Assembly (NCBI GenBank): GCA_964016885.1
Contig: OZ024743.1
Coordinates: 283,464,001-283,528,000 of the forward strand
Length of the DNA: 64,000 nt
DNA from: Eledone cirrhosa
Taxonomy: Eukaryota
Direction: 5' to 3'
Shown here: positions 1-64,000 of the stretch, one piece after another
Layout: the number at the start of each line of letters is the position of its first letter
Numbering within the stretch: position 1 is the first letter of the stretch
The notes under the pieces: generated by a model
What the model saw: the letters and a program-made list of their open reading frames with translations, nothing else
Database searches by the model: none
Told to the model about the DNA's origin: nothing
Position numbers and translations under genes: made by a program

Positions 1-289
1 CACACACACACACACACACACGCACATATACACACATATTGGTGTTATTGCATTGTTTTTTTTTGTTTTTTTTGCAGTCATTTTATATTCTAATCCTGTT
101 TATAACTTTAATGATTGTGAAATGTAGGCCAGTTTATAGGCTTAGGCTTTCTGAAAACTTTTCAGTTGTGTTCTGATGATTCTGTCTGATCAACCATTTT
201 ACTGTATCACTTAAAAGATGTGCTGCACAAAATAGTAGTTAATGTAAAAGCCTCTTCCATTTGCTTGAAATCATTTTGACAATCTATGC

Positions 290-326
<37 letters not shown>

Positions 327-451
327 ACTGTTGTTGTTTTAATTTTTCTGATATACATATATATATATATGTATATAATTTATTAAAATAGATAAGGGTT
401 TGCGTATATATGTGTGCGTATATATGTATACGTATATATGTGCATATATAT

Positions 452-727
452 GTGGTGATGCTGGTGCTGGTGCTGGTGGCGGTGGTGGTGGTGGCGGTGG
501 TGGTGGTGGTAGTGGTGCTGGTGGTGCTGGTGGTGCTGGTGGTGCTGGTGGTGCTGGTGGCGGTGGTGATGCTGGTGCTGGTGCTGGTGGTGGTGGTGGT
601 GGTGGCGGTGGTGGTGGTGGTGCTGGTGGTGCTGGTGGTGCTGGTGGTGCTGGTGGTGGTGGTGGCGGTGCTGGTGCTGGTGGTGCTGGCGGTGGTGGTG
701 GTGGTGATGGTGGCTCTGGTGGTAGTG

Positions 728-764
<37 letters not shown>

Positions 765-778
765 CAGCAGCAGCAGCA
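452..778. repeat. Compound trinucleotide microsatellite (GGT/GCT/GGC)n-(AGT)n-(AGC)n
   Basis: Direct reading of the repeat; explains the Gly/Ala, Pro, His and Thr low-complexity ORFs in all frames. Confidence 0.95.
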
Positions 779-898
779 TACATACACACTAATACACACA
801 TACAGACACCTGGGTTTGTTTGTATTTTTGTATTTCTATATCTAATCTATCTATCTCCATTTCTTCCTGTCTCTTACTCTCTTACATGCTTCTCTCTT

Positions 899-987
<89 letters not shown>

Positions 988-1069
988 TAGAAAGAGAGAA
1001 AGGGAGCAAAAGAATGGCAAACAGATTTCCAGAAAGACCAATAGACAGACAAACAGATATGTATTATAC

Positions 1070-1287
1070 CTGTGAATAAACTTAATGAGGAAGCTGCTTC
1101 TGTATAATTCACTGAAGCCATTAATCCAGTAAACAAATCTTCTCTTCAAATAAGACATGCAGGAGATATATAACATAGTCAATGGATACTATCTGCTCCT
1201 ATCCACATAACCATGGTAACTGTATGTATATATATTCAACCAACTAGAAATGCATATACACTTCAGCAATTTTCCAGAACAAAGTTA
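1070..1287 (-). other. Candidate host exon with possible start codon (MASVNYTEAASSLSLFT, phase 1)
   Basis: Minus strand: polypyrimidine acceptor ttgtttttttttatgtag| before 1287, donor cag|gtataa after 1070, ATG at 1121; non-repetitive sequence; no recognised homology. Confidence 0.25.
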
Positions 1288-2119
1288 CTACATAAAAAAA
1301 AACAACGAAAAGTAATCACAATTTTTCTCCATTTGATCCATACTAAATCAAAACGCACTTACCAAAATAACTACAACATCAAGAATATAGATACGGAGAT
1401 AACAAAGAAAAGCAGAAAATTGGCAAACATTTGTATCAAATATTAATCACAGCTCAAGAGGTAAAAATGCTATGTAAAATAATTAGGCAGAGTTATTTGA
1501 GCATGGTTCAAAATATCTGTTGGCATTTGTTCCAGCTCTCTGAGCACTGTGTTCAATCCTGACGATATCAACTTCGCCTTTCATCCTTTTAGAGTTGATA
1601 AAATATAATACCAGTTCAGGGCAGTGGAAATGTGAGAGTATTAAATGTGATGTGGTGTTCATATAGGCTCATCATTTAGCATTTTCAGTTCAAATGCTGC
1701 TAAGGCCTACATGGGTGATAAACATAATTTATTGGCCAGATTAATGCTCATATCTGGCCCTTGAGTGCTTTTAGCAATCTCAATTTTGTTGCAAGTGTTT
1801 GGACCAGGTTCTGATTAGAGGATGCCTCCTTCCTTCCTAGTCTTGGAGGGTCTGAAAAGAATCATAGGCATTGCTCTCTTCTCCTGGGCTAAACAGAAAA
1901 AAATAGCTGTATCAATAACTCTACATCACAGTACAGTCACACTACATCAAACTAACAGCTACAAACGAACTCATCTTTTTAAAACACTTTTCCAAATTCA
2001 GTTACCTAAAACCACACAATGAAATCAGAAGCATAAAACTCAGAGGGACTGCAGAGTCATGAGGATCACAGAAGTCATACATCCCCCCCCCCCCCAAAAA
2101 AAATGAACGTAAAAAAAAT

Positions 2120-2309
2120 TATTATTTCTACTTTTGGCACAAGGCCAGCAATTACCAGTGCATTACTAGTACTTTATTTTATCGACCCCGTAAGGATGAA
2201 AGGCAAAGTTAACCTCGGAGGGATTTGAACTCAGATCATAACGGGGAGTAACTCTATGCTGCAAAGCATGGCGTCCGACGCTCTACCGATACTGCCAATC
2301 CACCACCAC
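2120..2309 (-). mobile_element. tRNA-derived SINE, family A (Meta/MESC-like central domain)
   Basis: A box tggcagtatcgg, B box gttcaaatcc, body ctttgcctttcatccttacggggtcgataaaataaagtac, (ATT)n tail; many copies in the window. Confidence 0.85.
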
Positions 2310-2395
2310 AACGTAAAAAAAATAATAATAGTGAGGTGCAGTGCAAAAAATATTTCAGTATTTTAACAACTTTAATATATATAACTATCTAATGG

Positions 2396-2491
<96 letters not shown>

Positions 2492-2839
2492 ATCATCATC
2501 ATTGTCGTTTTAACATCCGCTTTCCCTGTTAGCAAGGGTTGGACAGGTCTACATAGACCAATTCAGTATTGAAGAGGTGGTCTCACTTATGTACAGTCTC
2601 ACATTCTACTGAGTGCACAGGAGAGGTTGTCATGTCTTTAACACAACTAGGGGTCCCCTAACTCTTTGTTTGGCAGGGTATCTACAGCTGGATGCCTTTC
2701 CTATCACCAACCACTTTGCAGCATGTACTGAGTGCATTTATTGTGTAGATCACCATCACTAGGGAGGCTGTCATCTCCTTGACATGACTGAGGAGTCCTC
2801 CCAGCTCTCTGTTTGGCAAGATATTTAAGCTTATATATA

Positions 2840-2995
2840 GGCAGCAAATTGGCAGAGTCATTAGAACGTTGGATAGAATCCTTTATGGTATTCGTTCCAG
2901 CTCTCTGAGTTCAAATCCTGCTGAGGTAAACTTTGCGTTTCATCCTTTCATGGTTGATAAAAAAAAGTACCAGTCTAGTACTGGGGTCAATTCTT
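2840..2995 (+). mobile_element. SINE family A, diverged
   Basis: tggcagagtcattag...gagttcaaatcc...ctttgcgtttcatcctttcatggttgataaaa. Confidence 0.7.
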
Positions 2996-3379
2996 CTTAG
3001 CTCTAGCAGAAATCTACCTTACTCAGGCCTGGAGAGGAATGGGCTCCACCAGGTTTTAAATGCCCAAGTAACGCCATATGTCAATGCGGTGCCCCTACGA
3101 CTCTATCAGGAATTACAGGACCATACCATAAGCTTATATAAAAGACAAAACCTTCAATGGTATCCTAGCAACCAATTGAAAACTACTCCTAAAATTCCTA
3201 TTTTCATCATCATCATCATTTAATGTCTATTTTTCCATGTTTGCATGGATTATATGGGTTGTCATATTATGAGATAAGTCAGGCCAGGTGACCACATCTT
3301 GCTCATACAGATCTGCTGTATTTTGGCTTGGTTTCTATAATTGGAAGCCCTTCCTAACACCAATCTTATTATAGTCTGG

Positions 3380-3683
3380 ACTGGGTACTTTTTAGCATGG
3401 CACCAAAATGGTCATCTAACAGGCACTTTTTGTTGTGTCACCAGCATGACCACCTTATAAGGTGAACTGGATGCTTTTTGTCATTTCACAAGCATGACCA
3501 CCTTACAGGGGGACTGGGTGTTTTTTCATGTCACCTGTACGACCACCTTACAGGGTATACTGGGTACTTTTTGTTGTGTCACCAGCATGACCACCTCAAA
3601 GGGTAGACTGGGTGCTTTTTATCATGGCACCAGCATGACCACCTTTCAGGGTAGAATGGGTACTTTTTGTCATGTTACCAGCA
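3380..3683. repeat. Minisatellite of ~52 bp units derived from RTE-type 3' UTR sequence
   Basis: About 5-6 units of gggtactttttgttgtgtcaccagcatgaccaccttacagggtagact; resembles antisense RTE 3' UTR (ctgggtgctttttgtcgtgacacc). Confidence 0.75.
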
Positions 3684-3805
3684 TTCAACAAATTTCAATT
3701 AGATCATATAATATTTTCATATAAAGAAAAAGAAAGAAAAATTAAATACCAAAAATAAGAGAAAGAGTGGAGCGAGCAGCAGACTCTGCACCCCAAATGT
3801 AGTCA

Positions 3806-3990
3806 GTTGGATTGGCAGTATCGGTAGAGGGTCGGACGCCATGCTTTCAAGCATAGTTACGTCCCTTTACGATCTGGGTTCAAATCCCGCCGAGGTTGAC
3901 TTTGCCTTTCATCCTTACGGGGTCGATAAAATAAAGTACCAGTAATGCACTGGGTAATTGCTGGCCTTGTGCCTAAAGTAGAAACAAGTA
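3806..3990 (+). mobile_element. SINE family A
   Basis: Near-identical to the copies at 2120-2309 and 7900-8085. Confidence 0.85.
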
Positions 3991-4619
3991 TATCTTAGTT
4001 GTGCCCCACAGATAAAATGGTGAAGACATTGCTGTGGAGAACAGCCAACCATACCCACTGTATCAGCTACTCTGCCTCATGGGGGTCCTTCCTTTAGGTG
4101 TGATGCACTCCTCTCAATTTTACAGAGGAAAATATAGTGACTTAGGGTACCAGAGGCCTCAACAGTTTCTGGCACGAAAAGCAGGCAGTCGATCAAGTCC
4201 CAGTATTTGGCTATTTTCCTCTCCTATTTATTAAAAAATTATTTATTTGAACTATTATCCTCATTTCGATTGTTATAAGCACAAATAAGTAATTAACACA
4301 TACAAGGATATTTCCAGCATGGTCAATGGAACAATATAACCCCCAATTCTATTCTATGATTTGATTAAAGGTCTGAAATTCCAAGAACATTACTGAATAT
4401 AACAGAAGTGTGTTCTTGCTTTTATCACAGTAATAGAAGCCCAGCTAGGTGGTAAATTGAACTATTATCTGCTGATCATCTAGAGGATATCACTGATTAT
4501 ATCATTAGTAAAAGAAGCAGATGGAGAATAGAACAGATTAGTTGACTAGTCTCTCAATAGCATTAATGATAGGAAATTTGTCTGAATTTTGAGAATTATT
4601 ATTATTTTTTTTTTTTGTT

Positions 4620-4838
4620 AGGGCAATGGATTGGCAATATTGGTAGAGCGTTGAGCACCATGCTTTTCAGCATAGAGTTATGGCCCTTTACGTTCTGAGT
4701 TCAAATCCTGCTGAGATTAGCTTTGTTTTTCATCCTTACGGGGTTGATAAAATAAAGTATCAGTAACATACTGATGTCGATTTAATCGACTTTCCTCTCT
4801 CCCCAAATTGCAGGTCTTGTGCCTAAATCAGAAATTAT
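4620..4838 (+). mobile_element. SINE family A (longer-tail variant)
   Basis: A/B boxes, central domain and tail gtcgatttaatcgactttcctctctcccccaaattg. Confidence 0.8.
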
Positions 4839-5499
4839 ATGTTGACTTATCCAGACTAGTGTCCTCATTTTGGCTGTTATAGTTGTTATAGAATGTTACA
4901 AAATATGACAGACACTTGAAGAAGGCCAGGGAATAATAAAATGGCCAAAAATAATGTGATTACAACAACAATGAAAACACTAGTTTGAATAAATCAGTTT
5001 ATTATAATAATTTCTCATCTCAGAAATTCAGTCATAATTCTCTCAGCCCATTTTATTTTCTATATCAACAAGCTTCCCAGTATAATATATTAGGTTCTCT
5101 CTCCTTTTTTTTCTTTTTTTCATGCCAATAATTAGAAAGAAACCACTGACATCTTCAGTATAGAAATATCCAAGAATTCTTTTCTTATATATTGTAAATC
5201 AATTTATTTCAAATCTAATAGTATCTTTTGTTCTGTAAATCATCATATTCTAAATTGTTATTACTCCTATAGCTTGCAGGCTTTTTTCCTGCAGCATGCT
5301 TCAAGTAAAAAAAAATTATGTAGACATATATTTTACCAAATACCATCTCTACCATTGATGTGTCTAAAGAACTTTGACATTAAATAAATAATTCACCTTA
5401 TTCTTGTTAAGAAGAATGCAAATATCTTTCCTCTCTTCCTCTTTACATTACTGTCGTTGTTGTTGAAGTTGTTGTTGTTGTTATTATTATTACCATCAT

Positions 5500-5559
<60 letters not shown>

Positions 5560-5678
5560 TTGTTGTTGGTGGTGTGTTAGTGGTAATTTCTCTCCAATTT
5601 TTAAAAAATCAGTATCTCTCTCTCACACACACACACACACACATACACACACACTCACTCACTCACTCATTCACTCAC

Positions 5679-5730
5679 CTGTCTACTCCTGACTATTTCT
5701 GGAGACACAAGATGATTGAGAGGAAAGAAC
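5679..5730 (-). other. Candidate 52-nt exon (probably non-coding)
   Basis: Minus strand: acceptor tcatctatttcctatcag| and donor cag|gtgagt; the donor abuts a (TGAG)n microsatellite, so it may be fortuitous. Confidence 0.2.
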
Positions 5731-6019
5731 CTGATAGGAAATAGATGATGTGTGTGAGGTGTGTGTGTGGTGGATGTGGTGCATATGAGGATATAAGGGA
5801 AGGAAAAGATTGGGGAGGAGGAGATTGATAGGAAGCTTGTGAAGATGAGGAGGGGCAAGAACGGATGGTGGAAGAGAAAAAGGAGGAGCAACAGCAGGGA
5901 GGGAGGGAGGGGAGATAGCAGGAAGATATGAAGATGGTAGAAACAAGGTGGTGTTGGTGGTGGCGGTGGGAGGTAGATGTTGGTGCAAAGCAAAGATAAA
6001 ATGTGGAGGCAGGTTGTGA

Positions 6020-6490
6020 TTCACACATGCACATGAACACATGCACAAATGCATATATGCACAGACACACAGACGCACAGACACACATATACACAGACAC
6101 ACATATGCACAGATGCACATACACACATATACACAGGCACACATATACACAGACACACATTTGCACAGATGCACAAACACATGTGTACACATGCACATGC
6201 ACACGCATATGTACAGATGTACATGCACACATATGCACAAACACACATGTGTACAGATACTCATGCACACATGCACAGGTGCACATACACATATTCACAA
6301 ACATACATGCACACATATGCATAGGTACATGTTCACATTTATACACAGATACATGCAGACATATGCACATACATCTATGCATGTACATGCACCTGTATGC
6401 ACATACATGCACCTACGTAGGCATATACACACACATATGCCTCTATACACACACATATGCACCTATATGCACACATATACATACACAGGC
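6020..6490. repeat. Degenerate (CA/TA/CATG) low-complexity tract
   Basis: Alternating purine-pyrimidine cacatgcatatacac pattern. Confidence 0.9.
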
Positions 6491-6629
6491 AGGTTTTAAA
6501 CATATCTGCTTCATATAACATGTTACTTACTATGTGAAACCTTTGTCAGTTGAAGTTCAAAAGAATCAAATTTTTCATTTACTTACAGGTGAAAAATAAG
6601 ATATTGTATGAGGTAAAACAACAACAATA

Positions 6630-8280
6630 ATAATAATAATGATTTCTTTATTAGGCACAAGGTCAACAATTTGGGGGGAAGAGAAAGTTGATTAAATCGA
6701 CCCCAGTTATTGGTACTTTATTTTATCACCCCATAACGATGAAAGGCAAAACTAACTTTGGCAGGATTTGAACTCAGAATGTAAAGGAATTTAACTATAT
6801 GCTGCAAAGCATATTGTCCAATGCTCTACCTATACTGCTAATCCACTGCCCAACAATAATAATTGTTTCTACTTTTGGCACAAATTATTATCCCAGTGTA
6901 TTACTGGTACTTTATTTTATCGACCCCGTAAGGAGGAAAGGCAAAGTTAACCTCGGCGGGATTTGAACTCAGATCATAAAGGGCCGTAACTCTATGCTGC
7001 AAGGCATGGTGTCTGACCCTCTACTGATACTGCCAATCCACCAATGGTTTCTGATTTAGGCACAGGGCCAGCAATTTCTGGGGGTGAGGGGAAAGTCGAT
7101 TAAATCAACCCAGTGCATGACTGGTACTTTATTTTATCGACCCCCTGGTGAGATTTGAAATAAGAACGTAAAGGTTCATAACTATATGGTGCAAAGCATG
7201 TTGTCAGACACCCTACCAATACTTCCATTATTAGTATTGGAGTGACAGAATCATTAAAGCATAAGACAAAATGTCTTGCATAATTTAGTCAAGGCTCTTT
7301 ACTTTTTAAGTTCAAATCCCACCAAGGTCAACTTTGCTTGTCATCCTTCTAGGGTTGATAAAAGATAGTACCAGTCAAATACTGGGATCGATATAATTGA
7401 TTATACCCCCAACCCCCCAAAAATAATACATTGTGCTCCTGTATGAATGTTAAAAATCATTATTATTGTTAAAAAAAAAAAAATAATATATAATAAATTA
7501 CCTTAAAAGATTATTATTATCCTCATTATCATCATTATTAGGGGAGATGGACTGGCAGAATTGGTAGGACGCTGGCTAAAGTGCCATAGCAGTATCTGCT
7601 TTGCATTTTTACATTCAAATCCCACCGAGATCAATTTTGCCTTTCGTCCTTCCAAGGTCAATAAAAGAAAGTACCAGTCAAGTAGTGTGGTTGATTTAAT
7701 TAACTTTAATCAACTTTCCTCTTCTTATAAATTGATGTCCTTGTGTCTAAATTAGAAACCATTGTCATTATTATTATTATAAATGGTTGACTTTGCCTTT
7801 CATCCTTACGGGGTCGATAAAATAAAGTACCAGTAATGCACTGGGTAATTGCTGGCCTTGTGCCTAAAGTAGAAACAATTATTATTATTATAAATGTAGA
7901 GTGGTGGATTGGCAGTATCAGTAGTGAGTCGGACGCCATGCTTTGCCCTTTATAATCTGAATTCAAATCCCGCCGAGGTTAACTTTGCCTTTCATCCTTA
8001 CGGGGTCGATAAAATAAAATACCAGTAATACACTGGGATAATTGCTGGCCTTGTGCCAAAAGTAGAAACAATTATTATTATTATAAATGTAATTATTCTC
8101 TTCATCATCATCATGTATGGACCTTTACATTCTGAGTTCAAATCCCTCAGAGGTTAGCTTTGCCATTCATCCTTATGGGGTTGATAAAATAAAGTACCTG
8201 TAATGCACTGGGGTGATTTAATCAACTTCCCTCTCCCCAAAAAATTGTTGGCTTTGTGCCTAAATCAGAAACTATTATTT
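6630..8280. mobile_element. Cluster of about 8 family A SINEs (three on -, then about five on +)
   Basis: Minus copies ~6640-6852, 6860-7043, 7045-7225; plus copies ~7235-7460, 7540-7765, 7786-7890, 7900-8085, 8118-8278; mostly joined through (ATT)n tails. Confidence 0.85.
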
Positions 8281-8297
8281 AAATGCCTCAAGTCTAA

Positions 8298-8455
8298 AAA
8301 CAATAAATACTCAAGGCACTGTCCTTCTCTCTCTCTGACTAAACAGTAAACAATAAATACTCAAGGCACTGTCCTTCTCTCTCTCTGACTAAACAGTAAA
8401 CAATAAATACTCAAGGGACTGTCCTTCTCTCTCTCTCTGACTAAACACTAAACAA
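8298..8455. repeat. 50-bp tandem repeat, about 3 copies
   Basis: caataaatactcaaggcactgtccttctctctctctgactaaacagtaaa begins at 8301, 8351 and 8401. Confidence 0.95.
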
Positions 8456-8759
8456 GATGACCTTTCAAAGTCAAAGAATTGGCCAAAGTTTTAATTATCC
8501 TGTGAGATTAAAAAAAGGACTAATGTTTATTATAATGGAGTGGTATACACTATTGAATCAACCTAGTATAGTACTAGTGCCTATTTTATAAATAAGGTGG
8601 CAAACTGGCAGAACATAGGACAGAATGCTTTTTGGTATTTGTTCCAGTTCATCAGGAGTTACAGGTCCATATATAAATCTTTAGATCTAGTCAGCAAGAA
8701 ACCAATATTTCCAAAATCAATAGTTTGACAGAAAGTGTAGAATAGTCTTTCTTAATTAA

Positions 8760-8980
8760 CCCTTTAGCATTTAAACCAACCATATCCGGCCAGGATTCTC
8801 TCACATCATTCTGTTCAAACCAACTGTAACCTGCTGTTAATACTGATGTTAAGGTATTGTTCTCAAAATAAATAATATCAAAATTGTACAGATTCGATAT
8901 TATATGGGATAATTACGTGAGATAAAGCCTTTACCGTGAAAATACAATAGTAAATATAGAGTAATGTAAATGCTAAAGGG
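8760..8980. mobile_element. piggyBac-type MITE
   Basis: TTAA on both sides (8756-8759, 8981-8984); 14-bp TIR CCCTTTAGCATTTA / TAAATGCTAAAGGG; second copy at 33569-33732. Confidence 0.85.
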
Positions 8981-10015
8981 TTAAAAGTACAAACTAGGGC
9001 AAAATTAACTTTATTTTTCATACCTTTAGGACTGATACAACAGGTAAACTAAAAAACAGTAATGTACTGAAATTAAAATAAAACCACTATTAGTTTGATC
9101 TCACCAGCCCACCATGATCAGAGATATCAACATAATGAATGTTCCTCTTGAATGACTGCAAGTTGACAGCTGCAAAAAAGACATGATCAGGACATTCTGG
9201 GGAAGAAGGATTAAACATTATAGCTAGTACAGGACTGGTTAGGTAGAACGAGGGTGAACACAATATGAGTAATGAGAGGAGGGGAATTAAGGGAATCAGA
9301 AGTACCTAAGTGGAGGTAGTAGTATGAGTCAAACAGCCAGCTTTGAAAAACAGAGGCTACAATAGTAGCAGTAAGAAAGGCAGAGAGAGGAAATAGCATA
9401 TCAGTGGAGCAAGGGTTGAAGTGTATTGGAGAACGACTTCATAGCAATTAGTCTACAAACATTGGCCGTGTGCCCAGTCAAAAGAAATCAATGTGTTCTA
9501 AAGAAGATATTATTGCTCCACTTACACCTCTTACTTTGTACAGTTCCATCTCCCTGTGTGTCTCTTCATTGCTGTAATGTCATACTAATCGATGAACCTA
9601 ATATAGATTTGGCAGTAAGGTGACAGACGATGACTAAATATATCACAATAGAGACGCACAGTCTTTGTAAATTCTATTTATATCAAAACTTAGTCAAAAG
9701 GAAGACAAAAACATTATCAATGTTCTACATGTTTGTTTGTTCGTTAATTCTATTTGGTTGTATAAAATCTTAGACACAGACATACACATACATCATATAT
9801 ATATATATAATATACACACACATATATATACATATATATATATTTATATTTATAATATATATATATATCATGATGATGATGATATATATATTATATATAT
9901 TATATATTATATATATTATATATATTATATATATATATACAATATATATATGCATAATATGTATATATAATATATATATTATATATTTTTATGTATATAT
10001 ATGTATTATATACAT

Positions 10016-10190
10016 ATCATCATCATCATCATCATTTTACGTCCACTTTTCCCTGTTTGCAAGGGTGGGACGGGTCCTATTCAGCACAGCATCTCTCCAC
10101 TTGTCACGGTCCTTCATCATCTCCACCGTGAGTTTCAGCAATCTGAGGTCAGCTCTCACCACTTCCACCCATGTTTTTCGTGGTCTTCCT
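10016..10190 (-). mobile_element. RTE LINE 3' fragment
   Basis: Antisense GRPRKTW-type C-terminal coding remnant, 3' stem-loop and (GAT)n tail. Confidence 0.85.
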
Positions 10191-10204
10191 CCATATATAT
10201 ATAT

Positions 10205-10623
10205 ATGGTGGCTGCCAACTCGTTTTCGAGTACGGCTACTACTTTATATCCATGTAGGAGAACCCCTACCGATGCGCTGAACGAGTGTGACTTTTTAGTC
10301 CAGCCAGCGACTTGAAAACTCTGGTACAAACACTACACTTGTGACAATTATTGACACATAGTGCTGGGCCCATGGTACCATGTGACGACAAGTGCAGAGA
10401 GATCTCCAGATATAAAGCAATATTATATATATATGAGTGTGTGTGTATATATATATATACGACAAGTGACGACAAGTGCAGAGAGATCTCCAGATATAAA
10501 GCAATATTATATATATATGAGTGTGTGTGTATATATATATATATACATATATGTACCATGGGCCCAGCACTATGTGTCAATAATTGTCACAAGTGTAGTG
10601 TTTGTACCAGAGTTTTCAAGTCG
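10205..10623 (-). mobile_element. RTE/BovB-like LINE 3' end (C2H2 finger) with inverted duplication
   Basis: Minus strand CSVCTRVFKSLAGLKSHTRSAHR* then a short UTR and (TA)n; ~10308-10378 is inverted at ~10553-10623 around a duplicated ~65-75 bp spacer. Confidence 0.65.
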
Positions 10624-10759
10624 TGTGTGTATATATATATATACATATATATATACACACACACTCATATATATAATATAGTAATATTAATGACAGTAAA
10701 TTTTACTCATTTATTAGATGCTTATTAGCTCAATACAATGGTAGGATCATGCAGAGCTG

Positions 10760-11010
10760 TTATATAGTTACAATTTGTTTACAAAACAAAGAATTTTAGA
10801 GTTCAAGGCATTTAGTAAGAAACAATTGTTTCTTCCCACGGTTATGCTACATATATACATGAGTATAGACTGGTCTATACTCATTAATGGCAATTTGTTA
10901 AATAACATGATTTGTTAGATGTAGCATAACCGTGGGAAGAAACAAATATCAGTTATTAAATGCCTTGAACTCTTAAATTCTTTGCTTTGTAAACAAATTG
11001 TAACTATATA
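10760..11010. repeat. Imperfect palindrome, probable PLE pLTR fold-back
   Basis: Arms ~10760-10852 and ~10919-11010; inner hairpin atgagtatagactggtctatactcat; left arm carries GAAACAATTGT (HHR 3' half). Confidence 0.7.
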
Positions 11011-11149
11011 ATATATATATAAGTCAATTGATGAAAGCTGGTTGATCATATAATTTGCCAACTTTTTTATAAACAGATGTAAAGCACTCTACAATTTTTA
11101 TTCCTTAGGATTTTCTCTGTAAGGTATCAACCGGAGTTTCGATATTATG

Positions 11150-11360
11150 AATAAAAGAGACGGTTTTATTTGTACATCATTTTATTACATAATTCTGTTA
11201 TATGTATTTCGAAGACGTCAGAGTGGTTACATAATAATCTTCTGACATGTAACTTTTTGACATGTCAGAAGATTGTTATGTAACCACTCTAACATCTTCG
11301 AAATACGTATAACAGAATTATGTAATAAAAAGAAAATGTACAAATAAAACCGTCTCTTCT
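11150..11360. repeat. Palindrome with ~95-bp arms, probable PLE pLTR fold-back
   Basis: gagacggttttatttgtacat...ttctgacatgt / acatgtcagaa...atgtacaaataaaaccgtctc; right arm carries CGAAATACGTATA (HHR 3' half with palindromic stem III). Confidence 0.8.
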
Positions 11361-11439
11361 CTTTATAATATATCGTATTTATAATAAATCGGACTGAGGA
11401 AACAATGTTTCCATTGGTCTTTCCAATTGCTAATACTAT

Positions 11440-11585
11440 CTGTGGGTCACAACTCCAGGTAGAAGGAGCAACATGAAATAAAGTGTCTTGCCCAAGGACA
11501 TAACGCATCACCTGATCAAAGAATCGAACAGATAACCTCATGATTGCGGATCCAATTATCTAACCACACAGCCACACACCTTCAC
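11440..11585 (-). mobile_element. CORE-like SINE, family B fragment
   Basis: Antisense tRNA head and gtccttgggcaagacactttatttca. Confidence 0.7.
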
Positions 11586-11790
11586 TTCATAATATATATT
11601 TTAAAAGTACCAGTCCAGTAATGGGGCTGATTCTTCCTCTATATCTCTTTCTCACTTCCTTTCTTTCACTCTATATCTTTCTCTGGAAGAAATCTGCTAT
11701 ATACATACATATATATATACATACATACACACACACACACATATATATATGTATATATATATGCATACATACATACATATATACATAATA

Positions 11791-11994
11791 TCTATATATA
11801 TAAATTTGTAGTTCCTGTCTCTTTGTTCACAAACTCCTCCTATGGTTTTGGAGATAGACCCCCATAACCATATATATTCTGAAACTACATTGCCCAGGGT
11901 ACTTGGATAAGTATATTTCATTTTAATCAAAGGGTTCCCCGGGGGCACAAACCCCCGCTGAAAATGTTTCCCTTCCAGAGAAATTTAAACCATA

Positions 11995-12000
<6 letters not shown>
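11791..12000 (+). mobile_element. Possible Helitron 5' end
   Basis: a|TCTATATATATAAA start typical of Helitron 5' termini; no matching 3' end identified nearby. Confidence 0.35.
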
Positions 12001-12026
<26 letters not shown>

Positions 12027-12030
<4 letters not shown>

Positions 12031-13019
12031 TAAACGGAATAGAAAATGCTGACAAATTGTTCACAGTTGAAAAATGGTTTAATTAGGAATAAAAGAGTAT
12101 TAGTGATTGTATGGGTTAGTATTCAGTTGTGGTTTTAAGTTTTTAAGTTTTTACCGGTTGCGCATTTCTAAATGCTTTTCAAAAATAATTTTGAGATAGA
12201 GTGTCCGTGTTGTTTGCTCTGATCTGATTAGTTTTGGGAATTCTACCTATTTTTATGTTAAAAAAGTGGCTCCAGCGTTACTTTGGTGTTGCAAAAATTC
12301 TTGTGGTCAAAACAATTTTGATTGGTCGGTAGAGGTCATGTGAATGTAAAAAATTGATTTTGCGCCAAGACTGTTTTTATGTTAAAAAAGTGGCTCCAGC
12401 GCTATTTGGTGTTTGCAAAAATTCTTGTGGTCAAAACAATTTTGATTGGTCGGTAGAGGCCATGTTAACCATTATCACAATCTCGAACACCTTACTACTA
12501 CTACACACACACACATACATACACATATTTGTTGTGAAAGAGTCATTTCTCAATCTTGGCGCAAAACCAATTTTTTATTCACATGACCTCTACCGACCAA
12601 TCAAAATTGTTTTGACCACAAGAATTTTTGCAAACACCAAATAGCGCTGGAGCCACTTTTTTAACATAAAAACAGTCTTGGCGCAAAATCAATTTTTTAC
12701 ATTCACATGACCTCTACCGACCAATCAAAATTGTTTTGACCACAAGAATTTTTGCAACACCAAAGTAACTCTGGAGCCACTTTTTTAACATAAAAACAGG
12801 TAGAATTCCCAAAACTAATCAGATCAGAGCAAACAACACGGACACACAATCTCAAAATTATTTTTGAAAAGCATTTAGAAATGCGCAACCGGTAAAAACT
12901 TAAAAATTTAAAACCACAACTGAATACTAACCCATACAATCACTAATACTCTTTTATTCCTAATTAAACCATTTTTCAACTGTGAACAATTTGTCAGCAT
13001 TTTCTATTCCGTTTACCAA
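12027..13019. mobile_element. ~1-kb palindromic element in (TA)n, probable inverted PLE pLTRs
   Basis: Arms ~12027-12464 and ~12580-13019 are near-perfect reverse complements; internal ~123-bp tandem unit; a third terminal copy at ~52712-52880; HHR-like motif in each copy. Confidence 0.8.
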
Positions 13020-13058
13020 TATATAATAACTTGTGTGTTACACCTCTATTCTTTTAAC

Positions 13059-13089
<31 letters not shown>

Positions 13090-14071
13090 GTGTGTGTGTG
13101 TGTGTGTGTATTTATAAATAAAATATCATTGTCAGAAGAAATAATAAAACACTGTTTATTTCATGAATATATAATAAAACCTTGTTTGTAATTTGAATTT
13201 AGTTCTTTCATTCATCAAAGGGACTTAATCAAGTTATAAAGTTGTCTGTATAGTACGCGTCTGTGTGTGAGTCTCTCTGTATGAGTGTCTCTGTACACAA
13301 CAAGCTTTTGCACAGGTTTCATCTACCAAAATTCACTCATACGGAGCAACTCTGTGAAATGAAACCAAAAACCATACAATTGCTAAGCAAACGTCTTAAC
13401 CACACAGCCATGCCGGTAGTTAATATGCATTGTTATAAACCTATCAAGACACAAATATCAGTCGGTCCTATTAATATATGATATTACAGAGAGCATCAAT
13501 TGGTCAAGAAAATTCTATTTACTACACTACTTACTTTAATGTGAGACCTCTTGTCAGTTCAATCAATATTTAGACATTGTTGGCGTGTTCCTTCCTTTTA
13601 TTCTAGTGTCAGTTGTCTTATGAGTGAGTCATGGTGTTGTTTAAAAACTGCTGGTAATGTGAGTGTTGCTTTTGATGTCAGTATATCCGCTATTATTTGA
13701 AAGAAGATGTCCTAGTTTTCAAATTTTATAGCATATGACTAAATCTAATTTATCTTCAAGATAAGTGCAAAGTACATTTAATTTAATTATCTTCTCAATA
13801 CTCTTTCATCAGTTTTATAATTAGCATTCATTTGGTTTTTGTAGTAGATTATATGTCCTTTGTCCATTTTGCCTTGGCTGGCTGACTGGCTGATCGTTTG
13901 ATGGGTAGAAGCACTATTTTCTTTCTGGTTGATAGATACTAGCTATGCTTAAATGGGGTTGATGATACCTTACTGAATGACTGAGGGAAGGTTTACGGAA
14001 CATACCTCATATATATGTATACATTATGCATATATATATATACACACACATATATACACACACATACACAT

Positions 14072-14148
<77 letters not shown>

Positions 14149-14297
14149 CATATATATATACATATATACATACACACCACACACACACATACACACACAC
14201 ATATATATATATGTAAAAGGAAAACAGAAAAAACAATACAATCGGTACATATGGAAGGAATATATTTGGTTAATGCTTGAAATAGTAGGAAGAGGGC

Positions 14298-14331
14298 CTT
14301 AACGTTTCGGACTCTAGTCCTTCATCAGAAG
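14298..14331 (-). ncRNA. Minimal type I hammerhead ribozyme (PLE-type)
   Basis: Minus strand CTT-CTGATGA-A-GGAC taga GTCC-GAA-ACGT-T-AAG: canonical core, 4-bp stem II, palindromic ACGT stem III. Confidence 0.7.
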
Positions 14332-14450
14332 AAAGAATGAGAAATGAGAAAGATTTAAGGGACGGGCAGGGTGGAATCGGAAAAAATGTTTTTAGAGAAA
14401 AATAACACGTCCATTCATGTTGCCATCTCTTGGAAAATCCCATGCTCTTC

Positions 14451-15170
14451 AACTCTCTCCACTGATTTGCAAAACAATTCTACCCAAAGCTGTCTGGATG
14501 TTGATAGTTATAATCGTTTTGTAAATCTTCATTTATTCTTTTAATTGAGTCTTGTGAACCGTATTATCTTTAGTCAGTATTCGCTTCACCCTGGCAGTTT
14601 TTGTCCCTTGTGATTTGAACACAATATATGTATATATTTGTGTTTGTCTCTCTTTATAGTATTATTAGGCTCAGAAAATGTTCTCGTTGAGCTACTTTGA
14701 TTATAAGGGACTAATTTGAGTTTTTAACCCAATATATACTTTTGATAAATTGAGCTCCTACACTTGTTGAGCTTTTAATATGTTGAATGGACATGGCTGC
14801 TATTTTTTAATAGCTTATGCTCTATTCAACTCGCTAGGCATGCGATATCATGTGTAATTTCTCTCTCTTAACAAATGCACATTATCTAGTCTTCTAAGGA
14901 ATTTAGTAGTGGAGTGATTATTGATCTGAACATCCACTGAAGAGCATGATATCTTTAACTCTCTCCACTGATTTGCGAAATAGTTCTACCCAAAGCTGTC
15001 TGGATGTTGATAGTTATCATAAGCGGTTTGTAAATCTTAATTTACCCTTTTAATTGAGTCTTGTGAACTGTATTATCTTTAGTCAGTATTCACTTCACCC
15101 TGGTGGTTTTTGTCCCTTGTGATTTGAACGCATATATGTATATATCTGTGTTCGTCTCTCTTTATGATAT
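14451..15170 (+). mobile_element. Direct repeats of ~210 bp, ~506 bp apart; PLE pLTR-like
   Basis: aactctctccactgatttgc...gtctctctttat at ~14451-14660 and ~14957-15168; the second copy completes a hammerhead. Confidence 0.75.
14929..15008 (+). ncRNA. Type I hammerhead ribozyme
   Basis: Stem I AACATCCA/TGGATGTT (8 bp), CTGAAGA, stem II GCA/TGC with a large loop, GAAA, stem III ATAG/CTGT, GTC cleavage triplet ending at 15000. Confidence 0.7.
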
Positions 15171-15198
15171 TATATATATATATATGTGTATATATATA

Positions 15199-16957
15199 TA
15201 TTCAAGAGACCAGGTGGAGGGGTGCGTCTGCTAGATTTATTGTGGGTAAAAAACGATGCTATAAGCTTTTCTGGGTGGGAAATGACAATGGGCTGGGTGG
15301 AGTAGGAATCATGCTAGCAGAAAAATGGGTAGATAAGATAATAGACATAAATAGAGTGAACGACAGAATAATTAAAATAAGAGTTGTCCTCAATAGAACT
15401 ACTGTGACAATAATATCTGCATATGCACCCCAATCTGGACTACCTGGCGATATAAAAGACAGATTCTATGAGTTGTTAATACTCACTACCTCCCAAATAA
15501 CCGACAGTGACTATATAATTATTGCTGGCAACCTAAATGGTCACATTGGACAACACTGTGACGGCTATGACGGAATCCATGGAGGCTATGGGTTTGGTAC
15601 TAGAAATGAGGAAGGCGCCAGAGTCCTGGAATTCTGTGATGCAAATAATCCAACTATCTGTAACACAAACTTCAAAAAATGAGACAATCACTTGATCACC
15701 TATAGATCAGGGGAACACTCCAGTCAGATAGATTATATCCTTACCAGAAGACGTGACAGAGTGTCTGTTGTAAACACTAAATCCCTCCTCCATGAAGAAT
15801 GCACCTCCCAACATAGCCTCATAGTTAGCGACCTCATAGTCAGGACAAGATGTACTCAACAACAGAGGAGGACTATCCTTAGGAGAAAAATATGGAAGTT
15901 AAAGGACCCCACAGCCAGTAATAAATTTAAAAGCATATTACTTGATGCTTTTGACAGTAAGGAAGAGCAATTAGAGTCGTACAATATAGAGGAACAGTGG
16001 GAATTTCTGAAACCTAACCTGCTGAAGATGACAGATGAAATCTATGGCTGGAGCAGACCTATAGGCAGGAGGAGAGTAACTTGGTGGTGGAACAGTAAGG
16101 TGGAGGGGTCAATCAAGGCCAAAAAGCAGGCTTGGAAAGTATGGCAGGATGGGGGAAGTAGAGAAGACTATCAAGTGGCCAGGAGGGAAGCTAGGAGACA
16201 AGTGTACCGTGCAAGAAGGGAAGCATGCATGCTCCATTAGATGTGTAATAGTAATATACGCAAACGGCAAAACATAAATGAACTAAGTGAGAAATTAGGA
16301 ATAAGAGGGATCAGATGCTGTTTACTTGAGAGAAGACTACGTTGGTATGGTCACGTGATGCGCATGAAAGACGACAGCTGTATAAAAAAGTGCGGGGTGA
16401 TCAAAATTGATGGAAGTTACGGCATAGGTAGACCCAGAAAAACCTGGGACGATTTAATAAATTCTGATCTTACACACTTGCACCTCTCTAAGACAATGTC
16501 ACTGGACTAAGATCTTTGGCACCATGCAGTAATACAGAAGACCCGCCTTGCCTATGTACAAAGCAAAACCTACAGTCAGTAGGCACCTCTTAACCAAATA
16601 TACACCCCAACCCACTACCCCTACTCCATCCTCCCATTCCCACCTACACCACCCTTTCTCTGTAAAGTTATGTTGGTACCACAACATCCAGTCTAAACTA
16701 ATGAGGTTGTGTAGGTGTCACGACAAAAAAAACACACAGTCCATGCTGTAATGTGGCCATGTAGATGATACAGAAAAAAAGCTCCCAGTCCACACTGTAA
16801 ATGTGGTTAGTGTTAGGAAGGGCATCCAGCTGTAGAAAACCTATATGAGCGAGACACGGTCACCCGACCAATCTTGCCTGAAGTTGGACAATTCCCGTCT
16901 AACCCATGCTAGCGTGGAAGATAGATCTTAAACGATGATGATGATGATGATGACGAT
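15199..16957 (+). mobile_element. RTE LINE, 5'-truncated and internally deleted (RT lost)
   Basis: APE motifs IQETRW, SAYAPQ, SQIDYIL; joins directly to the C-terminal ACML...RWYGHV region; stop codons; (GAT)n tail. Confidence 0.92.
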
Positions 16958-19454
16958 ATATATATATATATATATATATGAATGTAAGGAATGCATGCAA
17001 GTATTGTATATTCTGAATAATAGTTGTTAAATTATATCCTTGAAAAAAAACCATATAATTCCAAATACCTTACCAAAAGCAAGATGAAAAGATTTTCTAA
17101 AAAGCAACCTACACAAATGATGATGAATAATAAAGTTTTTTCTACAAAAGATTATGGGCTGTAACAAACCCCTATTTATGAATTTTGACAAATAACAATT
17201 CTATTCTTATGAATAATGAGCACTCATCTATTGTCTCCATATTTTTGTCACTGATTTCAAAACCCCATGAAGGAAACAGCATTCTTTCCTCAGTGTAAAT
17301 ATGTTCCAATTCCTGAATGATTATTTATTATTATTATTAATTATTATTATTATTGTCATTGTTGTTTTTTGTTTAAAATTCTAACATTTTCTTTTGTAAA
17401 ATAAATTCTTTTGTCATATCTACAAAAATTTTACTTTATTAATGACATGACACTACAACTGTGAATGCCTCAACTGACAGAATCCTAACAATTCCTTTCA
17501 CACACCATTTCAGAACCAACAAAAATTCTCATTAAATTATAATATTGTACTCCTACTCTCAAATAATTAAAAATATTAAAGTATTTCTCGAACATTGTGG
17601 CTCATCAGGCTGGAATTTATCCTGGTTTCATATAAATGCTTTATTATTTTTTTTTTATCACATTGCACATGGAGGGAGGAAGGATGGCACCCCCAAATTG
17701 GAGACCTGTTAGGTGACTAAGAGTACAACACTCTTCCTTGGATGGGATGCCAGTCCATCATAAAGTTAACACCCAACTGCTGCTGTTGATCCTGCTGCAG
17801 CTACCACTGCTGGTACTTATTTTTTTCAGCTAAGTGAACTGGAGTGATGTGAAATTAAGTGCCATGCTGTATTCATAAGTTTTAAAGCAATTCTATGCCT
17901 GTCCTTAAAACTCCTTAAACTCTCTCTAACATTGATTTGCTCAAACTTCTACAAAATGATTTTTTTTTAAATCCTCTATAAACACTTCTTTAGTCAACCA
18001 GAATCTGTTGCTAACCTTTGTGACGATCCATAGAGATTCTCAGATACATGGTTTACATGAGTTCAAATCTCGACATGCCCTATTTCGGTGGTGCACTTAA
18101 CCATTTACCCAATTTAACACTCCGCATGACCTTTGGTTACCTTTAGTAGAGTTTCGTCAGTTGTAAGCTACTAAGCAAAGTCTCCAATTTGGGAGCACCT
18201 TCCTCCCTCCAACCAGTTTTGGGACTGTGATAAAATATAGTTTATATGAAGCATTGTGAGATATGAGGTTAAGATTGTTTTTGGATAAGCTGCTACAATA
18301 CAAATAGGAAATAGGAAATACAAGAGTTGAAACTAAATGAGAGTAATGTAAGAAAACAATAATTTTAACTTTTACCTTATATTTCATATTTTGAGGTTTG
18401 AATATCTTTTTCAAAAGGAAAGAATTAGAATGTGGTGTTCATGGCAAGCAGTGCATATAAGGTAAAATGTTAAACTATTGTTTACTTTGTTTTCTTTCCC
18501 CTAGTTTTCTTACTTATTCTCGTTTTCTAGTTTTACTTGCTCTAGTTTTCACTGTTGTATTTCTAATCTGTTGTACCAGATTTCCCAAAACAATCTTAAT
18601 TACAAAAAAAAAAATCTTGCCCACCTCACTAGAAATATCAGCCCATCATACTTTTCTTTCCTCCATCAGCCATGACTGATAAATATGTGATTTTTTTTTA
18701 TGTGATTTTAAATATGTGATTTTTTTTTTTTAATCACAATTAGAAACCATTTATTTGATTTGGGGATATCTTTTCAGAAAATGCTCAATGTGTAATTCTA
18801 TGGGAGTGCTACACTGGAATTTGAAAATCACCAACAATAAACTGACAGACAGACAGACATGCCATCACTAATACGGCATCAGTAACAGCAGCAGCAGCAG
18901 CAACAACAACAACAACTACACTAACAACAGCAGACACTTCAAACAGAACATGAACTAACTATACAGACACAACATACTGTATAAGCACTACACTTTCACC
19001 TTGGAATACCAAATAAGACACACACATTCCCACACACACACAGATCCACACACACATACACATACATCCTCCATGCACACACATACATGTATATTCACAC
19101 ATACACAAACACACACATTCCCACCCCCATGCAAACACGCATATATTCACACATAAATACATACACATAAACACATACATACAATGACATACACATACAC
19201 ACACACTTGCTTCATTAGTAACCACAAAGTGACAGCTCCTGTGACCTAGTTGTCACCTAGCTTGTGTTGCAGGACATACCCTGCACTACAAACACACAAT
19301 CTTCAACTGCAGAATTTCCTGGCATCTAACTGACATCTTAAATTCTAACACTTCCGGCAGCCAGCCATGGTTATTGGCAGTTTTTGCGTCCCAAATTTCA
19401 GTTATTTGTTCTCACTAAAGTAATTGTTGTTGTTTATTGGTTAGTTGATTAGTT

Positions 19455-19711
19455 GGCACATGGCTTAGTGGTTAGAGCATTGACCTTGCAATCGAAAGGT
19501 TGTCAGTTCAATTCTCAGACCGGGTGATGTGTTGTTTCCTTGAGCAAGACACTTTTGCCATGGCAAAAAAAAAAGTACCCAGCACTCACTGTAAATGAGG
19601 TTGGTGTTAGGAAGGGCATCCAGCTGTAGAAATCAAGCCAGAATCAGTTCCCATCCCACCCTTGCAAGCAGGGAAAAGTGGACGTAAAATGATGATGATG
19701 ATGATGATGAT
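19455..19711 (+). mobile_element. CORE-like SINE family B with RTE-derived tail, internally deleted
   Basis: A box tggcttagtgg, B box gttcaattc, ccttgagcaagacact, RTE 3' stem-loop and (GAT)n. Confidence 0.85.
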
Positions 19712-20107
19712 GGTTGGTTGGTTGGTTTGCTTATGGGAATATGTATAAACTCATGCTAGCATGGTAAAACATGTAAAATAATGCTGATATATATATATAT
19801 CATCCACATCATCATCATCATCTCCGTTTAATGTCCATCTTCCATGGTAGCATGAGTTAGACATGTTTGTCCCATTTAGAGGCAAGTTATGTCGGGTGAC
19901 CATGTCTCATTCATATAAAACTGTTTCTGGTTGGTTTTCTGCGACTGGATGCCCTTCCTAGTGCCAACCACATTTACAGTGTGTGCTGGGTGCTTTTTGT
20001 TGTGACACCTACATGACCACTTTACTGATATATATATGTATAGTTATTCATATGTATTGTGTATATATATATGTATATATATACATACCTACATATATAT
20101 ATATATA

Positions 20108-20451
20108 TCATCATCATCATCGTTTAACGTCCATCTTCCCCGCTAGCATGGGTCTGGACGGGAATTCTCTCACTGAGGCAAGATTGGTTGTCTTGCTCGC
20201 ATAGGACTGTCTGGCGGGTTTTCTACGGCTGGATGCCGTTCCTAACACCAACCACATTTACAGTGTGGACTGGAAGGTTTTTACCGTGTTACCTACACAG
20301 CCACATTACAGCGTGGACTGTGTGTTTTTTGTTGTGACACCTACACGACCTCATTTATTTAGGACTGGATGTTGTGGTACCAACATAACTTTACATAGAA
20401 AGGGGTGGTGTGGATGGGGTGGGGAGTAGTGGGACAGGGGTGTATTTTTGG

Positions 20452-20452
<1 letters not shown>
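20108..20452 (-). mobile_element. RTE 3' UTR fragment
   Basis: Antisense match to ~29905-30270. Confidence 0.85.
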
Positions 20453-20489
<37 letters not shown>

Positions 20490-20494
<5 letters not shown>

Positions 20495-21416
20495 AAATGT
20501 GTGAGATCCTTGGTACAGTTAGGTATATTTGAAAAAAAGGAAAAGAATTACTTCACTTTCAGTGTTAAAAAATTTATGATTTAATGTTATAATATATTAT
20601 ATTATTATGAGTTGGTAGATCCAGTAAGTTCTTTGTTAACTTCGGTGGGAAGAATTTTAGAGATTCCTGGTTAACTTGGGTTGGAGAACTTTCTCGCATT
20701 CGTCTGTCTGTGGCGATTGTCAAACTGAGATCAGGTTGTGTTGAAATGTGTGACTATATATGAGAGAGATTTGGATGTGAAGGTCCAGAGGAATTAAAGT
20801 ATACACACACACCACACACACGTACACACACACACATACACATATATATACACTCAGAAAATGGTGAGGTTGTAAGATAAGGGTGTTTGAGAAGGTGGTC
20901 GTAAACCTACTCTCCTGCTGGTTTTATTTCATTAGCTGACCTTTGATGAGTTTATAATGGCATAGCTGAATCAACTCTTCCAACTCCATAAAGAATATCT
21001 TCTACAAATTTCTGTATCAAAGATGAATATAGGTGCTTGTCTGGGTTTTAATGAGGTGTAAGATACATGTCTTTTTATAAGAATGGGATGTGTGTGTGTG
21101 TATGTATGTATACTTTAATTCCTCTGGGCCTTCATCATCATTAACACCACATGCCACACCCCAGACACATCCAAATCTCTCTCATATATAGTCACACATT
21201 TCAACACAACCTGATCTCAGTTTGACAATCGCCACAGACAGACGAATGCGAGAAAGTTCTCCAACCCAAGTTAACCAGGAATCTCTAAATTTCTTCCCAC
21301 CGAAGTTAACAAAGAACTTACTGGATCTACCAACTCATAATATTGTAATATTATATTATAACATTAAATCATAAATTTATTAACACTACAAGTGAAGTCA
21401 TTCTTTTCCTTTTTTT

Positions 21417-21422
<6 letters not shown>
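20490..21422. mobile_element. ~0.9-kb palindromic element in (TA)n, probable inverted PLE pLTRs
   Basis: Arms ~20524-20779 and ~21166-21422, plus inner arms ~20778-20810 and ~21090-21134; (TA)n flanks; HHR-like motif in both arms. Confidence 0.8.
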
Positions 21423-21480
<58 letters not shown>

Positions 21481-21500
21481 CGTGTGTATATATATATATG

Positions 21501-21941
21501 TACATGGTAGTGGGACATGGGCAGCAACTGCAGAAGATATGCGACGGCTGGAGAGAAATGAAGCAAGTATGCACTGTTGGATGTGCAATGTCAATGTGTG
21601 TGAACGACCAAGCATAGACTAGTTGAGAAAGAAACTGTATAAGAGGGATAAGTTGTGGTGTGCAGGAGAGAAGGCTGAGATGGTATGGACATGTGATGCG
21701 CATGGAGGATGACCGATGAGTGAAGAAGTGCCAGGAAGTCCCAGTGGAGGGAAGACGCAGTAGAGGTAGACCACGAAAAACATGGGCAGGGGTGGTGAGA
21801 GCAGACCTCAGATCGCTGAAACTCATCGAGGAGATGACGAAGGACCATGACAAGTGGAGAGATGCTGTACTGAATAGGACCCATCCAACCCTTGCAAGCA
21901 GGGAAAAGCGGACGTAAAATGATGATGATGATGATGATGAT
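21501..21941 (+). mobile_element. RTE LINE 3' fragment (second subfamily)
   Basis: HGSGTW..EDMRRLERNEASM...GRPRKTW, stem-loop cccttgcaagcaggg, (GAT)n. Confidence 0.9.
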
Positions 21942-22327
21942 GTCTATAGATTGAGAAAATGCCAGTGACCAGATCATAGATGTGCAGCAACTTTTTTTGA
22001 TATATACGATATTAATACAAAATAAAAGTTACTATATATATATATAGTAACTTACATACATACATATATATATCGTCACTTATATATATATATATATACT
22101 CATACATGTGTTTTAAATAGCTATCATGACTTCCATGATATAATTGTTTCAGTTTCAACACAATCTCGGTCAAGTCACCTGCCAGACAAGAAATGTTGAA
22201 ATGTGTGTGAATGTATGTATGCGTGTATGTGTGTGAAATAATGTTTTTAACATATGCACAAATATATTTTTAAATAAACATAAAATATTAACTAGGAATG
22301 AACACAATATATGTAGTAGAGTTACAA

Positions 22328-22362
<35 letters not shown>

Positions 22363-22372
22363 CTGTGTATAT

Positions 22373-22405
<33 letters not shown>

Positions 22406-22464
22406 CATAAATATACATATATATGTATATATGTATATGTATATAAATATATATATATATATAT

Positions 22465-23781
22465 AACTCCAGCTGCTGTGATCAACTTATCGAGTTTCTT
22501 GAAGACATCACCCGGATCACTGATGGCGGCTCATGGGTGGATGTTGTTTACCTTGACTTTGCTAAAGCTTTCAATTCTGTGCCACACAAAAGACTTATGG
22601 CAAAACTCTCTGCAATGGGTGTGAAGGATGATCTTTTTAACTGGTTGAAGTCCTTCATTCTCAGTCGAAGAGAGGTAGTCACAGTTCTAGGACAGCATTC
22701 CTCACCATATGAGATGTCATCAGGTGTACCACAGGGATCTGTTCTTGGCCCCTTTTCTTTGTGGCATATATTAATGACATAGATACCAACTTAGAGAATG
22801 CCACAGTACTGAAATATACAGATGACATCAAGCTGTACCTTGAGATAAAAAGGATAGATCCTGAACACTATAGATCTTGCCTGCAATCTGACCTGGACAC
22901 AATGCAACAATGGATCACGGACTGGCAACTCAAGCTGGCTGTGGACAAGTGTACCACCATTCATTTTGGGAGTAAAACCCCAGCATCCACATACTCCCTC
23001 CACAACACTAATATCAAGAAGTCTTCTTGTGAACGTGACCTGGGCATTACGGTCAGCAGCGATTTGCGTTGGACGAAGCACGTCTCTAAAATTGTCAAGA
23101 AGGCCGAGGGTGTCTTGTCATCACTCAGCAAGACCTTTGTTAGCCGTTCTCTAGCCATCTATTTAAAGCTGTATACAGCTTGGTATGACCGCACTTGGAA
23201 TTCGCATCATCAGTCTGCAACACCTATCTTGCTCAGAACATTGACCTCCTGGAAACTGTTCAGAGACGTGCAGCCAAGCAAATACCCTCCATCAGGCATC
23301 TACCATACTCTGAATGCCTTGCTTCTCTGAGCATGGATACATTGAAGCTTCGACGTCTGGCAACTGACTTGGTAAACACCCACAAAATTATTAACCATCT
23401 TGCCAACAACAACCCTGAGTACCTTTTTGATTTCCATGTTTCTAACACACGTGGGCATGCCCACAAAGTCAGAAAACAGCACAGCTCCCATGACTTTCGG
23501 AAACATTTTTCTACGCTCAGAGTTGCTGAAGCTTGGAACAAACTACCTGCATCAGTTGTTAGCTGTCGAGACACTGCATCCTTTAAAACCTCCATGCTTC
23601 CTGAGATTCGTCAACACTACACCTAATATTCCCCCTCCATACACACGCACACATGTATACCATGACTCATACACTATTCCCTTCCCTGACATTTGTATAT
23701 TATTCTATGTACTATACATGCACCTTTGATGAGTTGTAGTGCACCTGAGCACTGTACATAATAATTTCATTTTTATTATTA
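22465..23781 (+). mobile_element. CR1-clade LINE, 5'-truncated and frameshifted RT
   Basis: VYLDFAKAFNSVPH, SGVPQGSVLGP, YINDI, YTDDIKL, ERDLG, LETVQRRA, TRGH..K, WNKLP; (ATT)n tail. Confidence 0.92.
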
Positions 23782-23829
23782 TTATATATATATATATATA
23801 TGTATATCATAATATGACAGTGTGTGTAT

Positions 23830-24110
23830 CAGCATCATCATCATTGCATTCCTCCACCTATTATGTTTCTTCATCATCTCCTGTGAGGTTCAGTGATTCA
23901 AAATCAGCTCTCATAAACTCTGCCCAAGTCTTTCTTCATTTTCCTCTACTGCAGCTTCCTTCCATTGGGATTTCTTGGCACTTCTTCACCCAGCAATCAT
24001 TATCCATACATATCACATGTCCATACCAGCATAGTCTTGCACACTACATCTGATTCCTCTTGTACCTAGTTTTTCCCTCTCAGCTTATCCATGCTTTGTC
24101 ATTCGTGTAC
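23830..24110 (-). mobile_element. RTE 3' fragment, degenerate
   Basis: Antisense similarity to 21600-21860. Confidence 0.75.
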
Positions 24111-25224
24111 ATTAATAATTAGAGTTGAAATTAATGCATGCAAGATTTTACAGGACTAGCATCACTCCTTCAAAGTCAGCCTCTGAACATTTCAGCCAAC
24201 CCTGATTTGGGATAAACTTAAGATAGCTATAGCTATTGTTCTAATTCCAAATAGTAATCGTACATACTACATAAAAGGATCAAACCTCTAACCTTATGAT
24301 TGCAAAGTGAACTCCTTAACCATTTAGTTATGCTATATTAACAAAAGAAACAATAAACATACATCAACCTTACACTAATCTCAAATAAATGTTGTATATT
24401 TGTAAGATAGTAGTAAATGTCTATACAAATATATAATTTTGGTTGTGTAATCTATAATCAGAAGATCAAGCAGCAGCACTACACAAAGAAATCTGTTAGA
24501 ATGAAATAATGTTATTTAATTAATAGACCAAGTTAAACAGTGATACAACAAAACACAAATAATTTCATACAATAGATGAAACAAACACAACATCCAATAT
24601 AGACAAGTAAGTCACACTTAAAGTATATTATATATACCAAATGTCTCCTGGCTTTAGAATACATATGTTATTAATAACTCTCATTAGACAGCACATAATA
24701 TACACAACACCTAATCATAAACTAACACCAATAGTTATATTACTGGAACATGCAAATTGAAAATTCTTCTCGTCGACGCCAAATCACATGCCTGAAATCC
24801 TAGAATAAATTTCAGTTATAAATTCAACTATAAATATTAAAGTTGGAAAATTTAAGATTCTCTGCTACATTGAATATACGAAAATAACATTTTTTTTTAG
24901 TCATCTGTCTATATTCATTTATCATAATATATTGCAATACACTGCGTTATATATCATGTAGTAACTAAATTTCCCCTAAACCATATAAAAAGATGATATC
25001 TAATACTACATTTGACAATATAGTATTAGATACATGAGGATGCAGCATGGCCAAATGGTTAAGAAGTTTGCTCCATAATCATAAGGTCCCCAGTTCAATC
25101 CCACTATTTGGTATCATGGGTATGTGTCTTTCATCACAGTCTCAGGCCTTGTGAATGAAACTGAGTAAAAAGAAACTATTTAGAAGCCCATCAGATGAAC
25201 TGTATCTGTAATTCAGCTGTGTTA

Positions 25225-25422
25225 CGAGAGTCAGCTGAAAAGATCATAGGCTGACCAAGAAACTCTCATGGAATGATCAAAGGATGTTTATTTTTCAACA
25301 TAGTCCCTAGAAGGAAACAATGCAGTTATTAATGAGAAGGGTTGAAATTAATGCATACAAGATTTCACAGCTCTTGCATCACTCCTTCATAGACAGCCTA
25401 TGAACTTTTCAGCCAACCCTCG
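25225..25422. mobile_element. mariner-like MITE inserted in a SINE
   Basis: ta|cgagagtcagctgaaaagatcataggctg ... cagcctatgaacttttcagccaaccctcg; a related right end at ~24120-24203. Confidence 0.6.
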
Positions 25423-25624
25423 CACACAGTGTGCCATGCTAAATCTCACTGCTATTGTATTAAGGGTGCATGTGCCTGTGGAATTCTCAGCCAGTTGCAG
25501 GTTAATTTCACAAGCAGGCTGTTCCATTCTTAAAATCAACAGAAATCTATTCCAATATTCGACTCTACATAACAGTATTGAGTACTTTCTTTGTTTAACT
25601 GTATTTCACATTATTGGGAAACCA

Positions 25625-25815
25625 CCGTCCATTGACAGTATCGGTAGAGAGTCGGACGCCATGCTTTGAAGCATAGAGTTACGTCCCTTCATGATCTGAG
25701 TTCAAATCCCGCCAAGGTTAACTTTGCCTTTCATCCTTATGGGGTCGATAAAATAAAGTACCAGTAATACCCTGGGATAATTGCTGGCCTTGTGCCAAAA
25801 GTAGAAACAATTATT
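25625..25815 (+). mobile_element. SINE family A
   Basis: Same A/B boxes and central domain as other copies. Confidence 0.85.
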
Positions 25816-26090
25816 TATGTATACATAAATTAGTTTTCAGTGTAGACAGAGTTTTTGATGATTTCTTCTCTAAACGAAACAGAACTAGTCCTATAAAAGT
25901 CACCTCTCAATAAAACAAAGTACCCTCTCTAATTGTTTTGAGTACTTTATTTTAATTATGGTTCACTTCTATTTTTTTCATAAAATATCATTCAAAATAT
26001 CATGCAAATGTCTGCGCGTGCCTCTGTGTGTGTGTGTATGTGTGTGTCTGTCAATATGTATATATATATATATACACACACACACATATT

Positions 26091-26346
26091 GGAGGCACAT
26101 GGCTTAGTGGTTAGAGCATTAGCCTTGCAATCGAAAGGTTGTGAGTTCAATTCTCAGACCGGGTGATGTGTTGTTTCCTTGAGCAAGACACTTTATTTCA
26201 CATTGCTCCAGTTTACTCAGCTGTAGAAATGAGATGATAGGGACTGGGGTCCCTATCATTCCACTGCAAAGTGGCCGTGGAGGTGCCACAGCAAAAAAGC
26301 ACCCAGCACTCACTGTAAATGAGGTGGGTTTTAGGAAGGGCATCCA
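26091..26346 (+). mobile_element. SINE family B, 5' part (split by the RTE; resumes at 30271-30367)
   Basis: ...aggaagggcatcca| then after the RTE atccagctgtaaaaatcaacccagaatcag...; uninterrupted versions at ~19610 and ~49440. Confidence 0.85.
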
Positions 26347-29300
26347 TCTACATTTTTTGTATTCATTAATTGTTAGATACGAAAGTTTTTGGTCGTATTG
26401 AACAGAACAAATTTTGTATTTTTGTTAATCGCTTGTTAAATGTGCAAGGACCCCATTCAATCATTACCTTCTATCTAGCTACCCAACACCCCTCCCTCCC
26501 GCCACCATTGCTATTACGTGGACCAATCATAAGCCAGAGCCCCCACGCATCACCAGTATTATTATTACGCGGACCAATCAGTAGCCAGAGGCCTATACTA
26601 TCGCTTGCCTTTCGATATATAATGGATGGATGGATGGACTGCGGAATCCTGGAAAGTGGAGGAGAGAGAGAAAAATCTGGACGCTCAGCGACAATGCCAA
26701 AGATAAAGACAAATTCACCTCTTGGACGAGAATGCGAGCACTCCTCATTGTTTCGACCGCGGACGGCTAACATAACCCCATCGCCCCCCGCCCCCCACCG
26801 CCCCCAACCCCCAAACGCAATCCAAAACTTCAGAGTTGGTACCATAAATGTAGGCACCCTAAAGGGTCGCGCTAACGAGGTTGTAGAAATGCTTGAACGT
26901 AAGGAGGTCGATGTTTGTTGTATTCAAGAGACCAGGTGGAGGGGTGGGTCTGCTAGATTCATTGAGGGTAAAAAACGATGTTATAAGCTTTTCTGGGTGG
27001 GAAACGACAATGGGCTGGGTGGAGTAGGAATCATGGTAGCAGAAAAGTGGGCAGATAAGATAATAGACGTAAATAGAGTGAACGACAGAATAATTAAAAT
27101 AAGACTTGTCCTCAATAGAACTACGGTGACAGTAATATCTGCGTACGCACCCCAATCCGGACTGCCCGGCACTATAAAAGACAGATTCTATGAGACACTG
27201 ATGCTAACTACCTCCCAAATATCCGACAGTGACTATATAATTATTGCAGGCGACCTAAATGGTCACGTTGGACAACATTGTGACGGCTACGACGAAATCC
27301 ATGGAGGCTATGGGTTTGGTACTAGAAATGAGGAAGGCTCCAGAATCCTGGAATTCTGTGATGCAAATAACCTAACTATCTGTAACACTAACTTCAAAAA
27401 ACATGACAATCACCTGATCACCTATAGATCCGGGGAACACACAAGCCAGGTAGATTATATCCTTACCAGAAGACGTGACAGAGTGTCTGTTGTAAACACT
27501 AAATCCCTCCCCCATGAAGAATGCACCTCCCAACATAGACTGATAATTAGCGACCTTAGCGACCTCATAGTCAGGACGAGACGTACTCGACAGCAGAAGA
27601 GGACTATCCTCAGGAGAAAAATATGGAAGCTAAAGGACCCCACAGCCAGGAATAAATTTCAAAGCATATTACTTGATGCTTTCGACAGTAAGGAAGAACA
27701 TTTAGAGTCGGACAATATAGAGGGAGAGTGGGAATTTCTGAAAGCAAACCTGCTGTTGGCGACAGACGAAGTCTGTGGCTGGAGCAGGCCTGTAGGCAGG
27801 AGGAGAGTAACATGGTGGTGGAACAGTAAGGTGGAGGGGTCAATTAAGGCCAAAAAGCAGGCTTGGAAAGTATGGTGGGATGGGGGAAGTAGAGAAGACT
27901 ATCAAGTGGCCAGGAGGGAAGCTAGGAGACAAGTGTACTTAGCAAGAAGGGAAGCTGAGGAAAGAAAGTTCAAGCATGTTCTACAACGCGATGACCAAAA
28001 ACGTGAGGTGTTCAGGATTGCTAGGCAATGCGTCAAGGAAAACCGTGATATTGTCGGGGAGAAGTGTGTACTAAACGACGATGGCACACTTGCCATCACC
28101 GACGCTGATAAGAAGGTAGCTTGGAAGTGTCACTATGAAAGGCTACTAAATGAGGAGAATAAATGGGAGAAAGACAGTCTCCCCCATATCGACCCAATAG
28201 AGGGACCAGCAGTGTTAGTCGAGGGGAGTATAATAAGTAAGGCAATCAAGGATATGAAGACGGGTAAGGCGGCTGGGCCTTCGGAAATAGTTGCTGAGAA
28301 TCTGAAGGCATCTGGCACGGTGGGACACACCATGGTCACCCGCATAGTTAACCAAGTCGTACAGAATGGGGTTGTTCCGAAGGACTGGCATAGCAGCATC
28401 ATCGTTAACTGTTATAAGGGTAAAGGAGACGCCCTAGATAGGAGTAACTATAGAGGCATTAAATTAATCGACCAGGTCATGAAGGTCACGGAAAAAGTAA
28501 TAGCGCAACTAATCAGAGAGAGAATTGACCTAGATGAAATGCAGTTCGGGTTTGTGTCAGGCAAAAGTACCACAGACGCTCTTTTCATAGTACGACAACT
28601 ACAGGAGAAGTACCTAGCTAAAGGTAAACCCCTCTACTTAGCTTTTGTCGACTTGGAGAAAGCCTTCGACAGAGTCCCCCGCTCCATTATCTGGTGGGCT
28701 CTTAGAAAACTAGGCGTTGACGAATGGCTTGTGAGGGCTATACAAGCCATGTATAAAGAAACAGTCAGCAAGGTTAGAATTAACAACGAATATAGTGAAG
28801 AGTTTAGCATAAAAGTTGGCGTCCATCAGGGCTCTGTTCTCAGCCCCCTACTATTTATTATTGCCCTTCAGGCTATAACAGAGGAGTTCAAGACAGGCTG
28901 CCCATGGGAACTCCTATACGCAGACGACCTGACACTCATAGCGGAATCAATGGCCGAGCTAGAGAAGAAATTCCAAACATGGAAGCACGGCCTAGAGTCA
29001 AAAGGACTTAAAATTAACCTGGCTAAGACCAAAGTTCTAGTTTGTAGGAAAGAAAACAAGGCGGCGGTCCCTTCTGGGAAATGGTCGTGCTCGGTGTGTA
29101 GGAAAGGCGTAGGTAAAAACTCCATTTTATGTCCTAAATGCAAAGTATGGGTTCATAAAAGATGTAGTGGGATCACAGGTAAGCTAACTAAGAACATAGA
29201 TTTTATATGTGGCCGGTGTTCTGGTGCAATAAGTAGCAGCAAGTGCCCACAAAATACTAGCTCTTTCAATTGCGCAGAGGGTTCTATAGAAATAGTGGAC

Positions 29301-30270
29301 AGCTTCCGTTACCTGGGCGATAAAATCAGCAGTGGGGGAGGGTGCTCTGAAAGTACTGTAGCTAGAGTCAGAACTGGTTGGAAAAAGTTCAGAGAGCTTA
29401 TACCACTATTAGCTGCTAAAGGGTTCTCCCTAAAAATGAAAGGCAGGTTGTATGATGCCTGCATACGAACAGCAATGCTGCATGGCAGTGAGACCTGGGA
29501 ATTGTGTGCAGAGGATATACGCAGACTAGAGAGGAACGAAGCTTGCATGCTCCGCTGGATGTGTAACAGTAATATACGTGAATGGCAAAGCATAAACGAA
29601 CTAAGGAAAAAATTAGAGATAAGAGGGATCAGATGTTGTTTACTCGAGAGAAGGCTACGTTGGTATGAACACGTGATGCGCATGAAAGTCGATAGCTGTA
29701 TAACAAAGTGCAGGGCAATAAAGATAGACGGTAGTCACGGAATAGGCAGACCTAGAAAAACCTGGGACGAGCTTATAAACTCCGACATCACACACTTACA
29801 CCTCTCCAAGACAATGTCACTGGACCGAGACCTTTGGCGGTACTCAGTAACAGAGAAGACCCGCCTTACCTAAATATATAGTAAAACCTACTCCAGCCAG
29901 TAGGCATCTCTAACAAAATACACCCCGTCCCACCACCACCACCCCCACCCCATCCACACCACCCCGTTCTATGTAAAGTTATGTTGGTGCCGCACCATCC
30001 AGGCCGAAACAAATGAGATCGTGTAGGTGTCACGACAAAAAAACACACAGTCCACGCTGTAATGTGGCCGTGTAGGCAACACGGTAAAAACCTCCCAGAC
30101 CCACACTGTAAATGTGGTTGGTGTTAGGAAGGGCATCCAACTGTAGAAAACCTGCCAGACAGTCCTATGCGAGCAAGACAATCACTCTTGCCTCAAGTGG
30201 GACTACCCCCGTCCAAACCCATGCAAGCGTGGAACACGGACGTTAAACGTTGATGATGATGATGATGATG
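26347..30270 (+). mobile_element. Full-length or near full-length RTE-clade LINE
   Basis: 5' region, single long ORF, C-rich 3' UTR, stem-loop ccatgcaagcgtgg, (GAT)n tail; apparent ATCCA target duplication (26342-26346 / 30271-30275). Confidence 0.95.
26370..29873 (+). CDS. RTE ORF: APE endonuclease + reverse transcriptase + PHD-type zinc finger (true start probably a downstream ATG)
   Basis: GTINVGTL, CIQETRW, SAYAPQ, GDLNGHVG, SQVDYIL; NYRGIKL, QFGF, FVDLEKAFD, GVHQGSVLSP, YADD, FRYLG; C-x2-C..C-x2-C..H-x2-C..C-x2-C; no stops. Confidence 0.95.
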   Translation: MLDTKVFGRIEQNKFCIFVNRLLNVQGPHSIITFYLATQHPSLPPPLLLRGPIISQSPHASPVLLLRGPISSQRPILSLAFRYIMDGWMDCGILESGGEREKSGRSATMPKIKTNSPLGRECEHSSLFRPRTANITPSPPAPHRPQPPNAIQNFRVGTINVGTLKGRANEVVEMLERKEVDVCCIQETRWRGGSARFIEGKKRCYKLFWVGNDNGLGGVGIMVAEKWADKIIDVNRVNDRIIKIRLVLNRTTVTVISAYAPQSGLPGTIKDRFYETLMLTTSQISDSDYIIIAGDLNGHVGQHCDGYDEIHGGYGFGTRNEEGSRILEFCDANNLTICNTNFKKHDNHLITYRSGEHTSQVDYILTRRRDRVSVVNTKSLPHEECTSQHRLIISDLSDLIVRTRRTRQQKRTILRRKIWKLKDPTARNKFQSILLDAFDSKEEHLESDNIEGEWEFLKANLLLATDEVCGWSRPVGRRRVTWWWNSKVEGSIKAKKQAWKVWWDGGSREDYQVARREARRQVYLARREAEERKFKHVLQRDDQKREVFRIARQCVKENRDIVGEKCVLNDDGTLAITDADKKVAWKCHYERLLNEENKWEKDSLPHIDPIEGPAVLVEGSIISKAIKDMKTGKAAGPSEIVAENLKASGTVGHTMVTRIVNQVVQNGVVPKDWHSSIIVNCYKGKGDALDRSNYRGIKLIDQVMKVTEKVIAQLIRERIDLDEMQFGFVSGKSTTDALFIVRQLQEKYLAKGKPLYLAFVDLEKAFDRVPRSIIWWALRKLGVDEWLVRAIQAMYKETVSKVRINNEYSEEFSIKVGVHQGSVLSPLLFIIALQAITEEFKTGCPWELLYADDLTLIAESMAELEKKFQTWKHGLESKGLKINLAKTKVLVCRKENKAAVPSGKWSCSVCRKGVGKNSILCPKCKVWVHKRCSGITGKLTKNIDFICGRCSGAISSSKCPQNTSSFNCAEGSIEIVDSFRYLGDKISSGGGCSESTVARVRTGWKKFRELIPLLAAKGFSLKMKGRLYDACIRTAMLHGSETWELCAEDIRRLERNEACMLRWMCNSNIREWQSINELRKKLEIRGIRCCLLERRLRWYEHVMRMKVDSCITKCRAIKIDGSHGIGRPRKTWDELINSDITHLHLSKTMSLDRDLWRYSVTEKTRLT

Positions 30271-30365
30271 ATCCAGCTGTAAAAATCAACCCAGAATCAG
30301 TTCCTGTCCCACCCTTGCAAGCAGGGAAAAAGCGGACGTAAAATGAAATGATGATGATGATGATG

Positions 30366-30399
<34 letters not shown>

Positions 30400-30465
30400 C
30401 ATCATCATCATCATCATCATCATCATCGTTTAATGTCCATATTCCACGCTTGCATGGGTTTGGAC

Positions 30466-30506
<41 letters not shown>

Positions 30507-32823
30507 AAGAATTTTGAAGATCACAAGAAATCAATTCATATCCACACTGATATCTTATTTCAGAGTTATAGAATGTTGGAGCCATCAGTTGATAAAGTGA
30601 ATATGTACCCATTTCAACTTGCACCAAAGAGTTTTCTTTTTTTGTTTTGTTTTGTTTTTTCTCTTTCAAATCAAATATTCTATCAAATAAATAAATCTCT
30701 GATACATAATAAAGAAATAATAATTTCTAAAATAAAATTCCAAATACTTTTTTTTTTATAGGAAAGACAGTTGGGTGTTGGGAAGAGGGAAGAGTTAAAG
30801 TGTAGTAGTATATCACTATCAAACTGTGGAGGTGTATAGCTTAGTGTTTAAACTGTCTAATGCACAATCATAAGCTCTTGAATTTCATTCTTAGTAATAT
30901 CAAGCCTTCCAGTGCTAAGTCGCTTTTGGGGCTTAAGTGCCTCCAGTAATTTGTTTCAGTATACTTGTGCTTTGGTTTTTACTAGACTGATCTTCTATTG
31001 ACTCTAAATATGTTAGAATAATTGAGTTTTTAATTTCTTTCTTGGTCTCATATCGGTGTGAGCTAATAAGAATAATGCACTTAAACAGTATATATACTTA
31101 ACCCACCCACCCCCATCCCAAAACTATAACAGAAATTCTGAACACACTGTGTCCTTGAACAAGACACTTGTCAGATCTGAAGCCAATCGCCAGAACAAAC
31201 CAAGGAAACTGTTCTCATTAGTCTTTCTATTATTGATACTATCTGTTAGTCACAACTCCTGGCAAAAGAGTCACAGGTTTTCTGGTGGAAGGAGGTGAGT
31301 TTTGAACTCAGAAAACACAGAGAAGGAAGAAACACCCTAAGGCATCTCAAACAACCTTATAACAATTCTGCCAACCTTGTGCCCCTGGACTGGTATTTTA
31401 TTTATCAACGCCAAAAGGATGAAGGTAAAGTTGACCTAGGCAGGATTTAAATTCATAGTGAAGAGAGGCAGAACTAATACCAAGGCATTTAATCCAATAC
31501 CTTAACAACTCAGCCAATTTGCTGTCTTGTACATGTAGATGCAGCATGTACACTATATATTCATGTAACCTATACACAAATGTACACTACTGTATAGACA
31601 TATACATAAATCATATGCATGGTTTAAACATATTTAATGAGCATTTAAAAATTGAGCCCATATTTCACATCTGGCCTAGGCCTGTTACCAGATGAGGACA
31701 GTGGATGGATTTCATATTCATGTGGCCCATGACTGTTACAAGCTTTTCACAGACTTGGACATAGATGTGATTGGTTTCAGTGCTTTTTATGAATAGACTA
31801 CTCCCCACAACAAAAGATCTTCCCACACAAATTATATCTTGGCTCATAAATGGACAAAGCCCTACAAATGTGTACTAAATAGCAGTAATATTTCACTTTG
31901 CACTGAACAACAGAAATATTAGCCTGTCTATTTGTTGGTACAGTAGGGTTCATTTGTATCAAACCATACTTTTACACTTGTCATAGTTGCTGTTATTGTT
32001 ATGGTTATGAAATGAAGCTATCATAACTTTATGGTTATGTGGCTCTGCATTTTTAACTTTTTTTTTATTTTTACTGAATAGGTACAGTCAACTTTTAGAA
32101 TACATCAAAGACAAATATGTAAAAAATTCTTCAAAAATTTTTTAAAAGTCATTTCACAAACATCTAGAAAAATCTATATTGAAAGAGCTTTCATTTTATC
32201 TTATTTTATTTTATTTCTATTTTATTTTATGCTAGTGTCTCTCCTTCTGTGCCACCCACATAAGACACAGAGCAATGAAGCCAACAGATTCCACTACACC
32301 CACATGTCTGCTGTAAGTTTTCATTGTGAAAGCTAATTCAATCATATTTGAACAATGTCAATTTAGTCAACAGATTTCCACTTTTAAAACCATTCAGTTC
32401 AACTATTTCCTCTCTGACATTTACAACATCAAATATATATATATATTTTTTTATCACTTACTTATTTTAGCATCGAAATAAGCTTTATAATTAAACGGAC
32501 TCTGAAAAAATCCATTGATAATGATGGTGATGATGATGATTATGGTGGTGGTGGTGGTGGTGGTGGGAATGAGGAATTGGAGAAGGAAGAAAAGAGTGAT
32601 TTTCAGAGTTATGCTGATGATGAGGATGATGATGATGATGAGAACGATGACAGGGGGCTGATAGTTGTGGTGGTGGCGGTGGTGGAGAGGAGGAGGAAGA
32701 GAATGGAATGGGGAGTGGGGAATAGAAGGAAGAGGGGGGATGGAAGAGTGGACGTGGAAGAGGAGTAGAGAAGGAGGACAAAGAGACAGAGAAAGAGAAG
32801 GAGGATGTGTATGTGTCTGTACA

Positions 32824-32916
<93 letters not shown>

Positions 32917-33279
32917 ACTTACAGCAGACAGGTGGATGTAGTGTTTAGATGTACATGTTTAGATTTGTATGTGTGCATAAATGTATACAATGACAATGAT
33001 GATGATGATGATGCTATGCATTAATGATATCATAAAAACAAGGTATCTAATATACTTTTTCTGAGCTACTAATAGAATGTTCATTGGTTAGTTGACATAA
33101 TTGGTACCTTAGACAACTCTTCTTGATACTTCACCTAATTCATCATTGTGTTTAGCCAGAGGAATAATATCCAACAAGTGGAATAAATGTCTAAAATAAA
33201 AACATTATCATTGTGTGACCAAAAAACCTAAAATTGGCACTGGTTCCACACTACAATACTGTTTATTTTAAAGTGTTTA

Positions 33280-33560
33280 TCATCATCATCGTTGTTACAT
33301 CCATTTTCCAAACTTGCATGGATTGGATGGTTCCTTTCCAGCATAGCATTTTTCCACTTGCCACATTCCTTCATCATCTTTGTGAGTCTCAGCAATTTAA
33401 GACCAGCTCTCACCACCTCTTCCCATGTCTTCCTTGGCCTACCTCTACTACAGCTTCCCTCCACTGGAATTACCTGGCACTTCTTACCTGGTGATCATCT
33501 TCCATGCACATCACCTGTTCATACCAACGCACTCTTCTCTCTTGCATACCACTTTGTATT
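33280..33560 (-). mobile_element. RTE 3' fragment
   Basis: EGSCSRGRPRKTWEEVV plus tail. Confidence 0.85.
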
Positions 33561-33568
33561 CCTTTTAA

Positions 33569-33732
33569 CCGTTTAGCATTTTAACTGGTCGTAACTGGCC
33601 CCTCATACCAACATTAAGGTATTCTTCTCAAAATTAATAATACCAAAATCTCATAGATTCGATATTATGTGAGATAAAGCCTTTACCACAAAAATACAAT
33701 AGTAAATATAGAATAATGTAAATGTTAAAGGT
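33569..33732. mobile_element. piggyBac-type MITE (family of 8760-8980), diverged
   Basis: TTAA flanks and shared interior aaggtattcttctcaaaat...gagataaagcctttacc...aatacaatagtaaatataga. Confidence 0.75.
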
Positions 33733-35443
33733 TTAAAGCCAGATTATGTGTACCTATCAAACCTTCCATCATAATTTGATGCAAGGAGGTTCATTAAATT
33801 ATGCCCCAAACACTAGAATAATAATGAGAAAATTAATTATGCTATTAAATCCCTTCAAATTCTTGATTATTTTCAAAATTAATTGAAAAGCATAGCCAGT
33901 GTGGTTCATTAGAAATAAGGTAACTAAAGAGTTAAAGAAAAAAAATCGGCTCAAAGCTCTGAATCAACCAATGAGAGTTTTGAAACTAATTTAACCTTTA
34001 TATTTTTTAATCTGCAAACTTTGGTACTAGACAACAACTAGGTCAATGGTTAGGTGGGGGCAGCCAATAATTAGGGGCCAGAAATGGGAATGGGTATAAA
34101 ATGGGGAATCTAAACATTCAAACCTGTTCTTTCAACACTTTTATATAATAGAAACAGGAAGTGGCGGAGAAAGTGAAAAGAAAAGGGATATGTGTAATGA
34201 TAACAACATGAGTTACATGATTGACAGGAAATATAGACACTGATTCAGTTGGCAGAAAAATGTAATCCTCTTAGCTTCTTGGTTTCTTGATGTGCTCCTT
34301 TAGACTGACAACAGCAAAGCTATTGAAGAGGGAGAAAGACAGACAGGAAGAGAGTTTTGTTTCCTGCACTTCACTGGATGTAATAAAAGCAATAAACTAA
34401 GTAAAAAGTAAAAAAATTACCTTTCCTTTAATTCTTTTGATACCAACCTTCTCGAAATTACCTCCATTTTTATAATACAAAACCTCTAATTTAAAGTGCT
34501 TATATTCAAATTTCAGCCTTCCATCATGATTTTATGCAAGAACTTTTTAAGCTGTTTCAAACACCAGCTTAAAAATGATAATTTTAATTAATTTGCAAAA
34601 TTTTACAAATTTCAAAGAGAGAGTGTGTATGAGTGTGTGTGGGATGGGAGTATAGGTGTGCGTGCACACCTATGCATGTAGCAGCATGGATCTGGCACTA
34701 TTTTACTTTTACAATTATCACCAACACTACCAAAACCATATTTCCAACAATTCAGACAATAATTTTTATATCTGAAAAGGATCATACTGCAACCCTTTAT
34801 AAAAATCCTCACAACTTGATATTATATAGCTTTCAGTTAGATATAGATAGCAATGTTCATTTACCATGGAAACTTGAATTAATCACCAGTGAGAAAAAAA
34901 AAATCAATTCAGAATCTTATTTTATATATTTATTTTCTCCTCTCACTTTTTTCCTTGTCAGAATATTTTATTATCATTTTTTTCTTAATTTCTCATCCAT
35001 TTCTTTTATTTATTTACTTTTCATTTCATTCTTGTCAAAGACAGTTAGATTCTAAATTCCCACAAACTGTTCTATATATGATTGTTCACATTGAAACAAA
35101 GTAGTGAGACATGTCATAAAAATATTACAGCATGCACGTTTATACATTAACATCATTTATCATAAAAAGCCTGCTGGCATTCTCATCTACTGTTTTGTGT
35201 TGTTTTGGTTTTTTGTTAATGTTTTTTTTTTTTTACATGTTATCTCATGCTGGAATATGTTTCAACCTCTTATTTTGATGATCATGATATGTATCATCAA
35301 TATCAGATATTATTGTTTTGATTGAAAGAGAAAAGAAATCATAAGGTTTATGTATAGATACAATATATGGTAATTCATGTGTTTATGTATGTATATGTGT
35401 GTGTGTGTGTGTGCGCATGTATGTATACAGGCATATATACATG

Positions 35444-35525
<82 letters not shown>

Positions 35526-35576
35526 TATAGTTAAATATACATATATACATTATATGTATAATGATACACATTTATA

Positions 35577-36022
35577 GGCTTTGATAAGTACCAATCAGTA
35601 CGAAACATAGCTCTGTCAGCTTTATCTCCCCCTGTTTGCTGAAAATTTAAAGTAAGTGAGACTGTCACTACTCTAAAACAATAGCATAAGGTCTTCAAAA
35701 TGCTTTTAATTAAGCATACAGTGTATTGCAAAATACACTATATATACATTCATATATATATCGCTATTTCAGAGCGCCAATTCTAATGTTCAATTTCTGC
35801 TTGACTGGCAACCGCTCTGTATAATCAGTTCCTGATTATTACTAGAAATTCTGTAAGAATCAAACATTCATGATTTTCAGCGAATAGGTGGAGTACTTGG
35901 CTTTGATAAGTACCAATCAGTACGAAACATAGCTCTGTCAGCTTTATCTCCCCCTGTTTGCTGAAAATTTAAAGTAAGTGAGATTGTCACTACTCTAAAA
36001 CAATAGCATAAGGTCTTCGAAA
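35577..36022 (+). ncRNA. Tandem type I hammerhead ribozymes (U3-A8 variant) in ~120-bp direct repeats, 322-nt period; retrozyme or pLTR-like
   Basis: GGCT-TTGATAA-GTAC caatca GTAC-GAA-ACA tagctc TGT-C-AGCT at 35577-35621 and 35899-35943. Confidence 0.7.
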
Positions 36023-36529
36023 TTATCTATACTGAAGTGGGTGATTTATGTATGAGTGTTCATAAAACATTCAAGCATTGACTGAGTGAGCACTCAATAT
36101 ATATATCAGCAGAATATAAGATATATTTTTTTAATAAAAAGGTTGCGTTGACATCAAAGTTTCAGCAAATGCCTCTTCTGCCTTCGAAGTCACTGCTACC
36201 TTTTTCTTCAGATAACAAATAAAGAGGTAGTAAATAAGATGAAAATGGAGGAGACATTAATTATTGATAAATAAGAAATTTTTATATATATACTCACAAG
36301 CTTCTTAAAATAAAATCTTGCTCACACTTATACATACACACACACACAATTAAATTCATTATATATGTGTATACTTTCTGCGTGTACACATACACACACA
36401 CAGTTACATACATTATATACATATATACTTTCCACAAACACAACTACACAATAATATATGATATATACTCATCCCCCAAACAGTTGGTAAGTGCACACAA
36501 CTTCTTCCTTACGTACCACCAGACCCTTA

Positions 36530-36628
36530 CTTCTTTGCCAGCCGTGGTTGTGGCAATACTAAGCTTAGCTAAGGCGGTTATATATTTCACAATACCTTAT
36601 CCCGTGCAACGCCGGGTACTACTGCTAG
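36530..36628 (+). mobile_element. Helitron 3' terminus
   Basis: GC hairpin cccgtgcaacgccggg (36601-36616) followed by CTAG|T at 36625-36629; 5' end not located. Confidence 0.7.
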
Positions 36629-36660
36629 TATATATATATATATATACTATATGTATATAT

Positions 36661-37916
36661 ATTAACCTGGCTAAGACTAAAGTTCTAGTTTGTAAGAAAG
36701 AAAATAAGGCGGCGGTCCCTTCCGGGAAGTGGCCATGCTCAGTGTGTAGGAAAGGCGTAGGTAGAAATTCCATTTTGTGTCCCAAATGCAAAGTATGGGT
36801 GCATAAAAGATGTAGTGGGATCACAGGTAAGCTAACTAAGAACATAGATTTTACATGTGGCCGGTGCTCTGGTGCAATAAGTAGCAGCAAGTGCCCACAA
36901 AATACTAGCTCTTTCAACTGCGCAGAGAGTTCTATAGAAATAGTGGACAGCTTCCGTTACCTGGGTGACAAAATCAGCAATGGGGGAGGGTGCTCTGAAA
37001 GTACAGTAGCTAGAGTCAGAAATGGATGGAAAAAGTTCAGAGAGCTTATACCACTATTAGCCGCTAAAGGGTTCTCCCTAAAAATGAAAGGCAGGTTGTA
37101 TGATGTCTGCATACGAACAGCAATGTTGCATGGCAGTGAGACCTGGGCATTGTGTGCAGAGGATGTACGCAGACTAGAGAGGAACGAAGCTTGCATGCTC
37201 CACTGGATGTGTAATAGTAATATACGTGAACGGCAAAGCATAAACAAGCTAAGGGAAAAATTAGAAATAAGAGGGATCAGATGTTGTTTACTCGAGAGAA
37301 GGCTACGTTGGTATGGTCACGTGATGCGCATGAAAGATGATAGCTGTATAACAAAGTGCAGGGCAATAAAGATAGATGGTAGCCACGGAATAGGCAGACC
37401 CAGAAAAACCTGGGACGAGCTGATAAATTCCGACCTCACACACTTATACCTCTCCAAGACAATGTCACTGGACCGAGACCTTTGGCGGTACTCAGTAATA
37501 GAGAAGACCCGCCTTACCTAAATACAAAGTAAAACCTACTACAGTCAGTAGGCATCTCTAACAAAATACACCCCCGTCCCACCACCCCCACCCCATCCAC
37601 ACCGCCCCTTTCAATGTAAAGTTATGTTGGTGCCACAACATCCAGGCCGAAACAAATGAGATCGTGTAGGTGTCACGACAAAAAAAACACACAGTCCACG
37701 CTGTAATTTGGCCGTGTAGGCAACACGGTAAAAACCTCCCAGCCCCACATTGTAAATGTGGTTGGTGTTAGGAAGGGCATCCAACTGTAGAAAACCCACC
37801 AGATAGTCCTATGTGAGCAAGATAATCACTCTTGCCTCAAGTGGGAAAACCCCCGTCCAAACCCATGCAAGCGTGGAACACGGACGTTAAACGTTGATGA
37901 TGATGATGATGATGAT
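36661..37916 (+). mobile_element. RTE LINE, 5'-truncated young copy
   Basis: Open frame INLAKTK...EKTRLT closely matching the full-length copy; the N-terminal part of ORF 36367 is unrelated flank. Confidence 0.95.
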
Positions 37917-38509
37917 ATATATAATAAGACCCGTGCCACCCTTGCAAGCAGGGAAGAGCAGATGTAAAATGATGATGATGATGATGATGATGATATATAT
38001 ATATATATACTTTCCACACACGCACACATATACGTGCACAATTACACAATTATATACGTCATATACTTTACACACACACACAAATACACATATATATATA
38101 CTTTCTACACACACACACACTCACACTCACACATACACTCCCACCCCCACCCACACACACACACACATTAACTGATCCATAATTCAACAACAATAAAAGA
38201 GAGCTCCAGAAAAATCAATGTTTTTCAAGACTATCAAAGATTGGACAGTTAAGTTATTGAATTGAGAAAAAATACATGTTTCTATATGACAACACAAATG
38301 GCTGATTTGAATTTTAAAACTCTTGAAGAAGAATCCATTGTGTACTTTTGTTTTGTTATGTTTTAAGTTTGTTTTCTGTTTGTATTATCATGGAAAGTCT
38401 TGGTGGCCCCCAATTACCTCTGTGGCATGGCAATAAATATTTTGTCAAAAGAGGACAAAAACAGGGGAAACAGGAGAGAGGGAGAAAGAGATAGATAGAG
38501 ACAGAAAAC

Positions 38510-38790
38510 TGAGGAGAGATAAAGAGTGATAAAGAGATAGAGAGTGATAAAGATATAGAGAGTGATAAAGAGATAGAGAGTGATAAAGAGATAAAGAGTG
38601 ATAAAGAGATAGAGAGGGATATATATATAGAGAGAGAGGGGGGTAGATATGTTATATATATAGAGAGAGAGTGAGAAGTAGATATAGAGAGGGCTAGAGA
38701 TAGCAAGAGATAAAGCAAAAGTGAGAGGGGTAGAGATAGAAAGATAGAAAGAGATAGTGAGCGGGGTAGAGATAGAGAGCTATAAAGAGA
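38510..38790. repeat. (GA/GATA)-rich ~20-bp degenerate tandem repeat
   Basis: gagtgataaagagatagaga units. Confidence 0.85.
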
Positions 38791-40081
38791 TACAGAAGGA
38801 GAGTAGCATTACAAAATGTCTCAGTAAACATTGCTTAATGCAAAGTGCATAAGGTTGCTATCAACAACATTAAGTGCTAATGATAAAACTCAACAGGCCT
38901 TTGTTACTATTGTCAATAACAGCAGATCAGGAGAAAAACCAATAATCAATGAGGGATTTGCAAAAGAAGACTTTGTTGTAAAGTTTCATTTCTGTCCAGT
39001 ATCTATGAAGTAAACAAGAAGAGTTAGATAAACTAATGAAGCAAAAAGTCAAATTGAAACAGCAACATGTCTCAAACACTCTTACTGATTGAACAACAAA
39101 GAAATATCTGCTTCTGCTTCTGTTTCTGTTCCATATTATTTGTCTGTGTGAAACAACTTGATTTCTCATCGTATGGTGGAAAATAAACAACAGAAGTAAC
39201 AACAATAACAGTGAATAGCTTTTTTTACATTAAAATAAAACATCCATATTTCTATGGTCTATATAGCTAAGAGGTCAACTGCGAAGTGATAATATCTTGC
39301 TTACATTGTTCTAATGTGGAAGTTAGTCATGATGTTTACACAGTCATAGACAGAAATCTGTCCTCTTAGAAAGATAGCTAACATTGATCTTGAGTCACTT
39401 TTTTTTAATAAAAGGGTTATAATTAAATATTAATTGGCTCACATGAATCTACCATGAAGCAAAGTAGTAGCACTTTGATAGGAATAGTTAATGCAATAAA
39501 GAAAGAAATATTCAATTAACTCTTACAGATTTTTCATTAGTTCATCCAGATTTTTTATTTTAATTAACACATACAGAGTTTGATTGCAGATTTTTCACAA
39601 TTAACCAAAGCAAACAGAGAGTCTATAGATTAATTATTGATGACATATTACAGCACAGAACACAGTTAAAATAATGATTTCTTTAGATTGGAACAATAAC
39701 AAGCATTTTAAGGCTATTTCTCCCTCCTAAAGCAGGGGTTAGCCATGAAAGACCTCATACTCACCATGGGATCCTTTTTTGAAACAATGTTTTACAGCTA
39801 GATGCCCTACCTAGTGAGAAACTTTTTGATTACTTCTTACAATATACACAGATATGGTGTACCTATTATAAACCATTTATATTGGAAACAGGTCTCAAAT
39901 TTAGAGGTAGGGGTATTTTAAATTAAGACAGCTCAGTCACTTATTTTATTGATCATCAAGGAAGGAAACATAATGCAGACTCAGGAGGATTTAAAGGGAT
40001 ATGACTAAATATTGAAAAGTATTTGAGTTCATTTTTGACATTCTTTTAACTTTGGCTTCATTCTGGTTCGAACCAATAGCC

Positions 40082-40922
40082 CTGTGGACAAGTGTACCAC
40101 CATGCATTTTGGGAGTAAAAAACCCAGCATCCACATACTCCCTCCACAACACTAATATCAAGAAGTCTTCTTGTGAACATAACCTGAGCACTACTGTCAG
40201 CAGCGATTTGCATTGGACGAAGCACGTCTCTAAAATTGTCAAGAAGGCCGAGGGTGTCTTAGCATCACTCAGCAAGACCTTTGTCAGCCGCTCTCCAGCT
40301 ATCTATTTAAAGCTGTATATAGCTATGGTGTGGCCACACTTAGAATTTGCATCACCAGTCTGGAACCCCTATCTTGCTCACAATATTGACCGCCTGGAAA
40401 CTGTTCAGAGACGTGCAACCAAGCAAATACCCTCCATCAAGCATATACCCTACACTGAATGCCTTGCTTCCCTGGGCATGGATACATTGAAGCTCTGACG
40501 TCTGGCAACTGACTTGGTAAACACCCACAAAATTATTAACCATCTTGCCAACAACAACCCTGAGTACCTTTTTGATTTCCATGTGTCTAACACACGTGGG
40601 CATGCCAACAAAGTCAGAAAACACCACATCTCCCATGACTTTCGGAAATATTTCTTCATGCTCAGAATTGCTGAAGCATGGAACAAACTACCTGCATCAG
40701 TTATTAGCTGTCGAGACACTGCATCCTTTAAAACCTCCATGCTTCCTGAGATTTGCCAACACTACACCTAATATTCCCCCTCCATACACACGCACATATG
40801 TATATCATGACTCATACACTGTTCACTTACCTGACATTTATATATTATTCTATGTACTATACATGCACCTTTGATGAGTTGTAGTGCACCTGAGCACTGT
40901 ACACAATAATTTCATTATTATT
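40082..40922 (+). mobile_element. CR1 LINE 3' fragment (same family as 22465)
   Basis: High similarity to ~22940-23781; premature TGA at 40496. Confidence 0.92.
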
Positions 40923-41679
40923 TTATATGCTTGCTGGGCACGCAAGAAGAAGAACATGTTTTTTGCCTGCAGCATATTACATAAACGCAGATTCATCTGA
41001 GGAAATCACTCCCATACCAGCAACAAATGCAAATACTGCATCTTGGATTGCTTAAGGGTCACCCTGGAAATAATTATAATAAATAAAAGCTTTATGTAAT
41101 CACAGCATCTTTCTTAATATTATTCTCATACATGTGTGTGTGAGAGAGAAAGAGAGAGAGAGAGAGTGCAGGATATCTGTAGATGAAAGATCAAAGAAAG
41201 CAATACTCAATCTATTGCAAGAAAGCTTATTTAGTATAAATAGTGTTTCATACACTTAACAAGTATGTGCAGCTATTGGTTTCTGGGTCCAGTCACAAAC
41301 ACCACCATATATTGGAGGAGGCTCTTCCAATCTGGCCCCTTGTCGGGCATGAGGACAAATATTTGTCCTATATATATATACAGGTTAATTTATGTAAACA
41401 TAAAAAATGAGGCTTAGTGCATTGAGTGCATAATTCATTGTTTTACAATTGTTTCAAAGGATGAAATGAAGCATGATAATATCGATATATTGACTAATCA
41501 ATAACAGTTATGTAACTTCATTTTTTAGCCTCATCAAAATGTCCATCTCACTGTTTATCCTCAGAAAATCACTACTAACAGTGTTATAAGTCCTATTTTT
41601 TATTAGGTAAAATATAAGTATATATATATATTTATATGTAATTATCTTTTTCCTATGTAAACGAAACTTCCTCATTTTT

Positions 41680-41716
<37 letters not shown>

Positions 41717-41787
41717 TACAGTATATATATATATATAGAAGATGGTGTAGGGCAGAAGAAATGAGAGACACACAAATTAACAAATTA

Positions 41788-41955
41788 GTCACTGAGGAGG
41801 TCACAGTATGTGTGGCAAAAGAGCTTTGACAATAAACAAATAAACAACCATCCAGTTATTAAATTAACCAATTGGAAGTTTATAATAAATTGAAGTGAAA
41901 ACCAACAGGTGCATGTATTTTTATTGGTAGCATGACCTTCTCAAAGTATAACAAT
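41788..41955 (+). mobile_element. PLE pLTR remnant with decayed hammerhead
   Basis: GTCA-CTGAGGA-GGTCACA gta TGTGTGGC-AAAA-GAGC-TT-TGAC (G12A); terminus atgaccttctcaaagtataacaa(TA)n resembles ~50865-50887. Confidence 0.6.
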
Positions 41956-43833
41956 ATATATACATATATATACATATATATACATATATATATAATCATC
42001 ATCATCATTAACATTATTAACATCATCATCGTCGCCATCATCATCATTAACATCATTAACATCATCATCGTCGTCGTCATCATCATTAACATCATCGCCG
42101 TCATCATCATCATCACCATCATTATCTTCATTTCATCATCATCATCATCATTATCATCTCTTTGGAGAATGTATTGGATGTATTTGAGAGCACTTTATTG
42201 TGGTACCAGCACTACCACTTTACTGAGTCTACTGGGTGCTTTTTATAGTATACAGTATACATATATATGTGGGGGTGAGTGTGGGGGGTGTAAACAAGAT
42301 TTGGTTGACTTATGAGTCATTGAGAAATTTGAAATTTGAAAATACAGCTGCTACAATGCAGATAACTATAATAATACTTGATGACTATAGATAATAATTG
42401 AATAAATCGGATAAAGTACCCCTGGAGATGAAACAAGAGGAGAGAGACACCTATAGGGAAGCAAACCACATATCCCTCTTACATGTTTCAATGCATGGTT
42501 CAATTCCTAACAGACATCTCTGTCTACTTTTTCTGTCTCCAGAGTCTGAGTAGACAGAAACTGTTGGAAGCCCATCAGATGAATTGTATATGTAATTCAA
42601 AGGACCAACCTTGTCACACCCTGTATCATGCTGAATCTCCTTCAGGAATACATTAAGGTCTCATGTGTCTCTAAAATATTCAGCCACTCACTTGTTAATT
42701 TCAACCAGAACATTGATTACTAAAAGTGCCAGAGGTCTATTTTATATTGCTGTTTATCTTTATGTTATACATTATATCTAACTTGGAGCTAACCAGCAGC
42801 AACGATAACAACAAGTCAAAAAGCCTCTATGTAGCATTGACTTGCTAGAAATAGTAGCCTTCAAATCACACCGCAACTACCACTGCTCTAGAAAAAGAAA
42901 GACACATTAGATAATGTAGACCTAGATATATGGCTGGACTGGCAATATAGGCATTTGAGCAATGGTCGGTGAACTAGTGGGCTGAGGTAGAAAAAGAAAT
43001 GCTGAATAAATATCACAAAAAAAACTGAAGTCATAGCCACTGCACAAAGAATAAAATGAAAAAGGAGCATGCTTTGGCTAAGCAATGAAAACACACCTCA
43101 AGTCCCCAGCAGTCTGGTAGTCAGTGTTGTCTGGATGCTTGGATGCCTGGGCCAGTTTTAAGACCCAGTCTACTTACATATACAAAGATATGAGCAAAAA
43201 ACAAAATTTGTTTTCGCTCTAGTATATGGATACCTAATGAGTGAATAACAATAATATTATAATAATATTATTATTAATATTCGGTTTGTTTGCAAGCACA
43301 CCCTCATTAACCCCATGTGTGTTTTCTAGATGACCACATCATGCTTTTGTTCCAACGGTAGCTGAGAGAAAACAATCGACAATTGTTTCAGAGTTGTTGC
43401 TCCTTATCGAGAATGTGTTTTTCTATGAGACTGTATACTTATATACAGATGAATAGAAAAAGACAGGATGATCACAGTTTGAATGTGTTAGATCACAGGT
43501 CTGCTTGATCAAAACTAATCTGGGGTTAAACAACAACATCAAGAGTTCAGTATGAAGCAGCAACAGAGCCTCTTTAAAAAAATTCAGAATTATTCTCCAA
43601 ACATTAGTGGAAGATAATAAATAACAAGTTGGAATATCAAAGCATAAATCACAAAAGAAATTGTACAATAATTTGGCTGTATGCCAACTAGGCCACTGAG
43701 TGGAGAATGACAATTACAGTTAAGAGCTAGTATTGAACTAGTATCAATTACTCCCTCACCCACACATATATATACAGCATCATTTGACGCCCGCTTTCCA
43801 TGCTAGGTATAAGTGTGTGTGTATGTGTGTGTA

Positions 43834-44036
43834 CAGGGTGTCCCAAAAAATGTATACACACTTTGATTACCTGTACAGGCAATATTTATTAGACTGCACA
43901 GCCTTTCCCAAAAATAAAATTATCTTCAGACATAATTCAATTGTATGTAAACACTCAAAAATGTTTACATAATTTAAATAATGCATATAAAACAGAATTC
44001 ATTTTAATGCATTTTTTTTGCCATTGAAGTGTGTAT
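43834..44036. mobile_element. Tc1/mariner-like MITE, right TIR truncated
   Basis: ta|cagggtgtcccaaaaaatgtatacacactt ... aagtgtgtata then (TA)n. Confidence 0.6.
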
Positions 44037-44331
44037 ATATATATATAACCTCATTTAATATTTAATTACTGTAAATTATAAAATAACCCATAATTTTATT
44101 TTATCTTAAATTATGGAAGACATTTTCAGAGTTGATTGCTGAAGATAGTAGCAAGTTCTTAGACTATTCAACTAAAACTCAGGAAAAAAAAAACCACTTT
44201 TATTTGCTTTATAAGAACCAACAGAAAATCAGAAAACCAAATTATAATAATATGACATCATGATAATGTGTTTAATTCTGGATATATATGTGTGTGTGTG
44301 TGTCTGTATATATATATATATATATATATAT

Positions 44332-44388
<57 letters not shown>

Positions 44389-44440
44389 TATATACATATA
44401 TATATACATATATATATTGTATATATATATATATATATAT

Positions 44441-46257
44441 CATCATCATCATCATCATCATCAACGTTTAACGTCCGTGTTCCACGCTTGCATGGGTTTG
44501 GACGGGGGTTTTCCCACTTGAGGCAAGAGTGATTATCTTGCTCGCATAGGACTATCTGGCGGGTTTTCTACAGCTGGATGCCCTTCCTAACACTAACCAC
44601 ATTTACAGTGTGGGGCTGGGAGGTTTTTACCGTGTTGCCTATACGGCCACATTACAGCGTGAACTGTGTGTTTTTTGACGTGACACCTACACGATCTCAT
44701 TTGTTTCGGCCTGGATGTTGTGGCACCAACATAACTTTACATTGAAAGGGGCGGTGTGGATGGGGTGGGGGTGGTGGGACGGGGGTGTATTTTGTTAGAG
44801 ATGCCTACTGACTGTAGGTTTTACTTTGTATTTAGGTAAGGCGGGTCTTCTCTATTACTGAGTACCGCCAAAGGTCTCGGTCCAGTGACATTGTCTTGGT
44901 GAGGTGTAAGTGTGTGAGGTCGGAATTTATCAGCTCATCCCAGGTTTTTCTAGGTCCGCCTATTCCGTGACTACCGTCTATCTTTATTGCCCTGCACTTT
45001 GTTATACAGCTATCGTCCTTCATGCGCATCACGTGACCATACCAACGTAGCCTTCTCTCGAGTAAACAACATCTGATCCCTCTTATTTCTAATTTTTTCC
45101 TTAGTTCGTTTATGCTTTGCCGTTCACGTATTACACATCCAGCGGAGCATGCAAGCTTCGTTTCTCTCTAGTCTGCGTATATCCTCTGCACACAATGCCC
45201 AGGTCTCACTGCCATGCAACATTGCTGTTGGTATGCAGGCATCGTACAACCTGCCTTTCATTTTTAGGGAGAACCCTTTAGCGGCTAATAGTGGTATAAG
45301 CTCTCTGAACTTTTTCCATCCAGTTCTGACTCTAGCTACTGTACTTTCAGAGCACCCTCCCCCACTGCTGATTTTGTCACCCAGGTAACGGAAGCTGTCC
45401 ACTATTTCTATAGAACTCTCTGCGCAGTTGAAAGAGCTAGTATTTTGTGTGCACTTGCTGCTACTTATTGCACCAGAGCACCAGCCACATGTAAAATTTA
45501 TGTTCTTAGTTAGCTTACCTGTGATCCCACTACATCTTTTATGCACCCATACTTTGCATTTGGGACACAAAATGGAGTTTCTACCTACGCCTTTCCTACA
45601 CACTGAGCATGGCCACTTCCTGGAAGGGACCGCCACCTTATTTTCTTTCTTACAAACTAGAACTTTAGTCTTAGCCAGGTTAATTTTAAGGCCTTTCGAT
45701 TCTAGGCCGTGCTTCCATGTTTGGAATTTCTTCTCTAGCTCGGCCATTGATTCAGCTATGAGTGTTAGGTCATCTGCGTATAGGAGTTCCCATGGGCAAC
45801 CGGTCTTGAACTCCTCTGTTATAGCCTGAAGGGCAATAATAAATAGTAGGGGGCTGAGAACAGAGCCCTGATGGACGCCAACTTTTACGCTAAACTCTTC
45901 ACTATATTCGTTGTTAATTCTAACCTTGCTGACTGTTTCTTTATACATGGCTTGTATAGCTCTCACAAGCCATTCGTCAACACCTAGTTTTCTAAGAGCC
46001 CACCAGATAATGGAACGGGGGACTCTGTCGAAGGCTTTCTCCAAGTCGACAAAAGCTAAGTATAAGGGTTTACTTTTAGCTAGGTACTTCTCCTGTAGTT
46101 GTTGTACAATGAAAAGAGCGTCTGTGGTACTTTTGCCTGACACAAACCCGAACTGCATTTCATCTAGATCAATTCTCTCTCTGATTAGTTGCGCTATTAC
46201 TTTTTCCGTAACTTTCATGATCTGGTCGATTAATTTAATGCCTCTATAGTTACTCCT

Positions 46258-46260
<3 letters not shown>
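44441..46260 (-). mobile_element. RTE LINE, 5'-truncated young copy
   Basis: 364-aa RT/PHD ORF nearly identical to the full-length copy; small frameshifting deletion near 45125; (GAT)n tail. Confidence 0.95.
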
Positions 46261-46321
<61 letters not shown>

Positions 46322-46341
46322 GTATATATATATATTGTATA

Positions 46342-47514
46342 TCATCATCATCATCAACGTTTTACGTCCGTTCTTCTACGCTAGCATGGGTTAAACGGGT
46401 TGTCCTGTTGTGGGCAGTGTCCAGTCGGCTGACCTTGTCTTGCTCATACGGGAACTGATTCTGGCTTGTTTTCTACAGCTGGATGACCTTCTTAACACCA
46501 ACCTCATTTACAGTGAGTGCTGGGTGCTTTTTTGCCATGGCACCTCCACGACCACTTTGCAGTGGGAGGGTGTGGGGGCATATTGTCTATATGCTTCAGC
46601 TTCAGCTTGTACCCATGGGGAGGGGTCAGCTATTCTGTATTACTGCGTGATGCCAGAGGTCACGGTCATGTGTCATCACCTTTGAGAGGTGTAATTGGGT
46701 AAGGTCGGCTTTTATCACCTCATCCCAGGTCTTCTTGGGTCTCCCCACTCCGCGGTTTCCATCGACTTCTAGTGCTCTGCACCTTTTTATGCAGCTGTCA
46801 TCCTTCATACGCATTACATGTCCATACCAACGCAACCGCCTCTCCTGCACACAGCATTTGATTCCTCTTATGCTCAGTCTCTCTCTCAATTCATTTATGC
46901 TTTGCCGTTCGCATATATTACTATTATACATCCATCGGAGCATGCAGGCTTCGTTTCTTTCTAATCTACACAAGTCTTCTACAGACAACGTCCAGGTCTC
47001 ACTACCATGTAACATTGTTGTTCGTATACACGCATGATTCAGTCTGTCTTTCATTTTGAGGGAAAAGCCTTTTGCAGCTAGCAGTGGCAGTAGCTCCCTG
47101 AACTTCTTCCATCCCATTCTTACCCTAGTTATTGTACTTTCCGAACACCCACCTCCGCTGCTAATTCGGTCACCTAGGTAGCAGAAGCTGTCTACTGTTT
47201 CTACAGAGCCCTCCCAGAGATTGGTAGTACTTGTTTCCTGTGGCTGTTTGCTGCTTGCTGTCCCAGCACAGCTGCTGCATGTGAAGCCTACATTCTTAGT
47301 TAAGCTTTCTGAGATCCCGCTACATCTCTTGTGTACCCATTGTTTGCATTTGGGGTAGAGAATGGAGTTCCTACCTACACCTTTCCTACATACTGAGCAA
47401 GGTCATTTCCCTGAGGGGATCTGGGTTCTGTTTTCTCGTCTACTTACAAGGACCTTAGTCTTTGTCAGGTTGACTTTGAGACCCTTTCTTTCTAGACCCT
47501 GCTTCCAAGTTTGT
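46342..47514 (-). mobile_element. RTE LINE, diverged subfamily, 5'-truncated
   Basis: GWKKFRELLPLL...HGSETW...RWYGHV...GRPKKTW; PHD remnant; different 3' UTR. Confidence 0.9.
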
Positions 47515-47670
47515 AAACATGGTTGGTGTTAGGAAGGGCATCCAGCCGTAGAAAACCCGCCAGACAGTCCTATACGAGCAGGACAACCACTCTTGCCTCA
47601 AGTGGGAAAACTTCCGTCCAAACCCATGCAAGCGTGGAAGATGGACGTTAAACGATGATGATGATGATGA
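47515..47670 (+). mobile_element. RTE 3' end stub
   Basis: ggttggtgttaggaagggcatccag...ccatgcaagcgtgg...(GAT)n. Confidence 0.85.
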
Positions 47671-47685
47671 TATATATATGTATTG

Positions 47686-47719
<34 letters not shown>

Positions 47720-47720
47720 C

Positions 47721-47793
<73 letters not shown>

Positions 47794-47920
47794 CATATGT
47801 GTATATATATATATATATATATATTGTATATATTGTATATATATATACACACACACACATATATATATATTATATATATTGTGTATATATGCATATATGT
47901 ATATTGTTTATATATATATG

Positions 47921-47956
<36 letters not shown>

Positions 47957-48604
47957 CTCTATTCAGCTAACCATAATTATTCACTTCTAACATGTCAAGT
48001 AATACTTTACTTCAACTTAACATCTCTGGTAAGCAGAAAGAAATATCAGCCACTACAAAACAAGGATTTTCAAAAAGATCAATAATTGAATGAATAAAAC
48101 TCCTCCGATGTCTAAGAGAGAAAGAGAGAACCTTTAGCAACTATCAATACCTTCCAAAACGAGGCTAGCCAGCTGATTAACCAACCCATTTTGCCTTCCA
48201 CTAACTCACCTTTGATCTAATACTAGATAGACAGTCTCTTCCTTGTTCTTGTTGCTCCTCTTCAATAACCACCACAACAACCAACACAACCACTATCACC
48301 ACCATTGCTCAAAGTCTCTACCTCCACCACCAACTTAGCAGTAGAGGAACTCTCATTCTTTGTTATAATACCTATACCTTTCCCTCTTTCTTTCTCTCTC
48401 TCTCCTTTCTTTTTATATATTGTTAATCATATGAAGCCAACTATGATTTATATAGTGTCACCCTCAGCTTCCCTTTCCCTTCAATATCTCACTTGAATGT
48501 TTCCTTTTTTAAATTTACAAAATTACAAGGTTTCCTATATTCTGACAGAACCTACCTACCTACCTACCTACCTACCTACCTACCTACCTACCTACCTACC
48601 TACA

Positions 48605-48635
<31 letters not shown>

Positions 48636-48724
48636 TTACATACATACATATATATACATACATAAAATAATTTAACCAAAAGTACGTACACACACACACA
48701 CACACGCATTTATATAGATAGATG

Positions 48725-48773
48725 ATGTCTACAGGACTAGAACTGTTTCATTCATATGAAATCATCAGGACAT
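48725..48773 (-). ncRNA. Type I hammerhead ribozyme
   Basis: ATGTC-CTGATGA-T TTC atat GAA T-GAA-ACAG ttctagtc CTGT-A-GACAT; an inverted decayed twin (CTGGTGA) lies at 48773-48817 on +. Confidence 0.7.
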
Positions 48774-48837
48774 TCCTGGTGATTCCTATTGAATGAAACA
48801 GTTCTAGTCCTGTAGAAGTCATTTGTACATATATAAT

Positions 48838-49132
48838 AATTGTTTCTATTTTAGGCACAAGGCCAGCAAATAACCAGTATATTACTAGTACTTTATTTTA
48901 TCGACCCCGTAAGGATGAAAGGCAAAGTTAACCTTTGCTGGATTTGAACTCAGATCATAAAGGGACGTAACTCTATGCTTCAACACATGGTGTCTGACTC
49001 TCTACCGATACTGCCAATCCACATATAATAATTGTTTCTACTATTGGCACAAGGCCAGCAAATACCCAGTACATTACTGGTACTTTATTTTATCGACCCC
49101 CGTAAGGATGAAAGGCAAAGTTAACTTCGGCA
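48838..49132 (-). mobile_element. Two family A SINEs (one partial) interrupting a PLE pLTR
   Basis: SINE bodies; the pLTR resumes near 49155 with atgtattgagtacc...gtccac. Confidence 0.8.
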
Positions 49133-49228
49133 GTTAATCCACATATAATAATGATGCCTCTACTCTATCAATGTATTGAGTACCTTTATAATTGTAGTCC
49201 ACCCCCTCAACACAACTCTGGAATCTAC

Positions 49229-49283
<55 letters not shown>

Positions 49284-49359
49284 AGTAATCCTATTTTTTT
49301 CCTTTTTGCTAAAGTGAAATAAAGATATAAATTCAACCAGAATTAAATATATATATATA

Positions 49360-49615
49360 TCATCATCATCATCATCATTTCATTTTACGTTCGCTTTTTC
49401 CCTGCTTGCAAGGGTGGGACGGGAACTGATTCTGGCTTGATTTCTACAGCTGGATGCCCTTCCTAACACCAACCTCATTTACAGTGAGTGCTGGGTGCTT
49501 TTTTGCCGTGGCACCTCCACGACCACTTTGCAGTGGAATGATAGGGACCCCAGTCCATATCATCTCATTTCTACAGCTGAGTAAACTGGAGCAATGTGAA
49601 ATAAAGTGTCTTGCT
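49360..49615 (-). mobile_element. SINE family B, 5'-truncated
   Basis: Antisense match to 26185-26346 plus 30271-30367. Confidence 0.85.
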
Positions 49616-49617
49616 AT

Positions 49618-49648
<31 letters not shown>

Positions 49649-49653
<5 letters not shown>

Positions 49654-50887
49654 ATACTTGGGGAGGGTCATATTTGTGTAATATTGCCAGAATTAATAAC
49701 AGAACACACTCACTGTTTGGTTGGTTTTCGCTTTTCGCTTCTGTGTCTTTTATATCGGTAATCTAATTTATTCGCTCCTCAATGTTGCCATTGACTGACC
49801 AACGGTCAAAAATAATACAGATACAATATAGACACAAACACATATATATAGTTTATCAAAATTCTTTCATTGCACATCTGCAACATCGTCAGTGGTGCTA
49901 TTGTTTCCTCCCGTTACATTGTATTTTCTACGCCATCTTTATTTAGTCTGTTTATATATTTATTTATTTGTTTATTTTATTTTGTCTTCTTTGCGCATGC
50001 ATTTGCGTGTGTGTATAGTGTTTTGTTTGATAAACTGTAAAACTAGAAACGTAGTCTATAGCATAAGATGTACAGAGGGTACTTGCAGAAACATGACAAC
50101 AATATACATAGGCGAGACAGCTCGTAGCATAGGTGAAAGGATAGACCAACACTGGGAGGAACTAAAAGGACGAAAAAACGGGTCAGTACTATATGAACAT
50201 GCCAGACAACAACACGACGGTAACATAGACAACATAGAAATTAGAATAATATCTAAACATAGAAATGACCCAGCAGGTAGGCAAATCAGAGAGGCCAGTG
50301 AAATAGAACTTAGAAGGCCAAGGCTAAACAGAAAGAATGAATGAAATAACAACACCCAAACAAATAACACTGACCTAAGAGAAGTATAAATAAATAAATA
50401 AACAGATAAATAAATAAATACATACACAAGCACAATAACAACAAACACATATAAACACACACTAGTAAAGATAGAATACATTAACCAATACACAGTCACC
50501 CAATCACGAACACACATCAAACAAAACACTATACACACACGCAAACGCATGCGCAAAGAAGACAAAATAAAATAAACAAATAAATAAATATATAAACAGA
50601 CTAAATAAAGATGGCGTAGAAAATACAATGTAACGGGAGGAAACAGTAGCACCACTGACGATGTTGCAGATGTGCAACGAAAGAATTTTGATAAACTATA
50701 TATATGTGTTTGTATCTGTATTATTTTTGACCGTTGGTCAGTCAATGGCAACATTGAGGACCGAGTATATTAGATTACCGATATAAAAGACACAGAAGCA
50801 AAAAGCGAAAACCAACCAAACAGTGAGTGTGTTCTGTTATTAATTCTGGCAATATTACACAAATATGACCCTCCCCAAGTATAGCAA
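49649..50887 (+). mobile_element. 5'-truncated Penelope-like element: GIY-YIG domain between inverted pLTRs
   Basis: Arms 49649-50031 and 50516-50887; 50032-50344 encodes CKTRNVVYSIRC..IYIGETARSIGERIDQH..RQIREASEI..LNRKNE; HHR-like motif in each arm (49855-49896, 50651-50692). Confidence 0.85.
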
Positions 50888-50928
50888 TATTTGTTTCGAC
50901 ACACGATTTCATATAAAAAACCTCGCAA

Positions 50929-50932
<4 letters not shown>

Positions 50933-50970
<38 letters not shown>

Positions 50971-51006
50971 AATATATAAGAACCGTTAAGGGTGAAAGCA
51001 GCGATT

Positions 51007-51040
<34 letters not shown>

Positions 51041-51065
51041 AATCGCTGCTTTCACCCTGCAGCGA

Positions 51066-51107
<42 letters not shown>

Positions 51108-51143
51108 AATCGCTGCTTTCACTCTTAACGGTTCTTATATATT

Positions 51144-51172
<29 letters not shown>
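50933..51172. repeat. Nested palindromes built from a ~40-bp unique segment and (TA)n
   Basis: tcaaatatataagaaccgttaagggtgaaagcagcgattc, then partial and full reverse complements separated by TA runs. Confidence 0.9.
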
Positions 51173-51178
<6 letters not shown>

Positions 51179-51492
51179 CAATATCGGAGAAAGCTTTTTA
51201 GCGATACTCCGGCCAAATTCCAACTCACTCAACAAACATTGGGAAATAAGTGATGATATTCCCAATTATGTGTTCGGGGTGCTAACTAAAAGTATTGCGT
51301 GGAAAATTGGCTGTATTATTTCAAATGAGACATATCTAATATGATATATATATATATATATATATAATAATTGTGGTTGAATTTATATCTTTATTTATAT
51401 ATATATATATTAATATATATATATATATATATATATATGTAAAGTTATATTTAAAATTGTTGGGTTACAACTAGTAAATATATATATATATA

Positions 51493-51703
51493 TAGGAACA
51501 AGTAAGACCCCGACGGCTGAGCTCAAGCCGTTTCGACGGCTAATTCTGTACTCTACGGCTAATTGAGTACAGAATTAGCCATCGAAACGGCTTGAGCTCA
51601 GCCGTCGGGGTCTTACTTGTTCCTATTACCCACTCTACCACCCTAAGTATTGAGTACTTTGGTGCGTTATGGTCCACCTGGTTCCTTACCACATTTCCTT
51701 CGT
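51493..51703 (+). mobile_element. PLE pLTR end with 133-bp fold-back hairpin (3' half of a hammerhead)
   Basis: Palindrome 51493-51625 containing GAAACGGCT tgagctc AGCCGTC GGGGTC; identical copies at 55539-55671 and 57825-57957 in the opposite orientation. Confidence 0.8.
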
Positions 51704-51816
51704 TATATATATATATATATATATATTTATATACGTTATTCCGGGTTGAATCGGAGGTAACCACAGTAAGTAAGGTACTCAATACATAGCAGAGTATAAA
51801 AGTTTTAATATAGATG

Positions 51817-51867
51817 AGATTCTACAGGACTAGAACTGTTTCATTCTTTAGAAATCATCAGGAATCT
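51817..51867 (-). ncRNA. Type I hammerhead ribozyme in a PLE pLTR
   Basis: AGATTC-CTGATGA-T TTC taaa GAA T-GAA-ACAG ttctagtc CTGT-A-GAATCT; followed on the minus strand by tattgagtacc and a (TA)n junction. Confidence 0.72.
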
Positions 51868-52454
51868 GGGTATCAAAAAATAAAAATGGTATTTATAGGT
51901 CTCTACAAGTTGTAGGAGAGGGTGGGGAGTGGGATGGCTGTAGGTCATTGGTTGATAGAAAAGGGAATTCATTAAAAGCTAATTCTACAAAGCTATAGTT
52001 TATTTTTATTTATATTTATCTATGTTTTTAGAGTAACAAGGGCAGACAGAATTCTATAAACAGGTTCCGGATGGCATACCATTCCTTGTCATTAAGTTTC
52101 TCTTAAGCTAACAGATGTCTATAAGATCAGTGGGGGGTCAGTCATGGTCGATAGAATTAAAGAAAAGGGAGATTCTTTAAAAGCTAAAATCATTAAGGTT
52201 CTACTAAGTGACAAAGGTTTAGAGAATTCTGTAGACAGATTCAAAATACTGAGTGCATATCTTACAATTATCTTCGAACTTCTCTTAAACTAATCAACTA
52301 TATGCCAAAAATCAACAGACACATTCACAAAAAAAAAAAAACATACTCACTCACACACTCACGCGCAACCATAAACACACATACACATACACATATACAC
52401 ACATAAAAACACACACACATATATATAAATATATTTATATACATACACATACAT

Positions 52455-52497
<43 letters not shown>

Positions 52498-52654
52498 TAC
52501 ATATACATACACACACACATACATATATATATACACACACACACACACATATATACACATATAAATACACTCACACACATACATACAAACACAAAAATAC
52601 ATGTGTATACATATACACACAAATACACATAGATATATATACACATATATACAG

Positions 52655-52700
<46 letters not shown>

Positions 52701-52996
52701 AATGCTGACAATAGAAAATGCTGACAAATTGTTCACAGTTGAAAAATGGTTTAATTAGGAATAAAAGAGTATTAGTGATTGTATGGGTTAGTATTCAGTT
52801 GTGGTTTTAAGTTTTTAAGTTTTTACCGGTTGCGCATTTCTAAATGCTTTTCAAAAATAATTTTGAGATAGAGTGTCCGTGCTGTATATATATATATATA
52901 TACATATATACACATACATATATATATATATATATATAAAAAACACATACACACACATATATATACATATACACACACACACACAAACACACACAG

Positions 52997-53081
<85 letters not shown>

Positions 53082-53201
53082 TATACATAAACAAATATAT
53101 ACATATACATACACACACACACAAATACATACACATATATATATATATACACATATATACACACACACAAGCACATACACATATATATAAGGAAAAAGCA
53201 C

Positions 53202-53281
<80 letters not shown>

Positions 53282-53323
53282 TACACCATTCATACATATA
53301 TTCATATATATATACATACACAC

Positions 53324-53366
<43 letters not shown>

Positions 53367-53387
53367 CAAATACATATATATACATAT

Positions 53388-53458
<71 letters not shown>

Positions 53459-53590
53459 TATACATACACATATACATATATATATACATATATACACATA
53501 TATATACATACATATACACACACATATATACACACACACACATATACACATATATATATACACACACACACACACATACACATGCATATG

Positions 53591-53667
<77 letters not shown>

Positions 53668-53752
53668 ATATATATACAAATATACACATACATACACAGA
53701 CCTATACATAAATATACACATATATACAGACATATAACGCATATATACACAC

Positions 53753-53783
<31 letters not shown>

Positions 53784-53954
53784 CACGCATACACACATAC
53801 ACACACACACACACAGATATATATACACACTCTCTCTCACGCACACATATATATATATATATACACATATATATACATATATATATACACATATATATAT
53901 ATACATATATATATATACATATACACACATATATATACACACCTGCCCACACAC

Positions 53955-53985
<31 letters not shown>

Positions 53986-54006
53986 TACACACATACACAC
54001 ACACAC

Positions 54007-54041
<35 letters not shown>

Positions 54042-54088
54042 CAAATATATATATATATATATATATACATATACACACATACATATAC

Positions 54089-54121
<33 letters not shown>

Positions 54122-54484
54122 CATACATACACATATATACACATATATATATATATATACATATATATATACACATATATATACATATATACATACACAT
54201 ACATACATAAATATACACACATAAAACACATATACACACAAACATATATATATATATATACACATACACATACATATACACACATACAAACAAATAAACA
54301 CATACAAATAAATAAGTACTCAATAAATATACGCATATACGCAGGCACATAAAAACACCTCTACAGGCAGAAAATGTAGATACGAAAGAGGTACTCACAT
54401 AACCATAGTGGCCGTATTTCAGGTTGAGGAGGGGTGGGGGTAGGGTGGGGAGGAGGTATAGGGGCCAATAGGGGGAGGTCGTTT

Positions 54485-55505
54485 TTAGCCATCGGGCTTT
54501 AACACTGGCTTAAAGTGTTTGAAAGTTGCAAAGTTCTTGTGCATGCAGTTCGGGCAGTGTTCAGAGAGTTTGTTCAGTAGCGGGCCCTTGGCGAATAAAA
54601 TTTTGTAGCTCTCTGAAATACAAAGGTTGCAGCCCTTGTGTCCTCCGTTGTAAGAGCGCGCTTTCTGGAGTATTTTCTATTTAAGCGTGAAGGGGGTGGA
54701 GTTCCTTTTGAGGTCCCAAACGTAGGAGGCGAGTGTTGTCTGATTTGATTTATCCGGTCTTCTGAAGGAGTGGGTATGGGCATACCAACGGGTCTTAAAG
54801 TTGTTGGAGGTCATGCCGATGTAAGTTTTTTTGCAATCCTCGGTGCCTGAGATGACATCGCATTTGTATACGATATCATTTGTGAGGCATTTGTTTTCAA
54901 GTGGGCATGCTTCCTTATTTAGGCAATTACATAGAGCCCCAGTCCGGGGATTGGTTTCGGAGGTGGTTGGCTTATTTAATTTTTTAGAATTGTGGTTGGC
55001 TATATTCCTAGCTAGGAGTAAGACAGTCTTATTGTGTTCTTATTAAAGATGGTATGGTACCTATGTTGTATGGGGAAGTGTAATTTCAGTAAAGTGAAGA
55101 AAATCCTAGCTATCGGAGTAGATACCTCTCTATTGAAGGGAGGGTTGTACCAGCTAATCTGCCTATGTCTATTCCTCCTCTGCAATCTTGCGGTGGTTTC
55201 TAGGTAAGTTATCTTATCTTTAAATCCGCTACGGGCGAGGGCGTCATTGTAGTAGGAGGCAGATGCATTAAAAATATCTTTGTTGGCGGAGAGGCCAGAT
55301 ATTCTAATAGAGACGCTTTTTACTAGGTTATCAGTGATGTTTTGGGGGTGGTTTGAATTAACATTAATATATTTAAGGGACTCGTTAGGTTTGTGGTACG
55401 GGTAATAGAGGGAAGTATCTAGGTCGAGAGTGACATCTAAGAAGTTGGCCCTAGTCAAATTAGAATCTATAGTTATACTAAATCCTAGATTAGAGAAGAA
55501 AGAAA
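54485..55505 (-). pseudogene. Naiad-like Penelope element fragment: RT C-terminus + Cys-rich linker + GIY-YIG
   Basis: NFLDVTLDL..YHKPN..SNHP..WYNPPF..IFNKNTIRLSYS, frameshift, then CNCLNKEACPLENKCLTNDIVYKC..TYIGMT..FKTRW..H..SF..(TAG for Trp)..CNLCISE..LLNK..CMHK. Confidence 0.88.
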
Positions 55506-55667
55506 AGTACTCAATACTTAGGGTGGTAGAGTGGGTAATAGGAACAAGTAAGACCCCGACGGCTGAGCTCAAGCCGTTTCGATGGCTAATTCTGTACTCA
55601 ATTAGCCGTAGAGTACAGAATTAGCCGTCGAAACGGCTTGAGCTCAGCCGTCGGGGTCTTACTTGTT

Positions 55668-55743
<76 letters not shown>

Positions 55744-55875
55744 TATACATACACATATACATATATATATACATATATACACATATATATACATACATAT
55801 ACACACACATATATACACACACACACATATACACATATATATATACACACACACACACACATACACATGCATATG

Positions 55876-55954
<79 letters not shown>

Positions 55955-56039
55955 ATATATATACAAATATACACATACATACACAGACCTATACATAAAT
56001 ATACACATATATACAGACATATAACGCATATATACACAC

Positions 56040-56070
<31 letters not shown>

Positions 56071-56241
56071 CACGCATACACACATACACACACACACACA
56101 CAGATATATATACACACTCTCTCTCACGCACACATATATATATATATATACACATATATATACATATATATATACACATATATATATATACATATATATA
56201 TATACATATACACACATATATATACACACCTGCCCACACAC

Positions 56242-56272
<31 letters not shown>

Positions 56273-56293
56273 TACACACATACACACACACAC

Positions 56294-56328
<35 letters not shown>

Positions 56329-56375
56329 CAAATATATATATATATATATATATACATATACACACATACATATAC

Positions 56376-56408
<33 letters not shown>

Positions 56409-56770
56409 CATACATACACATATATACACATATATATATATATATACATATATATATACACATATATATACATATATACATACACATACATACATAATAT
56501 ACACACATAAAACACATATACACACAAACATATATATATATATATACACATACACATACATATACACACATACAAACAAATAAACACATACAAATAAATA
56601 AGTACTCAATAAATATACGCATATACGCAGGCACATAAAAACACCTCTACAGGCAGAAAATGTAGATACGAAAGAGGTACTCACATAACCATAGTGGCCG
56701 TATTTCAGGTTGAGGAGGGGTGGGGGTAGGGTGGGGAGGAGGTATAGGGGCCAATAGGGGGAGGTCGTTT

Positions 56771-57791
56771 TTAGCCATCGGGCTTTAACACTGGCTTAAA
56801 GTGTTTGAAAGTTGCAAAGTTCTTGTGCATGCAGTTCGGGCAGTGTTCAGAGAGTTTGTTCAGTAGCGGGCCCTTGGCGAATAAAATTTTGTAGCTCTCT
56901 GAAATACAAAGGTTGCAGCCCTTGTGTCCTCCGTTGTAAGAGCGCGCTTTCTGGAGTATTTTCTATTTAAGCGTGAAGGGGGTGGAGTTCCTTTTGAGGT
57001 CCCAAACGTAGGAGGCGAGTGTTGTCTGATTTGATTTATCCGGTCTTCTGAAGGAGTGGGTATGGGCATACCAACGGGTCTTAAAGTTGTTGGAGGTCAT
57101 GCCGATGTAAGTTTTTTTGCAATCCTCGGTGCCTGAGATGACATCGCATTTGTATACGATATCATTTGTGAGGCATTTGTTTTCAAGTGGGCATGCTTCC
57201 TTATTTAGGCAATTACATAGAGCCCCAGTCCGGGGATTGGTTTCGGAGGTGGTTGGCTTATTTAATTTTTTAGAATTGTGGTTGGCTATATTCCTAGCTA
57301 GGAGTAAGACAGTCTTATTGTGTTCTTATTAAAGATGGTATGGTACCTATGTTGTATGGGGAAGTGTAATTTCAGTAAAGTGAAGAAAATCCTAGCTATC
57401 GGAGTAGATACCTCTCTATTGAAGGGAGGGTTGTACCAGCTAATCTGCCTATGTCTATTCCTCCTCTGCAATCTTGCGGTGGTTTCTAGGTAAGTTATCT
57501 TATCTTTAAATCCGCTACGGGCGAGGGCGTCATTGTAGTAGGAGGCAGATGCATTAAAAATATCTTTGTTGGCGGAGAGGCCAGATATTCTAATAGAGAC
57601 GCTTTTTACTAGGTTATCAGTGATGTTTTGGGGGTGGTTTGAATTAACATTAATATATTTAAGGGACTCGTTAGGTTTGTGGTACGGGTAATAGAGGGAA
57701 GTATCTAGGTCGAGAGTGACATCTAAGAAGTTGGCCCTAGTCAAATTAGAATCTATAGTTATACTAAATCCTAGATTAGAGAAGAAAGAAA
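56771..57791 (-). pseudogene. Second copy of the Naiad-like fragment
   Basis: Same sequence, including the frameshift and TAG. Confidence 0.88.
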
Positions 57792-57953
57792 AGTACTCAA
57801 TACTTAGGGTGGTAGAGTGGGTAATAGGAACAAGTAAGACCCCGACGGCTGAGCTCAAGCCGTTTCGATGGCTAATTCTGTACTCAATTAGCCGTAGAGT
57901 ACAGAATTAGCCGTCGAAACGGCTTGAGCTCAGCCGTCGGGGTCTTACTTGTT

Positions 57954-58022
<69 letters not shown>

Positions 58023-58877
58023 GTATATAATAATTCTGGTTGAATTTATATCTTTATTTCACTTTAGCAAAAAGGAAAAAAATAGGATTACTTTTGAATC
58101 GTAAGTATAAAGTTTGATTCACAAATGAATATAGTGTTTAACAAGGCTTCTGTGTTGGGCAGGGGTCTCTGTTTACCATGCAATGTTCTCTTTAAAAAGT
58201 GACAAGTTGTAGCCAGACAGTATGTACCAACAGAGATAGTAGTAAATGTTATTATGGTGAGGTTGTATTGTACAATCGCAGTGACAGAAGAGGCAGATGA
58301 CTCAGATTTGTTGAAGTGACAATGGAAGAAGTGCTGTCGGGCCCTTGTCAAGAGCACCAGAATGTTTTGCTAAGTGCTACATCTCTCTACTTGCTAGAAC
58401 AACACCTGTGATGTCTCCTTTTTGAGAGACAAGAGCAGAATGTGTGTAGAAGCTAATTCATTAATCTCTGATAAACTGCAAATGACTCCCTTCTCCAGAC
58501 CAGGAGACTCCAGATTTTGAAACAAAAGAAAATGAGCAACGTGTTGTCCAGAGATCAGCATATGCGGTTACACTGATCAGAACAAGAGTTTAAATTACTG
58601 CTACATATATAGGGAGAGAGAAAAAGAAAAATGCAAAGTTCAATGTAGATGTTAAAAAGTTCTTTATTAACAGAGCTGTGATACATATTTTAATGATGAT
58701 CGGGGCTATGTGATTTTTCAATCATGCACAATATAATCAGACATCATCTTTCCAAGGCAATCCAATCTAAAGACAAGGGAACAGACAGAAATTATGTTTT
58801 CATTGCTGAAGTTTGACTATAGTAAATAATTTAGCATGCAGGTACAAGTACACCAAAACTCCATATTTAGCTCACTT

Positions 58878-60180
58878 CAGTTTATTATTGCCCTGCAGGC
58901 TATAACAGAGGAGTTTAATACTGGTGCCCATGGGAACTTCTGTATGCAGATGATCTAACCCTTATAGCTATGGCAGATCTAGAGAAGAAATTCCAAATCT
59001 GGAAGCAAGGCCTAGAATCTAATGATTTTAAAGTCAACTTGGTAAAGACCAAAGTCCTAAAAAGGGTAACAGAGACCAGATTCCCTCAGGGAAATGGCCT
59101 TGCTCAGTGTGCAGGAAAGTAGGTAGAAATTCCATCCTATGCCCCAAATACAAACTATGGAAACACAAGAGATGTAGTGGGATCTCAGACAAGCTAGTAA
59201 AGAATGCAGGTTTTATATGTGAATGATGCACAGGTGCAGTAAGTAGCTGGAGCCCACAGGATACTAGCTCCTTTAAATGTCCAGAGGTATCAGTAAAAGT
59301 AGTTGATAGTTTCTGTTACCTGGGTGACAAAATTAGCTGTGAACGAGGTTGTTCTGAAATTACTCTAGCCAGAGGGAGAATGGAATGGAGAAAGTTCAGG
59401 GAGCTACTACTGCTACTAAATACAAAAGGTTTTTCCCTCAAAATGAAGAGCAGATTGTATGATGGGTGTATATGAAAAACAATATTGCATGGTAGTAAGA
59501 GCTGGGTGCTGTGTGCAGAGGACCTGCACAGATTGGAAAGAAATGAAACCGGCAAAGCATAAATGAATTGAGAGAGAAAGTGGGCATAAGAGGTGATAAA
59601 AGCTGACCTTGCACAATTGTACATCTCGAAGGTGATGTCACTGGATTAAGATCTCTGGCATAATGCAGTAATACAGAAGATCCACCTTCCCATGTGCATG
59701 GGTTGAAACATACATCTTGTATGCACTACCTTCTCCTCTCCCTTCCATACACTCCTACATCCTAACCCCCTCTTTTCATCCACATCCCTCCATCCCCTTG
59801 CACCTCCTACCTAACACTCCACATATGTCCTAACACCTCACCCTTCATCCACATCTCTACACCTCCATCCTTCTCCAGATAAGTGCCCCACCCGAGATCT
59901 ACCTCACCAATTCCCATGTACCTCCACCACCCCAGCCCTCAGTCCACACTGTAAAGAGGTTGTTTTGATGCCAGAACAGAAAGCACCCAGTCTACCCTGT
60001 AAATGTGGTTGGCATTAGGAAGGGCATCCAACCGTAAAAACCAAACCCAAAACAGTTCTGTATGAGCAAGACATCTGATCTGGCCTGCCTAACAGCAGGA
60101 CAACTCATCTAACCCATCCTAACTTGGAAAAATGGACATTAAATGGTGATGATGATGATGATGATGATGATGTTGATGAT
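58878..60180 (+). mobile_element. Old degenerate RTE copy
   Basis: IALQAITEEF..PWELLYADDL..GKWPCSVC.. with many indels; (GAT)n tail. Confidence 0.88.
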
Positions 60181-60651
60181 ACACACACACACACACACAC
60201 ACAATGGGTTTCTGCACAGTTTTGACGTCAGGGGGGGAATCTGGCCATATAACTCTTAAAACACTGCCTCAAAACGTCTTGTCCAGCCCATACCAGAATG
60301 AAAAGTTAGACATAAAATGATGATGATGATATATTTTGTATGTTTTATATATATCATCATCATCACTGCTTTACGTCCACTTTTCCACACTGGCATGTGT
60401 TAGATGAGTTGTCTTGTTGTGGGCAATGCCAGGTCAGGTGACTATGCTTTGCTCATCAGCTGGATGCCCTTCCTAGCACCAACCCCATTTACAGTGAGTA
60501 CTGGGTGCTTTTTACCGTGACACTTAAATGACTACTTACAGTGTGGTCTGGGTGCTTTTTGTCGTGACACCTACACAACCACTTTATATATATATATATG
60601 TATATATATAGCCTTTTTCAAATGACTTCTTCATCATCATCATCATCATCA

Positions 60652-63600
60652 TAATAATAATAATAATAATAATGCTTTCTTTATTAACCACAAGGGTTTA
60701 CATAAAGTAGACATTAAGGACAGTACAGGACAATACAGGACGGTACAAATGGGCATTTCTGCGTGTAAAAAAAACAGCGGATGTAATAAAAATAACAATG
60801 AAAAATTCCCCAATAGGGGGGGAGACTTCCGAAGGACATTTGTGGAGAAAGCCCATTAAAAGGCCACAGTGACCCTGACCACCAGTTTTCCACCTTTAAT
60901 TTAAAGACACATACTCAGAGTAGGCCCATTCACTCGGGCCATACTTGTTTCTCTCACCCATCTTTCAACAAAATGCTGGGAAGAGAGCACTTCCCTCTCT
61001 ACCCTGATTTTCCTTTTCAAATGAAATTTGAAAAAGTTAATCAGGGTATCACCGAAGAGGTAAGTGCTCATCTTCTGCCCTTTCAAACGTGTCCACCATA
61101 CTATCTCTTTCGCCATGGCCACCAGACAGATAAAAACTGCCTGCCCTTCCCGGCTAAAGGAAGAGGGCGGGGCAATCCTCACGATGGACTCAGCTGATAG
61201 CTGGATCCGTCCTACACGTGACAGCAGGTGTTCAACATAAACCCATAAGTCAGCAATGCTCGGACACTGGATGAGTGCGTGCAGGACGGTTTCGTCGCCC
61301 TGCGCACATCTCGGACATGCCCGGCTGACGGCACCTCCATGCCTGTAGAGTTTATCCCGAACTGGCAAAGCTCCTCGGTAGCACTGCCAGGCCATGGATT
61401 TCTGGAAGTTGTCCATAGGCCCCGGCCCAAAAGTCCTTCTGAAGAGATTGGCTAGTTGATTTTCGTCGACGCCTAGAGTTTCTCCAAGTACATCGTCGCT
61501 CTTCCCCTCCACTAATACTCTATAGAACACCAAGGTGGAGTTTCCACTGATCACATAGCCCGATTGGTCGAGGGCTGTGAGCGCCTGAAGACATTCCAGT
61601 CTCCAAGCGCTCCCTCTCGATCTTCGCTTGACCCAGGACTGCAGCTTCGACAAGGAGACGAGTTGGGGAGAGACGCGTCTAGCAAACGGCGACCACACCT
61701 GATCACCGTCGAGGAAGAGGTGGAGATGTCGTAAACTGAGCGCGTCTCTGTGCATCATCAGCCACGGCATGCCCAGCCCTCCACGTAGCGGGTGTTGACA
61801 GCAAATGGACCGCCTGACCATCGGAGTGCGTCCCTTCCTCAAAAAGCGAAAGAGCAAATGCTCCAGCACAGTCAGGTGGGGCTTAGGACAAGGTACGACG
61901 GTCAGGCGGTAGTAGATGACGGATGCGATGTACGCGTTAGCACCTCCGCTCGACCTTTCAGGGATAGCTTCCTCTCCGCCCATTTCTGGGTGAGAGAAGC
62001 CACCCTGCTCGTCACCTCGTCCTAGTTTTTGTCTGTCTGTAGGTCCGGACCGAACCAGACCCCTAGCAATTTAACCGGTCCGTCCGTCCAGCGCCCAACG
62101 ACGCTGTTGGACGGCATGGACCTGCCTCTCCAGGTGCCAAGCTGCAGGCCCACTGACCTTTCCTGGTTGATCATTGCTCCTCTCACTGCTTCGTATTCTC
62201 TTACTGTAGTGCCGATCGCCTCGATGTGTTTGGCGTTCGACACCACTATGGTGACATTGTCAGCATATGCTGACACGGATCTTCCGCATCCTAGTTCGCG
62301 CGGGACCCCCCTCAACGTCTCCAGTTTGTGCAGTAATGGCTCGAAGAGGGACGAGAGGGGACATCCTTGGCGGACTGAGAGCATGACGTTGAACGGTTCC
62401 GAAAGGTGACCATTCACTCTCACCACAGAGCATATGTCGCTGTGCAAGGCAGCGATCCAGCCTCTGAAGACGGGCCCAAAGCCAGCCGCCCTCAGGACTG
62501 CCGCTAGGTAACGATGGTCGACCCTATCGAAAGCTTTCGACTGATCTAAATTGATCAAGGACCCACCCGTGCCAGGTTCCCTAGCTACCCTCTCTACGAT
62601 TTATCGCATGAGGTGGAGGTTGTCGTGGATGGATCTGTTGGGAATGGCGCACGTCTGCACCTCTCCCACCAGACCACCAACGACAAGTGCCAACCTCTTT
62701 GCTAGCACCTTGGCCAAAATCTTGAACTCTGTGTGTAGCAGAGTTATGGGCCTGAAATTATCTGTTATCCCCCTTGTTCGGATCCTTTCTCATCAGCGCC
62801 TCAGCTCCTCAGCTCACAGTGCTGGGAATTCTCCCGTTCTGTTGCCAGTTGCAGTAGACGTCCGCCAAGAGACATCCGACCAAGTCTGGCATCTGTACGT
62901 AAAGTTCATAGGGCAGACCATCCAAACCAGGCAATTTACCCCTTGTGCAGCCAGTCATTGCCTCCCGTACTTCAGCGGCTGTTATCGGCTTTTCTTAACA
63001 CTCCGCCTCAGTGGCCGAGAGCCGCGGCAATCCGTCGAGGTAGACGCTAAAGTCCATCCCTCGATCCGGTCCGCCACTGCCCCCGAACAGCTGTGTGAAG
63101 TGTCGCTGAAAAGCTTCACACATTTGCCCGGGATCGAGTAGCATGCGCCTGTCGTGGTCCACCAAAGACCGGATCGTGGCTTTGTTGTCACGACGCGCCT
63201 CCGCCACTCGGGCCCATTGAACAGCTTTCGTCCCCTCATGTCTGACAACGCAGCCTTCGTGCTTTGCATTGAAGAATTGGTCAAGGGCCAATTTCGCCGC
63301 AAGTACGTCGGTCACGATGCCTTTGCTAAGCGCCTCATCTAATTTTCTAACTAATTCTCCCTCTGCTCTATTTTACTCTAGTGCTAAAGCCTTACTAAAC
63401 CTAATGGACTCTATTCTAATCGCTCTTTTCAGAGCAAACCACCACTTGTTGTTGACGATGGCCCCCATCAACGCCCGCTTAACTAGTTCGCTAATCCAGT
63501 CTCTGTAGGCCTTGTGCACTGGTAAGGACGCGTTTAGCTTCCAGTAGCCGGGTGCTCGTCTATGAAGCCTATCTAAGTCAAGCACACAGATCACGAATTT

Positions 63601-64000
63601 GTGGTCCGTGTAGCTGACTATCTTGAATTGTGGACAGCCTATGCTAGACCTATCTATTTCCCTACAAAATACTCTATCTAGATATGATCTGGATGACCCT
63701 ATGCGATTTGTCCAAGTCCTCATTCGGGAAATCCAATCGGTACCTGTCAGACAGGTCAAAACGCCTGAGCAGGTTGGTGAGGCTCTTGCACCCTCCTCCC
63801 CTATCCGCTGATCCCACACAGTCCCAGTGTGCATCTAAGATCCCGTTCCAGTCACCCACTAACACTAAAGAGCGGGACGTTCCAAGAAAGGTCTCCAGAC
63901 GCCGGAAGAAATCAGGCCGCCCTGCTCCTAGACGGCCACTAACCTGAAAGGTTGCCCGTCCGCTGGTCACGTCTAGCACCACCAACTTACCTTCTGGGTC
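60652..64000 (-). mobile_element. Tx1/L1-clade LINE ORF2, decayed, runs off the window end
   Basis: APE: VGDWNGILD, SYLDRVF, YTDHKFV, GYWKLN; RT: INLDQSKAFDRVDH, SVRQGCPLS, AYADNV; C-terminal CPRC..ETVLHALIQC; frameshifts; (ATT)n tail. Confidence 0.92.

What the first reader, a model, noticed from the sequence alone, without database searches (positions are those of the whole stretch)
51493..57957. Naiad-like PLE cassette capped by identical 133-bp hairpins that are fold-backs inside a hammerhead
Seen: the same 133-bp palindrome occurs three times (51493-51625 on +; 55539-55671 and 57825-57957 on -), sharing the asymmetric centre (ctctacggctaattgag) and the same single A/G mismatch. Each arm holds the 3' half of a full-size HHR: stem II strand aattagcc, GAAA, stem III ACGGCT/AGCCGT, GTC and stem I strand GGGGTC. 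CUGANGA is absent, replaced by the inverted copy. One cap continues into a normal pLTR end; two jump at tattgagtacttt into a 5'-truncated RT/GIY-YIG ORF. Inference: a single hairpin intermediate, made by RT template switching at stem II, was reused in one complex insertion. This would be a record of how PLE ends are made.
Basis: partly seen in the sequence, partly recalled or inferred. Interest (0 to 1): 0.75.

Follow-up and report, generated by a model that had tools for sequence, protein, structure and literature searches.

The report
Penelope ends joined at transcription start
The three identical hairpins are real, but they are one ordinary insertion of a very abundant Penelope-type jumping gene plus two likely local copies of it, and the fold point likely marks where the element's RNA begins, because both ends of the cut DNA likely copied that RNA to its start.

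Summary
The three 133-bp hairpins are identical, but the hairpin is a genome-wide form: 16,474 exact matches with differing centres. It is a pLTR (the element's end repeat) of a Hydra-clade Penelope-like element (family B), not Naiad. Intact parents carry a hammerhead with a UUGAUAA (U3-A8) core, not CUGANGA. The adjoining ORF belongs to another Hydra family (A; 50% amino-acid identity). Fold points pile up 29-31 nt after a TATA-like box in both families; in family A that is upstream of the hammerhead core, so stem II is not the cause. 47 of 50 hairpins in each of two samples have one tailed and one tail-less arm, and in 8 of 16 longer copies neither arm can be a copy of the other. Best model: both cut DNA ends prime cDNA, run to the RNA start, and are end-joined. 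Cap 2 is an inverted copy of cap 1; cap 3 lies in a 2,286-bp tandem duplicate (possibly mis-assembled; unverified). No RNA start was measured. The scan noted such hairpins and two-end priming before on other DNA.

The parts
51493..51625 (+). Cap 1: head-to-head solo-pLTR hairpin of Hydra family B; tail-less arm 51493-51553 (inverted), filler 51554-51564, direct arm 51565-51625. Predicted +1 at 51566, non-parental G at 51565.
51626..51704 (+). 75-nt one-sided tail of family B; in two parent copies it continues into the family-B ORF
   Evidence: L218, L220
51705..51729 (.). (TA)n shared target between cap 1 and the family-A insertion
51730..52325 (-). 3' pLTR with tail of Hydra family A, the ORF's own end; CUGAUGA core at 51855-51861, TATA-like box 51891-51897, predicted +1 at 51867
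52326..54330 (-). Microsatellite-rich spacer between ORF and pLTR, also present in other family-A copies
   Evidence: L205, L206
54485..55503 (-). 5'-truncated family-A ORF (RT thumb, CxCX5C linker, GIY-YIG); 13 nt shorter than other copies and broken by a premature stop
55504..55671 (-). Cap 2 with part of the tail: inverted, 100% copy of 51478-51660 at the 5' junction of the family-A copy
55670..58015 (-). Tandem duplicate (period 2,286 bp) of 53385-55729, bounded by (TA)n; holds cap 3 (57825-57957)

Best explanation
Cap 1 is one of about 16,000 head-to-head solo ends of a Hydra-clade Penelope-like element, likely made when both DNA ends of a cut (TA)n each primed a cDNA that ran to the RNA's predicted start and the two cDNA ends were joined. 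Inferred steps: one end starts at the tail-less site, the other at the tail end; a TATA/initiator promoter lies inside the long stem II, so RNA from the 5' pLTR lacks the hammerhead core; microhomology end-joining gives the variable centre. A (TA)n-bounded duplication, or an assembly duplication, gave cap 3.
For: 16,474 hairpins, control 0. In the first 50, 94 of 100 arms end within 1 nt past the predicted +1 or before it, none more than 4 nt past; the longer arm ends at +1/+2 in 30 of 50. TATA-like box to fold point is 29, 30, 30, 30 and 31 nt in five parent copies of two families. Family A has 5,279 hairpins that mostly keep CUGAUGA; none of the 100 printed rows runs into the parent's upstream bases (by eye). 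One tail per hairpin: 47 of 50, 47 of 50, 20 of 20 longer pairs. In 8 of 16 scorable longer pairs the tail-less arm reaches further upstream, so each arm holds sequence the other lacks. Loops under 3 nt in 22 of 50 and 23 of 50, too tight for self-priming. A purified Penelope-like protein extends both strands and starts at two sites matching the tail ends (PMC11167929). Cap 2 shares cap 1's private changes; the family-A copy is young (1 private change in 1,171 nt).
Against: No RNA 5' end was measured; TATA and initiator were read by eye against recalled consensus. The two arms are nearly always the same subfamily (2 of 50 discordant, no clear case, by eye), as self-priming also predicts. The cap-G sign is weak: the base past +1 is parental G 53, C 25, A 20, T 2 of 100 arms, and 7 arms run 6-9 nt further. 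Tight loops could arise by later trimming. The family-A pattern caps the gap at 50 nt, which partly hides longer arms. The cap 2 junction has no clean microhomology. Schostak et al. found Drosophila Penelope's promoter to be internal and TATA-less (PMC2377424).
Confidence: 0.65

Rival explanations
1. Fold-back self-priming: one cDNA reaches the RNA 5' end, snaps back and copies itself; the endonuclease or TA microhomology trims the copy at the tail-less site.
For: Arms share subfamily and private variants (e.g. L238, L245). 27-28 of 50 centres have loops of 3 nt or more. Self-priming was proposed for such palindromes (PMC3846280, Discussion), and nuclease resolution for the tail (PMC8557442).
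Against: 8 of 16 longer pairs cannot be arm-to-arm copies; loops under 3 nt in about 45%; caps also join foreign partners (L069, L076, L083, L086).
Confidence: 0.15
2. The fixed 5' end is an RNA processing site (the TTTAG/TTCAG could be a splice acceptor) or an RT stop in the stem II loop, not a transcription start.
For: A pyrimidine run plus AG lies at the family-B fold point; an intron end meets the hammerhead in D. virilis Penelope (PMC4209133).
Against: No constant upstream exon appears in centres; a family-A subfamily has no AG at the same 30-nt spacing (L090); family A folds at stem I, not stem II.
Confidence: 0.1
3. One reading: one hairpin intermediate, made by RT switching at stem II, was used three times in one insertion.
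For: All three caps are identical, including private changes.
Against: Cap 1 is a full standard insertion in its own (TA)n; caps 2 and 3 lie in a tandem duplicate; cap and ORF belong to different families; the spacer is not parental.
Confidence: 0.04
4. The repeated caps, at least cap 3, are an assembly artefact in hairpin- and microsatellite-rich DNA.
For: The two units differ only in microsatellite or run length; 0 substitutions where about 2.3 are expected if as old as the insertion.
Against: The cap 2/ORF junction is a unique chimeric joint, hard to invent. The hairpin family itself appears in short-read contigs of another sample. This rival concerns copy number only (about 0.3 for cap 3 alone).
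Confidence: 0.06

Closest known systems
Hydra clade of Penelope-like elements (Craig et al. 2021, PMC8557442; e.g. Hydra-1_Obim in its supplement)
   Same: C-terminal GIY-YIG, CxCX5C linker, DKT and RW(K/R) motifs, (TA)n targets, hammerhead in the pLTR
   Different: Two families seen here are 50% identical to each other; family B has a U3-A8 core and a long stem II; the passages and supplement hits read report no fixed-point hairpins
Inverted pLTR plus optional tail insertion unit (Arkhipova et al. 2013, PMC3846280; PMC8557442 Fig. 2)
   Same: Head-to-head inverted copy, one-sided tail, palindrome at the junction
   Different: Explained there by self-priming on an antisense template; here the junction sits at a fixed distance from a TATA-like box and arms are often not copies of each other; tail 75 nt rather than 30-40
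Poseidon PAc in vitro (Frangieh et al. 2024, PMC11167929)
   Same: Two internal RT start sites bounding the tail; both strands cut and extended; AT-rich target
   Different: The parts read give no account of how the two cDNAs are joined or of hairpin products
L1 junctions (PMC11702581)
   Same: End-joining of two opposite RT products, cap-derived extra G, cDNA fold-back onto resected flank, local inverted duplications
   Different: Occasional outcomes in L1; here head-to-head joining appears to be the rule
Naiad
   Same: (TA)n preference, tandem and inverted insertions
   Different: Naiad has an N-terminal endonuclease and lacks canonical hammerheads

Membership tests
Hydra-clade PLE | C-terminal GIY-YIG after RT in one ORF | tested here: met
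   714-aa ORF in L203; GIY-YIG weak hit on the window piece; none on the full protein at E<=1
Hydra-clade PLE | CxCX5C linker, DKT and RWK-like motifs | tested here: met
   CNCLNKEAC, SDKT, RWR in family A; SDKT, RWR in family B; matches the Hydra alignment seen
Hydra-clade PLE | Insertion into (TA)n | tested here: met
Hydra-clade PLE | Placement in the Hydra clade on an RT tree | not tested
   no tree built
Naiad | N-terminal endonuclease with CxC linker before RT | tested here: not met
   order is RT then endonuclease
Type I hammerhead (family-B parent) | Three-helix junction with GAAA and NUH | tested here: met
   folds; z only -1.19; 0 of 19 pairs with two-sided change; no Rfam match
Type I hammerhead (family-B parent) | C3-G8 core (CUGANGA) | tested here: not met
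   UUGANAA in 4 of 8 aligned parents (the U3-A8 variant of PMC4209133), CUG(A/C)GAA in 4 of 8
Type I hammerhead (family-B parent) | Self-cleavage | not testable with these tools
   needs an assay
Pol II TATA/initiator promoter | Capped RNA starts about 30 nt after TATA | tested here: inconclusive
   spacing met; no RNA data
Non-LTR retrozyme | Tandem units each with a full hammerhead | tested here: not met
   caps are head-to-head and lack the core; parents are joined to an ORF

The most novel reading that the evidence does not exclude
Penelope-like elements integrate by two-ended priming as a rule: each end of a double-strand cut starts at one of the two tail sites on the same RNA and the cDNAs are joined head to head. 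Tens of thousands of solo hairpins then form a genome-written map of each family's transcription start, and in family B the promoter sits inside hammerhead stem II, so the 5' end of the mRNA has no ribozyme.
Probability: 0.5. Interest if true: 0.62.

Novelty: new member of a known kind. Interest (0 to 1): 0.4.

Why it matters
How Penelope-like elements make their inverted ends and one-sided tails is an open question (PMC8557442 and PMC11167929 say so). The locus itself is ordinary. The family statistics, though, argue against self-priming, fit the two start sites seen in vitro, and give exact, testable predictions: the RNA start site of each family, and one tail per insertion.

Tried and rejected
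Patterns for a canonical parent: CTGANGA next to stem II gave 7 unrelated hits; CTGANGA within 34 nt gave 38 hits, and the 20 read were junction fillers or foreign partners; a classical GTCC/GGAC stem II gave 1 unrelated hit. A search for read-through past the tail (815 hits, 30 read) showed no ORF read-through, but led to the parent's upstream sequence. Rfam found no hammerhead in 48000-62000 or in the parent. No RNA holder was listed. Contigs of runs X1-X3 and X5 showed neither the cap-ORF joint nor the private centre (one search used X1-X3 and X16); these are blanks, probably another individual, and no evidence on the assembly. Dating cap 2 and the duplication by substitutions did not discriminate (P of no difference 0.75 and about 0.1). 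A first version of the arm-length test scored only 12 pairs (6 tail arm further, 3 tail-less further, 2 unscored, 1 both tailed). Paper searches turned up no paper whose listing, or the parts then read, tied hairpin centres to transcription starts; most subscription journals are not in the library.

Full report
Observation. The three 133-mers are identical, with 62-nt arms, an 11-nt spacer and one A/G mismatch. Cap 1 and cap 2 match over 183 bp at 100% in inverted orientation (51478-51660 against 55504-55686). Caps 2 and 3 lie in a tandem duplicate, 53385-55729 against 55670-58015, 99.83% identical, differing by two small gaps and one edge mismatch in low-complexity runs. So there is one hairpin, one inverted copy and one duplication.

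The cap is a family. A DNA search gave 2,166 first-look candidates; 40 were scored, all with the hairpin, and the 22 of 30 fetched loci that a script could parse had varied centres. A pattern of the two inner arms matched 16,474 places, control 0. In the first 50 on contig C1, a script scored one tailed and one tail-less arm in 47, two tails in 2 and none in 1; by eye one of the two-tail calls is a false positive. A second sample of 50, chosen for both arms reaching the fold point, gave 47, 1 and 2. Ten family-A hairpins looked the same by eye.

The parent. Three loci shared a non-hairpin upstream sequence, which retrieved an older parent. A pattern for the window's subfamily gave 402 matches. 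In the 20 loci read, stem I is followed in nearly all by a UUGANAA core, a stem II of about 55 nt, GAAAC, stem III with a palindromic loop, and GTC. It folds as a three-helix junction, without compensatory changes among 8 close copies and without an Rfam match. U3-A8 is a described core variant in Penelope-like elements (PMC4209133, parts 1-2 of 4 read). In L218 and L220 the tail continues into an ORF that is 50% identical to the full ORF of the window's ORF family. The cap (family B) and the window's ORF (family A) are therefore different families; family A's own pLTR is 51730-52325.

Clade. The full family-A ORF has RT before GIY-YIG, a CxCX5C linker, DKT and RWR. These are the Hydra features in PMC8557442 (section 11 and passages read; supplement hits). 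Naiad has the reverse domain order. No tree was built.

Where the fold lies. Against the parent, 91 of 100 arms end at or before the A of the TTAGT/TCAGT motif, 94 within one base more, and none more than 4 nt past it; the longer arm ends at that A or the next base in 30 of 50. Junctions were 16 with microhomology, 16 blunt and 18 with fillers, often copied from an arm; the microhomology count is slightly inflated by allowed subfamily variants. Family A has 5,279 hairpins, folding just 5' of CUGAUGA. In five parent copies the distance from a TATA-like box to the fold point is 29-31 nt although the sequences differ. I infer a transcription start; TATA and initiator consensus are recalled, and no RNA data were available. 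Both arms of cap 1 have a G where the parent has C just before +1, as a copied cap would give (described for L1 in PMC11702581, passages read). Across 100 arms that sign is weak: G 53, C 25, A 20, T 2 on the cDNA strand.

One cDNA or two. Self-priming makes one arm a copy of the other. Among 69 loci, after dropping duplicates and pairs with a TA run between them, 20 longer head-to-head pairs remained; all had exactly one tail. The tailed arm reached further in 8 (two are near-identical array copies), the tail-less arm in 8, and 4 were unscored. In the second group each arm has sequence the other lacks. Loops under 3 nt occur in 22 of 50 and 23 of 50 hairpins. This fits PMC11167929 (parts 1-2 of 4 read): both strands are extended, and RT starts at two sites bounding the tail. 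Against: arms nearly always share a subfamily, so both cDNAs must come from one RNA or one source locus; PMC3846280 (Discussion and passages read) prefers self-priming; PMC2377424 (passages read) found a TATA-less internal promoter in Drosophila Penelope.

This locus. Cap 1 differs from its parent at two aged positions, one a CpG-type change in one arm only; caps 2 and 3 carry both. The family-A copy has 1 private change in 1,171 nt, so it is young, and its tailed end sits in cap 1's (TA)n. The simplest reading, inferred, is that its truncated cDNA end annealed to the flank 70 bp from the cut, copied cap 1 backwards and rejoined through (TA)n; L1 shows such fold-backs and local inverted duplications (PMC11702581). 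The joint has no clean microhomology, and copying from a read-through RNA of cap 1 is not excluded. The duplication may be biological or an assembly error; the public contigs laid did not hold the joint, which tells nothing either way.

Other papers. PMC13282606 (passages) had no match for hairpin, palindrome or Hydra. For bioRxiv 10.64898/2026.07.22.740005 I read part 1 of 5; its supplements are closed. Earlier scan notes describe the same kind of hairpin and two-end priming on other DNA; I had written that reading before looking, and they are not independent support.

Verdict. A real feature of a known kind. The three-cap story is local copying. What adds value is the family-level evidence that the fold point follows promoter spacing and that arms are often independent cDNAs.

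Noticed in passing
window 48710-48826: Hairpin of the family-A type folding just 5' of the CUGAUGA core
   Followed up: partly
window 49646-50890: Another inverted Penelope-like insertion with a GIY-YIG-like reading frame (50059-50344); a third family
   Followed up: no
window 50936-51178: Nested short hairpins of a further repeat family around (TA)n
   Followed up: no
window 51648, 51778, 54318, 49176: The motif ATTGAGTAC recurs in the tails of families A and B, after the family-A ORF and in another repeat end; a candidate RT-binding signal
   Followed up: no
L120 and relatives versus L209: Older family-B parents have a mismatched core (CUGAGAA), younger ones the paired U3-A8 core
   Followed up: partly
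L206:3000-5300: A family-A copy holds several tandem copies of a roughly 340-bp satellite between its two arms
   Followed up: no
L188, L068: Poly-T/poly-A fillers at hairpin centres, as from a jump onto a poly(A) tail
   Followed up: no
L069, L076, L083, L086: A family-B arm joined head to head with the end of a different hammerhead-bearing family
   Followed up: partly
L130-L133: Near-identical copies spaced about 44 kb apart on contig C2, a large tandem array
   Followed up: no
window 60901-62070: Reading frame with a zf-RVT domain (E=3.6e-08), an unrelated non-LTR element
   Followed up: no
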